DNA from: a virus
IMG/VR virus record: IMGVR_UViG_3300017565_000004
Span: 1,049 to 65,048 of that record
Strand: one strand, 5' to 3'
DNA length: 64,000 nt
How positions within the stretch are numbered: position 1 is the first letter of the stretch; each line of letters starts with the position of its first letter. A program made the position numbers and the translations under genes. The notes beneath the pieces were generated by a model, which had not been told where the DNA came from, did no database searches, and saw only the letters and a list, made by a program, of their open reading frames with translations. Shown one piece after another: positions 1-64,000 of this stretch.

Positions 1-91
1 GGTGAGCATATCGTAGCCCCAATCGCGGTATGCGCTTTGATCGGATTTATTGCGTACACGCTGTTAAAAGACTAACGAAGGAGGACGTAAA

Positions 92-838
92 TTGAACGTT
101 AAATTAATCGCACATACAGCATTATCTTCCAATTTTCTACAGTCGTTGCCTTTCGGACAAGACGATGATCTGCTTTACGGAAGTAAAGAGCGCGCCGCCG
201 TCGCATTAACCGCTATCCGAACGTGTTACTCGCCGCTTAAACCGTCCGAAATTGTGGCGGTAGAGGGCGGAAAATACTTCGGAAACGCGGCGAGCGACGG
301 TGGAAAAGGAACGGACGCCGACCGCTTATTCCGTCAAATCGTCCGATCCAAACATACGAGTACGCTCGAACACATCTCGTACACATTCGCAGTCGAAGGC
401 GTCAGCCGTTCGCTACTCGCTCAGTTAACGCGACACCGTCAATTCTCGTTCAGCGTACAGTCGCAGCGTTACGTAAAATTCGGCAGCGGCGATAAGTCCG
501 GCGGATTCGACTACGTGGCACCGCCGAGTTTGGACGCCGCGGACGGAAATACGTATCAGGCTTACGTAGAAGTGATGGAGATGCTACAAGACGTTTACGA
601 CAGAATGCGTAGCAAGGGCGTTCCAGCCGAAGATGCCCGTTACGTCCTACCGAATGCCGCTGCCTGCAATCTCGTGATGACCGGCAATCTTCGCGCATTC
701 CTCGAATTTTACGGTAAACGTAAAGCCGGTAACGGAGCGCAGCGAGAAATATCGGACTTAGCCGAACGTTTCCGCGAGGAAATAACGAAAGTTGACGAAT
801 GGGTCGCGCCATTCTTCGTAAAGGAGGACGATATATAA
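92..838 (+). CDS. thyX: FAD-dependent thymidylate synthase
   Basis: ThyX motif RHRQFSFSVQSQRY, plus HTSTLEH and EDARYVLPNA; RBS GGAGG. Confidence 0.95.
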   Translation: MNVKLIAHTALSSNFLQSLPFGQDDDLLYGSKERAAVALTAIRTCYSPLKPSEIVAVEGGKYFGNAASDGGKGTDADRLFRQIVRSKHTSTLEHISYTFAVEGVSRSLLAQLTRHRQFSFSVQSQRYVKFGSGDKSGGFDYVAPPSLDAADGNTYQAYVEVMEMLQDVYDRMRSKGVPAEDARYVLPNAAACNLVMTGNLRAFLEFYGKRKAGNGAQREISDLAERFREEITKVDEWVAPFFVKEDDI

Positions 839-1174
839 ATGACAAAGAGATTGGCGGAACAATTACAAGAGGCACGCGCGAGAGTTGCGGAGATAGAGTT
901 AGAAATGTACAAGCACATTAAAGGCAAGGTTGTATCCCTTGTAGAAGGCTCAGAAGTTGGGATTGAGGATGCAAATTACTATAAAGTAATTCACGTTGAT
1001 TCTGATATTAAAGACGATAGACCTATTAAAATATCAACGTTTGATGGATCAGACCGGTCGTGGGTCTCCTTATCGGACGTAGAAATCGTCGAATACGATC
1101 GTGTCCGTGAATTATTATTAGCGGACGTGGATCGACAACTAAACGAAATGTTCGCGGAAGGGGCTGACGATTAA
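839..1174 (+). CDS. Hypothetical phage protein
   Basis: RBS AAGGAGG; abuts thyX. Confidence 0.75.
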   Translation: MTKRLAEQLQEARARVAEIELEMYKHIKGKVVSLVEGSEVGIEDANYYKVIHVDSDIKDDRPIKISTFDGSDRSWVSLSDVEIVEYDRVRELLLADVDRQLNEMFAEGADD

Positions 1175-1501
1175 TTGGATATAGCACATCCGTCAATCCA
1201 CGATCAACTATCCGAACTCCGCCGCCAGCGTACCGATATTAACGGACGTATTGCGGAGCTTGAAGCCGAAGCTGCTCGCCAATCCTCTACGTTACAGCCG
1301 GGAGATTACGTTAAGATTACGTCTGCCTCGATAGCGGAAGGCGAGTACGCACGATATGTTCGCTACGACAGTTACGGGTTTCAACCGCATGAAGTCGTCC
1401 TTATCCCGTCGAATGTCGGAGCAAATGCAATGTCCGTCGAGCCTGCGACCGCCGCCGAAGCTGCCGAATATTTACGTAAGGTTGCCGATTCATTAACGTA
1501 A
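1175..1501 (+). CDS. Hypothetical phage protein (coiled coil plus SH3-like)
   Basis: In operon; TTG start directly after previous stop. Confidence 0.7.
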   Translation: MDIAHPSIHDQLSELRRQRTDINGRIAELEAEAARQSSTLQPGDYVKITSASIAEGEYARYVRYDSYGFQPHEVVLIPSNVGANAMSVEPATAAEAAEYLRKVADSLT

Positions 1502-1599
1502 ACGTAATCGAATGGAGCTTCATAATACTTCGTATTATTGCGGGACTTGCGGCGATTGATCCGACGGCATCGGCGGCAACGGCGGGAAATAACGAAGGT

Positions 1600-1980
1600 T
1601 TGACGAAGGTTAACGAGATTGCAACGACATCTATCGTAGAGGACGTAGTTTCCGAATGGCTCCCGTTCGAAGCTACTGCGTACACCGCTGACTGTCTCGG
1701 TTGCATCGGTATCACAAAGAGCGGCGTCGACGTACGGAACACGACGATACATGACGGCAGAACGGTTATCGCGGTCGATCCCGCCGTGATTCCGCTAGGC
1801 TCGGCGGTCGAAATACGGCTGGCTGACGGGACGATTATCGAAGGGACAGCGCAGGATGTCGGGGCGGCAATTAAAGGGGCGCGGATTGACGTGCTGCATG
1901 CGGAATATGACGACGCGATTGAGTTCGGACGGCAAGCGGTAGAAGTTCGGATTAATAACGAAAAGGAGACGATTAAATGA
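1600..1980 (+). CDS. 3D (Asp-Asp-Asp) domain cell-wall protein; true start probably further upstream
   Basis: FEATAYT, IAVDPAVIPLGS, AQDVGAAIKGARIDV; frame open from 1480 with a hydrophobic leader. Confidence 0.9.
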   Translation: MTKVNEIATTSIVEDVVSEWLPFEATAYTADCLGCIGITKSGVDVRNTTIHDGRTVIAVDPAVIPLGSAVEIRLADGTIIEGTAQDVGAAIKGARIDVLHAEYDDAIEFGRQAVEVRINNEKETIK

Positions 1981-3125
1981 CGAAGTATTTACGTTGTGTT
2001 AACAAAGTTGAGCCTATGTTGAGGTTAAAAGTAGGAATGCGGTACGAGGTCGTTGATGAGACGGATAGTAGATACAACATTGGCGAGTTCGGTACTTTTA
2101 CTAAACAACCGGATAGCGACGGTCGTAGTTTTCGTACATGGTTCGTATTAGAAACGGAGGGCGACGAATATATGGAAATTGACGGCGTTAAGTATCGAGA
2201 AGTTAGCCGTAAGGCGACGGTTGGTGATTTCATAATGTTCGACCGCAATCGTAATGGTATCACAAAAGGAAAACCGTACGCGGTTACAAGTTACTTTGGA
2301 GACGTCACGTTTTACGATAACGACGGAGACAAGCGTTGGTCGTCGCACATAGCCGCTAAGTACGCGGTACTCGAACCCATTACTGACATCGCCGCATCTG
2401 ACGTGGACCTTATCGTACTCCAGCGCGAACTAAACGTACTTCGCCGTAAGCAGTCGGAGTTAACCACGCAAGTTGACGAATTGATTGCGAAAAACGCCGA
2501 CATAGACGTTCAGATTGACGGCTTAACGGACGCGTTCGCCAAGTTAGTAGTTAAGACGAATAGTCCGGCAAAGACGGTCCTTCCGCAAGATAAGCCGAGT
2601 ACCCGCGACGAAATTGTGGCGCAGGCGAGACGTGATGTGGCGGAGCTATCTACAACGGCAATTAATATCGATGTTATTCCTACGCTCGATGGCGATGTTG
2701 AGGCGTTTTTCCCGGGCGAAACTGATTACGTAGATTTCGTAGTAAACCGAGATAAACGTACAGTTGTCGCATTGATCCGCTACATCGGTGAAAATGACGT
2801 ATGGGCGAAAGGTATCGCGAAAGCAGCGCCAGGCGACGTATTCAATTCGCATATTGGACGAGCTATTGCGTTAAGACGTGCGTTAGGACTCGCCGTGCCG
2901 ACCGAATATACGAACGCGCCGCAGCCGACGGAGCCGCGTGTGGGTGACGTTGTGGTGAATCGGAATACTCCGCAATATCAAACGGTCGTTACCGGATTTT
3001 ACGATAACGGTGATGTCCGCGTAGATATATACACCGACGACGACGACGATGACGTTGTGGGGTACGAACGTGAGGCGGTAGTAATCATCGACGACAGCCG
3101 AGAGGGAAGCGAGGTGTCCGCGTAA
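1977..3125 (+). CDS. Multi-module hypothetical phage protein
   Basis: 382 aa; contains a module also found in 52384..53421. Confidence 0.75.
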   Translation: MTKYLRCVNKVEPMLRLKVGMRYEVVDETDSRYNIGEFGTFTKQPDSDGRSFRTWFVLETEGDEYMEIDGVKYREVSRKATVGDFIMFDRNRNGITKGKPYAVTSYFGDVTFYDNDGDKRWSSHIAAKYAVLEPITDIAASDVDLIVLQRELNVLRRKQSELTTQVDELIAKNADIDVQIDGLTDAFAKLVVKTNSPAKTVLPQDKPSTRDEIVAQARRDVAELSTTAINIDVIPTLDGDVEAFFPGETDYVDFVVNRDKRTVVALIRYIGENDVWAKGIAKAAPGDVFNSHIGRAIALRRALGLAVPTEYTNAPQPTEPRVGDVVVNRNTPQYQTVVTGFYDNGDVRVDIYTDDDDDDVVGYEREAVVIIDDSREGSEVSA

Positions 3126-3685
3126 TGAAACCGATTGCCATTACCGGTAAATTCCGCAGCGGTAAAGACGTAATAGCCGCGCACCTCGTCGAACGTTACC
3201 GATACACGCGCTTTGCGTTTGGTGACGAGTTGAAGCGTTATGCGAACGAATTGTTTCCGCAAGAGTTCGCAGATGGGCGTAAGCCTCGCGGACTCCTACA
3301 GTGGCTAGGCGAGACAATGCGACATCGAGATCCCGACATATGGGTACGGAAGTGCTTCGATAACATTTCGTGGTCGTATAAAATCGCGGAGAATAACGGA
3401 GGATCAATCGTCGGCACGCCCGTCGTCATTTCCGACCTCCGCCAGCCTAACGAATATAACCGTTGCCGCGCGGAAGGCTACGTTATTATCCGCGTAACTC
3501 GTCCGGACAGCGACCGGCTGGCATCGGCTAACGCGACGGACAATTTCGATGGCGCCGCGGTCAATCACGAAACGGAATCGTACGTGGATCAGTTTACGGT
3601 AGATTACGAAATCATTAACGACGGAACGGTTGGCGACTTATTACGCAGCGTTGACGATATTATGACGAAGATAAACGGAGGGTGA
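3125..3685 (+). CDS. Deoxynucleoside monophosphate kinase-like protein
   Basis: P-loop ITGKFRSGKD, then FAFGDELK, RGLLQWLG, VISDLR, HETE. Confidence 0.85.
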   Translation: MKPIAITGKFRSGKDVIAAHLVERYRYTRFAFGDELKRYANELFPQEFADGRKPRGLLQWLGETMRHRDPDIWVRKCFDNISWSYKIAENNGGSIVGTPVVISDLRQPNEYNRCRAEGYVIIRVTRPDSDRLASANATDNFDGAAVNHETESYVDQFTVDYEIINDGTVGDLLRSVDDIMTKINGG

Positions 3686-3688
3686 TAA

Positions 3689-4855
3689 ATGCTTATTGAA
3701 TTTGAAGAGTACCGTAATCTATCACCGGAAAATAGTCGTGTCAGTAAGCCGCAGATAACGAATCACGAAACGTATAACCGAACCGCTGACTTGACGTCGA
3801 AAATCGAATACAGCAACGCGGTTATTTACGAAGCATTGTACTTGGTTCGCGATCGTTATGGAGATGACGCGAAGGTCGTCGTATCGTGTTCGTTCGGAAT
3901 CGATTCTATTGTAACGCTACACCTCGTACAAGCAGCGTGCAAGGTACTCGGAATGACGTTCGACGTTGTTTGGAATAACACGTTAAACGAATATCCGCAG
4001 ACTCGTAAGTTTGCCGCCGAATTAACAGAATCGTGGGGCTTACGTTTGATCGAGGCGCGGCCGGAAACGACGATCCGTAAAATCTACGAGAATAACGGAG
4101 TCGATACGCTATTCAAACGGAAAGGCGACCGCTCAGGCAAAACGCCAGTCGTCGAGAAATGCTGCGGATCATTAAAGCATAAGCCGATGAAAGCCGCGAT
4201 AAAAGAACACGGATGGCACTTAATGTTTAACGGAGTTCGTGCAGGCGAGAGTCGTCAACGTTGGATGGCCGGCCGACGAGACGGGGATTTCTACTACTCT
4301 AAAACGGAGTGGAAAACGTTAGTATGCCGTCCGATCATGTGGTGGTCGTCGGCAAGCGATTCGTTTAACTACGGTAATAATCGGCAGGAGGATATATGGG
4401 AGTACGTGCGGCAACACGGTATTCCGTATAATCCGATTTACGACTTGAACGCTGTACTGGACGACCGCTTTACGGAGCCTAACGTAATTGTACCGCGTGA
4501 ACGTGCGGAGCAGTTAATTGCCGACGGTTATAACGTATTTATGCCGCGAACAGGCTGTCAGGCGTGTCCAATACCGATTAAACGCGGATACCTACGTTAT
4601 TTACGCGAAGTGTTCCCGCGTGTATATCGTTCGATGCTATTCCAGCTCGGATTTGCTCGCGTGCTTATTGCGGAAATGGACGAGGGTGTCCGAGAGGCGT
4701 TGTTCGACGAAATGAGTGCGTTCGGGATTATCGACGAGAAAACGGAAGCGGCCGTATTGGATCGGCTAGAGGATATTATCGAAATGAAACCGTGCGTGTT
4801 CGATGGTGTAGGCGTAATAAAACGGAAAAAGACTAACGAAATAGGCAATCGTTAG
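3689..4855 (+). CDS. PAPS/APS reductase family (PP-loop, Fe-S) protein
   Basis: SCSFGIDS, KCCGSLKHKP, GVRAGESRQR, RTGCQACP. Confidence 0.85.
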   Translation: MLIEFEEYRNLSPENSRVSKPQITNHETYNRTADLTSKIEYSNAVIYEALYLVRDRYGDDAKVVVSCSFGIDSIVTLHLVQAACKVLGMTFDVVWNNTLNEYPQTRKFAAELTESWGLRLIEARPETTIRKIYENNGVDTLFKRKGDRSGKTPVVEKCCGSLKHKPMKAAIKEHGWHLMFNGVRAGESRQRWMAGRRDGDFYYSKTEWKTLVCRPIMWWSSASDSFNYGNNRQEDIWEYVRQHGIPYNPIYDLNAVLDDRFTEPNVIVPRERAEQLIADGYNVFMPRTGCQACPIPIKRGYLRYLREVFPRVYRSMLFQLGFARVLIAEMDEGVREALFDEMSAFGIIDEKTEAAVLDRLEDIIEMKPCVFDGVGVIKRKKTNEIGNR

Positions 4856-5199
4856 TCTGCGTCCTCCGTTTCCTCCGCAATAAACACGAGCCAGCCGTCC
4901 TGTTTGCCGGCGAAATTGTACCGACGAAACTCCGGAGTCAGCCGCGTATTGTTGAAGAATTTGCCGGCCGGAATGTAACCACGCTTATCGATGCGCCCGT
5001 CCTCCGGATCGTCCTCGATTTCCGGCATTCGTATCGCAATCGCCGCGGCCGCCCGGTCATATCCGATCGTGACGCGGCTGCTGGGCTTCAATCCGTACTC
5101 GCCGAGTATATCCGCCGATAGTCGGATGCGCTTCTGCTTGTCCGTCGTCAGATAAAAGTAAGCGAGCGGTATTCTTTCGATATTAAATCGTTTCTCCAT
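4852..5199 (-). CDS. Small AbrB/MraZ-like DNA-binding protein
   Basis: Two swapped-hairpin-like repeats (TDKQKRIRLS, IDKRGYIP); RBS GGAG on minus strand. Confidence 0.55.
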   Translation of the reverse strand: MEKRFNIERIPLAYFYLTTDKQKRIRLSADILGEYGLKPSSRVTIGYDRAAAAIAIRMPEIEDDPEDGRIDKRGYIPAGKFFNNTRLTPEFRRYNFAGKQDGWLVFIAEETEDAD

Positions 5200-5264
5200 A
5201 TATTTATCAGCTCCATTAACGATAGTTTAACGGAAAAATAACGATAGTACAAGGAGGCGGTATT

Positions 5265-6869
5265 ATGTATTCAGACGATCCACGTTTCTTAATTGACGAC
5301 CAAGGGCGCACGTCTAAGATACTACAAAAACTATACGTATCTCCTACTTTACGTAGGGAAATGCACGGTAATGAGCCACGGGTGGTCGAACCTATTGATT
5401 TTGACGCTTCGAAGTTACCTTCATTTACGAAAAAAGAGGAGGAATCTATTATAAAGACTCCATTCACTTATATCGAATTGTTTTCCGGAATTGGCGGATT
5501 CCGGCAGGCGCTAGATGCGTTGGGTGGACGCTGCGTATTCGCCAGTGAGATCGATAAATACGCGGAGCAATCGTACCGAGCGCTATACGACGGAGCGCCG
5601 GAGCTACACGGTGATATTACGAAGATAGATGCGGTTGACATTCCGGATCATGACGTATTGGTGGGTGGGTTCCCTTGCCAGGCGTTCTCGGTCGCCGGCC
5701 AACGTAAAGGATTCGAGGATACACGCGGAACGTTATTCTTCGAAATCGCACGCATCGCCGCCGAAAAGAAGCCGCGCCTGCTGCTGTTAGAGAACGTTAA
5801 AGGCTTGTTATCACACGACGGCGGAAACACGTTCGAGGTGATGTGCCGTACACTTAACGAAATCGGCTACGCAATCGACTTCCGCGTACTTAATTCGAAG
5901 TATTTCGGAGTGCCGCAGAATCGCGAGCGTATCTTTATCGTAGCCGACCGCGATGCGCTGCATGAGCCGTGGAATATCGGTAAAGGTAACGACGTTGTAA
6001 CGAAGGCGAAACGACGGGTAGCGGAGTTTGTACGATCGTTTAACTTCGATTGGCCGGTGGAGGGCGACGTTACTGTACGTTTGCGTGACGTGTTGGAGCC
6101 GGTGGTCGACGAGAAATATTACCTTTCCGAAGATAAAACGGCGAAGTTGTTGGCGCAACTCGGTGACAAGTCGTTGGTAGATACGTCGGACTGCGACATG
6201 CTCGGTATGGTCGATTTGAGAGGTAACGAATCGATAAGGCGCGTGTATTCGCCGACAGGCGTTGCGCCGACACTCACGACAATGGGCGGAGGTCATCGGG
6301 AGCCGAAAATTGCCGAGCCTGTTGTTCATTCAATCGGAAATACAAATCCGTCCGGAAACGGTATGAACGGAAATGTGTACGATTCGGAAGGATTATCACC
6401 TACTTTGACTACGAATAAAGGTGAGGGCACTAAGATACTTCTTAACGAAGTTCCTACGTGGATTCCGAAGCCTGATGATATTAACCGCACAGTTCGCAGC
6501 GGAGGTAAGTCGTCACTCACGGATAAACACAATTGGGATCACGTAGCAGTAGAAGTCCGCCCGGTACTAACGCCCGACCGCGAAGAAAAACGGCAAAACG
6601 GTCGCCGCTTCAAAGAAAACGAAGAGGAATCGTTCACACTTACGGCTGTGGCTATCGGCAAGTATCCACGCTACCGCATCCGCAAACTTACGCCACTCGA
6701 ATGCTGGCGACTACAGGGCTTTCCGGACGCAGCGCACGAAACAGCGAGGCTCGCCGGCGTATCGGACTCACAACGTTATAAGCAGGCGGGTAACGCCGTA
6801 ACGGTTAACGTAATCAGCGCAATAGGCAAGCGTTTGATTACGAGATTAGGATGTGGATATTGCGAATAG
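5265..6869 (+). CDS. DNA cytosine-5 methyltransferase, multispecific phage type
   Basis: FSGIGG, GFPCQ, ENV, QNRERIF, YKQAGNAV; long variable region with several TRD-like units. Confidence 0.93.
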   Translation: MYSDDPRFLIDDQGRTSKILQKLYVSPTLRREMHGNEPRVVEPIDFDASKLPSFTKKEEESIIKTPFTYIELFSGIGGFRQALDALGGRCVFASEIDKYAEQSYRALYDGAPELHGDITKIDAVDIPDHDVLVGGFPCQAFSVAGQRKGFEDTRGTLFFEIARIAAEKKPRLLLLENVKGLLSHDGGNTFEVMCRTLNEIGYAIDFRVLNSKYFGVPQNRERIFIVADRDALHEPWNIGKGNDVVTKAKRRVAEFVRSFNFDWPVEGDVTVRLRDVLEPVVDEKYYLSEDKTAKLLAQLGDKSLVDTSDCDMLGMVDLRGNESIRRVYSPTGVAPTLTTMGGGHREPKIAEPVVHSIGNTNPSGNGMNGNVYDSEGLSPTLTTNKGEGTKILLNEVPTWIPKPDDINRTVRSGGKSSLTDKHNWDHVAVEVRPVLTPDREEKRQNGRRFKENEEESFTLTAVAIGKYPRYRIRKLTPLECWRLQGFPDAAHETARLAGVSDSQRYKQAGNAVTVNVISAIGKRLITRLGCGYCE

Positions 6870-6893
6870 GCAGCGTAATATCTCGCACAGGAG

Positions 6894-7301
6894 GTGTATC
6901 GTGTGGAAGGCTTGTACATCCGTGCTTTCATCGATAAGAAAGCGGAAATAACACGCGACGAGGCTGACGCACTATTACGCTGGCTTCACGAATACCCAGA
7001 CGTTTACAAGCGTGAGGAACGTATAGCGGTGACCGAGGCGTATATCGAACGTATTGACCGTAGAGAAGCCGCCGACGCCGCGTACGAAGCCGGCTGGATC
7101 GCGAAGGCAAACGAAATCGAGACGATTAAACGTTCATGGACGGATATGGGCGCTACTTGGACGGAAAAGCACGATTGCGGCGTCGGTAAAACAACGTGGA
7201 CGTTCCCGGATGGTCGCGCGTGGAGTTGGTGGTCGTACGAAACGTTAGACGAGACGCTCGCTAGTATATGGGCGTTTAACGATAAATTAACGGAGGTATA
7301 A
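6894..7301 (+). CDS. Hypothetical protein
   Basis: RBS AGGAGGTG; start probably the GTG near 6903. Confidence 0.7.
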   Translation: MYRVEGLYIRAFIDKKAEITRDEADALLRWLHEYPDVYKREERIAVTEAYIERIDRREAADAAYEAGWIAKANEIETIKRSWTDMGATWTEKHDCGVGKTTWTFPDGRAWSWWSYETLDETLASIWAFNDKLTEV

Positions 7302-7304
7302 CGA

Positions 7305-7697
7305 ATGGGACACGTTAAAATCGACACGGAACGCTCATCGCGTTCATACACGGAAAGTTACGCACTATCGACGCCGGCGGGCGTTAAGAAGCTGCTGCGC
7401 GACCGGCATAAAATCGCAAGCAGACGATATAGCGGGGACGCGGCCGCGTCCGATATCCTGCTCGATTTGAACAGCGCGATTGATGCGGCAGGATTAACGG
7501 ATAGGCAGGCGGAGGCGGTCGCGTACGTTTACGGACTGGATACGACGCAGGGGCAGGCGGCACGGATACTTGGCGTAAGTCGCGAGGCCGTCAAGGATTT
7601 GCTATTCCAGGCGACAAAGCGGATTGCGGCGGTATACAGGCGCTGGAATTACGATGAGGTTGCGGTGACGTACGAAGAGGCGGTGGCGAATGGATAA
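7305..7697 (+). CDS. Sigma70 region-4-type HTH regulator (putative late activator)
   Basis: LTDRQAEAV...TQGQAARILGVSREAVKDLL. Confidence 0.75.
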   Translation: MGHVKIDTERSSRSYTESYALSTPAGVKKLLRDRHKIASRRYSGDAAASDILLDLNSAIDAAGLTDRQAEAVAYVYGLDTTQGQAARILGVSREAVKDLLFQATKRIAAVYRRWNYDEVAVTYEEAVANG

Positions 7698-8466
7698 AAC
7701 GACATTTGAGCGCATAGTTAACGAAATTGAGTCGGCATTACGCGGAGTGACGTCCGATTGCATTCGTTACAATGACTACTATTTCCGTATATATGATCGA
7801 GAGGCACGAACTGAGCTAATTCGCCGAATTACGGAAGATTATACTGCAACTAACGGTGAGCCTCCGGTTATATCTTTATTAGAACGCTTGGCTGATGCGT
7901 TATTGAGCGAAGACTTGACGGATCAGAGTCGTAGTAAAGTACGAACAATGAAGCACGCACACCTGTCACAGAGACAACTTAAAACGAGGACCTCACGTGA
8001 GGTTCCTCTTTCCACAATAAGTGGAGAAATTTCTACGATTGAATTAACACTAATCCGTTACGAAAGCGATGAGGAACGTCTAAAACGCCAAATCGAAACG
8101 GAGTACATGCACTATAAGTCGCTTAACGAGACGCAGCCGGTACTCGTCCGTAAAGCAAAGCCTGAAGAACTTGCGCGCATCGTTCCTACTCCGCTATACA
8201 CACGCAGCCGACTCGATTACGAATGGTCCTACGATGTTCGCCGCCGTGACGGGTTTACGTGTCAGAAATGCGGTCGGAATCGCGGTAAGATGCACGCGCA
8301 TCATATCGAATCATATCACGCTAATGTCGAGTTGCGTACGGACTTAAGCAACGGCGTTACTTTGTGTGATCGATGTCACTTCGAGTTCCACGATATTTAC
8401 GGGCGCCGCTATAACACACGCGAGCAGTTTAACGAATGGATGCGAGGTGATTACTATGAACTATAG
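7690..8466 (+). CDS. HNH endonuclease fused to a paralog of the downstream gene
   Basis: RRRDGFTCQKC...HAHHI...NGVTLCDRCH..FH. Confidence 0.85.
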   Translation: MDKTTFERIVNEIESALRGVTSDCIRYNDYYFRIYDREARTELIRRITEDYTATNGEPPVISLLERLADALLSEDLTDQSRSKVRTMKHAHLSQRQLKTRTSREVPLSTISGEISTIELTLIRYESDEERLKRQIETEYMHYKSLNETQPVLVRKAKPEELARIVPTPLYTRSRLDYEWSYDVRRRDGFTCQKCGRNRGKMHAHHIESYHANVELRTDLSNGVTLCDRCHFEFHDIYGRRYNTREQFNEWMRGDYYEL

Positions 8467-9010
8467 GCAACGCTTTGAGGCAGATGTGCAGGAATTTATA
8501 TCCGAGGCGGTGGCGGATAGGGCGGAACGTATGCGACGTGCAGGCGAAATGATCGATTCATACGTAATCAAATACGGCGAGCGTCCGCCTAATCCTATAA
8601 TTACGATGCTCAACGAGTATATGTTTTTAGAAGAATTTACAGACCGCCGCAAATCGAAAGGTAACGAAGAATATCCGATACTTAGCGAGCGCCAATTTGC
8701 GAGACGCTATGAGCAGGAGTACTCGTTTGACCTCGCTAATACTTACGACTTGACCGGTAAAAACCACGCTAAACCGATTAGACGGCCGCGTAGATCTGAT
8801 GAACACCGTTTCGTAGAACGAGAGGCGCAGCGTAAGAACCGGAAAAGGAATGCAGCATACCGTAATGCAACGCGTCCAGGTGCGGTAATATCGTACAACG
8901 TTTACGATAACGGCGGCGAATTTACGGACGATTTCGTAACGGCCGCAGGAATGGCCGAACTATGGCGAAATAAACTCGGAAATATTTACGAAGTTACTAC
9001 CGCGATTTAA
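8456..9010 (+). CDS. Phage hypothetical protein
   Basis: RBS GAGGTGA before ATG 8456; similar to the N-terminus of 7690..8466. Confidence 0.75.
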   Translation: MNYRQRFEADVQEFISEAVADRAERMRRAGEMIDSYVIKYGERPPNPIITMLNEYMFLEEFTDRRKSKGNEEYPILSERQFARRYEQEYSFDLANTYDLTGKNHAKPIRRPRRSDEHRFVEREAQRKNRKRNAAYRNATRPGAVISYNVYDNGGEFTDDFVTAAGMAELWRNKLGNIYEVTTAI

Positions 9011-9030
9011 TTAAATATGGCTACGGAATT

Positions 9031-9053
9031 AGGCGCCTTTGCGGCGTCTTTTT
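9031..9053 (+). terminator. Intrinsic terminator
   Basis: AGGCGCC-TTTGC-GGCGTCT followed by T run. Confidence 0.65.
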
Positions 9054-9087
9054 GCGTTCAAAAATAACGAAATAAGGGGCGGATAGT

Positions 9088-9945
9088 TTGCGATTAAGGG
9101 ATACGCAAGGCGTTACGGCAGAGCACGTTTATTTTACGGGGACGGGCACGGCGTACGATCCGGAAACCGGCGAGGCGTTGGTGTACGGTCCGGCGTCAAC
9201 GCATAAAGTCGTTAGTATTAAGCGGTCGGAGGCGTTTAAGGATCGCGGCGAGTTTAAGGGGCGACAGCGTGATTTTACGTTCTCCGTAATGGACGTACTG
9301 CACGAGGTTACTAACGCGCTAACTACGGCGCAATGCGGATACCTGCTGCTATTACAATGTTACGTTAATTACGGAGACGGGCGCCTATTAAACGCCGATA
9401 AGACGGTAATGTCTACGTCAGACATGCGGAACATACTAAACGTCAGCCGCTCGACCTTTCACGATTTCCTAACGCGCGCGACCGAACATAACTTTATATT
9501 AGCGCACGGCGACGGATCATACTCGATTAACGAACGGTATCATTTCCGAGGTAGCGCGCCGGCCGGAGAATCTATCGTAAAATCGTATACAGCGAAAGTC
9601 CGCCGGATATATGGGCGCGTGAAGCCGGCTGACCTCGGATTAATCTATCGTATGCTGCCGCTTGTTCACTATGCGACGAATACGTTGTGTTCGAACCCTA
9701 ACGAAAGTGTTCCGGAAATGGTACACGCGCTTAATCGTAAGGAGCTGGCGGAGTTGATCGGCGTAAGCGTAGGCGAAATTAGCCGCCGGCTGCCGAAATT
9801 AACGGTCGATGGCGAGTATGTTATCGCTAAGGTTACGGTGGGCGGCGTGGAATCGTATATGTTCAATCCGTGGGTATTTTACCGTAAAACGACGCAGCCG
9901 GACGATACGTTGCGTAGACTATTCAGCGTCAAGGCGGTGATTTAA
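9088..9945 (+). CDS. Double winged-helix DNA-binding protein (Rep-like)
   Basis: Two HTH segments (TSDMRNILNVSRSTFHDFL, NRKELAELIGVSVGEISR), each followed by YxINE/YMFNP wings. Confidence 0.6.
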   Translation: MRLRDTQGVTAEHVYFTGTGTAYDPETGEALVYGPASTHKVVSIKRSEAFKDRGEFKGRQRDFTFSVMDVLHEVTNALTTAQCGYLLLLQCYVNYGDGRLLNADKTVMSTSDMRNILNVSRSTFHDFLTRATEHNFILAHGDGSYSINERYHFRGSAPAGESIVKSYTAKVRRIYGRVKPADLGLIYRMLPLVHYATNTLCSNPNESVPEMVHALNRKELAELIGVSVGEISRRLPKLTVDGEYVIAKVTVGGVESYMFNPWVFYRKTTQPDDTLRRLFSVKAVI

Positions 9946-10565
9946 TGATGCTGACCTATAGATGCTGTAAATGTAAACAGTTAAAAGAGAGTGTATATTT
10001 TAGTAAGGATAGATCTCAGCCAAGCGGATTAGCGAAGAGGTGTAAGCAATGTGATAGCGACGTTCGCCGTGAGTACAGAACGAAGCATAGAGACGAAGAA
10101 AGGAGTAGGAACCGGAAATATTACCACGATAACAAAACGAAATTAATGGAACAACAGCGTGTACGTAGGAGGGAAAACAAAGCGGTATATAATCGATACA
10201 AACAAAATAGAAGGGCACGCCAACGACGTCTCCCTAATACATTAACCGCACAACAAGTGGAGGAAATACTAAAGGTATTCGGAAATAGGTGTGCATTATC
10301 CGGCGACATAGACATCGAATTAGATCATTTTATCGCTATATCTACAGGGAAGGGCGGAACTACTAGGAAAAATATAATACCGCTATCTCGAAAGTTAAAC
10401 GCTAGTAAGGGGAATAAACATCCTCTTCAATGGTTCGATGAAAATAAGGAAAGGTTTGGTCTATCTGAAGATAGAATGCAGGCAATCATATATTATTTAG
10501 CAAACCTAAACAATAAAACTACGGAAGAGTACGTTGAATACGTAAATAGATGCTACGCGGTTTGA
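9945..10565 (+). CDS. HNH endonuclease with N-terminal Zn finger
   Basis: CCKCKQLK...CKQC; ELDHFIAISTGKGGT...NASKG; AT-richer than neighbours. Confidence 0.85.
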   Translation: MMLTYRCCKCKQLKESVYFSKDRSQPSGLAKRCKQCDSDVRREYRTKHRDEERSRNRKYYHDNKTKLMEQQRVRRRENKAVYNRYKQNRRARQRRLPNTLTAQQVEEILKVFGNRCALSGDIDIELDHFIAISTGKGGTTRKNIIPLSRKLNASKGNKHPLQWFDENKERFGLSEDRMQAIIYYLANLNNKTTEEYVEYVNRCYAV

Positions 10566-11562
10566 CGTACCTGTGCGCTCACTCGGACAAATCGCCAAAA
10601 AGTGTGCGCTAATCCGAACACCTAAAATCGCCGAAACTCCACGTGGCTCTAAGCGAGTCGGCGATTTGGGTGCGAAATTATATCTTATCTTCACTGGTGG
10701 AAGTCTACGTACTATTTACGAAAAGTTATCGTAATATACTACCAATACTACGATTAATAAGGCTACTAAATTGCGGAGGTATTCGAAAATTTACGAAGGT
10801 AATACGGAATAAATCTCCGCATATAAAACATATCAGATAACCTATACTTCGTATATCTTATCTGAACGATTATTAAAGAATAAATAATATAGTCCGGTCT
10901 AGGCGAAAGCCTGGGCCGGTATTTGTTTATAAAGAAGTCGTAAGACTTCCCGACCATTCCCGTTCAGTCATATTGACTGTTCGTGAATAAACGTTATACG
11001 CCTCGCAGATATAACGAATGCCTAACGTTATATCCTTCGCATAAGCCGATCCGTATCCACCAACGTAACCTATCGATACTATTCGTTGCTATTATATGTA
11101 GCGTTATATTAGCGGTAGTTTACGTTAGGTTACGGAGATAAGGGAAACGGTAGGGATTCGTAGAGGGAACGTATAGAGGCGAGTACGTCCGTATGGTTAA
11201 CGGTTAAGCTTCGTTAATACACGTGCTGGACGGCGCTGACCGGAAGCCCTTCGGAAACTCACGGGGTCGGACGGATACTAACGCCTAATTCCGCCTATTT
11301 CGTTTGCACTATTACGCATATTTACGTTGGATCGGCGATTTACGGATGTTGACGTATGTGTGCGTGGGGGCTACGAATGGCGTAACGGTGCGGGTTCACG
11401 GGGATTCGGAGGGTCGGCGGAGATATGAACAAAAGAAGACTTTTATACATATCTACTGTATTAATACGCTAACACACTGGCAGCCCCCAACCACCTAGCC
11501 AAAGCGGGTTCGGTAGCTGTTCGGAATTTGCGCACAAAAATTTAATCTCAGGGAGGTCGTTT

Positions 11563-12225
11563 ATCATACGTACATGTACGGAATGTAACCGAAGTCAGCC
11601 GGAAGTTAAATTTTCGAAGCAGCATCGGAAATGTAACGGCTGTAGAGCGGCTCGTAGCGCAGAATATAGACGCGAATATCAACGTAAACAACGCGCAGAG
11701 AATACCGATACTATCCGTGAATATGGACGGAAGAAAACGCGGGAGTATCGCGCACGCCACCCGCACCGAACATTCCTATCAACGTCGAAGTATCACGCTA
11801 GGCTTGCGGACGTATTCTCGGACTTAACAGAGGATCAAGCGCTAGAATTATACGAATTGCCGGAAGTCTGCTCATACTGCGGCCGTACAGATACGGAAGC
11901 AGCCGAAAAGAAGGCGTTTTGCATCGATCACATTATACCGATGGTTCAAGGCGGACCAAACAGCCGCTGGAACCTTACGAAATGCTGTAACGGATGCAAC
12001 TCGTCTAAGCAATCGTCATCGCTCCGTGACTTCTACGAACGTACACCGGAATTTACGCCGGACCGCTTTAACGAAGTCGTTCGTACAATGTCGGAGTTAT
12101 CTGGCTACTCGTCCGAATATATCAACGAATTACTAACGCAATCATACGCATTCGAACAGGCGCACCATCGCGAACGGGAGCGCCTTTTATATTTACTCGG
12201 TAAGCATACGTCTGTAGCCGTGTAA
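11563..12225 (+). CDS. HNH endonuclease upstream of terminase, extended to a non-canonical ATC start
   Basis: CSYC, IDHIIP, CNSSK; frame open back to ATC 11563 after GGGAGG, adding a CTEC..CNGC finger. Confidence 0.75.
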   Translation: MIRTCTECNRSQPEVKFSKQHRKCNGCRAARSAEYRREYQRKQRAENTDTIREYGRKKTREYRARHPHRTFLSTSKYHARLADVFSDLTEDQALELYELPEVCSYCGRTDTEAAEKKAFCIDHIIPMVQGGPNSRWNLTKCCNGCNSSKQSSSLRDFYERTPEFTPDRFNEVVRTMSELSGYSSEYINELLTQSYAFEQAHHRERERLLYLLGKHTSVAV

Positions 12226-12294
12226 TTTACGGCATTTTAGACGTTTGAACACCGAAAGGGTACAAATACATTACCACGAAGGAGGAACGCTAAT

Positions 12295-12741
12295 ATGACG
12301 CCAAAACAACGCGCAAAACTAGAAGCGCGATTAGACGGTCGGCAACGGCTCGCGGCACTTGCTTGCGTCGAGCGCGAATTTAGTCCGGAAGATGAACGTA
12401 AAGGATTCGAACAGATTGCGGAGGAAGCCGGCGTAAGTCGTAACACACTGTACGAATGGCGGACGCAGAATCGTGCATTTATCGAATATATGAACGCTAT
12501 ATCTGACGATTACTTATCAGGCAAACGGGCGGTCGTATATAAACGTTTGATGCAGCTGATCGATACGTCGCAGCCATCGGTTAAGGCGATTGACCTGTTT
12601 ATGAAGCGTGAGGGCTTGATTACGGCGAAAGTCGAGGTCGACACGTCATCATCCGGCAGCGGCACGAAGTCTAACGATGATTTAGCGGCTGAACTTGCGG
12701 AATTGGACGAGCTTTTAACCGATGACGGAGCTGATTCGTAA
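12295..12741 (+). CDS. Terminase small subunit (HTH)
   Basis: HTH EQIAEEAGVSRNTLYEW; coupled to large subunit. Confidence 0.8.
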   Translation: MTPKQRAKLEARLDGRQRLAALACVEREFSPEDERKGFEQIAEEAGVSRNTLYEWRTQNRAFIEYMNAISDDYLSGKRAVVYKRLMQLIDTSQPSVKAIDLFMKREGLITAKVEVDTSSSGSGTKSNDDLAAELAELDELLTDDGADS

Positions 12742-14498
12742 TGTTCGTCGATAACCGCTGGCTTGACCGGACGGAGCGCGGTGAACGGTTAACGTTACTC
12801 CGTGACCGTGCTGCCAAGCTACGTAAACTAATCGAAGCGAAGCTCGCTACGGAATATCACGTCGAGCAATACCGGGAATCAGTCGCCGAGTTAAAACGGG
12901 TTATTCGTATACACCGCGCGGAAGAGGATGTCGCTTATTTTACGTACGAGTACCTTTCCGACGGTGGAAATGCGGATAACGAGGATAACATCGTACGACA
13001 CGGCGAGGACGGTACGCCGCACGATCCGCTAGATCAGATAGCGCCAATACACCGCGAGTTCTTCGATTTATGTGATTACGTAGATCACGTAGAGAGGAAC
13101 GCCCGTCTTGCGATAGCGGCCGCCCGTGGACACTCGAAATCCGGTATGTTCTCGAACGCATTTCCGCTGCATCAAATCGTATACCGCAAACGAAAGTATA
13201 TACTCGAAATATCCGAAACCGATACGTTAAGTAAAAAGCTTATCGGATGGATTAATAAGCAATTGAAATATAACGCCAAGCTCCGCGAGGACTTCGGCGT
13301 TCTTTTGCATGAGCGGAATACACAGAACGAAAAGGACAACGAGGAAGCGTTTATCACTACGTCCGGCACGTTAGTCGAGGCGTCGTCGTCCGGTAAACAG
13401 CTCCGCGGTAAGCGGCACGGTTCGTATCGTCCCGATTTAGTTATCGTCGATGATCCGTCGTCAACGAACAACGAGGGAACGAAAGAGGCGCGCGAAAAGC
13501 TCGTACACTGGTTTAACTCCGTTGTCGTGCCGATAGGAACGAAGTCGACCGCGATTATACTCGTCGGTACGATGGTATCGGCGACGGGACTGCTTAATCA
13601 CGTACTCAAACGTAAGGACTTCAAGTCCTCGTTTCACGGCGCGGTTATATCGGAGCCGAGCAATCCGGCGTTGTGGGAGCAGTATCTCGAAATTTACGGA
13701 CGCGCCGAATCAATGGCGGAAGTGGACGAGTTTTACAACGCAAATAAAGAAGCGTTAGAAGAAGGCGTCGAACTTGCATGGCCGTGGCGGTGGACGTATC
13801 GGGCGTTAATGCACGAAAAGTTTAACATGGGCACGCGCGCATATAACTCGGAGTTTCGTAACTTGGCGTTTAGCGAGGACGAGCAGTTCTTCTTTCCGGA
13901 GAATTACGGTTATTATCGTTTCGAGTACGATGCCGGCCGCCGGTACGTTCGTTATAACGAGTTACGTATCCCGGTCGATGAGTTAACGATTAGTGGCGCG
14001 TGGGACATAGCGTTAGGTAAGAATGCGCGAAGCTGTTATAACGCCGTACTAACCGTTGGCCGCTACGAAAAGACCGGTCACATATTCGTATTAGACGAGT
14101 ACGCATCGAAGGAGCCGGCGCACGTATACATCGACTTAATCGTCGAGAAAATGCGCGAATGGCGCCATCACATATTTAGCGTAGAGACGATAAACGCACA
14201 GCACGAATTTTACCGCCAGCTACAGGAAGCCGCACGGAAAGCCGGTATCACGCGGACGAAAATTAACGATGTAAAGTCGCATAAGTCGTCGAAAGAGGAA
14301 CGTATCGAATCGTTAGAGCCGATGTGTCATAACAAAACGCTCGTATTTAACGAAGGACACCGGATGTTACTTGATCAGATGCAGCAATATCCTCACGGCG
14401 ATTTTGTGGATTCCGTTGATGCCTTGCAACTTTCGGTTGAACACGTTGCGCGAGCGAAGAAAGTCGTACGCAATAAGCCGGCACTATTTTATAAGTAA
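12741..14498 (+). CDS. terL: Terminase large subunit
   Basis: Walker A AARGHSKS, Walker B LVIVDD, nuclease AWDIA...HGDFVDS. Confidence 0.92.
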   Translation: MFVDNRWLDRTERGERLTLLRDRAAKLRKLIEAKLATEYHVEQYRESVAELKRVIRIHRAEEDVAYFTYEYLSDGGNADNEDNIVRHGEDGTPHDPLDQIAPIHREFFDLCDYVDHVERNARLAIAAARGHSKSGMFSNAFPLHQIVYRKRKYILEISETDTLSKKLIGWINKQLKYNAKLREDFGVLLHERNTQNEKDNEEAFITTSGTLVEASSSGKQLRGKRHGSYRPDLVIVDDPSSTNNEGTKEAREKLVHWFNSVVVPIGTKSTAIILVGTMVSATGLLNHVLKRKDFKSSFHGAVISEPSNPALWEQYLEIYGRAESMAEVDEFYNANKEALEEGVELAWPWRWTYRALMHEKFNMGTRAYNSEFRNLAFSEDEQFFFPENYGYYRFEYDAGRRYVRYNELRIPVDELTISGAWDIALGKNARSCYNAVLTVGRYEKTGHIFVLDEYASKEPAHVYIDLIVEKMREWRHHIFSVETINAQHEFYRQLQEAARKAGITRTKINDVKSHKSSKEERIESLEPMCHNKTLVFNEGHRMLLDQMQQYPHGDFVDSVDALQLSVEHVARAKKVVRNKPALFYK

Positions 14499-14516
14499 CG
14501 AAAGGAGGACGTTAAT

Positions 14517-16058
14517 TTGACGAAGCTATTCCAGCCTGGCGCTCAATACCCGCCGGCATCCGAAATCGAACGACTCGCGAAGTATAAACGGTCACGCGCG
14601 ATATTCGACGGCCGCCTATACGAAGTATACGAACGCGCATCGGATTTACTAAAAGATACGCCGGCCGCCGCACAACTCGCTAAGTTGTATATCGCAGTCA
14701 ACCTAATGGACGTCATTATTACGAAGCCGGCCGATTTAATGGTCGGCGATCCGCCCACGTTCGAATCCGGCGAGCGCGACGACACGGCCGAACAGCAGGC
14801 GCTTAATCGTATCGTAGAGGAAAACGATATCTTACAACTCGTACACGAATCGGTCATAGGCGCCGGCATTCGAGGCGACGCGTGGTATAAGACGTATTAT
14901 GCGCCGCGGCAAGATTACTCAGCGTTAGAATCCGCAGGCCTTCCGATACCGACCGACGTTGTGCCGGAGCCAATTATCGAAGCAGTCGACGCCAATTACG
15001 TATTTCCGGAGCTCGCTAAAGGTTCCCGTAAGAAATTCCGCGCAATTAACGTCGCCTATATCGAATGGGTCGACGAAGGTAAGGATGAAGTACCGTATCT
15101 GAACGTTGAACGTCACTTGCCGGGCTATATCGTATACGAACGTTACAAGGCGTACTCGACGGGCGTTGACAATTCGTTTGGCGTGCCGATACCAACGTTT
15201 ATGATAGGTGATGCAGTACCGACGGGGCGCGACGAAGATATTGTAACAACAGGCGTTGACCGTCCGCTTATATTCCACGTGCCGTACAAATCGGTTGACG
15301 ATGATTGGCGAGGCATCGGCGGTATTGAAAAGCTAGAATCCGTACTCGCGGCGATTAACGACCGCATCGTACAAATCGACTATATTCTGTGGAAGCACGC
15401 CGATCCTATCGCGTACGGTCCGGACGATATAGACGGTGGCGATGATGGCGGAAATGCCGTGCGTTGGGGCGGTAAATATATTCCGGTCGGCAAAGAGGAC
15501 GTAACGCCCGGTTATATGACGTGGAGCGGCGAGCTTGACGCGGCATTTAAGGAATTGGACATGCTCCTATCGATAGTATTCGTTGAATCTGAAACGCCGC
15601 AGTGGCTGTTCGGTACGGTTATCGCAGGCTCCGATAAAGGTGGCACAGGCACGTCACACACGGACGGCGCGGCAATTAAAGCGCGGTTCATGCCGATACT
15701 TTCGAAGGTTAAACGTATCAGAACGCACTTCGACCGGGCGCTCCGCGACGCATTATGGACGGCGATGGTACTCGAAAATTACGCGAACGAAGATGTCGAG
15801 GGCTTTACGCCTTACGATCCGGTATATCCGAAGATTAACTGGCGCGACGGTATTCCTCGTAACGAGAAGGAAGAAGCGGAGATTTATCAGATTCGTACCG
15901 GTAACAAGCCGACGCTCGACGTTAAATCCGCTATTAAACGTATGGACGCTTACGACGATATGCAGGCGGACGAAATCGCGCAGCGGATTGAGGCGGAGGA
16001 AAAGGCGGCGGCATTCGTCGATAGTTCGGTATTTAACGGTGGCGGCGGTGATAATTAA
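14517..16058 (+). CDS. Portal protein (SPP1 gp6-like)
   Basis: 513 aa after terL; YMTWSG, GAAIKARF, INWRDGIP. Confidence 0.88.
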   Translation: MTKLFQPGAQYPPASEIERLAKYKRSRAIFDGRLYEVYERASDLLKDTPAAAQLAKLYIAVNLMDVIITKPADLMVGDPPTFESGERDDTAEQQALNRIVEENDILQLVHESVIGAGIRGDAWYKTYYAPRQDYSALESAGLPIPTDVVPEPIIEAVDANYVFPELAKGSRKKFRAINVAYIEWVDEGKDEVPYLNVERHLPGYIVYERYKAYSTGVDNSFGVPIPTFMIGDAVPTGRDEDIVTTGVDRPLIFHVPYKSVDDDWRGIGGIEKLESVLAAINDRIVQIDYILWKHADPIAYGPDDIDGGDDGGNAVRWGGKYIPVGKEDVTPGYMTWSGELDAAFKELDMLLSIVFVESETPQWLFGTVIAGSDKGGTGTSHTDGAAIKARFMPILSKVKRIRTHFDRALRDALWTAMVLENYANEDVEGFTPYDPVYPKINWRDGIPRNEKEEAEIYQIRTGNKPTLDVKSAIKRMDAYDDMQADEIAQRIEAEEKAAAFVDSSVFNGGGGDN

Positions 16059-16870
16059 TGACCGAGCGCGATATCGAAACGTTAATCAAAGCATATAAAG
16101 ACGCTGTTAAACGTATCCGTGCCGAACTACTATCGCTCGACTTAACGGATATGACGCGGGCCGTAACGGAAGCGGCTCTCCGCGAAGTCGCCGGCATCTT
16201 ACGTGATCTTAACGAAGAATCCGCCGCATGGGTCGCGGAACATATACCGGAAGTCGCACGGCAGGCGGTCGCGGAAACAATCGTATCGGTCGGTGTGGCG
16301 TCTACGATAAAGGAAGCGCGCGAGATCATGACGTTTAGTCGTATGAATCAAACGCTAGTTAACGCAGTTATCGAGGATACGCAAGCGGATTTACTCGCTG
16401 TTACGCAGAATATCGACCGGCGAGTACGTTCGACCGTCCGTAAAGTTACCGCTGATTCAATGCGTGCGAATATGGCGGCGGGTATTAACGGTCGTAAAAC
16501 GATAAGCCGCGACATATTACAGAATATGCGGGCGGAACTCGGCAAGGCGGTCGAAACCGGCATTATTGACGCAGCCGGCCGCCGATGGAAACCGGAAGTA
16601 TACGTAGACATGGTCGTACGGACGAAAACGGCAGCGACGGCTCGTGACGTAAGAATAAACGAAGCAGTATCACGCGGCGTTTTATATGGGCGGATATCGA
16701 CGCATGGCGCGACGGACGCTTGCCGCAAATACGAAGGTAAAATCGTAAAGCTAGTACCGGATGCGCCCGGTGACTATCCGTATATTGGCGAACTACCGCG
16801 TAACGAAATATTTCATCCGAACTGTAAACACGTAGTTTTACCGGTTAGAAATCCGGAGCCGAGGGCGTAG
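16058..16870 (+). CDS. Minor capsid protein (gp7/MuF-like)
   Basis: DAAGRRWKPEVYVDMVVRT...CRKYEG...FHPNCKH. Confidence 0.85.
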   Translation: MTERDIETLIKAYKDAVKRIRAELLSLDLTDMTRAVTEAALREVAGILRDLNEESAAWVAEHIPEVARQAVAETIVSVGVASTIKEAREIMTFSRMNQTLVNAVIEDTQADLLAVTQNIDRRVRSTVRKVTADSMRANMAAGINGRKTISRDILQNMRAELGKAVETGIIDAAGRRWKPEVYVDMVVRTKTAATARDVRINEAVSRGVLYGRISTHGATDACRKYEGKIVKLVPDAPGDYPYIGELPRNEIFHPNCKHVVLPVRNPEPRA

Positions 16871-16902
16871 AAATAAATATAATTTCGGAGGTGAACTGTA
16901 GG

Positions 16903-19900
16903 GTGGGAATATCATTTCGCGAGGCCCTGCGACTTAATCTAACAAGCCCGGTAGCTAACGACGTAAAACTAGGATATATCATAAGGGAACTCCAAGAGAA
17001 GATTGAAGCGTTGGAGGAAAATCCCCCTGCCCAAGAGCCGCTATATTTAATTACAGGTGGCGAAGGCTATAGTAAAACAGGTACGTGGCAATCGTCATCC
17101 CTAAAGTCGTATAACGATTCGCCAACCGAGTACGCCAACGTTGGGGATAGCGTAGCTGTTTGGACAACTTACGCTCCTAGAAACGGGAACTACGATATAT
17201 TTGTGTGGTATCCCGAATCAACGTCGAGTAACAAAACTGCAAATTACGATATTATAACGCCGCTTGGTACGTGGAAGGTAGTTATAGATCAAACGGTTAA
17301 TGGCGGTAAGTGGTCTAGGCTCGCGACAATAAGGGGACAAAAAGGCGCTGGTATTACCGTTAGGTTAACGTCAAAGGCAGGCACCTCGACGAGAACAGGT
17401 GCTGTACAAATATCGTTTACAAGAAACGAAGCGGATGAGCCTTCTCCGACAGCACCGCAGGATACTACGAGCGTTTTAGTATTTGCTAACCAATCGGGAT
17501 ACGATCTTGATAAACCTAAGAGAGTAACAGTGACGAATGTTTCTGACGGCACAGCGTTTGCTGTAAAACGAGCAGACGACAACACGACAGTTTACACAGG
17601 GACTGTTACCGGACAAGTTGCTGATTTCACTTCGTACAATCCGGCAGGTGCAGCGACTACGCAATATTATGTAGAGTGTAACGCTGTAAAATCGGATAAC
17701 TTTAAGATCAACAAATACCTAATGGCAAGAGTAAGTACCGTTCCAGCATTGAGATTTATGGTAGAATCGCGATCCGATACATGGAAGCCTGGATTAAATG
17801 GACTTGGTTGGAGGGATTCGCATCAGTTTTCGTTTGAGCTACCTTCTTTAGTATGGCAGTACATGGCTAATCCATCCGTATATGACCGTATGCCTCACGG
17901 AGTTACGCATCTATCAGACTCAAAATTTGCAGCGCTTCGAACACAAAATGAGCCCGACATTGTTTGGCTGATTAAGTTTGGTGCTATGGTTTATTATGAT
18001 TTAGTTGTTAATAAAGGCAAGCAGTTACATGCACTAGTAAAAGCGCAGCTCGCCTATTTCTTATATCTCTACCCTCATATTAATCAATGGGTGGACGAAA
18101 CGCTTTATACGCAAATTAGAGATATGACGGTTACGCAGTGGTCCGTTGCAGGAGTGAGTTCTGACCTCCAATGGTACGATGTCGGATCGTCTACAGACAA
18201 CAACCTGTTAGCGACGCAAAGTGTAATCGGCGATATTAAGGGTTCACAACCGCCGGGCTACGCAATCTTACCGAATCTACTAATGTACGAGGTTGCCGTT
18301 CGTGACGGATTAGCTAACCCGCAGCAATACATGACAGCGGCGGTAAACAACGCTAAGTGGCTCGTAGATAACGTAGATTTAAGCAATCCGTCGTACACGA
18401 AAGGTCAGCGCATGTCCGAACACGTTACGCTTACCGCGCTTGCGTATATGCTTGAAAAGTATCCAGCGCAGGCACCATCCGGAACACAGGCGAAAATTGA
18501 CGCTTGGGCCGCTAAGATGATTGCGCGTTCTAATAACTTATGGGATTTACGTAAGTATTCGGACACTGCTGCGGGCGATTCGTTGTCTCAATGGACAGTC
18601 GGCGAATCAACGAACGAGCCGGGCAACATCGCAGGCTTCCCGTCAGTAGCATTAGCCGCTAGGCGAGTAATCGGTAATAGCGCGTACAAATCGAGACTTA
18701 TGGAACTTGCCGTATCGCATATCGACCACATGTTTGGACGTAACCCGTTCGGCAGACACTTCTCGCACGACGCGGCGACCGAAATAGAAGGCGTTAAACG
18801 TGGATGGGCCGTAGAGTATCCGGGCGTAGGCGCCGGCGATCTCGGTTCCGTACCGGCTGTTATCGATGGCTCACCGAAAGAATCAGCGTATCCATTTGCG
18901 CCGACCGCCGATCCGGGCTACGTCGAAGGTTGGGTGGCGCATAATACCGCATGGAATATGTCACTTGCGTATTCGGCGGCTGACGACGTAGAAGTTAAAG
19001 TATACGATTCGTCCTTTACGTCCGAAGTGATGACCGTTAACTCCGGCGACACAATCGGTATTCAACTTAAAGCGCCGTTAAATCTCGATCCAAGCGCCGT
19101 AGAGATGGGCGTAGTTAAAGTAACGTTAAGCAGCGGCACTGTCGTTGACGTGACGGTTACGGAAGTAACTGCGGACGATTTTTACTTCCGTGGGACATAC
19201 GTAGTCCCTGCGAATACTACTTACGTTAATGTATCGTATGGTTACGGATTGTTTAAGAAAGAAACACGCGTAAGTATCGGTGGGGAACCGCCGCAACAAG
19301 ATACAGAACCGCCAAGCGTGCCAACTAACTTAACGAGCGGAACGCCTACGACAGATTCCGTACCGCTTTCGTGGACAGCATCGACAGATAACGTAGGAGT
19401 AACCGGATATCGTATAGAAGGCGGAGCGAGCACGGTAGACATCGGAAATGTGACGAGCTATACATTAACGGGCCTATCGCCATCGACAACGTACGCGTTT
19501 ACGGTAAAAGCAAAGGATTCGGCGGGCAACGTTTCTAGCGCATCTAATGCCGTTACGATCACAACTGCCGCAGAGGTTGAACCGACGCAAGTTGCTTACG
19601 ATACATTTACGAGAGATAACGGACCGCTCGGAGTATCAGAATCCGGTCAAACGTGGGACGTTACCGCATCTAGTCAAGGTAGCGCATGGACGGTCGTAGA
19701 CGGAAAAGCGGCTTATACGGCGACTAACTTAGGGCTGGCGTTAATCGATGTAGGAACGCCTAACGCAAAAGTTTCCGCTAAGATCACATATCGCGCAACG
19801 GATGGATTAGCTGGCCGCGTAAAAGACTTTAGCAATCACTATATTGTACGTATAAGCAGTGCAGGCTTCGGAATGTTTAGGATTGTGAGCGGAGCATCTA

Positions 19901-20112
19901 CGTCAATCGGTAATTACGCGTTTACACCGACGGCTGGGCGAGAGTATCAAGTCGCTATGGAGTTTGACGGTACAACGATAAAAGGCTACTTAGACGGCGA
20001 GCTTAAAATCACAGCGCTAAACGAAACAGCCTACGCTACAGAGACAAAATTCGGATTGCGAGCTTCAAATTCCGTTAACGGTCGTTACGATGATTTTGTA
20101 ATCGAAGCTTAA
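16903..20112 (+). CDS. Multidomain glycoside-hydrolase-like protein: anchor peptide, CBM-like, Ig-like, GH9-like barrel, FN3, beta-sandwich
   Basis: ANQSGYDLDKPKR (CelD_N-like), HMFGRNPFG and EGWVAHNTAW (GH9-like), DTEPPSVP..LSWTASTDNVGVTGY (FN3); RBS GGAGGTG fits GTG 16903. Confidence 0.7.
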   Translation: MGISFREALRLNLTSPVANDVKLGYIIRELQEKIEALEENPPAQEPLYLITGGEGYSKTGTWQSSSLKSYNDSPTEYANVGDSVAVWTTYAPRNGNYDIFVWYPESTSSNKTANYDIITPLGTWKVVIDQTVNGGKWSRLATIRGQKGAGITVRLTSKAGTSTRTGAVQISFTRNEADEPSPTAPQDTTSVLVFANQSGYDLDKPKRVTVTNVSDGTAFAVKRADDNTTVYTGTVTGQVADFTSYNPAGAATTQYYVECNAVKSDNFKINKYLMARVSTVPALRFMVESRSDTWKPGLNGLGWRDSHQFSFELPSLVWQYMANPSVYDRMPHGVTHLSDSKFAALRTQNEPDIVWLIKFGAMVYYDLVVNKGKQLHALVKAQLAYFLYLYPHINQWVDETLYTQIRDMTVTQWSVAGVSSDLQWYDVGSSTDNNLLATQSVIGDIKGSQPPGYAILPNLLMYEVAVRDGLANPQQYMTAAVNNAKWLVDNVDLSNPSYTKGQRMSEHVTLTALAYMLEKYPAQAPSGTQAKIDAWAAKMIARSNNLWDLRKYSDTAAGDSLSQWTVGESTNEPGNIAGFPSVALAARRVIGNSAYKSRLMELAVSHIDHMFGRNPFGRHFSHDAATEIEGVKRGWAVEYPGVGAGDLGSVPAVIDGSPKESAYPFAPTADPGYVEGWVAHNTAWNMSLAYSAADDVEVKVYDSSFTSEVMTVNSGDTIGIQLKAPLNLDPSAVEMGVVKVTLSSGTVVDVTVTEVTADDFYFRGTYVVPANTTYVNVSYGYGLFKKETRVSIGGEPPQQDTEPPSVPTNLTSGTPTTDSVPLSWTASTDNVGVTGYRIEGGASTVDIGNVTSYTLTGLSPSTTYAFTVKAKDSAGNVSSASNAVTITTAAEVEPTQVAYDTFTRDNGPLGVSESGQTWDVTASSQGSAWTVVDGKAAYTATNLGLALIDVGTPNAKVSAKITYRATDGLAGRVKDFSNHYIVRISSAGFGMFRIVSGASTSIGNYAFTPTAGREYQVAMEFDGTTIKGYLDGELKITALNETAYATETKFGLRASNSVNGRYDDFVIEA

Positions 20113-20198
20113 CGGCTGACCACACGTACACGTCAATAAACTGTTTACGGATGTATTATTATAGCCGACGGGCTTTAACCGGTGGAGGTAACGATATT

Positions 20199-20891
20199 AT
20201 GACGCAAATCGAACGAAATAAATACGTATTACCGCTAAACTTACAGACGTTTTCTGAACCGGAGGAACCGGGCGATCCAGTAGAACCGGAACCAAAGCCG
20301 GAGCCGAAAGTCGTAACGATGACGCAGGACGAACTAAACGACATGATTGCGAAACGTCTCGCTCGTGAAACGAAGAAATTCAGCGATTACGACGATCTTA
20401 AAACGAAGCTTTCCGACTATGAAAAAGCGGAAGCAGAGCGTAAGCAGGCGCAAATGTCCGAACAGGAACGTATCCAGGCGGAGCTAGAAGCGGCGAAGCA
20501 GAGGGCGGAAGAGGCGGAGAAGGCACGCGAGCAAGCGTTAAGCGCCGCGAACCAACGCGCAATTAAAGCGGAATTTAAGCTTGCGGCGGCAGGCGTTAAT
20601 ATCCGAGGCGACGCGCTAGACGATGCGTTTTTGCTCGTAGATAAGGCGGGTATTTCCGTAGACAATGACGGTAACGTTGTAGGTGTGAAAGAGGCGTTGG
20701 ACGCGCTGATTTCGAAAAAGCCGTATCTACTTGACGTTAAGCAGCCGCAGTCTCCGAAAGTTATCGGGGAGCCGAACAATCCGAAAGAGGAAGAACGTAG
20801 ATCACTACAGGCGCAATTAGAGGACGCAAAGAAGCGTAAGGACTTCGGCAAGGTCGTCGAAATCTCTAACAAATTAATCAACTTTAAGTAA
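20199..20891 (+). CDS. Capsid scaffolding protein
   Basis: LPLNLQTFS leader, TQDELNDMIAKRLARE, coiled coil, KPYL. Confidence 0.88.
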   Translation: MTQIERNKYVLPLNLQTFSEPEEPGDPVEPEPKPEPKVVTMTQDELNDMIAKRLARETKKFSDYDDLKTKLSDYEKAEAERKQAQMSEQERIQAELEAAKQRAEEAEKAREQALSAANQRAIKAEFKLAAAGVNIRGDALDDAFLLVDKAGISVDNDGNVVGVKEALDALISKKPYLLDVKQPQSPKVIGEPNNPKEEERRSLQAQLEDAKKRKDFGKVVEISNKLINFK

Positions 20892-20893
20892 AA

Positions 20894-20923
20894 AGTCAAG
20901 CGACATTAACGCTTGACTTTTTT
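20894..20923 (+). terminator. Terminator-like hairpin between scaffold and capsid genes
   Basis: AAGTCAAGCG-ACATTAA-CGCTTGACTT followed by T run. Confidence 0.7.
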
Positions 20924-20956
20924 ATTTATAAAAACAATTCTAGGGGGAATTTATCA

Positions 20957-22078
20957 ATGACAGCACTAACTTATGATTTTAAGGACCAAGTACGCCAATT
21001 AGAAGCAGGTATTTCGTTAATTATCGAGGATCAGCCGACGCTGCTTGGCCTAATTGGTATCGACGGTAATTCACTTACTCAAACGAAGTACGAATGGATG
21101 AGTGATAACCTTAACTCCAACCGCGCTAACGTAAAAACTGCGCTAACTAACAGTGCAACTTCGCTAGTAGTTAACGACGGTGACGGTGAAAAATTCCGCG
21201 TTAATGCTATCGCGGTAATCGGCGAAGAGTATATCAAAATCACCGCTATTTCCGGCGACACACTAACGATTGAACGTGGTTTCGACGGTACGACAGCGGC
21301 GGCGGCTTCTGCGGGTGCTGAAATTCGTATCGTTGCACGTCCGCAACTACAAGGCGCGGGTATCGGGTCAGACGAGAGTCACGACCGTTACACAGATTTT
21401 AACTACACGCAAATCATCGAGCGTTATGCGGCTGTTTCCGGTACTCAAATGGCGGTTAACACTTACAACGTGACTAACGAGCTTGACTACCAAGTACAGC
21501 TACGTTTGAAAGAAACTGCGCGCGAGCTTAACGACTGGCTGATCTACGGTCGTCGTATTCAAGGCGGTAAAAATACGCCAGGAATGACGGGCGGTCTACT
21601 TTACTTCGCGGAAAAAGGCGGTTCCTTCAAAAAGAACATGTCTGGCGGAGAAGTCGACGCAAAAGCGCTAAACGACGCATTGGAGGAAATCCTTAAACGT
21701 GGTGGTTCCGCTAATACGATCCTTACGAATACTGCGGGCGCTCGTCAAATCTCGAAATTGGCAGGCGATACAATTCGTACTGAACGTACCGACAGCGCAA
21801 CTGGTCACCGTATTCAAACGTTCGTGTCCGATATCGTAGGCGGCAGCGTAGCTACTATCGTTGTTGATCCGAACTTCCCGAAAAATAAAATCGCGCTATT
21901 TGACCGCGATATCCTTAAAATCAATCCGCTTGCTGGACGTGCTCTATACGACGTTGACGCTTCTGTTCCGGGCGCTGACTACGTGGCTCGTCAAATCCGC
22001 GGTGAGTACGGCGTAACAGTTAAAAACGCGAAAGAGAAAATCGCTATTATCGAAAATATCTCTAATAGCGTGTCTTAA
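20957..22078 (+). CDS. Major capsid protein
   Basis: Follows scaffold; KYEWMSD, NYTQIIER, MTGGLL, QIRGEYG. Confidence 0.9.
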   Translation: MTALTYDFKDQVRQLEAGISLIIEDQPTLLGLIGIDGNSLTQTKYEWMSDNLNSNRANVKTALTNSATSLVVNDGDGEKFRVNAIAVIGEEYIKITAISGDTLTIERGFDGTTAAAASAGAEIRIVARPQLQGAGIGSDESHDRYTDFNYTQIIERYAAVSGTQMAVNTYNVTNELDYQVQLRLKETARELNDWLIYGRRIQGGKNTPGMTGGLLYFAEKGGSFKKNMSGGEVDAKALNDALEEILKRGGSANTILTNTAGARQISKLAGDTIRTERTDSATGHRIQTFVSDIVGGSVATIVVDPNFPKNKIALFDRDILKINPLAGRALYDVDASVPGADYVARQIRGEYGVTVKNAKEKIAIIENISNSVS

Positions 22079-22083
22079 TAAGT

Positions 22084-22103
22084 GGGAGCTTCGGCTCCCT
22101 TTT
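22084..22103 (+). terminator. Intrinsic terminator
   Basis: GGGAGC-TTCG-GCTCCC-TTTT. Confidence 0.8.
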
Positions 22104-22132
22104 ACATTAAATTAGCGGAAGGGTGACGCAGA

Positions 22133-22267
22133 TTGGCAATCTCAGAAAAAGAAGCAGAACGTCTTAACCTAACATCGCCGGCAGCTAACGATATTAAGCT
22201 AGGCGACATTATTAAGGAACTACAGGAGAAAGTGGAGGCCTTAGAAGCAGGAGGTAGTGGTGCTTAA
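22133..22267 (+). CDS. 44-aa putative capsid-binding peptide (not in the ORF track)
   Basis: GAAGGGTGA RBS, TTG start, TAATG coupling to next gene; MAISEKEAERLNLTSPAANDIKLGDIIKELQEKVEALEAGGSGA. Confidence 0.8.
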   Translation: MAISEKEAERLNLTSPAANDIKLGDIIKELQEKVEALEAGGSGA

Positions 22268-22512
22268 TGGCAAAGTATAAAGCGTCTCCGCATTACGACG
22301 TAACGTTCGATAAACGAACGGTTTCTTTCGACATTAACGGAGAATACGAGACACTCGATAAAGACGAAATCGCGGCGTTAGATAAGTTAGTCCCTACGTG
22401 GATTAAACGAATTGACGAACCGGAACCGGAAGTATCCGAAGAAAAACCGGAGGTAAAGGAACCGAAACCGGCAGCCAAAGCCGCTAGTAAGCCGAAAGCC
22501 TCCGCAAAATAA
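22267..22512 (+). CDS. Small head-associated protein
   Basis: Position after capsid gene; low-complexity K/P/A tail. Confidence 0.7.
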   Translation: MAKYKASPHYDVTFDKRTVSFDINGEYETLDKDEIAALDKLVPTWIKRIDEPEPEVSEEKPEVKEPKPAAKAASKPKASAK

Positions 22513-22526
22513 CGGGAGGCGATAAA

Positions 22527-22916
22527 ATGGCGGTAAATATAACGGATGCAGACGAGTATATCGCGCTTAACTGTATTGATAACGAGGACTGGTCTGAAAG
22601 TGACGAAGCGAAAAAATTACGAATAATTAACGTCGCTAATCGTAAGCTCACGACCAAGTACGCTCGATATACGATACCGGACGAGGCGGTATATGAGTAC
22701 GCAAACGAATTAGCAATCGCGTTTAACGATACGAATCGACTACAGCAGCACGGCGTCGCCAGCTTCGGATTAAACGGCGTGGCGAATTTTACGTTTAAGG
22801 ATTGGGCGAAGTCCGGTCTTGACGCGTGGATATCCGATACGGTGCTCGATTTAATTTCGGCGGCAAACGGCGGGGCTACGCTTAGTCGGCGCGCGGTGAA
22901 ATGGACGGTGTTGTAA
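22527..22916 (+). CDS. Head-tail adaptor
   Basis: Synteny and size. Confidence 0.65.
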   Translation: MAVNITDADEYIALNCIDNEDWSESDEAKKLRIINVANRKLTTKYARYTIPDEAVYEYANELAIAFNDTNRLQQHGVASFGLNGVANFTFKDWAKSGLDAWISDTVLDLISAANGGATLSRRAVKWTVL

Positions 22917-22917
22917 T

Positions 22918-23241
22918 ATGGCGTGGATACCGTTAAGACAGACCGTCACTGTTTACCCGCCGGCCGACGAGGTTTACGATCCGTGGAATCCCGCACCGCC
23001 GCCCGAATCGTTTACGCTCCGCTGCCGCTATCAAGAGAACGTCGAAACCGTCCGTAACCAACACGGAGCCGAAGTCGTATCCTCTGCGCAAATATTCCTC
23101 GATAAATACGCGCCAGTAACCGCAAGCCACGAGTTTGAGTACGTAGACGAAAGCGGAACAACAACTCGATATAAGCCGCACAATGTCGCGCGCAAACGAT
23201 GGTTAAACGGTAAGGCGATTTTAACGGTGGTGTACGTATGA
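22918..23241 (+). CDS. Head closure (stopper) protein
   Basis: VRNQHGAEVVSSAQIFL; synteny. Confidence 0.65.
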   Translation: MAWIPLRQTVTVYPPADEVYDPWNPAPPPESFTLRCRYQENVETVRNQHGAEVVSSAQIFLDKYAPVTASHEFEYVDESGTTTRYKPHNVARKRWLNGKAILTVVYV

Positions 23242-23654
23242 GCAGGAACAGCAGAATCGACTTCGATTATAGCGAAGTAATGGCGGGACTAGAACGTAAG
23301 CTCTCGCAGATAGAAGCGGCCGCAAAGCGCGAAATGGGCGACTGCATGGACGATTTGTTAGCGGAGAGTACGAATATAGCACCGCTAGATAAAGGAACGC
23401 TGCGCGGATCGGCGCGGGCGGAAGTCGACTCGGACGGTAAATCCGTATCCGGAGCGGTTTACTATAACGCGGTCGAGAGCGGAGCTGGCGGGCGGTTTAA
23501 TTATGCGCTAAAAGTACACGAAATGGGCGAGTATAAGAATCCGACAACGCCGGGCACGCGACCGAAGTTCCTCTCCGAGCCGATGAAAAAGAACGCCGAA
23601 ACGTACCGACAGCGGATTGCTAACGCGATAGGCAAGGCGGTGAGAAACGATTGA
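23238..23654 (+). CDS. HK97 gp10-like tail completion protein
   Basis: APLDKGTLRGS...YALKVHE...PKFL. Confidence 0.75.
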   Translation: MSRNSRIDFDYSEVMAGLERKLSQIEAAAKREMGDCMDDLLAESTNIAPLDKGTLRGSARAEVDSDGKSVSGAVYYNAVESGAGGRFNYALKVHEMGEYKNPTTPGTRPKFLSEPMKKNAETYRQRIANAIGKAVRND

Positions 23655-24034
23655 TATCGATTAATGACGTAAGGACGGCGGTTAATTCGGTGGTTCCGTA
23701 TACGTGGTACGCGAACGAATACGTAAGGGATGCGGTGGACGATTCCGGATATGTCCGACTACATGGTAGTTTCGCGCCAGACGTATGGACGGACAAGCGG
23801 AAGCCGACGTTACAAATCGTATTACGAGCGAAGTCAGCGCCGACCGCTGAAACGAAAGCGTGGGCGGTATATAATGCGTTCCACAAGCGGACGAGTTTCG
23901 CTATTGGTACGCAGAAAATATCGTCGTCATTTGCGGAGCAGTCGGCGCCACTTTATCTCGGTCAAGACGAGAGCGGGCGCTTTCTATATAGTGTTAATTT
24001 CGTATTGACGCTTATTGCGGGACAAACAAAATAA
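23651..24034 (+). CDS. Tail terminator
   Basis: PTLQIVLRA...QSAPLYLGQDESGRFLYSVNF. Confidence 0.7.
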   Translation: MISINDVRTAVNSVVPYTWYANEYVRDAVDDSGYVRLHGSFAPDVWTDKRKPTLQIVLRAKSAPTAETKAWAVYNAFHKRTSFAIGTQKISSSFAEQSAPLYLGQDESGRFLYSVNFVLTLIAGQTK

Positions 24035-24100
24035 TATAAACGCGAACAACCGTTAAGTCACTGACTTGGCGGCTTCTTTGCGTTCAAGGGGGATTTATTA

Positions 24101-24643
24101 ATGGCAGTAAATGCTGAGACAATTAAGCTCGGTCCTTGTAAAGTAACGTTTGACGTAGGCGGTACGAAGCCTATCGTATTCGAACAGACGCAAGGCGGCG
24201 TCGTTCTAACTTACGAAGAAACTACGCGAGACATCAACGTCGATCAGCTCGGCACATCGCCAGCGGACGTAATCATCACCGGTCGTACAGCGACTATTGC
24301 CGTTCCAGTCGTAGAAAACGATTTAGAGAAGCTTGCGGCAGTCATTCCAGGAGCGGTACTCGTAGTTGACGGAACAGACGCGACGAAAAAACGCGTAGAC
24401 GTAAGCGCGGCGAAAGTTGAGCGCCTATTCAAATACGCTAAGAAAGTCCAGTTAGAGCCGCTAGATTCCGGAGCATCAGCGGACGATATCGTAACGCTCC
24501 ACAAAGCCGCAGCACAGACGAATCTTAACTATACGTACAGCTACGATAACGAGTTGATTACTAACGTAACATTCCGCGCATTTGAGGATGCGGAGAACGG
24601 ACTTATTTCTTTCGGTGACCCAAGCGCAACAGCAACGCCATAG
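24101..24643 (+). CDS. Major tail tube protein
   Basis: IKLGPCKVTF...TQGGV..VDQLG; synteny. Confidence 0.8.
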   Translation: MAVNAETIKLGPCKVTFDVGGTKPIVFEQTQGGVVLTYEETTRDINVDQLGTSPADVIITGRTATIAVPVVENDLEKLAAVIPGAVLVVDGTDATKKRVDVSAAKVERLFKYAKKVQLEPLDSGASADDIVTLHKAAAQTNLNYTYSYDNELITNVTFRAFEDAENGLISFGDPSATATP

Positions 24644-24659
24644 TAACGATAATTTAACG

Positions 24660-24693
24660 AAGGGGTAGCGGATTAAACCGTTACCTCCTTTTT
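24660..24693 (+). terminator. Intrinsic terminator
   Basis: AGGGGTAGCGG/CCGTTACCTCCT stem plus T run. Confidence 0.65.
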
Positions 24694-25128
24694 ATGGAGG
24701 CGAACGCAATCGTGTTATCACGTTTATTTAATAAATCGGCCGCATCGGACAATTCGGTATTCCTCGGCGATAAACTCGTCGAGATTCCGAAGCTGACTCC
24801 GGCAAAGTATAAATTGCTATTCGGACGTATCGAAGCACTTCCGCAGATTATTGCTCGTATCGTAGAGTCCCGCGGTAACGGCGACTTCATAACTACAGCG
24901 CTAATTGGCGTTGATATCGCACTCGACGAAATCGTTGAGGTTATCGCAGCACTAACGGACGTTGACGCCGAGTATATCCGCGAGAACGCCGGCATTGACG
25001 AAATCACAACGTTCGTAGCACGCACATTGGAGCGTAACGATTTGGCGACTACGCTAAAAAACTTCCGCGCCGTCCTATCCGCGGTCAATCCGAAGGCACC
25101 GGTACAGGGCGGCAATCACAACGATTAA
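24694..25128 (+). CDS. Tail assembly chaperone (G-like); start probably near 24709-24712
   Basis: Between tail tube and tape measure genes; slippery A AAA AAC at 25056-25062. Confidence 0.75.
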   Translation: MEANAIVLSRLFNKSAASDNSVFLGDKLVEIPKLTPAKYKLLFGRIEALPQIIARIVESRGNGDFITTALIGVDIALDEIVEVIAALTDVDAEYIRENAGIDEITTFVARTLERNDLATTLKNFRAVLSAVNPKAPVQGGNHND

Positions 25129-25436
25129 CGTTTGACGAATGGCTCGCACAGTCAGCCGTGCGGCTTGGCGTTAGTCAGCGAGCATTGGAAACGGAATATT
25201 ACCTCGTTGATATACCGATGTTGCTGCAGTTCCGTACGCATGAAATCGCCGAGGAACGGCTGTATACGTTGCAAAGCTTAACAGTCGCACAGACGACGGA
25301 TAAAGACGTATATGCGCGGTATGTAGACGAATTGAAATCGGGGCTATACGTAGGCAAGACCGACGCCCGACCGGAGCCGGAACGCTTGGATCGGAGCGCA
25401 CTTAGTAGCCTACGAAATAAAATCGGAAGGAGGTAA
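25062..25436 (+). CDS. Tail assembly chaperone frameshift extension (GT-like)
   Basis: -1 frame is open from the slippery site to 25436; no good RBS for GTG 25158. Confidence 0.7.
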   Translation, partial: LPRRPIRGQSEGTGTGRQSQRLTFDEWLAQSAVRLGVSQRALETEYYLVDIPMLLQFRTHEIAEERLYTLQSLTVAQTTDKDVYARYVDELKSGLYVGKTDARPEPERLDRSALSSLRNKIGRR

Positions 25437-25439
25437 CGT

Positions 25440-28400
25440 ATGAACGGAGCAACAGATGTCGGGTCGATACGGTCGGGCTTTATCGTTGATATTTCGGACG
25501 GTAAACGGAAGATGACCGAGATACGGACGGAGCTTGAATCGACGGCTAATACCGCTAAGAAATCGTCGTCTAGTATGCGCGAGGTTGGCGAAGCAATTAA
25601 AGACGCGGCGGCAAAGAAGCAGCAACTTGAACAGCTCGGCAAATCGCTCGACAACGTTAACGCACGGATTGAACATCAGAAAAAGGTATTGCGGACGTTA
25701 CAGCAAGCATACGCGGTGACATTTGATGACAAAAAGAAAACGCAGCTCGAAGGTAAGATTCTAAGCGTCGAGGCATCGTTAAATAGGCTGACTTCAACGT
25801 CCGATAAGACCGCGCGTCAAATGTGGGAACTCGAAGATAGTATGCGTGAAGTTAGCGTCGAAACGGAAAAGACCGAACGAACCGTCGCAGGGCTAACGTC
25901 GGTACTTACGGCACTCGGCGCGGGCGCATCGGCGGCAGGCATCGCTAAAACGGTTATGACGTTAACGGACGAGGCGAATCAGCTCGGCAATGCGTTAACG
26001 GGCGTTAAACAGGTCGCGGGCGCACTCGGACATGACGTCGCACAAGTAACGCAAGTAACGGAACAGCTCGCAAGCCGCGGTATCCTATCGTTGACAGAAG
26101 CGGCGACGGCGGTTAAAACGGCGCTGGCTACCGGTTATGATATCGAGCAGACAATTAACCTCGTTAATACGTTGACGGACGCAGCCGCATATAACCGCGA
26201 AGCTCACCTCGATTGGGGCGAGGCGGTCGTAACGGCGATTCAAGGTATTAAATCCGGTAACTCGACGTTAACGGACGCGGCCGGCATTACGACGAACCTA
26301 TCGGTTATGTACGACAAGTATGCGAAATCAATCGGTACATCGGCGGCAAACTTAACGGACGCGGGCAAAGCACAAGCGGCATATAACGGAATGATCGAAG
26401 AAGCCGCGATGTTTGCCGGTAATGCGGACGCGGCACTCGAAGGATATACGGGTACGAATAACTCGTTTAAGAAATCGGTTGAAATGGCGCGGGTTGAGCT
26501 GGGCGAGGCGTTTCTGCCGATCGTGCAGGATATAACGGAGGAAATCGTACCGTTGATCCAACGTTTCACCGATTGGGCGGCCGCTAATAAGGAAGTAGTA
26601 GCCGGAGCAACCGCGGCAGGACTTGCGTTGACAAGTTTAATAGCGGTGGTTACGACGGCTATTACCGTTGTAGGTGCGTTAAAAATAGCGGTTGACGCGT
26701 TGAAAATATCGATAGGGCCGGCCGGCTGGTTAATGATCGGAATAAGCGCAGTGACGACCGGTATTACGACTTATTCATTAGCGGCTAACGCGGCGACGGA
26801 ATCTACGTGGAAATTTGCGGAGAGCCAAGACGAACTCAATCGCAAACTGAACGAATCGCCGTTAACTCGATCCGTAGAGGATTTACGTAAACTACAAGAG
26901 GATTATGAACGGTTAAATACGTTAGTCGAGCGTCAGAAGGAGCTGCAGGAGCAAACGGCGTCTATTCCGACATTCGCGGGGGCGCGCCAGGTTACGGATG
27001 AAATGCGGGCGATAACGGAAGAAAAAAGTAAGCTTATCCGTGAGCTGAACGAAGTTAACGATGCACTACGGGAGCTAGGCGTAACTTCTGCGGCTGATTC
27101 AGCGGCGGCGCTCGAACGGATGCGTAAACAGATTGAACAATCTACGCCAGCACTTCGTGAATTACGACTAGAGACGTTACGTCAGATTGCGGCACAGGAA
27201 GATGGCGTTAAACAGACCGAAACGCTCGCAGGAAGGTACGCGGAGCTTGCACGACAAGAGTCGCTAACAAAGGAACAGACCGGAGAATTAACGTCGGTTG
27301 TCGGACAGCTTACAGAAAAGTATCCGGAGCTACATACGGAGCTTGACGAGCAAGGACGACTACTTATCGTTAATGAATCGTTACTGCGCGGCATAATAGC
27401 GGCAGAGCAAGATACGGTAGAAGCGGCACTTGCGGCAGAGCGCGAAATCAAAGCGTCAAAGGTTCGTACAGCACAAGCGGCGGTCGCGGCGGCAGAAGCG
27501 CAGATTAAGGCATTACGAGCGGTTGCAGTATCGGAAAAGCCGGAGTGGATCGAAGGTAACGACTTATTCGGTGACCGAATGCGACAGGCGGCAGCACAAG
27601 CGGCTGACGATAAACAATCGGAGATTAATCGACAACTTAGCGATATTAGTGCGTTGCAGACCGAAATTAACGCGATTGATAACGGTACATGGCGTGAATT
27701 AGCTAGTAGTACGGGTTCGTCCGGTTCGAAAGATTTGTTTACGCCGGGCAAGGATAAGACAAAAAAGGAAAAGACGGCCAAGCAGAAAACGGCGGAGGAA
27801 ATCGCAAACGACGCATATCGTGCCGCGCTAAAGCAATTGGAGATTCGTCGATTACTCGGTGATTTAACGGAGCAGCAGGAAGCGGACACACTCGCTCGCC
27901 TAGCGAATCAATATAAGAAATACGATGACATATGGATTGACGCGGAAAGTCGTCGTCAGCGTGTCGTTGAGCAGATGGAAAACGCACGTGCGAAAGCGGC
28001 TGAACAGGCGGCAAAGGACGCGGAGGCGAAGGCGCGCGCTGGATACGAAGCTTCGGCGGAATGGATCGAAATGCAGACGCGGAAGATGACGGAAGCAGGC
28101 CGGTCGGAAGAGGAAATTACGAAGATGCAGCTCGAAGCCTGGACTCGCGTACGGAACCGCTACGATAAGGACTCCGACTATTACAAGCGGGCCGACAAAG
28201 CGATGTATGAAGCACGTATGGCTCTACGTAAACAGGACGAGAAACTAGCGAAGGAAATCGCCGATAAGCAGAAGGAATACGTTAAGGACGCACTAAAGGC
28301 GATTGAAGCGCAGAAAAAAGCGGAACTATCGGCGCTCGACGAAAAGAAACGCGCGACGCAGAAGTATTACGATGATCTACTTCGTCAGATTGACGATGGC

Positions 28401-29237
28401 GAACGGGGCCGCGAGCGTGCTGAAATCGAAGCCGAGGCGGAAAAATATCGATATGCAACGTCTGAACGCGGGCAGAAGTATTACGCGGAGTTACTCGAAC
28501 AGCTTCGTAAAATGGACGTCGAGGATACGAAACGGGCCCTCGAAGATGAACGAGACGCGAAGCTCGATGCGTTGGAGGAACAGAAAGAGGATATCGAATC
28601 GTGGTACGACGATATTAAAGAAGCGGCGGACAACTTTAACGGCGACATGATTCGTATGTACGAATTAACGGAGGATGCACGATTCAAAGCGTTCACGACT
28701 ACGAATCAGAAGATCATCGCGGAAATGGCGAAGTTCCAATCGGACATGGCATCGCTACAATCGTCATCGCCAAGCGGAAACTCATCGGTAGTCGCGCAAA
28801 TGTCGGCGAACGCGAAAGCGTGGCATACGGCGGACGCGGCAGGCAAGCAACGTTTAGCAGCCGAGAACCAAGTGTTAGGGCAGTCGATAGGCGCTTCGTA
28901 TAACGGCGGTAAGTGGTCGGACAAGTCGGGCGTACCGTTATTCCATACGGGACGTGACGGTGCGACGGGGCAAACGTTTAGTCTATCCGACCGTTTGATG
29001 CCGGACGAACTTGCGGCAATATTACGTGATACCGAATACGTATTTACGCCAGGACAGCTTGATTCGTTGTTAGCGGCTAGATCCGGTGGTGGGACGGTCG
29101 TTAACGTTGAGAAAGTCGTCGGTCTTGAAATCGGTGAAGCAACGATGGAAGACGAAATCGATATGCGTGCGCTCGGACGTACCGGTAACGATTTAGTCGC
29201 GGATATGCTACGTAATCAATATATGAAAGGGGAGTAG
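25440..29237 (+). CDS. Tail tape measure protein
   Basis: 1265 aa, Ala-rich helical, hydrophobic segments, C-terminal FHTG..E..AIL..EYV. Confidence 0.93.
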   Translation: MNGATDVGSIRSGFIVDISDGKRKMTEIRTELESTANTAKKSSSSMREVGEAIKDAAAKKQQLEQLGKSLDNVNARIEHQKKVLRTLQQAYAVTFDDKKKTQLEGKILSVEASLNRLTSTSDKTARQMWELEDSMREVSVETEKTERTVAGLTSVLTALGAGASAAGIAKTVMTLTDEANQLGNALTGVKQVAGALGHDVAQVTQVTEQLASRGILSLTEAATAVKTALATGYDIEQTINLVNTLTDAAAYNREAHLDWGEAVVTAIQGIKSGNSTLTDAAGITTNLSVMYDKYAKSIGTSAANLTDAGKAQAAYNGMIEEAAMFAGNADAALEGYTGTNNSFKKSVEMARVELGEAFLPIVQDITEEIVPLIQRFTDWAAANKEVVAGATAAGLALTSLIAVVTTAITVVGALKIAVDALKISIGPAGWLMIGISAVTTGITTYSLAANAATESTWKFAESQDELNRKLNESPLTRSVEDLRKLQEDYERLNTLVERQKELQEQTASIPTFAGARQVTDEMRAITEEKSKLIRELNEVNDALRELGVTSAADSAAALERMRKQIEQSTPALRELRLETLRQIAAQEDGVKQTETLAGRYAELARQESLTKEQTGELTSVVGQLTEKYPELHTELDEQGRLLIVNESLLRGIIAAEQDTVEAALAAEREIKASKVRTAQAAVAAAEAQIKALRAVAVSEKPEWIEGNDLFGDRMRQAAAQAADDKQSEINRQLSDISALQTEINAIDNGTWRELASSTGSSGSKDLFTPGKDKTKKEKTAKQKTAEEIANDAYRAALKQLEIRRLLGDLTEQQEADTLARLANQYKKYDDIWIDAESRRQRVVEQMENARAKAAEQAAKDAEAKARAGYEASAEWIEMQTRKMTEAGRSEEEITKMQLEAWTRVRNRYDKDSDYYKRADKAMYEARMALRKQDEKLAKEIADKQKEYVKDALKAIEAQKKAELSALDEKKRATQKYYDDLLRQIDDGERGRERAEIEAEAEKYRYATSERGQKYYAELLEQLRKMDVEDTKRALEDERDAKLDALEEQKEDIESWYDDIKEAADNFNGDMIRMYELTEDARFKAFTTTNQKIIAEMAKFQSDMASLQSSSPSGNSSVVAQMSANAKAWHTADAAGKQRLAAENQVLGQSIGASYNGGKWSDKSGVPLFHTGRDGATGQTFSLSDRLMPDELAAILRDTEYVFTPGQLDSLLAARSGGGTVVNVEKVVGLEIGEATMEDEIDMRALGRTGNDLVADMLRNQYMKGE

Positions 29238-29243
29238 GCGGAC

Positions 29244-30023
29244 TTGACGGAACAGTCTTATGGCTTTACGTACAAAGGACGGCACTGTTCGGAGTTTGGC
29301 GCGCGCCTACTCCGCTATAACGTAGGAAGCCCACAGCTCCGCGAAAACGAAGATACGGTCGCGGGGCTTGACGGCGTTATCGATTATGGTACGGAACTCG
29401 GTAAACGGGAAATCGAAGTCGTATTCGATATTGATCCGGACGAGCGGAGTTTTAAGCGGCGGCAGTCGCAAATTTTATCGTGGCTTAAGCCCAAAGGGCC
29501 GGGCGAACTCGTATTTGACGACGTGCCCGACCGCTTTTTTAACGCCAAGCTAACGGGAAGTATGGCGGTTGAGCAAATCGGTAAATATGGCGAAATTCGC
29601 GTTACGTTTAAGGCGGCCGATCCATATTCGTATTCAACGACGGAATCAGACGACGTTATTCTCGACTCGGACGTTGTATTGGACGAAGAAATTACGCTCG
29701 ATGCCGCGTGGTCATTTACGGTTAATAGTCCGCAGACTGTTACGGTGAATAATTGGGGCTACGAAGATATTCGTCCACGCATCGTAATAACTGGTAGTTG
29801 GACGACGATAAGTATAGCCGGACTTACGTATAATGCCGCGGCGGCCGGAAAGACACTCGTTATCGATGGCGAACGGGAAACGGCGCGAATAGACGGTGTA
29901 TCCGTACTCGGAAACGTAACGGGCGATTTCGTAACGTTGGAGCCGGGTAATAACACGGTAACTATCGGAGGCGCGGCGCTTAACTGTACGGTGAGTTTCG
30001 AGTTTCGTGCGAAGTATCTATAA
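29244..30023 (+). CDS. Distal tail protein (Dit)
   Basis: GFTYKG, GELVFDDVPDRFF, FKAADPY, FVTLEPGNN. Confidence 0.85.
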   Translation: MTEQSYGFTYKGRHCSEFGARLLRYNVGSPQLRENEDTVAGLDGVIDYGTELGKREIEVVFDIDPDERSFKRRQSQILSWLKPKGPGELVFDDVPDRFFNAKLTGSMAVEQIGKYGEIRVTFKAADPYSYSTTESDDVILDSDVVLDEEITLDAAWSFTVNSPQTVTVNNWGYEDIRPRIVITGSWTTISIAGLTYNAAAAGKTLVIDGERETARIDGVSVLGNVTGDFVTLEPGNNTVTIGGAALNCTVSFEFRAKYL

Positions 30024-30093
30024 CTTAGCGGATATAGATACTTGCCGTTTTAACGTGAATATAACGCAGACATAGCGAAGGGGGAACGGATAG

Positions 30094-32064
30094 ATGGCGG
30101 AGATTAAGCAGTTAACCGGGGATATGACGTTACGCGTGATGTATCCGGAAGTAAATAAGAACATAACGAACGTGAATGCGGAAATCGTCGGACACAAAGC
30201 GTCGGAACAGGCGCACGCGGCCGATGCGATTACGTATAACGGGAACGTACCGGCAGCAAGCGTTAAAGAAGCGATTGATAAGACGGATTCGCGTATATCG
30301 GAGATTGTAGCGCAGGCTGGCGATAGTAACACGGAAATCGTAGATGCGCGAGGAGGCGCTCCGGTACTTGGCGAAAGACTTAACGGTCTTGATGAACAGT
30401 TGGCGGATACTAAGACTGAACTGGATGACGCTACAAGAAGCAGGGCAGTATCGAATGTGATAAAACGAATGATAAATGGTGACGCAGTTATTGTCGTCTG
30501 CTATGGCGATAGCATGACATTTGGATACACACCCGGCACAGGAGTAAAAACAGCTAATCCATACCCAGAGACATTGCAAAAGGTGTTACGCAAATATTAC
30601 AACAACAATAATATTACTGTTTACAATGAGGGGGTATCTAGTATAACTAGTGCGGGTCTAGCTTCTGATAGTAATATATTGAATGTTACTAGGCACGCTC
30701 CTCATTTGACGATTGTAATGGCTGGAATAAACGATAACCTACAAGGTGTAGATGTCTCTCAATATAAGGAGAATCTAAGGTTAATCCTTACTAAGATTAA
30801 CTCCGCATTCGTGTTGTTATCACCTACTCCTTACTACCGTACTAGTGGTGGTGGTGATTTAATAAATAGAAATCGGATATTGGAGTACGTAAAAGCAGCA
30901 GGTGAAATTGCACTACAGTTTAATGCTGATTTTGTAAATACATTTGATGCTGTTAATAAAGATATGCGCTTTTCAAATAAACGCTGGACTGATATTTTTG
31001 GTGACGACTTGCATTTTGTGGACTCATATTATCAACGATTCGCTAATATGGTTTTTGCAAAACGGTTGTGTAATGTAAACATCCTCATCGATAAAGATAC
31101 AAACATCAATACTTACGACGCAGCTTGGCAATTTGCTGGAACATATAGTTATTACGCAATGTCTAATAACCCACAAGTGCGAAACGTAATATTAAAGCCA
31201 GGCGCAAAGGCTACTGTTAATATTTTCATAGATGCTCCTGGAGCTAAAGTGTATTTAAGATGCCCAACAGGAACAAACGTACCTGCTCCAGCAATTTCAA
31301 CTAAAGTTACAGTGGATGATGCAATTAAAAACTGTGTACCACTTAATAGTGATTTCACAAGAAGGACAACAACAGCCACATCAGATATTTTTTGGGATGA
31401 GCGTTTTTATATTACCGAACTTCCATACGGGTTACACACATTGATTATAGAAAATAGCGGCTCATCTAACGATATATTCCTTTCCTCGTTAGAGGTAGAA
31501 ATAGCAGATAATCAAAAATCAATTAGTAGTAAAGCGGCAGCAAGCACATCAAGTCGTAATAAGATTGTCGATAACAGTTTATATTCATTGGTGGCAGGCG
31601 CTTCTAGTGGTATTCATTACAGTTTTATCAACAATTATGGTGGTGCTAAAAGAGGAAGTAAAATTAAGATAACACTTAATCCGAGTGGTGATACTGCAGG
31701 AATATGCTTAGGTTCACATTACGTGGTTAATGACGAAACCTTGTTCAAGACTCCAAAATTCGCAATTTATACAACCAATGGAGTTTTAATGTGTACCCTC
31801 ATTTCTACAGGCGGTTCAAGTGACAATCTTCCTTCACCTCGCTTCTTTCATGTTGCTAAGACAGGGAATGAAGTGTTTAATTTCAATACTGAAAATACCA
31901 TACTGATAGAGTACACAAATAATGGCGTGTCTATATTTGTTAACGATCAGTTATCACTTACATTAACGTATGATGAGTTTCTAGTAGGTGATTTAGACGT
32001 TTGGATGTATGCGTACAATGCTAATTCGAAAGTAGAAGTGACAAAAGTTGAAATTATTAGTTAA
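30094..32064 (+). CDS. Tail fibre or receptor-binding protein with SGNH esterase domain
   Basis: N-terminal EIVDARG..LGERL anchor; GDSMT, GIND, DDLH blocks. Confidence 0.82.
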   Translation: MAEIKQLTGDMTLRVMYPEVNKNITNVNAEIVGHKASEQAHAADAITYNGNVPAASVKEAIDKTDSRISEIVAQAGDSNTEIVDARGGAPVLGERLNGLDEQLADTKTELDDATRSRAVSNVIKRMINGDAVIVVCYGDSMTFGYTPGTGVKTANPYPETLQKVLRKYYNNNNITVYNEGVSSITSAGLASDSNILNVTRHAPHLTIVMAGINDNLQGVDVSQYKENLRLILTKINSAFVLLSPTPYYRTSGGGDLINRNRILEYVKAAGEIALQFNADFVNTFDAVNKDMRFSNKRWTDIFGDDLHFVDSYYQRFANMVFAKRLCNVNILIDKDTNINTYDAAWQFAGTYSYYAMSNNPQVRNVILKPGAKATVNIFIDAPGAKVYLRCPTGTNVPAPAISTKVTVDDAIKNCVPLNSDFTRRTTTATSDIFWDERFYITELPYGLHTLIIENSGSSNDIFLSSLEVEIADNQKSISSKAAASTSSRNKIVDNSLYSLVAGASSGIHYSFINNYGGAKRGSKIKITLNPSGDTAGICLGSHYVVNDETLFKTPKFAIYTTNGVLMCTLISTGGSSDNLPSPRFFHVAKTGNEVFNFNTENTILIEYTNNGVSIFVNDQLSLTLTYDEFLVGDLDVWMYAYNANSKVEVTKVEIIS

Positions 32065-32145
32065 TAAAGAACCTCGAAGTTAGTGTACTTTCAGTCTGAT
32101 TAAGCTTATAATTTTTGTTAAATATAGTTATAGGCGGTATTTGAT

Positions 32146-32349
32146 ATGATTAAGAGTATGACATATATAATTAAGAAGATGTTTGCCCATGAAAAGGAAG
32201 TAGTACCCGAAACGCATGAGGTTTGTTCGGAATGTAAAGGATCGGGTTTTGAAGATATGGTTTTTGATTGCCAACACTGCGAGGGAAGCGGTTATGTAAA
32301 AAAGCCATATTTAAAGTATATTGAAACCTTGCCGCCTTTGGATAATTAA
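32146..32349 (+). CDS. Small CxxCxGxG zinc-finger protein (YuiA-like)
   Basis: CSECKGSG and CQHCEGSG; AT-rich. Confidence 0.65.
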   Translation: MIKSMTYIIKKMFAHEKEVVPETHEVCSECKGSGFEDMVFDCQHCEGSGYVKKPYLKYIETLPPLDN

Positions 32350-32411
32350 CTGCGATAAGCTAAACGAATTATGTAACATAGTTGGACCATACTGTTCACT
32401 AAACGAAGGAG

Positions 32412-32438
32412 GAACGCTCGTAATCGGGCGTTCTTTTT
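32412..32438 (+). terminator. Intrinsic terminator
   Basis: GAACGCTCG-TAAT-CGGGCGTTC followed by T run. Confidence 0.7.
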
Positions 32439-32468
32439 CGTCATTCCCAACGAAAGGAGGACGCATTA

Positions 32469-34199
32469 TTGACGAAATCACTCGAATTACACACGGTCGT
32501 CGGCACTAACCGTCGCCACCGCTTACCGTTCGCCGCCGACGTAAGCGTCCGCGAAACGCTTAACGGTCAATACTACGTCACGTTCCGTTATCCGCGGCAG
32601 GCTGACGACCTCGACCGATACGAAGCGTTGGTCGAACGTAATCAAATCGTATTCCCGGACGGGCTTGCTGATAACGTGTCCGGTCAACGCTTCGTTATTA
32701 AGTCGGTATCCGAAGTCCGCTCCGGCAAACGAATATATAAGCAAGTCGAGGCGCACCACGTCGCGTTCGAGCTTAATCGTTATTATCTCGACGAATATAT
32801 CGATTTCGAAGCCGCGCGGCCACCGGAATATCTGCTGACGAAACTCGGCAACGATACGCCATTTACGATGCAGCTTATCGGAAACTTTACGGCACAGGAC
32901 GTATGGGAGTTCGGAGAGAAACGTAAGCACGCGCTGCTTAACGAAGTCCGATCGATGTATGACGGCGAATTGACGTACGATAACTATACGATAACACTAA
33001 CGACGCGGGCCGGTTTTAACTACGGCGCATCCGTCCGTTACCGTAAGAATCTATCCGGTATTACTCGTAAGAGCCACGATATGGAACGGATCACGCGGCT
33101 ATACGGCTACGGTAAGAACGGTCTGACTATCGAAGGGTACGCCGGTCACACAACGAAATATATCGATTCGCAGTATTACGACGCTAACCATCCGTACGAA
33201 GACTCCGTTACCTTTGCGGACATTGATACGCAAGCAGCGTTACTTGCCGCTATGCAGAAGTATTTGAAGGAGCGCGAGCTGCCGAAAGTAACCTACGATA
33301 TAGACTTCGTACAACTCGAAAAGGTTGACGGAAACGATAGTTTGGACGCAATACGGGGCGTCGGCGATACAGTGACCGTCCGTGACGAAGAACTCGGATT
33401 CCATTTCGACGCACGCGTGGTCGATTACGAGCGATATCCGTTCGAGCCGAAGAAGGCAAGAGTAGTCCTTGCCAATTTCCGCGAGTTTAGCACGTCCGAT
33501 TACGTATGGCAGGCGACGGTCGGCAGTCAGAAGGCGATTAAGTATACGAGTAAAAATGCGGTACTTAAAGGTGTTAAGTATGACGATTCCATAACGTTAG
33601 TCGACGGAATGGGTATGGCGGTATCGGACGACCTCGACCGTATCCGCGTTCGGCTCGGACAGGTGGAGGCCGGCGAATACGGATTAACGTTGTACAATAA
33701 AGCCGGCGCAAAAACGTTGTGGCTCGATGCGACGACCGGAGATGCGATGTTTAGCGGTAATATCGTAGCGTCGAACTTCCGGACGAATCCCGACGGATAC
33801 CCATTCGTTGAGTTATCGTCGGACAATAACGTATTTAAGGCGGCGAAGTCGGCGACGGCATACATCGAAATCGAGGCGAATCCTACTTCGTATGCGGCTC
33901 CGATTATGAAGCATGTGGACGGCGGTTCCGTACACTATGCCGGATTGATGGGCGGCAGTTACTTTTCGTTGGTATCCGGTGGTAATTACGATATTGGTGC
34001 GCAGGATGGTACGTTGAGATTAAGCGGCAATACGGTAAACATATCCGGCACGCAAACAACTATCGATTCGAACGTTTATATTGCGGCTACTAACGACTTA
34101 GTACTAAACAGCACATCACGTCTATTTTTTGGTATTACGAGCCTATCTAGTATACTAAACGGAATTTATAGCAGGCTTTCTGCATTAGAATCTGCATAA
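32469..34199 (+). CDS. Tail spike/Tal (prophage tail endopeptidase family)
   Basis: YRKNLSGI, ITRLYGYGKNGL, PKVTYDID, VGDTV. Confidence 0.85.
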   Translation: MTKSLELHTVVGTNRRHRLPFAADVSVRETLNGQYYVTFRYPRQADDLDRYEALVERNQIVFPDGLADNVSGQRFVIKSVSEVRSGKRIYKQVEAHHVAFELNRYYLDEYIDFEAARPPEYLLTKLGNDTPFTMQLIGNFTAQDVWEFGEKRKHALLNEVRSMYDGELTYDNYTITLTTRAGFNYGASVRYRKNLSGITRKSHDMERITRLYGYGKNGLTIEGYAGHTTKYIDSQYYDANHPYEDSVTFADIDTQAALLAAMQKYLKERELPKVTYDIDFVQLEKVDGNDSLDAIRGVGDTVTVRDEELGFHFDARVVDYERYPFEPKKARVVLANFREFSTSDYVWQATVGSQKAIKYTSKNAVLKGVKYDDSITLVDGMGMAVSDDLDRIRVRLGQVEAGEYGLTLYNKAGAKTLWLDATTGDAMFSGNIVASNFRTNPDGYPFVELSSDNNVFKAAKSATAYIEIEANPTSYAAPIMKHVDGGSVHYAGLMGGSYFSLVSGGNYDIGAQDGTLRLSGNTVNISGTQTTIDSNVYIAATNDLVLNSTSRLFFGITSLSSILNGIYSRLSALESA

Positions 34200-34202
34200 T
34201 AT

Positions 34203-34233
34203 TTGAAACCTTTTCGTTTATAAATGGTACAAT
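34203..34233 (+). promoter_or_regulatory. SigmaA-type promoter for moron
   Basis: TTGAAA ... TGG TACAAT (extended -10; 19-nt spacer). Confidence 0.55.
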
Positions 34234-34254
34234 ATAGAAAAGGGAGGCGATATT

Positions 34255-34758
34255 ATGAAAAAGGTTCTATCGATATTATTAGTAGCTTCAATGCTAGGCG
34301 GTACGGCTGTATTCGCAAGTGGCTCGTCCCTAATCGGTCAAAAAGTACAGTCGGAGGTTGTTGTTAAGCTTGACGGTGAAACGTTAGGTAACGCCGTAAT
34401 CGTTAATAAAACAACGTATGCACCTGTTCGTCTAATTGCGGAGGCGACCGGTTTAGAAGTTGGATACGTACCGGGGGAGGTTACGTTAGTGTCCGAAGCG
34501 GAAGTGGCTAAGACGCCCGATGAGCTAACGAAAGAAAAACGGCAATTAACGGCACGTGCCGAATTTCTTAATAGCGCTATTTCAGACGCGGAATATTCGT
34601 TAAAGAAATATCGTGCAGCACTCGTTCAAGTTGACGAGACAGTTGTTGATTTCTACGTAGACCTCATTACGCAGGGCGACCGTGAGTATGTTGCTTTTAC
34701 GGAGGAACTTACGGAGGTTACCGAACGAATAGCGGAAATCGACGAATTACTTAAATAG
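34255..34758 (+). CDS. Secreted moron protein: signal peptide, stalk domain, coiled coil
   Basis: MKKVLSILLVASMLGGTAVFA; TTYAPVRLIAEATG. Confidence 0.75.
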   Translation: MKKVLSILLVASMLGGTAVFASGSSLIGQKVQSEVVVKLDGETLGNAVIVNKTTYAPVRLIAEATGLEVGYVPGEVTLVSEAEVAKTPDELTKEKRQLTARAEFLNSAISDAEYSLKKYRAALVQVDETVVDFYVDLITQGDREYVAFTEELTEVTERIAEIDELLK

Positions 34759-34766
34759 AAACACAC

Positions 34767-34796
34767 GGACTACGGCGCGCTGCTGTAGTCTTTTTT
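34767..34796 (+). terminator. Intrinsic terminator
   Basis: GGACTACGGC-GCGCT-GCTGTAGTCT followed by T run. Confidence 0.75.
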
Positions 34797-34808
34797 ATTT
34801 TACGAAAG

Positions 34809-35009
34809 GTGGCGATTGTCACGGCACAAATACGTCATAAACTCGAAATACTCGTCAATATCGACGAACCTGTAGCGGAGATCAATAATGTGATTTCCGC
34901 TTTTTTGCGTCTACATCCCGGCCGCGATCACGAAATTTTGGCGGCACTTCAACGGAACATAGACGAAGCAATTACGAAAATTGAAGCGGAAGGTGGCGGC
35001 GACAAATGA
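34809..35009 (+). CDS. Hypothetical protein (likely ACG start at 34821)
   Basis: RBS AAAGGTGG overlaps the GTG; coupled to next gene. Confidence 0.6.
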   Translation: MAIVTAQIRHKLEILVNIDEPVAEINNVISAFLRLHPGRDHEILAALQRNIDEAITKIEAEGGGDK

Positions 35010-35251
35010 GCGTAGAATCCGAAGTATTACAACGTATCACGCGTGTAGAAACGAAAGTCGACGGGATGGACTCGAAATTAGATAACGCTATCCGTGCGAA
35101 CGAGACGGCGATTTTGGCGTTAGAGCAGGCGCGGCACGCAAACGATAGGCTAACGAAGATTGAAGATAATCAACGCTGGTTATGGCGGACGTTCGGCGGG
35201 GCGGTTATTGTCGCTATCGCAACGTTCATTATTGCTGGCGGATTAAAATAA
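35006..35251 (+). CDS. XhlA-like holin accessory
   Basis: RITRVETKVD...KIEDNQRWLWR plus C-terminal TM. Confidence 0.85.
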   Translation: MSVESEVLQRITRVETKVDGMDSKLDNAIRANETAILALEQARHANDRLTKIEDNQRWLWRTFGGAVIVAIATFIIAGGLK

Positions 35252-35270
35252 TATAACGGAGGGATTACGT

Positions 35271-35471
35271 ATGAAAAAATGGACGAAAGCGGCGACAGTC
35301 CGCGCAATTAAGACGGCAGCACAAACGGCAATCGGGGCAATCGGAGCGACTACGGTATTTGGCGAAGTAGACTGGCGCATCGTCGGGGGTACGGTATTAC
35401 TCGCTACGATTACGAGCTTCCTAACGAGTTTGGCGGGATTACCGGAGGTTAGTACGGAAGGTGACGAATAA
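35271..35471 (+). CDS. Holin (r1t-type)
   Basis: RAIKTAAQTAIG...SFLTSLAGLPEV. Confidence 0.88.
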   Translation: MKKWTKAATVRAIKTAAQTAIGAIGATTVFGEVDWRIVGGTVLLATITSFLTSLAGLPEVSTEGDE

Positions 35472-36160
35472 TGAGCTACGTATATCGTACCGATCACATA
35501 CCTCGTAACGTGCCGCATAACCGACGTCCCGGAATAGCGCTCGCCGCTACGACTATTACGATTCACAACACCGGCAATCCATCGTCAACGGCACGTAACG
35601 AGCGTACATGGTTAACGAATCCAACGAACAGTCGGACGGCATCGTATCACATTGTCGTAGATGAACGCGAAGCAATCGAAGTCCTTCCGCTTAACGAGGT
35701 CGGATGGCACGCGGGCGACGGAAGTAAAGCAACGAGTGGGAACCGTACATCAATCGGAATTGAAATCTGCGAAAGCGGCAATTACGAAAAGACGCTAGAT
35801 AACACGGTTAAACTCGTAGCGAAAATGCTATACGAGCGCGGTTGGGGAACGGATAGATTACGTAGACATTACGATTGGTCACGTAAAATATGTCCGAGGT
35901 TAATGTATGACGGCGGCAAGTGGGCGAGCTGGCATGTATTCGTAGATCGTGTAAACGCGGAATTAACGAAGTTGAAAGGGGTGGTGTCGAAAGTGAAGTA
36001 CGATGAAGTAGCGGTAAAGGTTAATGGCGCGGACATTGGCGAGGTAGGATGGTTAACGGCCGGCGTGACGCGTGTGCCTGTGCGTAAGGTGGCGGAGGCG
36101 CTCGGCGCGACCGTGACGTATGACAGCAAAACGAAGACCGTAATTATAACGAAAGCGTAA
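35471..36160 (+). CDS. Endolysin, N-acetylmuramoyl-L-alanine amidase (Amidase_2) with stalk domain
   Basis: TIHNTG, SYHIVVD, WHAGDG, SIGIEIC, HYDWSRKICP; C-terminal VPVRKVAEALGATV. Confidence 0.93.
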   Translation: MSYVYRTDHIPRNVPHNRRPGIALAATTITIHNTGNPSSTARNERTWLTNPTNSRTASYHIVVDEREAIEVLPLNEVGWHAGDGSKATSGNRTSIGIEICESGNYEKTLDNTVKLVAKMLYERGWGTDRLRRHYDWSRKICPRLMYDGGKWASWHVFVDRVNAELTKLKGVVSKVKYDEVAVKVNGADIGEVGWLTAGVTRVPVRKVAEALGATVTYDSKTKTVIITKA

Positions 36161-36200
36161 CGAAGGAAAGTCGAAGTAAGAACGAAAGTGTAGCGAAGTC

Positions 36201-36252
36201 GGCCCGTCGGGTTATCGGAGTAAATTCCGGTATCTCGGCGGGCCTTTTTTTT
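36201..36252 (+). terminator. Late operon terminator
   Basis: GGCCCGTCGGG...CTCGGCGGGCC plus T8. Confidence 0.8.
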
Positions 36253-36290
36253 CTGCTTTAAACAGAAGCGCAATCGTGTGAAGTAATCTC

Positions 36291-36760
36291 CGATTCGTCA
36301 CCGATAACTTTGCGTAAAAATTACCGTCAATTTACATCGGACAACAACTGCTTTATAATGATAAAATAACGTAACAGTTAAGAAGTTGTTGTTGCGAAAT
36401 TTTACCGAAAAATGACGACGGAAAAACACCGTTCGGGTATCGTTGACCCTGCTAAAGTAACTCGTTCTGCTCTTCAAAACGCAGCATCTGTTGCAGCTAT
36501 GTTCCTAACAACAGAAGCTGTAGTTGCTGACAAGCCAGAACCAAAAGCTCCTGCAATGCCTGACATGGGCGGCATGGGCGGTATGGGCGGCATGATGTAA
36601 CGCTAATCCCGCGTGGTTACGCCATTCTAACGATCCGTCACCGCTAACTTTAGCGGAAAATTAACGGTCAATTTTCGATTAAAAACGGTATCTATTTCGG
36701 TCAAATTGTGAAGCTGTGGTTCTCGCAATTTAATCGTAAAGCAACAACCACTTCTTAACT
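36291..36760. other. attP region with flanking direct and inverted repeats
   Basis: Imperfect ~43-bp direct repeats at 36291-36333 and 36631-36674; 20-bp inverted repeat at 36376-36395 and 36741-36760 (1 mismatch). Confidence 0.8.
36436..36600 (+). pseudogene. groEL: 3' fragment of groEL (replacement sequence in attP)
   Basis: [35 protein letters not shown]...[11 protein letters not shown]. Confidence 0.95.
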
Positions 36761-36772
36761 AATCATTAAGGA

Positions 36773-37693
36773 GTGGTTTTTGTGTTGTTGAAATTCGCAT
36801 ATCAAGATTTCATCGAGGATCGCCAGCTAAAGAATACATCTAAGAAAAACCTAATCAACTATACTACAATGCTCGGTGAGTTTATCGATTATTGTACGAA
36901 AAATGGCGTAATGAAAATCGAGGATATATCAGCAGTTACGATTAAGAGTTATCTATTCGAATGCAAAGAGCGCGGTAACGGTGCGGCTACGCTAAATACG
37001 AAGATTCAACGTATACGGGCGTTTATGAATTATCTAGTGGAGTCCGAATTTCTCACGAAAAGTCCCGCCGCGGCCGTTAAGCTCGTTAAGACGGACACGA
37101 AGATAGACGTATTTACTGACGATCATATTCGGCAAATGCTCGCCTATTACCGTAGTCTACGGCGGAAGGAACACGCCTTTTACGCTTACCGTGATTATAT
37201 GCTCATTATTTTCATGCTAGGTACGGGGGCGCGGCGTGGCGAGATATTGGTGCTGAAGTGGAGTGACGTCGATTTCGATAATGGTTCGGTGGCGCTATTC
37301 GGTAAGACGCGGAGGAGAGAGACGATTCCTATAACGGACAAGCTCGTTAAGGAGCTGCGCGCATATAAGATGTATCTGCATCAAACGTGGAAGGAACCGT
37401 CTGAGTACGTATTCACTAAACGCGATAATACGCAAATGACCGAAAACGCGCTGATGCTGATATTCACGAATCTGCGCAAGAAAATGGGGTTCGACGAGGT
37501 GCGGGTGTCGCCGCACACGTTTCGCCATACGTACTGTCACCGGTTAGCAATGTCCGGTATGTCTGCGTTCGCCATACAGAAGCTGATGCGACATCAGAAT
37601 ATATCCGTAACGATGCGGTACGTGGCGATGTGGGGAAATGAACTTCGCGAACAGAACGATAAGCATAATCCGTTAAACAATATCGATATCTAA
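36773..37693 (+). CDS. int: Tyrosine integrase
   Basis: GARRGE, HTFRH, MRHQNISVTMRY catalytic set; N-terminal SAM-like domain. Confidence 0.93.
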   Translation: MVFVLLKFAYQDFIEDRQLKNTSKKNLINYTTMLGEFIDYCTKNGVMKIEDISAVTIKSYLFECKERGNGAATLNTKIQRIRAFMNYLVESEFLTKSPAAAVKLVKTDTKIDVFTDDHIRQMLAYYRSLRRKEHAFYAYRDYMLIIFMLGTGARRGEILVLKWSDVDFDNGSVALFGKTRRRETIPITDKLVKELRAYKMYLHQTWKEPSEYVFTKRDNTQMTENALMLIFTNLRKKMGFDEVRVSPHTFRHTYCHRLAMSGMSAFAIQKLMRHQNISVTMRYVAMWGNELREQNDKHNPLNNIDI

Positions 37694-37705
37694 CGTAAAC
37701 AAAAC

Positions 37706-37742
37706 GAAAGCCAGTAAGGCGCTATGCCTCGCTGGCTTTTTC
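37706..37742. terminator. Bidirectional terminator
   Basis: GAAAGCCAG..AGGC/GCCT..CTGGCTTT between convergent genes. Confidence 0.65.
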
Positions 37743-38141
37743 GTTATTCTCCGGTAATAATTCTCCGTCAACATTCCGATACATCCACGTTATCTCAAAT
37801 TTCTCCGTACACTTTTCGCACGTTACCGCCGTCATTTCCTTTTCGATCCGCAGCGCTTTCCGTCCGCCACAGCTCGGACACGATTCGTATTTCGGCGTAT
37901 TACCTAACGCCAGGATTACGATACCGGCAATTAGTGCGACGACACCGAGCGGCGGCACGGTCATAAACAGGAATATCGACGTACCTATCGATACAAGTCC
38001 GAGTCCGACCGATACGACACGTCCGATAACGCTTGGCCGCTCGACTTGTACTGCGCTAACCTTCGGTACGATATCGCGACCACAATGCTTACATACGATT
38101 GCTTCATCTTTTATTTCCTCCGCACAATACGGACATTTCAT
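37722..38141 (-). CDS. Zinc-ribbon membrane protein (possible immunity factor)
   Basis: CPYCAEEI..AIVCKHCG, two TM helices, second CxxC..CxxC; RBS GGAGGTGA. Confidence 0.75.
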   Translation of the reverse strand: MKCPYCAEEIKDEAIVCKHCGRDIVPKVSAVQVERPSVIGRVVSVGLGLVSIGTSIFLFMTVPPLGVVALIAGIVILALGNTPKYESCPSCGGRKALRIEKEMTAVTCEKCTEKFEITWMYRNVDGELLPENNEKASEA

Positions 38142-38316
38142 ACGATCACCTCCGTTACCATTAATTATAATATACCGGCGGGCACACGTATAGTTGTACG
38201 TGGGATTTTTACGGTAAATTAGCGGCTTGCGCTGTCCGGTAGGGTATTCGTAAGGGTAGACGGGCAGGAAGCGTAAAATGCCGCGTATAACCGCTTAAAA
38301 ATAAATTTACGATTAC

Positions 38317-38353
38317 ATGTCCCAATTTCGGAGAAACGTGTACTTACTATAGT
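38317..38353 (+). promoter_or_regulatory. Phage 37-bp promoter-like motif, copy 1
   Basis: ATGTCCCAATTTCG-gagaa-ACGTGTACTTACTATAGT. Confidence 0.75.
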
Positions 38354-38378
38354 GAGAGGACGGAAAGGAGGCGGTCGC

Positions 38379-38708
38379 ATGTCGGACGAGCATCCGGACA
38401 TATACGTAAAGTTCCATATCAGCGCGGTAAAGTCCGGACTCGTTGCGGACATGGGCGCGGAACTATTTCAGACGCTGGCCGTACTCGCATCGTTTATGGA
38501 CGGCGGTGGGCGCTGCTTTCCGAGTCAGACGTTGATAGCGGAGAGGCTCGGGGTATCGCGTGAAACCGCTAACCGGAGGATTGCGAAGCTGCTACGTTAT
38601 AGATGGTGGGGCGAGCCGATAGTCACAACGGAAAAACAGCGGACGGCTGCCGGATGGGAACGTACGATATATACAATACGGGAGGTGAGCGGATTTACCA
38701 TTTATTAG
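38379..38708 (+). CDS. Winged-HTH (HTH_36-like) DNA-binding protein
   Basis: CFPSQTLIAERLGVSRETANRRIAKL; RBS AAAGGAGG. Confidence 0.8.
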   Translation: MSDEHPDIYVKFHISAVKSGLVADMGAELFQTLAVLASFMDGGGRCFPSQTLIAERLGVSRETANRRIAKLLRYRWWGEPIVTTEKQRTAAGWERTIYTIREVSGFTIY

Positions 38709-38713
38709 GCGCA

Positions 38714-38809
38714 TATGTGACGCTGACGACACAGGGGTATGTGATGTAGACGTCACAAGGGTATGTGACACGAACGTCACACTAACTAGAACCAATATAA
38801 CTAGAACCA
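38714..38809. repeat. Three 24-bp iteron-like repeats plus two TAACTAGAACCA
   Basis: TATGTGA-N5-ACGWCACA at 38714, 38738, 38762. Confidence 0.8.
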
Positions 38810-39029
38810 TTAATAACTAAATAATATACCAACGCCTTATTCTACGAATAATTCGTTGGACGTAATTTATATCAAAACCTTATATCAAATAACATCATTA
38901 CGAACTATATGAAATATAGGACGTAATGGCAAGGAACGTAAGTGACGCGCTAGTATATAAACGCTAATAAACGATAGTTTCCGTTCAATCAATATGATTG
39001 TTCGTAAACAAACGAAGGAGGTTCGTTAT

Positions 39030-39419
39030 ATGACGAAAGTTAAATTACCGCGGCTCGTTGCGGATAAACTCGATCAGCTCCGCAGCTTCGGTTATAGTAC
39101 GGAAACAATATTCGCCTGCCGCGCAGATACCAGTCCAAATTACGCGATACTTCGTACGATTCCGTTTGATACATTCCTGCAGGCGGTCGTTAGCGGGTAC
39201 GAACGAGAAGTAACGGAGGTCGAACGGCAGGCTGAAGCTATCGAGCGAATCAAAACGACATATCAGCGCAAAAGAACCGAAGCTAGAGATGCGCGCGATC
39301 TGTATGAGGCCGGTATATATTGGAGGTTTATTGACGGAATGAAATTCGTATTAAACGAGCTAGGTGTTGTTATTGACGGAGTTAACAATATTAAAACGGA
39401 GGTGTCCGCGAATGGATAG
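39030..39419 (+). CDS. Hypothetical phage protein
   Basis: RBS AAGGAGG; KVKLPRLVA. Confidence 0.7.
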   Translation: MTKVKLPRLVADKLDQLRSFGYSTETIFACRADTSPNYAILRTIPFDTFLQAVVSGYEREVTEVERQAEAIERIKTTYQRKRTEARDARDLYEAGIYWRFIDGMKFVLNELGVVIDGVNNIKTEVSANG

Positions 39420-39609
39420 AACCGTCGTACTTAAATCGGAGCGAGTCGATGAGTTAACGAAATGGTACGAGGAAAACCACTGGGCTGACGATGATAGCGG
39501 ATTTTCGTTCGGCATTGCAATGGGGATTCGCCACGCATTACATATACTCGGTATTCCTGTAAAGGGTATCGTAGATGAATCGGAGGTGTCCACGAATGAA
39601 CACGAATAA
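39412..39609 (+). CDS. Hypothetical protein
   Basis: RBS GGAGGTG; overlaps neighbours. Confidence 0.6.
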   Translation: MDRTVVLKSERVDELTKWYEENHWADDDSGFSFGIAMGIRHALHILGIPVKGIVDESEVSTNEHE

Positions 39610-39949
39610 TATTACGATTCCCGCTCGCTTTATCGCAGTAACCGAAAATTACGGACTTGTACCGGAGGATACATGCTACGTATTATGGCGGTTGCAGTCC
39701 GTCGATCCACGTAAAGCGCCCGGATATAAAGGCGATATGTCCGACGCTGTTGTCCGGCAGGAGTGGCGCGATTAGAAACGCTATTACAACTTGACGCCGG
39801 GCGGCCTTCGCAATGCGCTACGTGATATATCCGTAAGGCAGGCGGCGGACGAGGCGGCGCAGACCGATATCGGGCGTTTTATTCGAAGTATTGACGAATA
39901 TGTAACGAGATTAGAACGATTAATTCCGGAGGTGAGCGTTAATGAGTAA
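39596..39949 (+). pseudogene. Hypothetical gene with internal TAG at 39773
   Basis: Frame continues 57 codons past the TAG and overlaps the next start. Confidence 0.55.
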
Positions 39950-40442
39950 CGTTGAAAAACCGAACGTTCGTGATTTCGAAGCTGATCGTAAAATTTGCGA
40001 GGCGGCGTCGGCGGGTCCGTGGGAAGCTATGCGTTGGGAGATCGGAGGCGCTGACGCATATAACGTGCAGTGTTGTGATAACGACGTGGCGACGGTTTGG
40101 CAAGGCGTGCGATATCCGTTCGGGCCGGAGATATCGGATTATACAGCGAAAGCAAACACACGTTTCATTGCCGAAGCCCGCACCGGATGGCCGGCGGCGT
40201 TGGATCGTATTGCGGAATTAGAGGCGGAGAATAGACGTCTGAAATCCGACTTACTAACGGCACACATTGACGAACGAACAGCGTATGTATCTGCGGAAAC
40301 TTATTATAACGAGATTCAACGCTATAGGCAGGCGTTCGAACAGATAATCCGCTTAGAGACGTACAACTTTACGTCCGATCAGCGTGCGTTCGAAAGCGTT
40401 AAACAAATCGCGAAGGAGGCGTTAGCTTATGACCGAAACTAA
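39942..40442 (+). CDS. Ead/Ea22-like protein
   Basis: ASAGPW...FIAEAR..WPAALDRIAELE. Confidence 0.65.
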   Translation: MSNVEKPNVRDFEADRKICEAASAGPWEAMRWEIGGADAYNVQCCDNDVATVWQGVRYPFGPEISDYTAKANTRFIAEARTGWPAALDRIAELEAENRRLKSDLLTAHIDERTAYVSAETYYNEIQRYRQAFEQIIRLETYNFTSDQRAFESVKQIAKEALAYDRN

Positions 40443-40893
40443 CGTATACGAATTATATGTCGACGGGCAATTGTACGGAAAAGGTCCGATAGACTACGTT
40501 CATACGCTAATCGACGATTATGTTGTTACGAGCAAAATGTACGGATACGGTGAAGCGGACTTTACCGTAAGGCGGGCGAGCAATGGGCGACTTAATAACG
40601 TTGTTTGCATACACGGATACAAAGGCGCGGACATCGAATTTTGCGACCAATGTGCTGCGGGCAAATCGGAGGTAGACGGTCTTCGCGAAGAACTGGCGGA
40701 AGAACGTACAATGCGGCATACATTAGAGGGCGAAGCATTGCGTGGATGGGCGTACGAACAGGCACTACGTGAGATAGACACTCATATTCGTAGTTGTGGC
40801 GAACCTACTCCGCATATTATTGACGTAATCAAACGTGTATTACCGGAATATCGAACAGACGGAAAGGAGGCGCTCGAGCATGGCGAAAGATAA
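40429..40893 (+). CDS. Hypothetical protein
   Basis: RBS AAGGAGG; in operon. Confidence 0.65.
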   Translation: MTETNVYELYVDGQLYGKGPIDYVHTLIDDYVVTSKMYGYGEADFTVRRASNGRLNNVVCIHGYKGADIEFCDQCAAGKSEVDGLREELAEERTMRHTLEGEALRGWAYEQALREIDTHIRSCGEPTPHIIDVIKRVLPEYRTDGKEALEHGER

Positions 40894-41092
40894 CGTAACT
40901 AGAATGCGCAAATACCTACGACAGAACGGCATTCCGTACGTGCCTCCGGAAGGACTCGAAGAATTAGCGGCAGTATTTTACGCAGCGTACGAAGATGAGC
41001 GTGAGAAAAACCGCGGACTACTCGCTGGATTAGACGAAATCAAACGTAAAGTAGAGCGAGGGCCGATGTTACGGGGAGGTATCGGATTATGA
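40880..41092 (+). CDS. Hypothetical protein
   Basis: RBS AAAGGAGG before ATG 40880. Confidence 0.6.
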   Translation: MAKDNVTRMRKYLRQNGIPYVPPEGLEELAAVFYAAYEDEREKNRGLLAGLDEIKRKVERGPMLRGGIGL

Positions 41093-41481
41093 CGAAGAAA
41101 CCGAAAATTAACTCGGCAGATTGGCGGGCGCTGCCTATCGACCGTTGGAACGTCCGCTCATTTCACGCCTATTTCGCCGACATGAACCGCGAGCTGTACG
41201 GCATGGACTACGTACCAATGCGTAATTATTCGTTCGAACAAGGCGTAATCAAACGCGAATTAACGAAGTACGGTCCGGAGATTTTGCGCCAAGCTTTCGA
41301 CGAATGTTTCCGCACGTACAAGCCGACCGCACAATATCCGATATTAACCGCCGGCTTTGCGGTCGCGTATCGTATCAATACGATTATACCGAGGTTATTG
41401 GCGGAACAGGCGGAGGCTGAGCGTAGGGAAAAGCGGATTGCGGAGGCCAATGCGCAGCCGTTGCCGGAGGTAGTTTGGTGA
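41089..41481 (+). CDS. Phage protein, possibly replication-associated
   Basis: RBS GGAGG; DWRALPIDRWNVRSFHAYF. Confidence 0.6.
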   Translation: MTKKPKINSADWRALPIDRWNVRSFHAYFADMNRELYGMDYVPMRNYSFEQGVIKRELTKYGPEILRQAFDECFRTYKPTAQYPILTAGFAVAYRINTIIPRLLAEQAEAERREKRIAEANAQPLPEVVW

Positions 41482-41535
41482 TGGCGTGTGATTTCGTATA
41501 GGGTACGCATAACTATATACGAAGGAGGACGATAT

Positions 41536-41868
41536 ATGTACGGACTAATTCATTTAGAGGACGGATCAACCGAATATATTCCGAATGCTGAACGGTTCGA
41601 ACGCTTAGTATACGAACGTCTCGGACGCGATGCGGCGGAAATCGTGGCGGAGTTAGTTCGTCAAGGCGACGAAACAACTCGTAAGCTCGATAACGATCTA
41701 TTGGCGTACGAATCCGAGAACGAGGCGTTACTGTCTGCGGTAATGCAGGCGGATGATATGGCGGAAAGGCTACGTGATTACGTAATGCACGGCGGGTCGC
41801 GAACGCTAAGGCGTGACGTTGTAGCGAAGTTGGACGAGATTGTACGGACGTTAGAGGAGGTTATTTAA
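41536..41868 (+). CDS. Hypothetical protein
   Basis: RBS AAGGAGG before ATG 41536. Confidence 0.65.
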   Translation: MYGLIHLEDGSTEYIPNAERFERLVYERLGRDAAEIVAELVRQGDETTRKLDNDLLAYESENEALLSAVMQADDMAERLRDYVMHGGSRTLRRDVVAKLDEIVRTLEEVI

Positions 41869-41882
41869 CGTTAGCTCGGGGA

Positions 41883-42152
41883 TTACTTTTGTTCCCGTTC
41901 ACGTTCTCGTAGGAGGTACGGCATAATATCGAGGTAAGTGTCGGAAACCTCTACGAACTCTACTACGTCCTCAATACGGCAATCGAGATAATCGCAGATA
42001 CGTGCGATCACTTCTAACGATACGAATCCGCCATTACTCATCTTGGCGAGCGTAGTACCGGAAATACCGGCTTCTTCACGCAAGTGTTTCCTTAACTTAT
42101 CGCGTTTGATTAACGTTATTTCTAGCGGTTTGTAGGATGGTTTAATGCGCAT
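41883..42152 (-). CDS. Xre/HTH_26 transcriptional regulator
   Basis: LREEAGISGTTLAKM...LEVIARICDYLDCRIEDVVE. Confidence 0.85.
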   Translation of the reverse strand: MRIKPSYKPLEITLIKRDKLRKHLREEAGISGTTLAKMSNGGFVSLEVIARICDYLDCRIEDVVEFVEVSDTYLDIMPYLLREREREQK

Positions 42153-42182
42153 AGTGGACGCTCCTTTCGTGATCATGGACTT

Positions 42183-42249
42183 ATTATACGCTAATTCGGA
42201 AAAAATATTCAACGTAGGGGTTGACGGAAAATTGTACCGGTGATATTAT
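42183..42249. promoter_or_regulatory. Back-to-back sigmaA promoters
   Basis: Plus strand: TTGACG(42221)-17-TATTAT with TG extension; minus strand: TTGAAT(42212)-18-TATAAT. Confidence 0.7.
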
Positions 42250-42498
42250 AAGTCCATAAACACGTATATAAAGTTCATCATCACCGTAAATAAATCCACT
42301 CGCGGCATACACGGCAATTCCCCGCCAGCCGCCGATAATCCCCGATATAACCCTCCGCTAAAAATGACGTAAGCCGCGCGTGCCTCTCACGTGTAATTAC
42401 GTATAGCTTAACGATCCCCCTAAACGTTGAGCAGCGCAGGGCTTTTCCGTTTTGTCGGAAGGCCTTACGTGTATATTACGAAAAGGAGGCGCTAATAT

Positions 42499-42639
42499 AT
42501 GAAACTCGGAAACTATACGTCAAATCCGCCGGCGCTGCTGCTCGAACTCGCGGCAATGGCGGAGCAGAACGGTAATGAACGGGCACGCCGCGTTTATATG
42601 GCGAACTATTTACGATTAACTGACGAAAGGAGACGATAA
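42499..42639 (+). CDS. 46-aa hypothetical protein (not in the ORF track)
   Basis: RBS AAAGGAGG; ends just before the next ATG. Confidence 0.6.
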   Translation: MKLGNYTSNPPALLLELAAMAEQNGNERARRVYMANYLRLTDERRR

Positions 42640-42640
42640 T

Positions 42641-43069
42641 ATGAACAGAACGGAAATCGAAGCGAAGTGGAGTACGCTGACGGCGCGCGAACGTGACGCT
42701 TGGGTAGCGGAGGTTATTTTCGGATATTACTGGGCGGACTTATTTCCGCATATGAAATCGGTAGAAAAAATACGTATGCTTACTGCCCCTATTGGGGATG
42801 CGATGCGAAACGTAGGAGGTCGCGTGGATTCATACGGTATACCAGAAAGTCTACCGAATTACACATCGGATATTTCGGCGGCGTGGGCGGTACTTGAATC
42901 GAGCCGAGCGTGGGGCGGAATGGGGATCGGATATTATACGCATGGTTACGACATTAGTACGTATACCGATTCAACACCGAATCAGAAACCGGTAAAGGTA
43001 ACGAAGCCGACCGCACCAGAAGCGATATGTCTCGCAGTACTTATCGCGAAATTGACGGAGGTGTCGTAG
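42641..43069 (+). CDS. Phage ABA-sandwich domain protein
   Basis: YTSDISAAWAVLE...APEAICLAVL. Confidence 0.75.
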   Translation: MNRTEIEAKWSTLTARERDAWVAEVIFGYYWADLFPHMKSVEKIRMLTAPIGDAMRNVGGRVDSYGIPESLPNYTSDISAAWAVLESSRAWGGMGIGYYTHGYDISTYTDSTPNQKPVKVTKPTAPEAICLAVLIAKLTEVS

Positions 43070-43272
43070 TGGAATATCGGAAGCATACCGTTTATTTACC
43101 GGAAGGGACGTACGCCGTATCGCGCGGCGGGCAGATCATCGGATTCGTTACGGCTGCAGACGTTGCCGAGGCCGGAGTCGTTGCGGAGGAAGTGTACGGA
43201 CAGTTTAACGGAATAAGTAGCGCGGTGTTATCGGTCGATGCGCGGCGATGTGCTGACGGTAGTACGAAGTAG
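43069..43272 (+). CDS. Hypothetical protein
   Basis: RBS GGAGGTG; TAGTG coupling. Confidence 0.55.
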   Translation: MEYRKHTVYLPEGTYAVSRGGQIIGFVTAADVAEAGVVAEEVYGQFNGISSAVLSVDARRCADGSTK

Positions 43273-43344
43273 ATTCTAAAGGTTCACCACCATATCGTTG
43301 GAGTCAACGACATGGTTGATTCAAACTGTGAAGGAGGATTGAGT

Positions 43345-43641
43345 ATGAATTGTTGTTCTAACGATGGATGCAAAAGACCAGTCATTGGTCAAGGGCAATG
43401 TATAGAGCATTACAAGAGTCCGACAGGTGCAACAACATGGATTGTAATCAATACTGTTTATTTTAACGATGGAAGTCATGAAATCTACGGATATAAGGTT
43501 AAAAACGAAGATGGCACGAAGCGAAAAATTATATCTTCAAAGACCGCAAACGCACTTACTCTTAAAGGCGAATTAAGAGTGTCAGACAGACAAGAGCTAT
43601 CCTTTTGTTCTGTAGGTAGAGATTTTATCGAAGTTGATTAG
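43345..43641 (+). CDS. AT-rich accessory protein with N-terminal Cys cluster
   Basis: RBS AAGGAGG; CSNDGC...CIEH. Confidence 0.65.
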   Translation: MNCCSNDGCKRPVIGQGQCIEHYKSPTGATTWIVINTVYFNDGSHEIYGYKVKNEDGTKRKIISSKTANALTLKGELRVSDRQELSFCSVGRDFIEVD

Positions 43642-43706
43642 TGAACAGTACGACCGCAAAAACGAAGTTGATTCATATTGTTCAATAAATTTAAGGAGGA
43701 AATTTT

Positions 43707-44027
43707 ATGTCTGAAAAATCTGTAGTAGTAACTTATCAAACACAACAAACATATTGCCGTTGCTGTAATCAAAGTTTAGCACAAGAAAAAGTGAGCGCAC
43801 CTATGCAAATAGCAATAACAAAAGAAACAGCTCTTTCTTGGAGTGAATGGAATGATATTGTTGATTATCCAGAAGATCTTGACGGTATCGTGTATGAATT
43901 TGTTCGTGAAACAATCTACTTCTATTCAGCAACCTCTTATGAAAAACTCTTAATTGATGATGCGGAATACGAGAAAGTAAAGGAGTTTATCTTGAAAGAA
44001 GTTGTTGAACAGTACGACGATATTTAG
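43707..44027 (+). CDS. AT-rich accessory protein
   Basis: RBS AAGGAGG. Confidence 0.65.
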   Translation: MSEKSVVVTYQTQQTYCRCCNQSLAQEKVSAPMQIAITKETALSWSEWNDIVDYPEDLDGIVYEFVRETIYFYSATSYEKLLIDDAEYEKVKEFILKEVVEQYDDI

Positions 44028-44051
44028 TGCGAAGTAAGAGGAGGAAATTAC

Positions 44052-44174
44052 ATGGAGTGTTGTCTATGCGATAAAGAGTTAGATGATACAAAAGACGACA
44101 GCTATGAGTATGACTATATGGGCAATGCATGGTGTAAAGAGTGCATGGATAAAGAAGTTAATCGAGAAATGTAA
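44052..44174 (+). CDS. 40-aa CxxC..CxxC zinc-finger peptide (not in the ORF track)
   Basis: RBS GAGGAGG; MECCLCDKEL...WCKECM. Confidence 0.6.
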   Translation: MECCLCDKELDDTKDDSYEYDYMGNAWCKECMDKEVNREM

Positions 44175-44977
44175 TGAACAGTTCGACGAAACAACGAAAT
44201 AAGGAGGCGTTAACACTGGCGAATCACTCTAAACGTTGTAACCTACGCCATGTCTGCCGTTCCGTTAATACAGCCGCATGTAACAAATTGTGCTCGGCAT
44301 TCATCGGACTTCACGGCGTAACGGGCGATGGCGGTCGAGTTAGCTCCGCAAACATACCGGACGAATACCGGCACATCACGTTAACTACTTCGCCGGCAAG
44401 CGAAGGGCAGCCGGACATTTACGCACACTTGGCGGAATATATAAAAACATTTACGCGGCAATTTGACGATGACAGCCCGCCGATCAAATCGTTATACCTA
44501 TATTCGAACGAGCCTGGCACGGGCAAAACGACGACAGCCGCGGCGGTGGCTAACGAATACCTTAACGTACATTACATCGGCTCACTTCTGCGCAATAGGC
44601 AAGCGTTAGAAAGACCGGTATATTTTCTCGACGTTAACGAGTGGCAGACGAATTATAATACGTTTAATCGGCCGAAAGTTCCCGATAATATAGCGATGCC
44701 GGCTGCTGAACGATTTTATAACGCTATGACGGCGGCCATGTCGGCGCCATTCGTAGTGTTCGATGATGTAGGCGTTCGTGACGCTACAGAAGCTTTCCGT
44801 TCAGAGTTGCATACGATTATTAACGAACGCGTGGCGAATGGGCTACCGTCCGTGTATACGTCGAATATTCCAATGGCGGAAATGGCGAAATTGTTCGACC
44901 GTCGTATCGCGGATCGTTTCCGTCAGCAAACGATTGAATTTACGTTTAAGGGAACGAGTAAGCGCGGAGTACGATAA
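44174..44977 (+). CDS. DnaC/IstB-like ATPase (helicase loader); likely CTG start at 44216
   Basis: PGTGKTT, VFDDVG, IINER, YTSN, RIADR. Confidence 0.85.
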   Translation: MNSSTKQRNKEALTLANHSKRCNLRHVCRSVNTAACNKLCSAFIGLHGVTGDGGRVSSANIPDEYRHITLTTSPASEGQPDIYAHLAEYIKTFTRQFDDDSPPIKSLYLYSNEPGTGKTTTAAAVANEYLNVHYIGSLLRNRQALERPVYFLDVNEWQTNYNTFNRPKVPDNIAMPAAERFYNAMTAAMSAPFVVFDDVGVRDATEAFRSELHTIINERVANGLPSVYTSNIPMAEMAKLFDRRIADRFRQQTIEFTFKGTSKRGVR

Positions 44978-45121
44978 TCGGAGTAATTTTACGAAACCGG
45001 GAGCATTCGCGAGATCGTATTGCGACGATCGTGAAAACAAATCAATAAAAACGGTGGAATATGCCGTTTTACAGGATATTGAAGATTTTACTATAATCGA
45101 ATACAACGAGGAGGCGAACGA

Positions 45122-46483
45122 ATGAGTTACGTTGAACCGTTACTATCACGTATCATCGACGATAATAACGTTGATGAACTGGACAAGCTCGGACTCGACC
45201 GCGATTTCTTTCCGGCCGGCGTCGAGCGGGAGGCCTACGATTTTATCCGCAAGTATCACCGCGATAACGGGCAGGCGCCGAGCTATGCCGCGGTCGTGAC
45301 GGAGGTGCCGGACTTTACGTACGTGCCGAGCGTTACGGATTCGTACGATTACATGGCGCGCCGCATTAAAGAAACGTGGGGGCAGACGGAGGTACAGGCG
45401 TTCCTACAGAGCCGTGAACATGCGGAAAAGTTTGCGGAGGCCGGCCACTCTATCACATTTGACGACTATGCGCAATACTTGAAATCGAACATAGATCATA
45501 TTAAAATGAGAACAGATGTTCGTATTGTGACGAAAGGAACCGATGTCGTTAGGGATTCCGGTAAGTTTCTCGAAGAATACGAAAAAAGACGACTCGGAGA
45601 ATCTAATCGGATATGGAGGTCGAAGTTCCCTACGTTAAACCAAGCGGTAGGCGGCGGTTACTACTCGTCAAATATGTACGTAGTATATGCGCGGTCAGGC
45701 CGCGGTAAATCTATCGTCACAATGGAAGAAGCGATAGAGTTCGCGTTTCAAGGGGCGGTCGTTCTCGTTTGGGCGCTAGAAATGGGATCGTTCGAATGGA
45801 TGGCGCGGGCGTTTACGTCTATATCTGGACGCCTCGGAATCGCCGTTGCTACGATTGATGGCGTAGATTACGATGCGGGATTCGATAACCGAGCGTTACA
45901 AGCGGCAAAACTAGACGAAGAGTATTACGCGGAGTTTAAGAAATTCCTCGCGCAGCTTAACGATATTATTCATGGACGAATTATTCTCCGCTCGACTAAC
46001 GATGAGGATTTCAACGACCGTAGTCTATCGGCATTACGTAAGGATATTATCGCAAGTTCAGCAGATGTTGTAATAATCGATCCGTTCTACTATCTCGATT
46101 ATGAACGTAATACATCGAAAACAACGGGCGGGGATGCTGCGGAAACATCGCGCAAGCTTCGTATTATGACCGGGCAACTTGACGTAGTGACAATAGCAAT
46201 AACGCAAGCCGACGAAGATAGTTCCGAGAAGGTCGATGGTGTACGTGAATTGAAATTGCCGAGTCGCGACGACGTGTTAAAAACGAAACAACTGCTACAA
46301 GACGGCGCATTACTTATCGGACTTGACACGTTAGCTCACGAAGGACGCGGCTTAATAGGAATAGGTAAGGGGCGTAGTGGGGGCGAGGATACAACGATTG
46401 AGATACTGTATCTGCCGAACTACGGGATCGTACGCGAGCCAGTTGCGGAGGATATGGCGGCACAGTTCGTCGGAAACTTTTAA
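45122..46483 (+). CDS. DnaB-like replicative helicase
   Basis: ARSGRGKS, ALEM, VIIDP, ITQA, GKGRSG. Confidence 0.88.
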   Translation: MSYVEPLLSRIIDDNNVDELDKLGLDRDFFPAGVEREAYDFIRKYHRDNGQAPSYAAVVTEVPDFTYVPSVTDSYDYMARRIKETWGQTEVQAFLQSREHAEKFAEAGHSITFDDYAQYLKSNIDHIKMRTDVRIVTKGTDVVRDSGKFLEEYEKRRLGESNRIWRSKFPTLNQAVGGGYYSSNMYVVYARSGRGKSIVTMEEAIEFAFQGAVVLVWALEMGSFEWMARAFTSISGRLGIAVATIDGVDYDAGFDNRALQAAKLDEEYYAEFKKFLAQLNDIIHGRIILRSTNDEDFNDRSLSALRKDIIASSADVVIIDPFYYLDYERNTSKTTGGDAAETSRKLRIMTGQLDVVTIAITQADEDSSEKVDGVRELKLPSRDDVLKTKQLLQDGALLIGLDTLAHEGRGLIGIGKGRSGGEDTTIEILYLPNYGIVREPVAEDMAAQFVGNF

Positions 46484-46594
46484 GGATGTTATATAACTGT
46501 TATGTAACATACTAAAGTAATACAAATTAAATATTAAAAACATATTTACAACATATGTATATATGTGCTATATTTCATACACGGAGGTGGTAAT

Positions 46595-46936
46595 ATGTCA
46601 AATGTTAATGATTACCTAAAGAAAATGGCAGATGAGGTTGCGTCTAAGAAGAAAAGATCACGGGGTACTGAAAAACGACTAACCGTAGTATTAAGCGAAT
46701 ATGACGCTAGGCGTTTGAAGTATATCTCAAAAATGTTAGGAGAGACAAGCGGTGCTCTTGCTCGTAACTTAATTGTACAAGCACTAGATGACGCTGAGAA
46801 AATTCTAAACCTCGACGAATGGGAAGATGAGCCGACAGGAATGGACGAGTACGGAAACGTAATGTTCGAACGATCAGAATACGGTAGTTACATTAATCAC
46901 GCTACAGGTGATGACGACGAGGAATCAGATGATTGA
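46595..46936 (+). CDS. Ribbon-helix-helix-like protein inserted between helicase and primase
   Basis: KRLTVVLSEYDARRLKYIS...SGALARNLI; AT-rich upstream spacer. Confidence 0.55.
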   Translation: MSNVNDYLKKMADEVASKKKRSRGTEKRLTVVLSEYDARRLKYISKMLGETSGALARNLIVQALDDAEKILNLDEWEDEPTGMDEYGNVMFERSEYGSYINHATGDDDEESDD

Positions 46937-47855
46937 CGTTCGTACCGAGTTAGAAGCGTTCGACTGGACGGCCGCGACGTGGACAAGCCGTAAACTTATC
47001 TGCGCTTCACCGACACGTTACGAATCACATCCGTCCTTCTTCGTCGACTTAGAAACGGGCGGCTGGCACGATTCCGGCGCAACCGATCCGTATTGGCAGA
47101 GCGGTAATTTCACGAAGTTGCTCGCATTTCTACGGCAGGAAACATACGAAGAAACAGCCGCCTATCTATCGGCAAAGTACGGTAACGGCGATGTCCTAAC
47201 GTATGATGACGACGGCCGCCCGATATTCAAACCGCCGAATCTCCTGCAGCCGAGAGTTAAGCCGCGCCGCATACCGGAGTACATACTCGATGATTACCGC
47301 TATCGGTCGGAGTATCTTGGCCGGCGGGGTATAAGCGAAGATATACAGCGGTTAATGAACGTCGGCTACGATATGAGCTCGAAGGCGGTTACGATCCCGT
47401 GGCTCAATGCGGACGGGTCGCTAGGTAACGTTATGTATCGTAAAACCACCGATAAAACGTTTTGGTATCGGAAGGATAGCCGGCCGATTGGCGAAATGTT
47501 ATACGGGATTCACTTATCGTATAAGCATCGGTTGAAGCAGGCGGCCATAGTCGAGGCGGCCGTCGATAGCCTAACGTTAATGACGCACGGTATATACGCA
47601 GTGGCAACCGGCGGCACGGCGGTCACAGATGCGAAAATATCGTTGTTGTTACGTTCACCAATCGAGGAATTGACGATATGGCGGGACCAGGACGAAGCAG
47701 GCCGCGCATGGCAAAAACGGTTAGTGGCGGCGGTCCGGGGCAAGATTCGTATACGGATTGCGAAGTTACCGCGAGGCTATAAAGACGTTAACGAGGCGGC
47801 GTGTGCGGGCGTTGATATACGTAGTGTAAAAATCCGTAATATTTACATTTTTTGA
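46929..47855 (+). CDS. DNA primase (TOPRIM)
   Basis: YLGRRGI, IVEAAVD, DQDEAG, KDVNE. Confidence 0.87.
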   Translation: MIDVRTELEAFDWTAATWTSRKLICASPTRYESHPSFFVDLETGGWHDSGATDPYWQSGNFTKLLAFLRQETYEETAAYLSAKYGNGDVLTYDDDGRPIFKPPNLLQPRVKPRRIPEYILDDYRYRSEYLGRRGISEDIQRLMNVGYDMSSKAVTIPWLNADGSLGNVMYRKTTDKTFWYRKDSRPIGEMLYGIHLSYKHRLKQAAIVEAAVDSLTLMTHGIYAVATGGTAVTDAKISLLLRSPIEELTIWRDQDEAGRAWQKRLVAAVRGKIRIRIAKLPRGYKDVNEAACAGVDIRSVKIRNIYIF

Positions 47856-47930
47856 CGTAGATTACTAGCGGTTACCTGTTATAAAATGGTGATAAATCGT
47901 GGATGTGCGATTTTTACCGCAGACGTGCGC

Positions 47931-48149
47931 TCATTCATCGTGAGCCCACTCGTATAGCATACGTTCAGTTACGCCTAGCGCATCAGCAAGCGGTATAGCG
48001 ACGGACAACGGCATTTCCTTCTGCTTAAACGTAGCATACTTCGAAATGAGCTTCGCATCTATACCGGAGTGATCGGCGAGCTGGCGCTGCGTCCAGTTAC
48101 GTTCAACGAGCAAGTCGAGAATGAGGCAACGACGCGGCTTCAAACGCAT
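47931..48149 (-). CDS. Xre-family HTH repressor
   Basis: WTQRQLADHSGIDAKLISKY...LADALGV. Confidence 0.82.
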   Translation of the reverse strand: MRLKPRRCLILDLLVERNWTQRQLADHSGIDAKLISKYATFKQKEMPLSVAIPLADALGVTERMLYEWAHDE

Positions 48150-48192
48150 CGGACGACCTCCAATAAAATAATTTAGAATTATTTTCTAAAGC

Positions 48193-48229
48193 ATGTCCCA
48201 GTTTCGCAATAACATGTACTTACTATATT
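48193..48229 (+). promoter_or_regulatory. Phage 37-bp promoter-like motif, copy 2
   Basis: ATGTCCCAGTTTCG-caata-ACATGTACTTACTATATT. Confidence 0.75.
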
Positions 48230-48248
48230 AGAAAGGGTGATAAGTTGA

Positions 48249-48824
48249 ATGAAAAATGAGCAACTGAATAATTTAGCGGTTCAAGCACAGAACGGAAATA
48301 GTCTTGCTTACGAGTCAATTCTAGCACATTTCCTACCTTATGTGTACAAGATGTCGGAGCAGAATTGGTACAAGATGTCAAACGAAACGAGCTTCGAACA
48401 CGATTGTTTGAAACGATTAGATGCAGCTATTGAGAAGTACGACATTACAAAGGGGAACTTTAGAACACAGGTATTATGGAGGTTCCGACAGGCGCTTTAC
48501 TTAGCGGTAACGAGGCTAAAGGAAAAACGGCGTGGGTACGAAGTTAGTTCGTTAGACTTTGGCGAGTCTGATGAGCAGTATGAAACATACGAGGTTGAAG
48601 ATGAGTTGGCGCTCATTGACGACGGCATTCTCGTAAATGAAAAAATCGCCCTCTTGGCGGAAGGCGATTCTCGGAAATTGGCGATTCTAAACAGTTGGAA
48701 AAATGGGTGTTTTAACGATTCAAGCACCTCGGTATCTTTGGCGAAACACTTTGGCGGTAATTCTGAATCTCACCGTAAATTTATTAACAGGTTTAGAACC
48801 ACCTGTCAAAAAGCTTTGGCTTAG
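48249..48824 (+). CDS. Phage RNA polymerase sigma factor-like protein
   Basis: LAVQAQNGNSLAYESILAHFLPYV...AIEKYDITKGNF (region 2-like); C-terminal HTH-like. Confidence 0.7.
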   Translation: MKNEQLNNLAVQAQNGNSLAYESILAHFLPYVYKMSEQNWYKMSNETSFEHDCLKRLDAAIEKYDITKGNFRTQVLWRFRQALYLAVTRLKEKRRGYEVSSLDFGESDEQYETYEVEDELALIDDGILVNEKIALLAEGDSRKLAILNSWKNGCFNDSSTSVSLAKHFGGNSESHRKFINRFRTTCQKALA

Positions 48825-48960
48825 CTTAGTGACCATTTTTAAGTTAACACAGGCTTTGGCGAAACCCATGCAAGAAGTAGTGTTGAAATATCCACTTAGG
48901 CATTGCGGACATTTAACCATCACTGGGACGTTATACAATAACATCTGTGATTTCCTACAT

Positions 48961-48990
48961 ATTATAACGTTAGCGTTTCAGTGTTGTCAA
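48961..48990 (-). promoter_or_regulatory. Consensus sigmaA promoter antisense to the sigma-like gene
   Basis: TTGACA-18-TATAAT on the minus strand. Confidence 0.75.
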
Positions 48991-49041
48991 CACTATATAC
49001 AATTTTTACTATTTTTTAACTAAAATTGGGGAGTGTTGATT

Positions 49042-49215
49042 GTGTCTCATATTAACTATATACGTAGTTTATCCAATTCGGTTCCGAAATATTCACGAAA
49101 TTCTAACGAAATTTTACGCAACGAGCGTCTATACGAAGGCTGCCACGAAATCGACGCCGATCCGGCCGATTATCAACGGTTTCATTACGGTCAAAAGGCG
49201 GTGCGTCTCGGATGA
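49042..49215 (+). CDS. Small hypothetical protein
   Basis: RBS GGGGAG; ATGA overlap with next gene. Confidence 0.5.
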   Translation: MSHINYIRSLSNSVPKYSRNSNEILRNERLYEGCHEIDADPADYQRFHYGQKAVRLG

Positions 49216-49787
49216 TTCTAACGCACATTGATCCGAAAGCCGGCACGCATTTTCCAGGCAAAATTTACGTAACTCAACACGCATTAGATCGTGCGGTCGA
49301 GCATTTTAAGGCTCCGCGGAATAAGGCGTCTGATTTTATCATAGAACGTCTGCGTAAAGCTGCTCTAATTGATAATAATTTCACAGGCGACAACGGTAGA
49401 GTCGTACGTTTGTTTACTTGCGAAGGCATTGCATTTATTTTGGACGCAAACGAGGCTACGGTGATTACGCTATACCCCGAACGTACGCAACGGCAGGAAA
49501 TGCTGACAAAAGCGGTAGGGGCGGCGGTAAGACGGGTTATTAAGTCCGCACAACGGACGGAAGCCACCGAGCTGAAACGATTAACGAAGCTCCGAGCGGA
49601 CGTTAACCTCGAACTGGCGACGGTCGAACATGGCATCGCGCACGGCTCCGGTAAGGCTACTATTCGTAAGCTTACGGAAAAAGCCGCGGAATTACGCGCG
49701 GAAATTGAGCGCATTGATAACGAAATTGTGACGACGAAACGCGCGAAAGCAACGGTATTGAAAAACGTGTGTGCATACGTAATGTGA
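49212..49787 (+). CDS. Hypothetical protein (THA..R/VITL domain plus coiled coil)
   Basis: VTQHALDRAVE...TVITLYP. Confidence 0.65.
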   Translation: MILTHIDPKAGTHFPGKIYVTQHALDRAVEHFKAPRNKASDFIIERLRKAALIDNNFTGDNGRVVRLFTCEGIAFILDANEATVITLYPERTQRQEMLTKAVGAAVRRVIKSAQRTEATELKRLTKLRADVNLELATVEHGIAHGSGKATIRKLTEKAAELRAEIERIDNEIVTTKRAKATVLKNVCAYVM

Positions 49788-49789
49788 TC

Positions 49790-50095
49790 GAAGTATTACC
49801 GATTAGGACTCGAAAGAGTCTTACGTCGGCAATGCGGTAGTAACCGGATAGTTTACGAACAACTCCGCGGTTACTATCGTATTGCGGACGTAAGAAGTAA
49901 GCCGGCTATTACACGGGTGCACACGTCAGTAATAGCGCAACTTACGTTCGAACGAATACTTAACGTATTGACCGCGAAGGCGACGCGGTATCCACGCCGT
50001 GGGGACGTTAAATAAGACACGGAAACCATATATCGCTGCGTGAAAATAGGCGGAGGCACGCCCGTCCCGCTCGGAGATTGTCCGAGTCCTCCGTC
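49790..50095 (+). ncRNA. Candidate structured RNA or leader upstream of the SSB gene
   Basis: Consecutive hairpins including a long stem at 49819-49895. Confidence 0.45.
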
Positions 50096-50123
50096 GACAA
50101 TAAAACGAAAAGGTGGCGTTTAT

Positions 50124-50924
50124 GTGAGTCAATTTACACGTAGAGGTTCGGCGGCAGTAGAGGCGGCAACGGCGGAAAGAGAGAATACGGCGAGCGCACA
50201 CGTTCCATTCCCGTCCGGCACGACGTTGAAAGTCCGTATCAAGTCGACGGAAGATTCGGCGGAATATTATGCGCACGGCATTTTCGGTAAAGTTAACACT
50301 TTTGTGCCAAAGACGCCAGCCGTCCGTAATGCACGCGGCTTTATCGAATCGAATCCGTCCGTATGGGATCGTGCGGCAGACTTATTGTACGCCGATGCTA
50401 AAGCGTTGAAAGAATCCGGCGACGAAAAGGGCGCGGAGAAAGTCCGTAACGAGGCGTATCTATTGAAGTCGAAAGCGCGCTACCTCGTTGGCTTCGGCAA
50501 TCTCGAAACGGGCGAGGATGGATTCGTCGACTTAACGCCGAAGCAGGCGAAAGGTGTGTTCGCGGCTATTACGAAGTATGCGAAGCGTCTCGATAAATTG
50601 GCGTTCGAACTATCGAAAACCGGCTCATCTACGGATACGGTCGTAACACTATCGCCTATCATCGATATGGACGAGGACTTGACGGAAGCAGAGCGCGCTA
50701 ACTTCGAAAAGGTAGGCGAAAAGCCGTTTGACTTCGCGGCATTCGAAGGCTTCCTATTCGAAGCGGACGAGGCGGAACAAACGAAGAATCTCGTAATTGC
50801 CGGATTCGACATCAGCCGATTAGGTCTATCGATTGGGGCGACAGCTAACGCTAGTGGCGAAACAGATAACGTCAAGCCACTCGAAGGCGACGGCGGCGAC
50901 GCTGATCCTACGAAAATATTCTAA
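50124..50924 (+). CDS. Putative single-stranded DNA-binding protein
   Basis: Replication context, LSKTGSSTDT, acidic tail ending in F; RBS AAAGGTGG. Confidence 0.6.
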   Translation: MSQFTRRGSAAVEAATAERENTASAHVPFPSGTTLKVRIKSTEDSAEYYAHGIFGKVNTFVPKTPAVRNARGFIESNPSVWDRAADLLYADAKALKESGDEKGAEKVRNEAYLLKSKARYLVGFGNLETGEDGFVDLTPKQAKGVFAAITKYAKRLDKLAFELSKTGSSTDTVVTLSPIIDMDEDLTEAERANFEKVGEKPFDFAAFEGFLFEADEAEQTKNLVIAGFDISRLGLSIGATANASGETDNVKPLEGDGGDADPTKIF

Positions 50925-50938
50925 CGGAGGACGCGCGC

Positions 50939-51121
50939 ATGGTTAACGTATTAGAACGACCGACTCCGAAGGCTTCCGGCAATGGGAACGGGCTTCCTCC
51001 GTTCCTGTTAACGGCGGCCGGCGGCAATAACGGTGATGATCCCGATAAGCGCGGCGATTTCATCGTAATCTTAACAGAGGGGCGTGATTTCTACGGCACA
51101 CGTAACGGAAATTACCGGTAG
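50939..51121 (+). CDS. Small hypothetical protein
   Basis: RBS GGAGG. Confidence 0.45.
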   Translation: MVNVLERPTPKASGNGNGLPPFLLTAAGGNNGDDPDKRGDFIVILTEGRDFYGTRNGNYR

Positions 51122-51494
51122 ATACGCGGAGTTAATTGCAAGGGCGGCATTGCTGGCGAATGGCTGGACGGTGCATACGGCGGACACGGACGAGGCGTAC
51201 GATATCCTGGCGACCGATCCGCTGTCCGGCGGGCACTATCGTATCCAAGTGAAAACGATTCGTCAACGGACCGACCGCGGCAATGAACTCGTTGTATACG
51301 CGAAGAAAGGGAACGGCGAAGTTTATACGAAGGCCGATGCTGACTATATCGTTGGTGTGTGGGCGGATAACGGCGTCGTACCTCGCGTGTACATGTTCGA
51401 GAACCGCGAGTTGTCGGAGTACTGGGCCACTGAACAACGTGCGACAGAGCGTTGGATTGAATTACCTATTACGTTAGACAGAACGAATTTTTGA
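51084..51494 (+). CDS. PD-(D/E)XK endonuclease
   Basis: G..AE, AYDIL, RIQVKT. Confidence 0.78.
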   Translation: MISTAHVTEITGRYAELIARAALLANGWTVHTADTDEAYDILATDPLSGGHYRIQVKTIRQRTDRGNELVVYAKKGNGEVYTKADADYIVGVWADNGVVPRVYMFENRELSEYWATEQRATERWIELPITLDRTNF

Positions 51495-51503
51495 GGCGGG
51501 CTT

Positions 51504-52163
51504 ATGTTGGTAATTTATACAATTACGAATTTAATTAACCACAAAGTTTATGTTGGTTCAACAACTAACACGTCTTCTAGATTTTCAAAGCATAGAAGCA
51601 TGTTAAGAAAAGGTACACATAGAAATAGACTTCTCCAAGAAGATTACAATACTCACGGAATAAGCAACCTATTGTTTTCTGTGGCCGAAAGCCATGTACC
51701 CGTAGAGAGAAGATACGCACGGGAGCAATATTGGATGGACTATTATAAACGCCGCGCCGACTTATATAATATCCTACCAATTGCTGGGAGCGCGAAAGGG
51801 AGAAAATACACGCAGGAAACACTTCAAAAGATGTCGGAGGCAGCTAAAGGAAGAACCATAACGGACCGTCAACGGAGTTTACTTAGAGAACGTAACTTAG
51901 GTAAGAAAGCGTCCATTCAAACAAGACAAAAGATGTCTGACTCACAACGTATGTTAGACAGGACTGGCGAGAACGGATCCGGTTCAAAACTAACAAGAGT
52001 ACAAGCGGTAGAGATAATTTCGAAGTTGCTACTAGGGCATAAGCAGTCGGAGTTGTCGGAAGAGTACGGTATATCTAGAGGGGCAATAGGACATCTGTGG
52101 CATGGTCGGACATGGAAGGAGTTACAATCCATGAAACATAAGGAACAGGAGGCGACCGTCTAA
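51504..52163 (+). CDS. GIY-YIG homing endonuclease with NUMOD3 repeats
   Basis: VIYTITN...YVGST, REQYW, YN; ETLQKMS and QTRQKMS. Confidence 0.88.
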   Translation: MLVIYTITNLINHKVYVGSTTNTSSRFSKHRSMLRKGTHRNRLLQEDYNTHGISNLLFSVAESHVPVERRYAREQYWMDYYKRRADLYNILPIAGSAKGRKYTQETLQKMSEAAKGRTITDRQRSLLRERNLGKKASIQTRQKMSDSQRMLDRTGENGSGSKLTRVQAVEIISKLLLGHKQSELSEEYGISRGAIGHLWHGRTWKELQSMKHKEQEATV

Positions 52164-52369
52164 TGCGCGAGTTACCGATTAATCCGCCGGAGCCGGTCGA
52201 GGTCGCGGAGTGTGCGTGGTGTGGCGGCGAGATTTACGAAGGTGACGAGGTTGCGCGGCTGTCGTCCGGCGAGGGATTCGTCCATCACGACAGGTGTTCG
52301 TTAGAATACGCAAGGTCAATCGTATACGACGAGGCCGGCGTAATCGACCGTAATAAAAATATATCGTAG
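52163..52369 (+). CDS. Small zinc-finger protein
   Basis: CAWCGGEIYEGD...HHDRC. Confidence 0.65.
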   Translation: MRELPINPPEPVEVAECAWCGGEIYEGDEVARLSSGEGFVHHDRCSLEYARSIVYDEAGVIDRNKNIS

Positions 52370-52383
52370 GGAGCGATGTGTAA

Positions 52384-53421
52384 ATGGCAGCAATCGCAAA
52401 TGTAAAGGTTATCGAAAGTATGATCGAGGTTGACGGAGTTAATTATCGTAAAGCTAACCGCCCTGTACGCGAGGGCGATATCGTTAAGGCTAACGAAATT
52501 AATATCGACATTACTATCGGTAAATTCTACGCGGTAGAGTCGGTGGATGGCGAGGACTTTACGTTCGTTGACGATGACGGCGATTTCCGTACGCGTTATA
52601 TTGGCGATGAGGATTACGAGGTATACGAGAAGGTGACGGAGGCCGCGCAGCCGGAATCGGACGAGCTGTTTACGTACAAAGGCAACAAGTATCGTAAGGT
52701 CAAACGTAAAGCGGCGGTCGGCGAGCGTATATTGATCGTGAAGGAGTGCGGTAGTTTCGGGAAATATAAAAATGGCGATACCCTCGTTGTTGATAGGTTG
52801 TACGCAAGCATCGGAATTGAATCGAATGCGGCGAGAACGAGAAACGGCGCTAATGACGCTGGATTTATCAGTCATGAAGAATACGTCGTACTCGAACCTG
52901 TGAAATCCGCCGATCCTCCGAAACCAGCTACGCCACCAGCACGCATTCCAGTCGGCAGTTACGTTAAGATTACGAACGGTGACGACTTACCAAACGGATC
53001 AATTGCGAAGGTGCTGAGCGACGACAAGGATTGGGCACCGTATAAATGCGAACTACTCGACGGTAGCGACTACGATTATTTGACCGCCGATGATTTCGAG
53101 GTACTATCCGAAGCCGAAGCGAAAGCTGCAGTCGAGGCGGAGGCCGAGCGTCAGAAATGGGCGGCAATCGGGCGTGAGGTCAATGAGTATAAACGCGGTG
53201 ATATCGTACATTACGTCTGTAAGAACGGCAGCATCGGAATCGGGACGGTCGAGGATGTTGGTCAACACGCTATCGGCGTGCGTAACGATATTAAAACGCA
53301 TAGTGACGCGAAGTACAAAGGTGTATTCTTCCGCGAGAGAGATACCGCAACGCTTATTGTTCCCGTAGAGCAACGCTTTGATCGCACAGAGGCGATGGAG
53401 GCTGCGGGGGTGGCGTACTAA
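52384..53421 (+). CDS. Protein with tandem SH3-like modules
   Basis: Repeated YRKxxR...GD/GE units. Confidence 0.7.
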   Translation: MAAIANVKVIESMIEVDGVNYRKANRPVREGDIVKANEINIDITIGKFYAVESVDGEDFTFVDDDGDFRTRYIGDEDYEVYEKVTEAAQPESDELFTYKGNKYRKVKRKAAVGERILIVKECGSFGKYKNGDTLVVDRLYASIGIESNAARTRNGANDAGFISHEEYVVLEPVKSADPPKPATPPARIPVGSYVKITNGDDLPNGSIAKVLSDDKDWAPYKCELLDGSDYDYLTADDFEVLSEAEAKAAVEAEAERQKWAAIGREVNEYKRGDIVHYVCKNGSIGIGTVEDVGQHAIGVRNDIKTHSDAKYKGVFFRERDTATLIVPVEQRFDRTEAMEAAGVAY

Positions 53422-55586
53422 TGCAACTATCCGTCAACCTAAAACGGAAGCCGACCGGCAAGCTGGCGGACGTGGCGGCGGAAAAACAGCGTAGCGCAGC
53501 CGAATCGTTGGAGGACGCGTGGCAGAGAATCCTAGCGATGAATAATAGCGAACCGGATACCGCCCGGCTACTAGCGGTAAAGTCTGCAATGGCGGAGGGC
53601 ACTATAGGCAGGTCGCCCTCCCATGCGGGCAAGCGGTTTAGCAAAGCGGAAGCACTCCGGATATATGCCGATCTAGCCGAGCGTAACAAGGCGGCAACCT
53701 TGCGCTCGATGGTCGAAAATACTCCGTCACACTACGCCTTAGTCCGTAACGCTGCAGAACTACAGCGAATGGCAACGATTGTTTCCGCGGCAGACATTAT
53801 CGCAATCGACTGCGAAACGTTTGGCACGCCGGACAACCGTGACGCCGCGCTTGATCCGTGGACTGGTGAAATGGCGGGGTTTTCCGTATCCACTCGGACA
53901 CATTCGTTCTACGTTCCGCTGCAGCATACGGAAAAGACCGCGCTTGACGCCGACAAAGTGTTCACCGTAATGAAGCCGATCCTTGAACGTGTACCGTCCG
54001 TACAGCATAACGCTCCGTTCGACTGTAAATGGTTCTACGTTAAATATGGCGTAGATATTATTACGAATTTACACGCAGACACGCGGCTTATGGCGATGTC
54101 ACTCGATGAAAATCGTAACCACCGTCTAAAGGACTTAGTGACGGATTGGCTCGGATTACCTGGCGATAACTTCGATCAACTATTCGGAAAAACGCCGTTT
54201 AACGAAGTACCGCTCGATGTGGCGCTTGCGTACGCCGCGGCTGATACGGAGAAAACGTTAAAGCTATACGATTGGATACGGGCGCAGTACGGACGTCGCG
54301 ACGATTTGCTGGCGATTGAGCGCTTAGTGTTTGACGTAGAAATGCCGGTTATGCGGAAGTTTATTCGTTCGGATATTCGTGGCATACGATTCGATACGGA
54401 AATGGCCGCGGAGCTTGACGCTAAGTTTGCCGAGGAAGAAGCGGAACTGCAGTCGCAGATTTACGAAATGTTGGGCGAGGAGATTAATCTTAATTCCCCG
54501 TCACAACTGGCGCGGAAACTGTACGGCGACTTACGGCTAACTGACTACGATAAAGGCTCGACGGGCGTCCGCTCATTGAAACGTATAAAGCGCGAGCATC
54601 CGGTTATATCGCTAATCCTATCGTATCGTGAAGTCGGTAAACTGCGGCAGGCGTTTACGTCGAAATTACCGAAAGCCGTGAAGTATGACGGGAAGATTCA
54701 TCCGTGGCATAACACATGGGGCGCCGCGACCGGAAGGTTTACGTGCCGCGATCCGAATACTCAGCAGATTCCGGCGAAACGTCCGGAAATACGTCACTTA
54801 TTTATGGCTACGGGTCCCGACCGTATTCTCGTATCGATTGACTATTCGCAAATTGAACTCCGCGTACTGGCGCATATGGCCGGCGAAACGGTGCTAATTG
54901 AAGCGTTCGAACAAGGCCGCGACATTCACTCGACGACTGCCGCGCTAATATCGAAAGGCCAGTTTACGTACGAAGAAATCGAACGTTACAAAGATACGGA
55001 AGGTCACGCGGCCGCAAAGTTCCGTAAGCAGGCGAAGATCGTTAACTTCGGTATCGTCTACGGAATGGGCGCTGGTAAACTAGCAGATACACTCGAAATT
55101 ACGAAGCAAGCCGCGCAGGAAATCATCGATAACTACTTCGCCGGCTATCCGATGATTAAACGTTATATGGACGAGCAGCAGGCGGCGGTCATGCGAAACG
55201 GTTATGTGACAGGGCTTCTCGGACGTAAACGTAGGCTGCACGAACAGGTCCGCGCAAAGGATCGCTGGAAAGTGTTCTCGGCACAACGTATGGCTGGTAA
55301 CTTTCCGATACAAGAGGGCGCCGGCACGATACTAAAGAAAGCTATCGTTGACCTTGACGAAGTGCTACCGTTATACGATTCGTACATCCTGCTACAGGTC
55401 CATGACGAGCTGGTCGTAGACTGCCCGAAGAATATTTCGGAAGAGGCGCTCGATCACATTAGGCGTACGATGGAACAGGCGGTTCCGTTACGGTGTCCTG
55501 TACGTTGCGACGTCGAGATTAATCCGGAGCGATGGCTTAAAAAGGTCGATGTTGACGCGTGGTTTAGCGAAGATGGCGACGAATAA
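53421..55586 (+). CDS. polA: Family A DNA polymerase with 3'-5' exonuclease
   Basis: IDCET, HNAPFD, ATGRF, DYSQIELR, AKIVNFGIVYG, QVHDE. Confidence 0.95.
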   Translation: MQLSVNLKRKPTGKLADVAAEKQRSAAESLEDAWQRILAMNNSEPDTARLLAVKSAMAEGTIGRSPSHAGKRFSKAEALRIYADLAERNKAATLRSMVENTPSHYALVRNAAELQRMATIVSAADIIAIDCETFGTPDNRDAALDPWTGEMAGFSVSTRTHSFYVPLQHTEKTALDADKVFTVMKPILERVPSVQHNAPFDCKWFYVKYGVDIITNLHADTRLMAMSLDENRNHRLKDLVTDWLGLPGDNFDQLFGKTPFNEVPLDVALAYAAADTEKTLKLYDWIRAQYGRRDDLLAIERLVFDVEMPVMRKFIRSDIRGIRFDTEMAAELDAKFAEEEAELQSQIYEMLGEEINLNSPSQLARKLYGDLRLTDYDKGSTGVRSLKRIKREHPVISLILSYREVGKLRQAFTSKLPKAVKYDGKIHPWHNTWGAATGRFTCRDPNTQQIPAKRPEIRHLFMATGPDRILVSIDYSQIELRVLAHMAGETVLIEAFEQGRDIHSTTAALISKGQFTYEEIERYKDTEGHAAAKFRKQAKIVNFGIVYGMGAGKLADTLEITKQAAQEIIDNYFAGYPMIKRYMDEQQAAVMRNGYVTGLLGRKRRLHEQVRAKDRWKVFSAQRMAGNFPIQEGAGTILKKAIVDLDEVLPLYDSYILLQVHDELVVDCPKNISEEALDHIRRTMEQAVPLRCPVRCDVEINPERWLKKVDVDAWFSEDGDE

Positions 55587-55608
55587 AAACGATTAGGAGG
55601 CGGTATAG

Positions 55609-56691
55609 ATCGGACATTTCCAACGAGTTTCATACGATATTCCACGTGGCGACACGTTAGTTAACGATTTCTTAACGCAAGTAGACGCATATTACGCGAG
55701 TCCGGCATCGTCGTTCTATGACGACCGTATTCTCCGGAAATTCTACGGACAGAAGCTCGCTCACCTCGGATATAAACCGTATCCAAACGACGGTCTCGTA
55801 ACGTTCGGCGCGTCTGGCACGGCGATGTGCGACCGGCAACTCGTATTCAAGAACGATAAAGCGACGAAGCCGGAGAAGTCCGACGACATCCCGTTCAGAG
55901 GACGCCAGCGCCGGCAAGGAACCGCTATCGTCGATTTCGTACAGCTCGATATCCTGCATATGCCGAAGCGTATCGGAACCGCCGCTAAGTTTACAATGGC
56001 TGTTCGTGATAATAAGGAATGGGACTTTGAGGAAGCGGCGCAGGAAAGGCGGACGTTCTCGTGGCCGCATCCGGAAACAGGCGAAGTTATCTCGTTCGCT
56101 ATAACGGCTAAGCCCGACGGTAAATTCGTATACGAACCGGACGGCAGCCGGATCATTTTCGAATATAAGACGAAAGCGTCCGGCCTCCGCGCCATGAACA
56201 GTAAACTCGATTTCAAAGGCGCGCAGGACGATCACGTCCGCCAAGTAACGGCAGAAGCGCTCGTATTCGGCATTGACGAGGCGCTCATCGTATACGAATC
56301 GACGCAGAAGCCGGCGTGGTTTTCGGACGAGGATAACCGTAACGTGACGAAGGGCGCGAAAACGTGGGCAGACGGCCGGCCGCTATCGGATTTCCGACCG
56401 TTTTACGTAGAGATTACGGAGGATATGAAGGCGGCGTTACTGTCCGATCTAGCACGGCAAGCGGCGTTAGTGTACGAATCGCGGGGCGAAGGCGGAGCGA
56501 TACCGGAAGTGACCGTCGAGTCTACCGGTAAATGCGGTTTCTGCCAATTCGCGGAACACTGCCGCAAGACGATATCGGCGGATAACTTGGCGAAGCTACA
56601 GCGGCAGGAAGCGGCGATGGCTGCGTCGAGCATGGCGGGTAAGGTGGATCATCGTAATTTAACGAAATATTTATCGGAGGTGGCGGTTTAA
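55609..56691 (+). CDS. Cas4-like PD-(D/E)XK exonuclease (ATC start)
   Basis: KPDG, EYKT, C-terminal CGFC..C; AGGAGG 8 nt before ATC 55609. Confidence 0.75.
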   Translation: MGHFQRVSYDIPRGDTLVNDFLTQVDAYYASPASSFYDDRILRKFYGQKLAHLGYKPYPNDGLVTFGASGTAMCDRQLVFKNDKATKPEKSDDIPFRGRQRRQGTAIVDFVQLDILHMPKRIGTAAKFTMAVRDNKEWDFEEAAQERRTFSWPHPETGEVISFAITAKPDGKFVYEPDGSRIIFEYKTKASGLRAMNSKLDFKGAQDDHVRQVTAEALVFGIDEALIVYESTQKPAWFSDEDNRNVTKGAKTWADGRPLSDFRPFYVEITEDMKAALLSDLARQAALVYESRGEGGAIPEVTVESTGKCGFCQFAEHCRKTISADNLAKLQRQEAAMAASSMAGKVDHRNLTKYLSEVAV

Positions 56692-56966
56692 TGAAAGGTA
56701 AATTCACATTAATATCGGTAACTGATCGTAAAACAGGCGCATCGCTTTCGCGTGACTTTGATCGAGTTGGCGCGGAGTGTCGTATTAGTGAAATCGAACA
56801 GGGCGCTCCCTTCTTTTTCTCTTATACGGAAGATCTGGAAGGAGTCATTCGAACAAGTCGTGTAGTCGATTGGATCCACAATGTAACCAACGGAATAGTA
56901 ATCGTCAATACGAAGAATACCTCATATGTGTTTAAGGAGGCGCCCGCCAATGTTAACGAAGTTTGA
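56691..56966 (+). CDS. Hypothetical protein
   Basis: TAATG coupling; IRTSRV...TKNTSY. Confidence 0.65.
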   Translation: MKGKFTLISVTDRKTGASLSRDFDRVGAECRISEIEQGAPFFFSYTEDLEGVIRTSRVVDWIHNVTNGIVIVNTKNTSYVFKEAPANVNEV

Positions 56967-57042
56967 CCGATTACTTGACGGAATCCTAACGAAATTACTA
57001 CGTACACGTTACGTATCATGCTAAAAGGAGGCGAACGATTTA

Positions 57043-57429
57043 ATGACGGAACAACTAACGAATAAGCTTATCGAGTATTTGGACGCAATCGGTGAGGCAC
57101 TAGGCGTTGCTGCGCCACATGTTTACGAATTAATGATACGCCAACAAGTAATTGGAGGATCGCTGTGGGTAGCGGTTATTGTGGTCTTGATGGTAGTAAT
57201 AGCGTTATTGGCACGATTATCGCTGAAAAAGTTGAACGGTAAATACCGGAAGGAATCTTACAGAGCGGATGAGGAGTTTAATAATGCACTAACATTTTGG
57301 AAAGGGACAGTTTGGGCTTTCGGGATCGTCGTGTTATTTATTTTAGCATTATGTCTGCCACATAACATCGTCCGCATAGTCAATCCGGAATATTACGTTA
57401 TCAAAGAACTTCTCTCAATTATATCGTAA
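57043..57429 (+). CDS. Membrane protein (2 TM)
   Basis: Hydrophobic segments; NPEYY. Confidence 0.75.
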   Translation: MTEQLTNKLIEYLDAIGEALGVAAPHVYELMIRQQVIGGSLWVAVIVVLMVVIALLARLSLKKLNGKYRKESYRADEEFNNALTFWKGTVWAFGIVVLFILALCLPHNIVRIVNPEYYVIKELLSIIS

Positions 57430-57441
57430 GGAGGCGAGCGG

Positions 57442-57648
57442 ATGAAGTGGTTAAAACATGTTGTAGCGGCGTTACTAATAACGCTAAGTGCTGCGTTAGG
57501 CATCGAGTATATCATGCTAACTATTCGTAGCCTATACGAAACTTTGACGACTAGCGTGGTTGCTGCGGTAATTTACGGGGCTTTATTCTTATTCGTTCTA
57601 TACGTTACGATCACCGTCGAAATCGAAGGAGGCGGGGCGGATGATTAG
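57442..57648 (+). CDS. Small membrane protein
   Basis: 2 TM; RBS AAGGAGG. Confidence 0.65.
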   Translation: MKWLKHVVAALLITLSAALGIEYIMLTIRSLYETLTTSVVAAVIYGALFLFVLYVTITVEIEGGGADD

Positions 57649-57865
57649 AAAAGTAGGGGCGGGCATCCTGTATGGATTAGCCTTGTACGTATGCAGCTTC
57701 GCGTTACTTTTAGTTTTTATCATGTCGTACTTGTTCGTCACGTCCGGCGAAACGTTATTAGTAACGGTATGTGTAATGTTATTTATTAGCGTAGGAGCAG
57801 GCGTTTATTTCGAAATTAAAGGCGGTGATGATCGTAGCGACAGCGAAAACACTACGCAAGACTAA
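57641..57865 (+). CDS. Small membrane protein
   Basis: 2 TM; RBS AAGGAGG. Confidence 0.6.
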   Translation: MIRKVGAGILYGLALYVCSFALLLVFIMSYLFVTSGETLLVTVCVMLFISVGAGVYFEIKGGDDRSDSENTTQD

Positions 57866-58373
57866 ACCGCCAGCCGACCGCTATCTCATCTACGATATAT
57901 CGTTAACCTCGCCGGGCTTCGCGGCAATCGACGTTTCAGACCGTAAGCCAACGTTAATTACGTCATCACACGTTAAGACCGACGCAAGCCAGCCCGACGG
58001 GCAGCGGTACGCCATTATCGAGGCGTTTGCGATAACAACCGCTTCAACGTACGGAAATAGCAACGCTATTGTAGTACGTGAGGACTATAAGAATCCGAAG
58101 CAGAAGCGGCAAGGTCAGACGATATTCGGCGCGTGGGCGGCGGTCGATAGCGGATTACAACGGTGTGGGCTACGGGTAACGGAGGAGGTCAACGCAAGCA
58201 CCGTTAAACGCGTCGTCGGCGGGCACGGTAAGGCGGATAAGGACGAAGTGGCTGCGGGCGTGCGGAGGATTCTCGGACTAGCGGATGACTTCGTATTCGC
58301 GACCGATGACGAATCCGATAGCGTAGCGATTGGCTTAACGTATCTCATCGAAAAGGGGCTGATTGACGTATGA
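57825..58373 (+). CDS. RuvC-like Holliday junction resolvase
   Basis: DISLTSPGFA, VRED, VKRVVGGHGKADK, DESDS. Confidence 0.85.
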   Translation: MMIVATAKTLRKTKPPADRYLIYDISLTSPGFAAIDVSDRKPTLITSSHVKTDASQPDGQRYAIIEAFAITTASTYGNSNAIVVREDYKNPKQKRQGQTIFGAWAAVDSGLQRCGLRVTEEVNASTVKRVVGGHGKADKDEVAAGVRRILGLADDFVFATDDESDSVAIGLTYLIEKGLIDV

Positions 58374-58549
58374 ATCCGGTATTCACGTGGCAGGAGCGGC
58401 ACTATTACGCCCTCCTCCGCGAACGTGACGAGCTACGCTATCAGATCGAACTATACAGCGGGTGGATTGCTAAAAAGGAACGTCGCATCGGCAATATTGA
58501 AGTGGAACTGGCGAAGTTTGAACGGAAGGAAGGCGAAGCGGCGGAATGA
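58370..58549 (+). CDS. 59-aa coiled-coil protein (not in the ORF track)
   Basis: ATGA overlaps at both ends. Confidence 0.55.
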   Translation: MNPVFTWQERHYYALLRERDELRYQIELYSGWIAKKERRIGNIEVELAKFERKEGEAAE

Positions 58550-58917
58550 TTATCGCTTACTATTCGCTGACCGGCAATGTCCGGCGCTTCGTCGGCAAAC
58601 TCGGTCGGCCGGGCGCGCTGTATACGATTGAGCCGGGGCTTGGCGCGGTATTGACGGAGCCGTTCGTGCTTATTACGCCGACGACCGGCTTCGGACAAGT
58701 GCCGGCGACCGTAGCGGAGTTCCTTACGAATAATTCCGATATGCTGGCGGGCGTGGTTGCGAGCGGAAATCGGAATTGGGCCGGTAATTACGGTAAAGCC
58801 GGCCGGTTAATATCGGAGCAGTACGCTGTACCGCTGATTCATACGTTCGAATTATCCGGCACGGACGCGGACGTACGGATCGTTAACGAATATATCGAAG
58901 GGATGGCGATTGAGTGA
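58546..58917 (+). CDS. nrdI: Class Ib RNR flavodoxin
   Basis: YYSLTGNVRRF, SGNRNW, FELSGT. Confidence 0.93.
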   Translation: MIIAYYSLTGNVRRFVGKLGRPGALYTIEPGLGAVLTEPFVLITPTTGFGQVPATVAEFLTNNSDMLAGVVASGNRNWAGNYGKAGRLISEQYAVPLIHTFELSGTDADVRIVNEYIEGMAIE

Positions 58918-59639
58918 CGAAACGATTACTCGGAAGTCTCGAATTAAACCGTATTTATCAGCAAGACTGTATCGAAGGTATGCGTAGGATTCCGGACGGT
59001 AGCGTAAGTCTAGCGATTGTCGATCCGCCGTATGGGATTAACTTTCGAAGTAATCATCGGAAATCAAGTGCCCTCAAAACAACGTCGGGAATAGCTAATG
59101 ACGGAGTAGACAACGCAGACTTTCTCGACAAAGTAATCGTTGAGCTTAATCGAGTCCTATCGCCAAATGCCCATATCTACTGGTTTACGCGGTGGGACAA
59201 AATAGCCGAGCAACAGCCTTTATTGGAACGGTTCTTCCAAGTGAAGAACTCGTTAATCTGGATGAAAAACAACTGGTCGATGGGGGATTTGTTCGGCGCA
59301 TATGCGGGACAGTACGAAAACATACTATTCGCGCAAAAAGGTCGCAGGCTATTAAACGAAGTTGACGGAAAGACGCGCCATCCCGATATACTGCAGTTTG
59401 ACCGCGTGTCCCCGAATAAATTACGCCATAGTCACGAAAAACCGGAGGAGCTTATTGAATTTCTTATATGTAAATCATCCGAAGAGGGCGACGTCGTTAT
59501 CTCGCCGTTCTGCGGTTCCGGTACAGACTGCGTTGCTGCGGCGAAAACGGGGCGTAACTTTATCTCATTTGAGCTTGATCCGGAGCATATCGAAACCGCC
59601 AATAAGCGCTTAGACTCGCTAGAAATTCCGGCAAACTAA
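58914..59639 (+). CDS. DNA amino-methyltransferase (N6A/N4C, beta class)
   Basis: DPPY, HEKP, PFCGSGT. Confidence 0.9.
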   Translation: MTKRLLGSLELNRIYQQDCIEGMRRIPDGSVSLAIVDPPYGINFRSNHRKSSALKTTSGIANDGVDNADFLDKVIVELNRVLSPNAHIYWFTRWDKIAEQQPLLERFFQVKNSLIWMKNNWSMGDLFGAYAGQYENILFAQKGRRLLNEVDGKTRHPDILQFDRVSPNKLRHSHEKPEELIEFLICKSSEEGDVVISPFCGSGTDCVAAAKTGRNFISFELDPEHIETANKRLDSLEIPAN

Positions 59640-59657
59640 CGAAAAGGAGACGGTAAA

Positions 59658-60374
59658 TTGACGAAAGCAAACGTAACACATATCGAACTAAACAACGAGA
59701 TTATGACGCGAGGGGCCGACGGATGGTATCAGCTCGATAAAGACCGCGAGGCCGTCGACGTATTCCTAGCGGAAGTGACCGCGAAAAGCCGCAAGTTTCC
59801 GTCGCAGGCCGCTCGATATCGTTGGCTTATCGACAACGGATATTACGACGATATGCTGGCGTTATATGGCGAGGCGGCGGTCGAGCGCGTCGTTGCCGTA
59901 TGTAATTCGTACGGATTCCGTTTCGCTTCGTATATGGCCGCGTCGAAGTTTTACAAGGATTACGCGTTAAAGACGGATAACAAGGCGGAGTACCTCGAAT
60001 CGTATGCGGAACACGTCGCGCAAGTGGCGTTATATCTCGGACAAGGTGACGCTGCGGCAGCGGAAAGATTCGCGCGGTCAATGATGGAACAGCGGTTGCA
60101 GCCGGCGACACCAACGTTTATGAACGCGGGCCGTGCGAAACGTGGCGAGATGGTATCGTGTTTCCTACTCGAAATGGACGATTCGCTCAATTCGATTAAC
60201 TACGTAATTGCGACGTGTATGCAATTATCGAAGATAGGCGGCGGCGTGGCGGTCAACTTATCGAAACTGCGCGGTCGTGGAGCGCCGATTAAAGGCGTAG
60301 AAGGCGCGGCAAAAGGCGTTATGCCCGTTATGAAGCTGATGGAAGATGCGTTTAGTTACGCAGATCAGATGGGT
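59658..60374 (+). CDS. nrdE: Ribonucleotide reductase class Ib alpha subunit, exon 1
   Basis: QPATPTFMNAG, VSCFL, SKIGGG; ends ADQMG. Confidence 0.93.
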
Positions 60375-61293
60375 TAAATTTGGCCCCTTCCGTTGGTAAC
60401 AGCGGTCGAAAACCTCTCTAATTCATGGGAAACCCAAGCAAGGAGGGCAATCATGAGCGAAGCAAGACAAGTATGGAATAAAGCTGACATTGACGAATCA
60501 TTTATTCGCGATAATTACGGTAGTATGAGCGCAAGAGAAATAGGCGAGATATTAGGGGTGTCTCGCGAATTAATCAACCATAGAGTAAGGTCGTTAGGAC
60601 TGCGGAAAACAAAGATACCATACACGCCGCTAGACGGTGAAGTGCTTGCTTCCATAAAAGGAATAAGTGAGTACGCGGTCTCTAACAAGAGCAGAGTAGT
60701 TAATCTTAAAGAGATGACGCTAGTAAAGCCTAAGATAGATCGGGAAGGATATTGGAAAGTGACGTTATTTATCGATGGAAAACGTTTAGAACGACGATTA
60801 CATCGGATAGTAGCAGAGGCTTTCATTCCCAATCCACTAAATTTACCATTCGTCAATCATATAGACGGTGTTAAAACAAACGCAGAGATAACTAACTTGG
60901 AGTGGGTATCTCCTAAAGGAAACGCAGAACATGCCTCGAAAATCGGGCTACTTGCAAGAGGAGAAGATTCGCCAAATGCGAAGATAACAGAAGATCAAGC
61001 TAAGAGTATTCTAGCTGATTCGATCAACGGTTTAAGTAATGAACAAATACTAGCGAGGCATCCCTATGCCACTAAATCAATTATAGCCAAAATCGCGAAT
61101 AGAACTCGTTGGAAGCATTTATCCTGTACGTCTTGAACGTGCAACGACTAGGCGAGAGCCGTAGGGCGCAAGCGATTGGCGTTCGAAATGGGAGGGGTCC
61201 TGTTCTACAGGATCGTGATATAGTCTGCTCTACATGGGAACATGTAGCTGCCATATGGCGGCATGAGTGTAGCGAACTCATGTGAACACAACG
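60375..61293 (+). mobile_element. Group I intron in nrdE
   Basis: Exon ends in U and intron ends in G; splicing restores DQMG-QRKGSG; R element GCAACGACTA at 61141, S element GATATAGTCT at 61217; P1 GGGU/GGCCC. Confidence 0.92.
60453..61136 (+). CDS. Intron-encoded HNH homing endonuclease (NUMOD4-HNH)
   Basis: YAVSN, LHRIVAEAFIPNP, VNHIDGVKTN..NLEW. Confidence 0.9.
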   Translation: MSEARQVWNKADIDESFIRDNYGSMSAREIGEILGVSRELINHRVRSLGLRKTKIPYTPLDGEVLASIKGISEYAVSNKSRVVNLKEMTLVKPKIDREGYWKVTLFIDGKRLERRLHRIVAEAFIPNPLNLPFVNHIDGVKTNAEITNLEWVSPKGNAEHASKIGLLARGEDSPNAKITEDQAKSILADSINGLSNEQILARHPYATKSIIAKIANRTRWKHLSCTS

Positions 61294-62676
61294 CAAAGAA
61301 AAGGAAGCGGCGCGGCTTACTACAATATTTTCGGATGGGACGTTATCGAGTTCCTGGATTCGAAGAAAATTAACGCAGATGAGAAATCCCGCATCAAAAC
61401 GTTATCAATCGGCTTAATCGTACCGGATAAGTTTTACGAACTGGCACGCGAAAACAAAGCGTTATACGTGTTCGAACCTTACTCCGTATACAAGACGTTT
61501 GGCGTGCATTTAGACGACGTAAATATGACGGATATGTACGACGTACTCCTGCAGAATCCGAACGTAGTTAAACGCCGCGTTATGATGGCCCGCGATATGT
61601 TAACGAAGATTGCGACGATCCAGCTCGAATCCGGATATCCGTACATTGCGAATATCGATAACGCAAACGGACAGCACGCTAATAAAGAACTCGGTCGCGT
61701 GAAGATGTCGAATCTCTGTACGGAAATTTTTCAGCTACAGGAGACGTCCACGATTACGGATTACGGGGAGCCGGATGTTATTCGTCGCGATATTTCGTGT
61801 AACCTCGCATCGCTCAACATTGTCAACGTTATGGAATCCGGTAAGCTGCGCGAATCTGTTCACGAAGGCATGGACGCGTTAACGGTCGTAACCGATCAGT
61901 CGGCCGTGGCTAATGCGCCAGGCGTCCGTAAAGCTAACCGCGAGCTGCATTCCGTCGGCCTCGGCGTAATGAATCTTAACGGATTCCTTGCGAAGAATAA
62001 GATAACGTACGAGTCAGCCGAAGCCCGCGACTTCTGCCGGACATTCTTCGCGGCTATGAACTATTATTCGTTAGAACGTTCGATGCAGATCGCCCGCGAA
62101 CGGGGCGTGACGTACGAAGGATTCGAAAAGTCCGATTATGCGTCCGGTAAGTATTTCGAGCGCTACTTGGCGGAAGATTTCGTGCCAAAAACGGAACGAG
62201 TGCGAGAGTTGTTCGCTGGCTTTACGTTACCGTCGCGGTATGAGTGGGCAGCGCTGTCTGCTGACGTTGCGGAGTACGGGCTATATCACGCGTACCGCCT
62301 AGCGATTGCACCTACGCAAAGTATATCGTATATCCAAAACGCCACGTCGTCCGTTATGCCGATTGTCGAGCATATCGAAACGCGTACGTACGCTAACTCT
62401 ACTACGTTTTACCCGATGCCGTATCTATCGCAGGATAACTTCTTCTTCTACAAATCCGCGTATAACATCGATCAATTTAAGCTTATCGATTTGATTGCGG
62501 AGATACAGCCGCATTGCGATCAAGGCATTAGTACGGTGCTTCACGTTAACTCGGACGTGACGACGCGTGAACTAGCGAGACTGTACGTATATGCGCATCA
62601 TCGCGGATTGAAGTCACTTTATTATACCCGTACGAAGCGCTTGTCGGTCGAGGAATGTACGAGTTGCGCGGTTTAA
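61294..62676 (+). CDS. nrdE: Ribonucleotide reductase class Ib alpha subunit, exon 2
   Basis: MSNLCTE, SCNLAS, IAPT, SLYY, C-terminal CTSC. Confidence 0.93.
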   Translation, partial: QRKGSGAAYYNIFGWDVIEFLDSKKINADEKSRIKTLSIGLIVPDKFYELARENKALYVFEPYSVYKTFGVHLDDVNMTDMYDVLLQNPNVVKRRVMMARDMLTKIATIQLESGYPYIANIDNANGQHANKELGRVKMSNLCTEIFQLQETSTITDYGEPDVIRRDISCNLASLNIVNVMESGKLRESVHEGMDALTVVTDQSAVANAPGVRKANRELHSVGLGVMNLNGFLAKNKITYESAEARDFCRTFFAAMNYYSLERSMQIARERGVTYEGFEKSDYASGKYFERYLAEDFVPKTERVRELFAGFTLPSRYEWAALSADVAEYGLYHAYRLAIAPTQSISYIQNATSSVMPIVEHIETRTYANSTTFYPMPYLSQDNFFFYKSAYNIDQFKLIDLIAEIQPHCDQGISTVLHVNSDVTTRELARLYVYAHHRGLKSLYYTRTKRLSVEECTSCAV

Positions 62677-62705
62677 TTAAATAATTCGATAAGGGAGACG
62701 ATACT

Positions 62706-63671
62706 TTGCGTTGTACCAACTGGAATGTACCGGAAGATTACGTTAACACTTTTTGGGATCAAAACTTGCTCCAATTTTGGATAGATACCGAGTTCCCGAT
62801 TTCAGACGATACCGCGGACTGGCACAATGCTTCCGATGCGGAACGTACCGCATATAAGTTCGTACTGGCGGGGCTAACCGGACTTGACACGCAACAGGGC
62901 GGCGAAGGTATGCCACTCCTAGCGGTACACACCGAGGACGGGCGGCAGCGTGCGGTAATGACGTTCATGGGCGCAATGGAGCAGATTCACGCCAAGTCAT
63001 ACTCAACGATATTCACGACGCTGACCACGAGCGAAGATACCTCGTATTTACTCGATGAGTGGGCGCCAACACAGCCGAACTTACGTTATAAATCGGATCG
63101 TATCGGAAATTACTATCGCGCACTATTAAAGCCGGCACCGACCGTATACGAACGATATATGGCGTGCGTGGCTTCGGTATTTCTCGAATCGTTCTTGTTC
63201 TATAGCGGTTTTTATTATCCGCTATATCAGGCAGGACACGGAAAACTAACGACGTCTGGCGAGGTTATCCGCAAAATAATGATCGACGAAAGTATTCACG
63301 GACTCTTCATCGGTTATGTGGCGCAGGAGTTGTACGGACGTCTATCGGAAGCTGAACGAAAACGCGCCGACGAAGAAGTTACGGAGCTACTGACGGATTT
63401 GCACGCCAACGAACTAGAGTACACGCGCGAAATCTACGATCCAATCGGACTAACAGCGGACGTTATTCGTTACGTTGAGTATAACGCTGACCGTGCGTTG
63501 ATGCAGCTCGGATTCGAGGCGCGATTTAATCCGGGACCGTACTCGGCAATCGTAGCTAACGCGGTTAGTGGAGGAACGGTCCATCACGACTTTTTCTCGA
63601 AGAAAGGCGACGGTTACGTTAAAACGATGAATATCGTGCCGTTGACGGACGCCGATTTTATTTTCGATTAA
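62706..63671 (+). CDS. nrdF: Ribonucleotide reductase class Ib beta subunit
   Basis: LD, EQIHAKSY, LESFLFYSGF, DESIHG, FFSKKGDGY. Confidence 0.93.
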   Translation: MRCTNWNVPEDYVNTFWDQNLLQFWIDTEFPISDDTADWHNASDAERTAYKFVLAGLTGLDTQQGGEGMPLLAVHTEDGRQRAVMTFMGAMEQIHAKSYSTIFTTLTTSEDTSYLLDEWAPTQPNLRYKSDRIGNYYRALLKPAPTVYERYMACVASVFLESFLFYSGFYYPLYQAGHGKLTTSGEVIRKIMIDESIHGLFIGYVAQELYGRLSEAERKRADEEVTELLTDLHANELEYTREIYDPIGLTADVIRYVEYNADRALMQLGFEARFNPGPYSAIVANAVSGGTVHHDFFSKKGDGYVKTMNIVPLTDADFIFD

Positions 63672-63707
63672 TGTCCCAATTTCGTAATAACGTGTACTTA
63701 CTATAGT
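63671..63707 (+). promoter_or_regulatory. Phage 37-bp promoter-like motif, copy 3
   Basis: ATGTCCCAATTTCG-taata-ACGTGTACTTACTATAGT. Confidence 0.75.
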
Positions 63708-63760
63708 AGATGGCGGCAGGCGGACGTTAACCGGCTTGCTGCCGAAAAGGAGGCGATTGA

Positions 63761-63979
63761 ATGGCGGTTGTTTACGAAATCTCATACTGGCTTACGTGGG
63801 TACTCGTAATATTGGCGTTTATTGCGGCAATCATCGGCTTTCTAATCGGAATCGTACGTCTGTGGGCGCTATTATTCGAATGGTACTTAGCGGCACGTAA
63901 GCTAAAGGAAATTTACCGCGAGTTTATGGTCGACTATGTACGGAAAAATGGCGGCATTAAAAGGAGGTCGCGCGAATGA
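63761..63979 (+). CDS. Small membrane protein
   Basis: N-terminal TM; RBS AAAGGAGG. Confidence 0.65.
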   Translation: MAVVYEISYWLTWVLVILAFIAAIIGFLIGIVRLWALLFEWYLAARKLKEIYREFMVDYVRKNGGIKRRSRE

Positions 63980-64000
63980 ACGAACTAACGGTTAAAATCC

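Follow-up and report, generated by a model that had tools for sequence, protein, structure and literature searches.

The genome of a phage of Paenibacillus-type bacteria (IMG/VR record IMGVR_UViG_3300017565_000004, 65,048 bp) encodes one short N-terminal peptide twice, on a 44-residue protein just after the capsid gene and on a 1069-residue putative enzyme in the head module, and we propose that this peptide serves to hang the enzyme on the phage head. The window, the whole stretch of this record that was analyzed, is 64,000 nucleotides long. The peptide, 33-38 residues, would be the capsid-docking N-terminal module of trimeric head fibers or decoration proteins found in Bacillus- and Paenibacillus-type siphophages with SU10-type coats, working like gp12 of phage SPP1. 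In the 1069-residue protein it would be followed by a linker, two sugar-binding-type domains, a GH9-like barrel, a fibronectin type III (FN3) domain, and a lectin-like domain, a putative polysaccharide-cutting enzyme displayed on the head surface via the anchor. The 44-residue copy would be a minimal fiber, made of the anchor and the family's C-terminal helix end. Because the same heptad helix is present in both proteins, both would be expected to dock at shared positions on the capsid, whether each protein forms its own homotrimers or the two combine in mixed trimers, and the bulky enzyme would thereby be thinned out. We lean toward accepting, from sequence comparison, that the capsid is where the anchor docks and where the large protein is displayed; the explanation as a whole (docking, display, and two forms sharing sites) is the best at hand and in our view evenly poised between right and wrong, and the additional idea that the small form tunes the number of enzymes is doubtful.

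The first-pass annotation had described a small ORF directly after the capsid gene and a protein of ~1070 residues with closely similar N-termini. Both genes exist as described, and BLASTP reproduced the reported identity over the first 38 residues (29/38 identical, 33/38 positive, 0 gaps, E 7e-17). The small ORF has a TTG start preceded by a ribosome binding site (RBS) of GGAAGGGTGA type, and a called protein identical to its product is already held in a public collection (P0004). For the large ORF the ORF caller places the start at GTG 16891, which would give 1073 residues; GTG 16903 is the likely start, since it aligns with Met1 of the anchor family and stands 11 nt downstream of a GGAGG. 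The genes and signals of the region are:

16058-16870, + strand: minor head protein (Phage_min_cap2 / SPP1 gp7-like; Pfam PF06152 E 5e-16, phrog_4611 E 1.6e-48)
16903-20112, + strand: large ORF, 1069 residues, GTG start
20151-20891, + strand: head scaffolding protein (Pfam PF06810 E 9e-13, phrog_2303 E 4e-24)
20957-22078, + strand: major capsid protein, SU10 type, HK97 fold (Pfam PF17236 E 2e-63)
22084-22099, + strand: GC-rich hairpin followed by TTTT, terminator-like, between the capsid gene and the small ORF
22133-22267, + strand: small ORF, 44-residue minimal member of the anchor family (phrog_18880 E 1.3e-12; 20 relatives matched from residue 1)
22267-22512, + strand: 81-residue ORF, a conserved neighbor, overlapping the small ORF at TAATG

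Searches with tblastn found these two anchor copies and no third, in the window or in the whole 65,048-bp record. The two copies are identical at 75 of 114 nucleotides and use different codons at 18 of 28 identical-residue positions, with pS at 0.83, pN at 0.19, and synonymous sites saturated. Their similarity is therefore neither chance nor a recent repeat, and the duplication is old and under selection. Both proteins match the phage family phrog_18880, contain all of its invariant anchor columns (R10, N12, P16, D20, L23, and G24), and carry the heptad helix ELQEK[V/I]EALE. At some positions the large copy is unlike the family consensus, for instance at Y25 (D or E in 22 of 24 sequences), and the best family member matches it at 22 of 32 residues, compared with 25 of 32 for the small copy. 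The peptide had been called a coiled-coil tag, and a heptad helix is indeed there, but the anchor is not a simple coiled coil; it is a helix-loop-helix followed by ~2.5 heptads. In the large protein this takes the form of a helix, a loop bearing the invariant residues, and a heptad helix ending EKIEALE, with AF2 helices at residues 4-11, 16-19, and 21-39 (low confidence).

The anchor is the N-terminal module of phrog_18880. All 20 representative relatives, 40-153 residues long, match from residue 1, the conserved motif covers ~33 residues from Met1, and the family order is anchor, Gly linker, variable fibrous or collagen modules, and one of two C-terminal ends. We compared 49 phage loci (2 from GenBank and 47 from IMG/VR), and in 48 of them (both GenBank loci and 46/47 from IMG/VR) the anchor heads a fibrous protein of 74-158 residues whose ORF starts 46-59 nt after an SU10-type capsid gene homologous to that of the window and stands before the head-tail joining genes, with one anchor copy per locus. 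The coat-then-anchor arrangement recurs in 14 of 17 further loci. The small ORF, which begins 54 nt after the capsid stop, sits at this characteristic distance of ~50 nt, whereas the large ORF lies elsewhere, after the minor head gene. The Gly-rich linker and the fibrous or collagen repeats are absent from both window proteins, as are the collagen-like GXY repeats of family members L020-L030; where relatives have the Gly linker, the large protein continues from its anchor into a Pro-rich linker and globular domains. The "head fiber protein" label in GenBank comes from a genome announcement whose functional assignments rest on BLAST and HHpred.

Capsid docking is something that we infer, as are trimerization, the activity of the enzyme, and the sharing of sites in this scheme; for docking we rely on the near-invariant capsid synteny and the homology of the distal modules to SPP1 gp12, a proven decoration protein. 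The collagen and C-terminal part of one member (L020) is 34/44 identical (77%) to gp12 at E 3e-21; the small window protein itself gave no BLASTP alignment with gp12, the similarity existing only via other family members. Since the peptide heads coat-adjacent fibers in the relatives, the enzyme is probably attached to the head. The presumed docking partner is the major capsid protein, which has an inserted beta domain (approximately residues 56-127) and whose low-confidence model (pLDDT 56.8) matches phage capsids in Foldseek.

The large protein was expected to continue from its anchor into a Pro linker and cargo domains, and its layout agrees:

16903-17016, + strand: anchor copy, residues 1-38 (BLASTP against the small ORF as above; phrog_18880 E 9.6e-8)
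17017-17040, + strand: Pro-rich linker ENPPAQEP (from the translation; non-regular in the AF2 model)
17041-17427, + strand: beta-sandwich carbohydrate-binding-type domain, Golvesin_C (Pfam PF25275 E 2.5e-15)
17485-17712, + strand: Ig-like domain CelD_N, of the type preceding GH9 catalytic domains (Pfam PF02927 E 2.7e-6; model strands 199-270)
17719-18984, + strand: (alpha/alpha)6 barrel, GH9-like by fold (AF2 pLDDT mostly >90; Foldseek GH9 matches)
18991-19278, + strand: beta-sandwich domain 3' of the barrel (AF2 strands 697-792)
19318-19563, + strand: FN3 domain (Pfam PF00041 E 3.4e-10; PDB chitinase A1 FN3 E 2e-20)
19588-20112, + strand: C-terminal concanavalin-A-like jelly roll, probable lectin or CBM, with the stop codon (AF2 strands 896-1068)

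The Golvesin_C domain has a profile match to the C-terminal part of the Paenibacillus xanthan lyase 6f2p (E 6.6e-6), and the jelly roll has a match to Pfam Laminin_G_3 that falls short of the gathering score (E 1.8e-4) and, in Foldseek, one to the CBM66 structure 4b1m. The AF2 model of the cargo has a pLDDT of 86.9. The best Foldseek matches of the barrel are GH9 enzymes (6fhj E 5.5e-15, 1clc E 2.4e-13), with GH9 matches ranging from E 5.5e-15 to 1e-10 at a probability of 1.00 and 12-15% identity. The protein has the GH9 fold, an N-terminal Ig-like domain and an (alpha/alpha)6 barrel, and lacks the signature that marks GH9 catalytic domains at the sequence level; no Pfam family matched barrel residues 269-696 at E <= 0.1, and a profile of 50 cargo homologs meets PDB GH9 chains over the Ig-like part only, not the barrel. 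D305, E506, D608, and E675 are invariant among the 50 homologs, and the window cargo keeps every one of their invariant columns. On the strength of the model, the barrel is probably a glycoside hydrolase catalytic domain and the 1069-residue protein probably a sugar-cutting enzyme.

A search of phage genomes for other cargo fusions of the peptide, a check put forward with the original observation, found four, all in Paenibacillus-family prophages. One joins the anchor to a GH43-like domain (L053, E 6e-12), and three carry GDSL esterases, in L055 together with CE2_N (E 5.5e-12) and in L078 and L079 joined to the anchor (E 1e-26 and 1e-25). In L055, L078, and L079 the fusion gene lies directly 3' of the minor head gene, the slot of the large gene in the window, where the minor head gene forms the left edge and the scaffold gene the right. 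Cultured strains with prophages bearing an enzyme on the anchor are Paenibacillus roseus MAHUQ-46 and Paenibacillus sp. ACRRY. The suggestion of a modular anchor with swappable cargo is thus well supported by comparative genomics: the anchor appears to be a constant N-terminal module whose distal parts include fibrous repeats, collagen, and GH43-like, GDSL esterase, and GH9-like domains.

The surroundings of the cargo relatives, which are putative virion-type enzymes in other phages, bear on where the peptide docks. It might be a virion attachment or trimerization module that docks off the shell, at the neck, portal collar, or tail, with the enzyme acting as an ordinary tail-associated depolymerase. 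The genes of GH9-like relatives in L070, L073, and L075 do lie in tail modules, 3' of the tape measure, Dit, and Tal genes, and residues 195-547 of the L055 esterase match a PHROG annotated as a tail protein. However, the tight spacing of anchor and coat genes in 48/49 loci, ahead of the head-tail joining genes, the distal modules held in common with the capsid decoration protein gp12, and the position of enzyme-bearing forms between minor head and scaffold genes all argue for the shell, and we consider off-shell docking improbable.

Alternatively, the large protein could be a soluble late enzyme outside the virion, freed at lysis and, for example, thinning host slime for the progeny, with the peptide only oligomerizing it. 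In L071 and L072 the same slot is occupied by a GH9-like homolog that lacks the anchor and whose N-terminus is unrelated, and L072 has no anchor gene anywhere; the enzyme therefore does not need the anchor, and location in the head module is no proof of head attachment. In L074 the homologous enzyme belongs to a two-gene cassette that lies apart from the structural genes, and the available portion of PMC6316719 gives the interval between minor head and scaffold genes as a known moron site in SPP1. Yet five independent enzyme genes with four cargo architectures each acquired the same 33-residue head-fiber N-terminus, which a role in oligomerization only would hardly explain, and the anchor begins at residue 1 in 20/20 representative matches. 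A soluble enzyme is in our judgment quite improbable, and display on the head is the reading that we retain.

The status of the 44-residue protein is a separate matter. Its anchor (residues 1-32) runs straight into a C-terminal "EKVEALEAGGSGA" end, and in a second BLASTP segment the protein lines up in register with the last 40 residues of the full-length member P0007 (E 6e-4), which makes an in-frame deletion plausible. The 81-residue ORF is translationally coupled to it, with its GGAGG within the last codons of the small ORF, and this RBS could by itself preserve the small ORF's 3' end. A homolog of the 81-residue ORF lies 3' of the anchor gene in most loci and is kept where that gene is missing after the capsid (L055 and L072), so loss of the post-capsid anchor gene is tolerated. 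The small ORF could accordingly be a relic, an ancestral post-capsid fiber gene that an in-frame deletion shortened and that is kept mainly for the downstream RBS and coupled start, with head display via the anchor being a matter for the large protein; at 44 residues it is far shorter than the 74-158 residues of members in this slot. Nevertheless, it has an uninterrupted frame and an RBS of its own, it keeps all invariant and nearly invariant anchor positions, it resembles the family more closely than the large copy does, its synonymous sites are saturated relative to its paralog at low pN, and a 40-residue family member (P0016) exists elsewhere. We regard a relic as unlikely and prefer the interpretation of a minimal fiber.

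As first remarked, the peptide occurs both without and with cargo in this phage. The four other enzyme-bearing genomes each have a single anchor match, with no second, bare anchor gene in any of them, so the co-occurrence of bare and loaded forms is peculiar to the window phage. The proposal that the bare form sets how many enzymes decorate the head found no support beyond plausibility, since the two forms together are known from this phage only. In its most elaborate version, the 33-residue anchor would be a natural capsid display system, with up to 3 chains per hexon bearing GH9-like, GH43-like, or SGNH esterase cargo, and the 44-residue partner would co-assemble or compete with the 115-kDa enzyme and set its number per head; we offer this version as speculation that is rather unlikely to hold in full.

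Sugar-cutting enzymes of phages are generally considered to sit on tails. If dozens of enzymes were carried on each capsid, the picture of how phages move through bacterial slime and biofilm would change, and enzymatic heads would join the known adhesive heads (Hoc and gp12). An anchor of 33 residues that is N-terminal and naturally tolerates cargo of 10 to ~1030 residues would be an attractive display tag for Gram-positive phages, and the occurrence of enzyme-bearing versions in prophages of cultured Paenibacillus strains opens the idea to direct testing.

Tail-spike and tail-fiber depolymerases likewise combine a short conserved N-terminal adaptor with a swappable carbohydrate-active enzyme. 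The docking logic is the same, and GH9-like and GDSL relatives of the cargo occur in tail modules, but the anchor described here belongs to a coat-linked gene family and the tail-spike adaptor to the baseplate. CelD (1clc) and the Paenibacillus xanthanase 6fhj resemble the cargo in placing an Ig-like domain ahead of an (alpha/alpha)6 barrel, and differ from it in the barrel sequence, for which identity is low and Pfam and PDB sequence matches are lacking.

For SPP1 gp12, a study by Zairi and colleagues in 2014 is said to have presented a collagen-like trimeric capsid decoration protein. It is so described in the part of Ignatiou et al. (2019, PMC6813328) available to us, which gives trimers at hexon centers, 180 copies, and a non-essential role. 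Like the anchor family, gp12 is a small auxiliary protein of the head whose gene is a neighbor of the coat gene, and its "RLEALE...GG" C-terminal end resembles, by eye, that of the 44-residue protein. Its N-terminus is basic and differs from the anchor, its gene precedes the coat gene where the anchor-family gene follows it, and the SPP1 coat belongs to the Gp13-like Pfam family, the window coat to SU10_MCP; the differing N-terminus and coat family suggest that the N-terminus changes with coat type and the distal part is common. No enzyme-bearing gp12 is described in the sections of the literature on SPP1 and phage head fibers at hand. The phi29 head fiber gp8.5 is, in the available part of PMC7602432, a trimeric, dispensable, alpha-helical coiled coil thought to aid contact with the cell wall. 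It binds quasi-three-fold positions and carries no enzyme, and Pfam and PHROG searches found no sequence relation to the window proteins.

The concept has a precedent in print, itself a proposal, in the T4-like phages. Enterobacter phage PG7 has a second Hoc-like protein of 511 residues that joins the Hoc capsid-binding domain to a GDSL lipase/acylhydrolase, and Fokine et al. (2023, PMC10385173) suggest in the accessible text that the Hoc module serves to "functionalize the capsid surface". Like the window phage, PG7 has the same module on one short protein and on one enzyme fusion, there with a carbohydrate-esterase-type enzyme as cargo. PG7, however, is a T4-like myophage of Gram-negative hosts, and its anchor is a globular, monomer-binding Hoc domain, whereas that of the window phage is an unrelated 33-residue helix-loop-helix with a multi-domain GH9-like cargo of ~1030 residues and a short partner of only 44. 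The principle is not new; the anchor described here adds a second system, unrelated to the first, that carries several types of cargo.

The two proteins that share the anchor peptide are both encoded in a siphophage head module, within a virus record that is complete at 65,048 bp with direct terminal repeats, and of which the window covers 64,000 bp (G+C 48.7%). The module contains the following features:

12741-14498, large terminase
14517-16058, portal
16058-16870, minor head protein
16903-20112, 1069-aa ORF (anchor, Pro-rich linker and cargo)
20151-20891, scaffold
20957-22078, SU10-type major capsid protein (the coat protein)
22084-22099, terminator-like hairpin 3' of the coat gene
22133-22267, 44-aa ORF (anchor)
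22267-22512, coupled 81-aa ORF

A second terminator-like hairpin with a 13-bp stem lies immediately 3' of the scaffold gene (20890-20922). An 18-kb portion of the window had no megablast match among GenBank phages. In the closest relative, L015, whose portal is 81% identical, the minor head gene encodes a longer protein of 408 aa (L015:2418-3644), and a 100-aa ORF comes next. This phage group is therefore variable in the minor head-scaffold slot, as SPP1 is at ORFs 8-10. The 81-aa ORF, translationally coupled to the anchor gene, has a conserved N-terminal half, a Lys/Pro/Glu-rich tail and no Pfam or PHROG match; most loci have a homologue of it just after the anchor gene (L015:6483-6737, for one), and in L055 and L072, with no anchor gene there, it comes directly after the coat gene.

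The N-termini of the 44-aa and 1069-aa proteins are identical at 29 of 38 positions in a gapless alignment (E = 7e-17), confirming the identity reported in the first-pass annotation, and no third copy was found in the window or the whole 65,048-bp record. The large gene probably starts at the GTG at 16903, given its alignment with the family's Met1 and the GGAGG that precedes it by 11 nt. At the DNA level, the two copies agree at 75 of 114 bases, codons differ at 18 of 28 identical residues, and pS is saturated (0.83) against a pN of 0.19, a rough estimate from only 37 codons. These values indicate that the repeat arose long ago and that its protein sequence has been retained. In both proteins, positions 23, 27, 30, 34, and 37 hold L/I/L/V(I)/L, a heptad pattern read from the alignment, and AF2 predicts residues 21-39 as one helix with low confidence. 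The small copy is closer to the best family member than the large copy (25/32 versus 22/32 residues). The two proteins are probably true paralogues, since the large one has the same derived junction, EKIEALE followed by the Pro-rich linker.

Both proteins match phrog_18880, a PHROG of unknown function on which no literature was found among open-access papers. HMMER, run exhaustively over 1.84 billion representatives with the 44-aa protein as query, returned 20 matches of 40-153 aa, all from residue 1. Members of this family open with 33 constant residues, continue through a Gly-rich linker into a variable fibrous region made of 'GKPSTFPP..HTHT' repeats, runs of collagen GXY, or repeats of pentapeptide-like type, and finish in 1 of 2 C-terminal ends; the same N-terminus pairs with at least two different ends. 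Among GenBank phages, tblastn found six Bacillus phages, and the anchor gene is immediately 3' of the coat gene in both that were examined. The label 'head fiber protein' on the anchor gene of phage 268TH002 is a BLAST/HHpred annotation rather than an experimental result.

A pattern scan of IMG/VR yielded 47 loci, or 49 with 2 from GenBank. In 48 of these (both GenBank loci and 46 of the 47 from IMG/VR), the anchor ORF encodes 74-158 aa, occurs in single copy, and starts 46-59 nt 3' of a gene whose product is homologous to the window's coat protein (47-78% identical). The exception is L047, a GC-rich contig in which a 376-aa anchor protein follows a 482-aa coat-like ORF whose similarity to SU10-type coats is below threshold (Pfam E = 0.014; hhalign probability 0.7%). 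A further 17 loci came from genome and metagenome contig scans, and the post-coat arrangement recurs in 14 of them; these counts are not independent because some of the 17 are the same contigs as IMG/VR loci. Two GC-rich contigs (L047:5986-7116 and L060:4995-6194), one labelled as a Coriobacteriaceae MAG, encode 376-400-aa proteins with a diverged anchor and then an Ala/Gly-rich part that has no Pfam match.

The 44-aa protein keeps all invariant anchor positions, and its anchor runs directly into 'EKVEALEAGGSGA', which is similar to the family's C-terminal end. By BLASTP, residues 3-41 also align to the last 40 residues of a 153-aa family protein, P0007 (E = 6e-4). On the basis of this resemblance and alignment, the protein appears to be an anchor joined in frame to the C-terminal helix end after loss of the fibre shaft, with the caveat that the last codons of its ORF supply a GGAGG to the following gene, whose ATG overlaps the stop codon.

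The 1069-aa protein was modelled by AF2 from a 50-sequence alignment with a pLDDT of 86.9. Its cargo, beyond the anchor and linker, consists of six domains:

Domain 1, beta-sandwich (Golvesin_C, E = 2.5e-15)
Domain 2, Ig-like (CelD_N, E = 2.7e-6)
Domain 3, (alpha/alpha)6 barrel, residues 273-694
Domain 4, beta-sandwich, C-terminal to the barrel
Domain 5, FN3
Domain 6, ConA-like jelly roll, C-terminal

The top Foldseek matches are GH9 enzymes, including a Paenibacillus xanthanase (6fhj, E = 5.5e-15), CelD, and exo-glucosaminidases, at 12-15% identity. The barrel has no sequence-level match in Pfam or PDB, and a profile of the cargo family matched PDB sequences in the sugar-binding and Ig-like parts alone, so the cargo is a putative enzyme by virtue of its fold. 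On golvesin, only Dictyostelium papers were found in the open-access literature. For the cargo core (residues 180-800), 462 of the 8000 candidates scored had E <= 0.001, placing it in a large bacterial family. Among the named relatives listed are several Paenibacillus proteins, 54-55% identical across their full length, and one from Clostridium (54%); the nearest relative, P0027, is 59% identical over the whole protein and has an unrelated N-terminus. No match to the cargo was found in GenBank phages by tblastn.

The search for other cargo fusions proposed in the first-pass annotation gave no other large fusion in word-based protein searches and succeeded in DNA-pattern and genome scans (L053, L055, L078, and L079). 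The only large (587-1871 aa) anchor protein found in a set of 5.8 billion proteins was the window's own, and searching for longer proteins with the small protein as query gave 2 matches, of 119 and 215 aa. These are weak negatives because they missed fusions of ~400 aa that the later scans recovered. In a Paenibacillus roseus prophage (L053), the post-coat slot encodes a 386-aa protein in which GGGG separates the anchor from a GH43-like domain (E = 6e-12). In a Paenibacillus sp. ACRRY prophage (L055), it is joined to CE2_N and a GDSL esterase in a 397-aa protein encoded between the minor head and scaffold genes, the same slot as in the window, and no anchor gene follows the coat gene. A six-frame search of the family of the P. 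roseus genome found the anchor in 4 of 401 genomes, every time in an open frame of 395-408 aa; the two that this search added, L078 and L079, encode the anchor with a GDSL hydrolase (E = 1e-26 and 1e-25) directly 3' of the minor head gene. In the family of a Bacillus paralicheniformis genome, the anchor occurs in 5 of 91 genomes, in open frames of 90-138 aa. The contrast between the two families suggests, on small numbers, a host-linked split between enzyme and fibre cargo. Enzyme cargo is thus found on the anchor in five phages or prophages including the window's, in four distinct architectures. The claim that the anchor exists in bare and fused forms holds for the window's phage; the other four enzyme-bearing genomes have one anchor gene each, and the pairing of bare and loaded anchors is peculiar to this phage.

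Relatives of the GH9-like protein occur in six IMG/VR contigs. In three of these (L070, L073, and L075), it lies 3' of tape-measure and baseplate-type genes. In L071 and L072, whose portals are 56-62% identical to the window's (the L072 coat being 72% identical), a 759-aa homologue occupies the minor head-scaffold slot with an Arg/Lys-rich N-terminus in place of the anchor, and L072 has no anchor gene anywhere. The 759-aa protein is the second gene of a mobile two-gene cassette, after a 197-215-aa ORF of no known family (197-198 aa in L071 and L072):

L071:7291-10178, two-gene cassette
L072:7288-10178, two-gene cassette
L074:7240-10178, two-gene cassette

This cassette is in the head-module slot in L071 and L072 and among non-structural genes in L074. 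The esterase part of the L055 fusion matches a PHROG annotated 'tail protein' over profile residues 195-547. From this match and the placements in L070-L075, the GH9-like and esterase cargo is a type of module that phages attach to virions by different N-terminal adaptors, and neither the slot nor the enzyme needs the anchor.

A possible capsid-docking role is suggested by SPP1 gp12, a 64-aa collagen-like decoration protein. It is reported to form trimers, to be present in 180 copies, to be dispensable, and to attach centrally on coat hexamers through a ring of Glu197 (PMC6813328). Anchor-family members such as that of L020 share its collagen and C-terminal helix part, with 34 of 44 residues identical (E = 3e-21). 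The N-terminus of gp12 is unrelated to the anchor, and the SPP1 coat belongs to Pfam Gp13-like whereas the window's belongs to SU10_MCP. Tblastn with gp12 matched only SPP1-like phages among GenBank phages (10 records), and BLASTP gave no alignment between gp12 and the 44-aa protein. The window's proteins belong to the anchor family; lacking collagen and detectable similarity to gp12, they fall outside a strict gp12 family. The simplest reading would be that the anchor N-terminus is a coat-specific docking part and the remainder a shuffled, outward-facing part. A 1:1 complex prediction of the coat and 44-aa proteins, run without controls, scored 0.00 in both runs and weighs neither way. The coat alone was poorly modelled by AF2 (pLDDT 56.8), and Foldseek matches of this model to phage capsids and encapsulins confirm the HK97 fold and are silent on a docking site. 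The best-predicted part of the model is an inserted beta domain (residues ~56-127 of the product of 20957-22078), whose PHROG matches carry tail fibre annotations (phrog_8469, E = 6e-7) and which could be a surface domain or docking site.

In the proposed mechanism, both anchor proteins would be made from the head operon late in infection. Three chains of the anchor's helix-loop-helix and heptads would together make a base seated on expanded capsids, on the model of gp12 at the centre of hexons, and the Pro-rich linker would hold the ~1030-residue sugar-binding and sugar-cutting part off the shell, where host exopolysaccharide would be within its reach for binding or cutting. Bare trimers of the 44-aa protein would occupy sites, or the protein would join mixed trimers, and in both cases fewer bulky chains would be left per site. 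The first-pass interpretation is partly supported: the sequence relations and comparative patterns are what is shown, and docking, oligomeric state, activity, and competition are inferred. That the anchor docks on the capsid and displays the enzyme there has an even chance or a shade better, and tuning of enzyme number by the small form is unlikely.

Among known systems, SPP1 gp12 is the closest in mechanism, tail-spike adaptors are the closest in modular logic, and GH9 enzymes are the closest in fold, the cargo being GH9-like by fold and failing the sequence test. No glycoside hydrolase on a capsid decoration anchor was found in the open-access literature. The closest in design is Enterobacter phage PG7, which has a short Hoc-like protein and a second of 511 aa in which a Hoc capsid-binding domain is linked to a GDSL hydrolase; the authors suggest that this 'functionalizes' the capsid (PMC10385173). 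The design of a capsid anchor with an enzyme has already been put forward by the PG7 authors; new here is a second, unrelated, and very short anchor system in Gram-positive siphophages, putatively capsid-docking and carrying several classes of cargo.

Follow-up and report, generated by a model that had tools for sequence, protein, structure and literature searches.

Two-part intergenic linkers at the gene boundaries of an accessory-gene array in a temperate phage

The junctions of a small AT-rich gene array in a temperate phage carry an oriented, two-part linker of 30–50 nt, the halves of which (R and L) are also found singly, and breakpoints of gene gain, loss, and duplication coincide with these motifs. 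The array was studied in a 64,000-nt stretch of viral DNA (the window), which as a whole represents a 65-kb temperate phage from a soil source, labeled G000. From the sequence comparisons below, we find it somewhat easier to believe than to doubt that recombination between the short linkers shuffles genes, as has been proposed for PeSL repeats in T4-type phages.

The island spans 930 bp and has a GC content of 0.34–0.37, compared with 0.49 for the genome; in 300-nt windows the values are 0.33–0.39 inside the island and approximately 0.50 in its flanks, and GC3 of the island ORFs is 0.25–0.39 as opposed to 0.50–0.55. These low GC and GC3 values agree with the first-pass annotation, which had described an AT-rich array of small ORFs. 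The island holds three promoterless early genes immediately 5′ of a helicase-loader gene and is best read as an accessory-gene array in the early rightward operon, placed between a small conserved gene and the helicase loader. The features are as follows (window positions unless another coordinate system is given):

36773..37693, + strand: Xer-like tyrosine recombinase (PF00589, E = 4e-33), 5.6 kb upstream of the array, with approximately 12 genes between.
43027..43272, + strand: conserved early gene of 81 aa, from the ORF list; the first L motif takes in its final codons together with the stop (ACG AAG TAG).
43258..43277, + strand: junction J0, the left array edge; a compressed R remnant (GGTAGTACGA), then the L core CGAAGT-AGATTC.
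43314..43337, + strand: the second copy of L, of subtype 2 (GGTTGATTCAAACTGTGAAGGAGG), which extends into the RBS of ORF1.
43345..43641, + strand: cassette ORF1, 98 aa, GGAGG 8 nt before ATG 43345; an N-terminal Cys-rich stretch and a C-terminal 65-aa module.
43639..43689, + strand: full linker J1, made up of R (TGAACAGTACGAC-CGCAAAAA-CGAAGT) joined to L (TGATTCATATTGTTCAATAAA).
43707..44027, + strand: cassette ORF2, 106 aa, acidic (21 D/E, 9 K/R).
44006..44035, + strand: R2 (TGAACAGTACGAC-GATATTTAGTG-CGAAGT), overlapping the end of ORF2; the RBS of ORF3 follows directly.
44052..44174, + strand: cassette ORF3, 40 aa; its CxxC...CxxC pattern is zinc-ribbon-like.
44175..44200, + strand: R3 (TGAACAGTTCGAC-GAAACAA-CGAAAT), the right edge of the array.
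44201..44977, + strand: DnaC-like helicase-loader gene with RBS AAGGAGG (phrog_50, E = 6.6e-41).
G000:C1:687..1025: second copy of ORF2 (copy B), between the dUTPase gene and thyX, 44 kb away.

All cassette ORFs lie on the + strand and each has its own RBS, a GGAGG-type sequence 7–8 nt 5′ of the ATG, and no promoter-like site occurs between 42249 and 44596; both the presence of RBSs and the lack of promoters had been proposed at the outset. Terminator-like sites on the + strand were not found in the same interval, and the nearest upstream promoter-like site on this strand is at 42221–42249.

The cargo proteins yielded no Pfam or PHROG family, no fold, and no usable match in the ESM Atlas. ORF1, for which the Pfam and PHROG searches gave no family, has 11 homologues (P0003–P0013; 57–85% identity) that align over its C-terminal two thirds; elsewhere the 65-aa module forms free-standing proteins of 71–86 aa or the C terminus of proteins of approximately 150 aa, and three of the module proteins carry Paenibacillus source names. 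Two IMG/VR loci encoding ORF1 homologues (L112 and L113) lack R and L. No homologue of ORF2 outside its own phage was found among 5.8 billion proteins or in IMG/VR, and its AlphaFold model has a pLDDT of 45. For ORF3, Pfam returned only a sub-threshold match to zf-FLZ. We infer that the cargo acts early in infection.

An orthologue of the conserved 81-aa gene is present in a related locus, L074, and contigs from the public runs X5, X9, and X14 cover this gene and diverge at 43248–43276. A 142-aa ORF at 42641..43069 is precisely absent in X5, X9, X14, and L074, which represents a nearby whole-gene indel without motifs. On the other side of the array, the helicase-loader gene probably starts at CTG 44216: in L074, an in-frame TAA lies upstream and the corresponding site offers only CTG; a second related locus, L075, has TTG at that site. 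The idea that R3 is the true 5′ end of this gene, by way of the in-frame ATG 44174, was rejected because of the stop in L074, and is also contradicted by the TTG start of L075. The closest relatives among GenBank phages reach only 66–80% identity over short stretches, and nearest DNA and protein matches suggest that the hosts of these temperate phages are presumably Gram-positive.

R came to attention as a 13-mer, TGAACAGTWCGAC, and exact matching places it where it had been reported, at 43642, 44006, and 44175, all on the + strand and the sole exact copies in the window; a fourth exact copy is found at G000:C1:986, 62 nt upstream of the window start. By our own arithmetic, approximately 0.004 exact copies are expected (a 12.5-base word in 128 kb). 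With up to two mismatches allowed, the window contains six matches against 2.66 expected, and this loose count is reached by 6 of 100 shuffles; hence, the signal lies in the three exact, clustered copies. The relation to gene ends also holds as described: the copy at 43642 follows TAG (43639–43641), that at 44175 follows TAA (44172–44174), and that at 44006 falls within the last eight codons of ORF2. Each core is followed after 7–11 nt by a tail, CGAAGT or CGAAAT (43663, 44030, and 44195). The R half can be written as TGMACAGYWCRAC, 7–11 nt, and CGAAGT; it begins at, or overlaps, the stop of the preceding gene and ends just 5′ of the Shine–Dalgarno sequence, with 36–65 nt from the core to the next start. 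Core positions 10–13 read CGAC in all four copies of G000 and CAAC in all three copies of a related genome, G001, a concerted pattern of variation. We considered, and rejected, the idea that R encodes a short leader peptide: the first codon varies among GTG, TTG, ATG, and CTG, and the excess of third-position changes rests on five sites.

The other repeat noted in the first-pass annotation, GTTGATTCA at 43315 and 43667, was confirmed and forms the core of the second motif, L, which is also present at 43269 as GTAGATTC. The L half comprises CGWRGT-WGATTCA, a few nt, and TGTTCA or GTGAAG, and runs into the RBS of the next gene. Among nine aligned copies, the bases upstream of L are CGNNGT in seven, GAAAGT in the eighth, and CATAGT in the tail copy. 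The 22-nt subtype-2 form of L is also found before a different ORF in the nrdE–nrdF array of G001 (L126 1196) and in L247, the phage with an unrelated backbone described below, which also has a truncated R beside L similar to J0. The resulting order of an array is stop – L – gene – (R-L – gene)n – R – RBS of the resident gene. Direct repeats of CGAAGT flank cassettes 1 and 2 (two or three cassettes in all), whereas the flanks of copy B show only a 4/5 match to CGWAG (CGTAG/CGAAG), and the G001 cassettes show 4/6 matches.

Placement of the motifs is consistent. All four exact R cores and all four L cores of G000 are at cassette junctions on the coding strand, as are three of three R and four of four L in G001; at the same stringency, the two genomes gave no reverse-strand match and one extra forward match (with one substitution), located inside a coding sequence.

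The second copy of ORF2 shows where exchange took place. The block at 43680–44022 (343 nt) differs from copy B by 14 mismatches, and 15 codons of ORF2 differ between the copies, 11 of them synonymously and 4 non-synonymously; ORF2, at least, is a real gene. Between the array copy (copy A) and copy B, the outer 17 nt of L contain four mismatches and all sequence beyond is unrelated; in R, the homology ends after TGAACAGTACGACGATA. These ends of homology put the exchange points within both L and R, and the linkers' outer halves look resident. The dUTPase–thyX junction is empty in L115. A duplicated gene start, without R or L, is also present before thyX.

Related phages differ at the same points. 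L074, with a helicase loader 79% identical in amino acids, has two other ORFs at the locus together with L, R-L, and R, and L075 (69%) has no cassettes, its upstream gene abutting the loader gene. The relative with the 79% loader is G001, which has a second array with the same linkers in the nrdE–nrdF interval; in G000 this interval is an empty spacer of 30 nt. One contig of X5 joins 43276 to 44201 with 404 other bases in place of 43277–44200 (255 matching bases on the shorter side); contigs of X14 break at 43276 and 44201 too, one of them continuing past 43276 as an L of the other subtype, and in a contig of X9 the match to the window resumes at 44174. Contigs of both X5 and X9 match the window only over J1 (43638/41–43684/89), with other sequence on both sides. 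This public-run evidence consists of assembled contigs, in which rare joints or circles are invisible; none of the public runs listed for this sequence was an RNA run. Independent lineages are few, namely G000, G001, L247, and the unassembled relatives in three runs; L006 and runs X1–X4 represent the same phage or sample and were counted as non-independent. The first-pass annotation had named a check, that is, whether the motif lies away from accessory-gene boundaries and gene content is fixed. When run, this check came out the other way: gain, loss, and duplication breakpoints coincide with the motifs, and the gene content of the locus differs among relatives, so the initial description of the array as cassette-like is supported.

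The same linkers occur in L247 (GC 0.40), where five junctions with R and L motifs surround ORFs of 57 aa, 241 aa (PAPS-reductase-like), and 205 aa as well as smaller ones. In a blastn comparison with G000, the sole match is the 45-nt J1 linker, with 41 of 45 bases identical (91%, E = 3e-11). Of eight L247 proteins compared by tblastn, one matches G000, namely the tyrosine recombinase, which is remote (29%), and none matches G001. In total, arrays are found at four non-homologous intergenic sites.

Searches of larger collections added few cases. The exact R pattern has 67 loci in IMG/VR, a number close to the estimated chance level, and only L006, a 4.6-kb fragment of the same phage, has two copies. 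The L pattern matched 112 stretches in IMG/VR, and among the 80 scanned by script only L183 (identical to G001) is real. L132, L177, L189, and L208 carry both look-alike strings and were rejected, these strings lying inside coding sequence of unrelated phage (L132 and L177 inspected). In a set of genomes covering 185,579 species, the composite R-L pattern gave three matches (one record each from Prevotella, Alcaligenaceae, and Rhodopirellula), which were judged to be chance, and the linker gave just three chance-level matches among GenBank phages, at E = 0.5. In the same species set, a helicase-loader profile retrieved no relative, and 37 metagenome loci with helicase loaders of 38–69% identity (L075 and L082 inspected) contain only scattered single look-alikes at up to two mismatches. 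Homologues of the PAPS-reductase-like cargo matched in at least 573 loci, and the motifs are missing from the best 80 of these; only the closest of the loci inspected, L249, has degenerate look-alikes.

The first copy of R had been suggested to form an imperfect hairpin with an inverted partner. The partner, TATTGTTCA at 43676, is present, and the minimum-energy fold pairs it with the first copy, but this fold (−9.4 kcal/mol, z = −0.48) is no better than those of shuffled sequences, 57 of 200 of which are as good. J1 contains a 12-bp imperfect inverted repeat, and the reverse complement of R1 matches the inner part of L at 14 of 16 bases in J1 alone; an inverted repeat was seen in only one of seven linkers. 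Folding of the seven linkers gave z values of −1.63 to +1.81, none of them significant. A hairpin therefore does not characterize the family, and it was rejected as a defining feature, the folds being at shuffle level. The linkers match no Rfam family.

That no dedicated recombinase is adjacent to the array was likewise confirmed, the nearest being the Xer-like protein encoded at 36773..37693. This protein, encoded in the lysogeny region and presumably the integrase of the phage, is the only recombinase among the 48 window proteins scanned against Pfam. It falls below every NCBIfam cut-off, including those of the integron-integrase models (TIGR02249, 42.8 bits with a cut-off of 265; NF011946, 30.6 with a cut-off of 435). 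Neither a single-strand annealing protein nor another dedicated homologous recombinase turned up among the 48 proteins, and several early ORFs are without an annotated family. Genes for candidate nucleases are at 51084.., 55825.., and 57825...

In the mechanism that we favor, recombination between linkers, the linkers would serve as portable homology of approximately 30–50 nt. General or phage-encoded homologous recombination, or template switching, would act between linker copies within a single genome or in those of co-infecting phages or resident prophages, and genes between linkers would be replaced, duplicated, deleted, or transplanted, with gene boundaries intact in every product. The ends of homology are spread over at least five places (43276; 43641/2 or 44174; after the core + 4 nt; 44201; and 43684–89), and we infer that recombination is homology-driven rather than site-specific, and ongoing. 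Of the two routes suggested originally, integron-like and microhomology-driven acquisition, the homology-driven one fits better, with the amendment that the homology is a dedicated, conserved linker of 30–50 nt and not chance microhomology. Several points count against this reading. Stretches of 13–50 nt are short for RecA-type recombination, and, with arrays at four non-homologous sites, pure homologous exchange leaves the first insertion at each site unexplained. The negative search for a recombination protein among the 48 window proteins, the small number of independent lineages, the motif-free loci of PAPS-reductase-like homologues, and the CGNNGT and CGAAGT repeats around L and the cassettes also weigh against it.

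Alternatively, the linker could be an expression signal under selection, such as an early-mRNA binding or processing site or a spacer for termination–initiation coupling, with recombination being incidental and breakpoints coinciding with the linker only since it is the conserved part of the intergenic region. We consider this possible, though unlikely. The linker is unstructured, is always on the sense strand, and reaches from stop codon to RBS; moreover, its 91% conservation between phages that share nothing else requires selection or very recent transfer. A weaker point is the reading frame starting from the stop-overlapping NTG (M-N/H-S-T/S-T...), in which three of the five variable core positions are third positions. 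A precedent may be seen in the SAS/ESAS repeats as described in PMC3203893. On the other hand, four R and four L in a 65-kb genome, at two accessory loci and with many other early genes lacking them, are unlike a general expression signal, which would be expected to be more widespread. The linker also lacks a Shine–Dalgarno sequence, unlike SAS, and has no Rfam match, and the divergence of copy A from copy B changes stepwise within L, which shows that exchange took place there.

A site-specific cassette system, integron-like or resembling Xer/pdif modules, seems a distinctly weak prospect. In such a system, R-L would be the recombination site, with crossover at or near CGAAGT|WGATTC; cassettes would excise as circles (L-gene-R, closed by the full linker), and the phage Xer-like recombinase or the host XerCD would insert them beside RBS contexts such as ACGAAG-GAGG. 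The boundaries are indeed precise and oriented, and the order L-gene-(R-L-gene)n-R is as expected from tandem insertion of circles. A site-specific or target-duplicating mechanism would also give the CGNNGT-like bases that always precede L and the direct CGAAGT repeats around cassettes 1 and 2. CGAAGGAGG recurs as an RBS context in G000 (seven forward and no reverse copies), the arrays occupy four unrelated intergenic sites, tyrosine recombinases are encoded in G000 and on L247, and J1 has its 12-bp inverted repeat. Against this stand the presence of an inverted repeat in one of seven linkers, folds that do not beat shuffles, a consensus without a dyad-symmetric pair of binding arms, and homology that ends at at least five places instead of one core. 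Furthermore, the recombinase lies 5.6 kb from the array, in the lysogeny region, and scores far under the integron-integrase cut-offs, and its counterpart on L247 is only 29% identical. Membership among integron-like systems, as proposed initially, was not upheld: IntI and a conserved hairpin are lacking, and homology ends at at least five linker places. Highly doubtful is a phage-borne, integron-like platform for gene capture, in which R-L would be a new short, unstructured site and an Xer-like or unrecognized enzyme would insert single promoterless genes, traveling as circles among unrelated phages of the same hosts, beside RBSs; if it were true, these phages would draw on common early genes, possibly for counter-defence, whose movement is uncoupled from that of the phage backbones.

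That there is no special element, the island having been acquired once from a low-GC phage by illegitimate recombination and the repeats being donor intergenic leftovers or duplicated gene starts that no longer play a role, is very improbable: the cargo is AT-rich like L247 (GC 0.34–0.37 compared with 0.40), and both a motif-free whole-gene indel (ORF 42641..43069) and a duplicated gene start without R or L (before thyX) are known, but one cassette has a copy elsewhere in the genome whose breakpoints lie in the motifs, array content varies among close relatives with replacement precisely from L to R, G001 has a second array with the same linkers at another locus, and R shows concerted variation within genomes.

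Gain and loss of small accessory genes in phages, with neighboring genes left intact, are usually ascribed to rare illegitimate recombination followed by selection. PeSL is the one well-described alternative, tied to T4-type transcription signals, and Comeau et al. reportedly dealt with PeSL cassettes of T4-type phages in 2014; the element described here, an unstructured spacer of 30–50 nt from stop codon to RBS that marks gene exchange points in temperate phages, is much simpler. If linkers drive the exchange, they would provide a searchable signature for a mobile pool of accessory genes, in which counter-defence and host-takeover genes are expected, a natural case of homology arms of recombineering length, and a handle for inserting genes into such phages.

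Integron arrays consist of promoterless single-gene cassettes in one orientation, separated by attC repeats, which are highly uniform in V. cholerae. The present arrays share with them promoterless cassettes of the same orientation, differences in array content among relatives, and one repeat associated with unrelated cargo. They differ by having no IntI, attI, or Pc beside the array, by linkers without the imperfect palindrome or hairpin of attC, and by homology that does not end at one core position; arrays at four intergenic sites also fit poorly with a single attI. MPMEs carry one conserved ORF and have 11-bp inverted repeats, and the pdif sites of Acinetobacter plasmids are 28-bp 11-6-11 dyads (XerC–XerD). 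Like MPME, MITE, and pdif units, the units described here are approximately 0.2–0.8 kb long, have short defined ends, contain one small gene or module, and occupy differing sites in related replicons; in contrast to MPMEs, their cargo is unrelated and they lack consistent inverted-repeat ends and a transposase, and no 11-6-11 dyad as in pdif is visible in the R or L consensus alignments. Morons usually bring their own promoter and terminator and occur as single insertions. As with lambdoid morons and boundary sequences, accessory genes of deviant composition lie between conserved genes and exchange occurs at short border sequences, whereas a repeated-linker array without transcription signals is unlike morons. 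Red-mediated recombination between diverged short homologies is said to have been the subject of work by Martinsohn et al. in 2008.

The SAS/ESAS elements of Cluster K mycobacteriophages are short repeats in one orientation before the starts of non-structural genes, with unknown function in the description by Pope et al. (2011; PMC3203893); SAS is described there as a 13-bp repeat with a Shine–Dalgarno core, 3–7 bp from the start of many genes in the right half of the genome. Going by that description, R and L resemble SAS in being phage-specific repeats of one orientation before starts, sometimes with the upstream stop codon inside and with varied gene families, and differ in stopping short of the Shine–Dalgarno sequence, occurring only at accessory arrays, and marking indel breakpoints.

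In T4-type phages, PeSL are conserved intergenic repeats that flank ORFans and at which indels between related phages are located; recombination was proposed and mini-circles were detected (Arbiol et al. 2010; PMC2839356). As portrayed in that paper, PeSL are approximately 100 bp long, combine a strong sigma-70 promoter with a terminator stem-loop, and occur, approximately 50 to a genome, in large virulent myoviruses that infect Gram-negative hosts. The linker described here is, by contrast, 30–50 nt long, without promoter (none in 43258–44218), terminator, or stable fold, has two parts, is present at two loci per genome within one early operon of a temperate phage, and also occurs on an unrelated phage backbone. 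Both kinds of repeat, to judge from the same paper, lie between stop codon and Shine–Dalgarno sequence beside ORFans in plastic regions, show insertions, deletions, and replacements between relatives at the repeats, and have led to the proposal of recombination that preserves gene boundaries.

The virus record is 65,048 bp long with 123-bp terminal repeats, and the window covers its bases 1049–65048. The phage is temperate, with a putative Paenibacillus-type host and no close cultured relative: only short stretches of its DNA match GenBank phages, at 66–80%, these being Paenibacillus larvae and Bacillus phages. A rightward early operon encodes a DnaC-like helicase loader, a DnaB-like helicase, primase, and DNA polymerase A; further window genes include two for homing endonucleases, a RuvC-like resolvase, NrdI/E/F, dUTPase, ThyX, and DNA methyltransferases.

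A first-pass annotation of the sequence had described small AT-rich ORFs at 43273–44200, each ending at a shared motif. This motif, TGAACAGTWCGAC, indeed has three exact copies, at 43642, 44006, and 44175, and no other in the window; a fourth lies 62 nt ahead of the window start. The core is followed at each copy, after 7–11 nt, by CGAAGT or CGAAAT. As described, two copies directly follow a stop codon and the third overlaps the final codons of ORF2. We refer to it as the right-hand motif R (alignment A5). The left-hand motif L has the core GTWGATTCA (previously noted as GTTGATTCA; consensus CGWRGT-WGATTCA), followed by N3–5-TGTTCA-RTAAA or AACTGTGAAGGAGG; the ribosome-binding site of the following ORF comes next (alignment A6). 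At cassette borders, R and L join through a shared CGAAGT and form one fused linker of roughly 50 nt. The array and its surroundings are as follows.

36773..37693: Xer-like tyrosine recombinase gene
41883..42212, minus strand: divergent HTH repressor-like gene
43265–43277: L at the left edge, holding the stop codon of an 81-aa gene
43314: second L
43345..43641, plus strand: ORF1
43639–43689: fused R–L linker
43707..44027, plus strand: ORF2 (cassette 2)
44006: R
44052..44174, plus strand: ORF3
44175–44200: last R
44216: CTG of the helicase-loader gene, which with its ribosome-binding site forms the right end

An in-frame ATG at 44174 was rejected as the loader start because in the relative phage G001, the contig from which loci L074 and L126 derive, a stop codon interrupts this frame and an identical CTG follows an identical ribosome-binding site; another relative, L075, has TTG at the CTG position.

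The island is AT-rich, as reported (GC 0.33–0.39 versus about 0.50 in the surroundings), and its ORFs have a GC3 of 0.25–0.39 versus 0.50–0.55. Neither a promoter-like site, in agreement with the first-pass annotation, nor a plus-strand terminator-like site was found in it, and the closest promoter-like site upstream (42221–42249) adjoins the repressor-like gene. Generalized patterns found four R and four L in the whole genome, all forward and confined to two loci, plus one forward R-like match with one substitution within coding sequence; the reverse strand had no match to either. Seven linkers folded no better than shuffled sequence (z −1.63 to +1.81), and none matched an Rfam family. The hairpin noted earlier at the first copy exists, but it is restricted to that linker and is not significant.

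A second AT-rich block (30393–32400, GC 0.33–0.40) spans the C-terminal part of a 656-aa tail-region protein and a 67-aa CxxCxGxG zinc-finger ORF (32146..32349). An R-like ATGAACAGTTGGCGGATAC, with 15 of 19 bases as in the last R, stands at the composition change, where homology to G001 ends (30409), and the right edge carries an L-like string (32376–32399; 19 of 24 bases as in the L of the fused linker) followed by ACGAAGGAGG. The order R...L is opposite to that of the cassettes.

Cassette 2 has a second copy at record coordinates 644–1011, between the dUTPase gene and thyX. The copies differ at 14 positions across 343 nt (43680–44022) and at 4 positions in the adjoining 17 nt, which form the outer half of L; beyond this, and on the right past TGAACAGTACGACGATA, they are unrelated. 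Divergence steps up within L, and homology breaks off within R, which indicates that exchange happened in the linkers themselves; the outer linker halves look resident at each locus. Eleven of the 15 differing ORF2 codons are synonymous, which implies protein-level constraint on both copies. The empty state of this junction is represented by locus L115, in which the dUTPase gene directly adjoins thyX. Separately, a 33-aa membrane-like ORF before thyX (record coordinates 1011–1165) starts with a diverged copy of the thyX ribosome-binding site and first codons (ACGAAGGGGGCGGTTAAGTGAACGTTGATGTAATCGCA versus ACGAAGGAGGACGTAAATTGAACGTTAAATTAATCGCA), which points to a gene start duplicated by an insertion.

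G001 is colinear with our phage at 66–86% nucleotide identity. Its helicase-loader locus holds two different ORFs (57 and 93 aa), with L, R–L, and R placed identically, and a second array of two ORFs occupies its nrdE–nrdF junction, where our phage has only a 30-nt spacer. The 93-aa ORF and the first ORF of this second array are paralogous, the former over its C-terminal half; homology stops exactly at the stop codon, beyond which one copy continues with R and the other with L. R reads CAAC in all three G001 copies versus CGAC in all four of our phage, so variation among the linkers of one genome is concerted. No cassettes lie at this locus in L075, whose loader is 69% identical, and the other 36 metagenome loci hold only scattered single look-alikes with at most two mismatches (L082 checked by eye).

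Other differences from G001 were seen. About 100 nt (L074, 4920–5010) separate its last R from the loader ribosome-binding site; this stretch holds TTGAC-type hexamers and tandem copies of TTGAACACTT and may be a promoter or operator that our phage does not have. A 1073-aa head-module ORF (16891–20112) lacks a counterpart there (16858–20118 corresponds to G001 41975–41992). A 0.9-kb insert in 59658–62676, encoding an HNH_3/NUMOD4 homing endonuclease (60393..61136), splits nrdE into two ORFs that are contiguous in G001, which implies an intron-like or free-standing endonuclease insertion.

Public sequencing runs from studies other than that of the source sample yielded relatives at 85–95% identity, as contigs only; these are single, of low depth, compared at 85% likeness, and weaker evidence than the assembled relatives. 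A contig from run X5 matches 43019–43276 and 44201–44547 (255 matching bases on the shorter side) with 404 other bases between, so the whole array is replaced, from the L core to the ribosome-binding site, over exactly the extent first annotated. Contigs from X14 have both breakpoints in common with it, and one of them then runs on into an L of the other subtype, GTAGATTC-ATATTGTTCAG, and a ribosome-binding site. In an X9 contig the match resumes at 44174, the start of the last R. Contigs from X5 and X9 that share only the fused linker differ on both flanks. The proposed cassette array with breakpoints at the motif is supported by the two cassette 2 copies, G001, and the X5 and X14 contigs. 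Neither R nor L accompanies the whole-gene indel of a 142-aa ORF (42641–43069; Phage_ABA_S domain, E 1e-8): the ORF is missing precisely, from start codon to stop, in G001 and in X5, X9, and X14 contigs, the latter having 3–4 other bases instead.

The composite R–L pattern retrieved one further IMG/VR contig, L247 (10.6 kb). Its GC of 0.40 fits the composition of our cassettes. Downstream of a C5 methyltransferase gene, its array reads as follows.

L, 57-aa zinc-ribbon ORF
L, 241-aa PAPS-reductase-like ORF
R–L, 205-aa ORF
truncated R–L, 36-aa ORF, one more R

The sole blastn match to our phage is the 45-nt linker (41/45 identical including the spacer, E 3e-11); none was found to G001, and of eight L247 proteins tested by tblastn, the tyrosine recombinase alone had a match, a remote one (29%) to that of our phage. 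Hence, the linker crosses phage backbones, and an enzyme gene can serve as cargo. The motifs were absent from the best 80 of at least 573 loci matching the PAPS-reductase-like cargo; degenerate look-alikes lie on either side of the closest homologue inspected (L249, 80% nt).

ORF1 combines a Cys-rich N terminus with a 65-aa module that is 57–85% identical to 11 database proteins, three with Paenibacillus source names; ORF2 is acidic and found in this phage alone, its predicted structure model being unusable; ORF3 is a 40-aa zinc-ribbon-like peptide. None matched a Pfam or PHROG family. Their early position upstream of the replication genes would suit putative host-takeover or counter-defence proteins. 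Two IMG/VR contigs encode ORF1-like proteins, the database homologues of which bear Paenibacillus source names, and have a recurring intergenic string of their own behind small ORFs (L112, 3205–3262 and 3610–3665; L113, 3212–3240 and 3825–3875): TAACCA(CCA)ATACA..TACGCTCCTGCACTCTGA.GGAGCGTTGGAAGGATG, which includes a GCTCC/GGAGC stem. Phages of this kind may therefore commonly carry linker-type repeats that differ in sequence.

We lean towards recombination between linker copies, driven by 30–50 nt of homology. Such recombination would place exchange points inside L and R, where they fall; homology ends at no fewer than five linker positions rather than one, R varies in concert within genomes, and PeSL-mediated modular shuffling (PMC2839356) is a close parallel. 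Further reasons are that the linker shows neither structure nor dyad symmetry and that no recombinase gene adjoins the array. The array does not qualify as an integron, although an integron-like system was among the options first proposed. An expression role, compatible with either type of mechanism, would account for linker conservation between unrelated phages, but nearly all early genes lack the linker, which is no general signal, and we regard this role as doubtful. Homology leaves unexplained how an array first arrived at each of four nonhomologous intergenic sites, why direct repeats of the CGAAGT type occur, and why CGNNGT stands ahead of L in seven of nine aligned copies; these points keep a site-specific or target-duplicating mechanism in play, though we consider it improbable.

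Searches of the literature on PeSL, Start-Associated Sequences, ORFan-linked intergenic repeats, and Paenibacillus phage repeats found no description of the R/L element, which may exist elsewhere. The closest known system is that of the PeSLs (PMC2839356). PeSLs are defined by a promoter and a stem-loop, both of which the R/L linker lacks; the linker further differs in size, two-part form, and host range, and in being common to unrelated phages.
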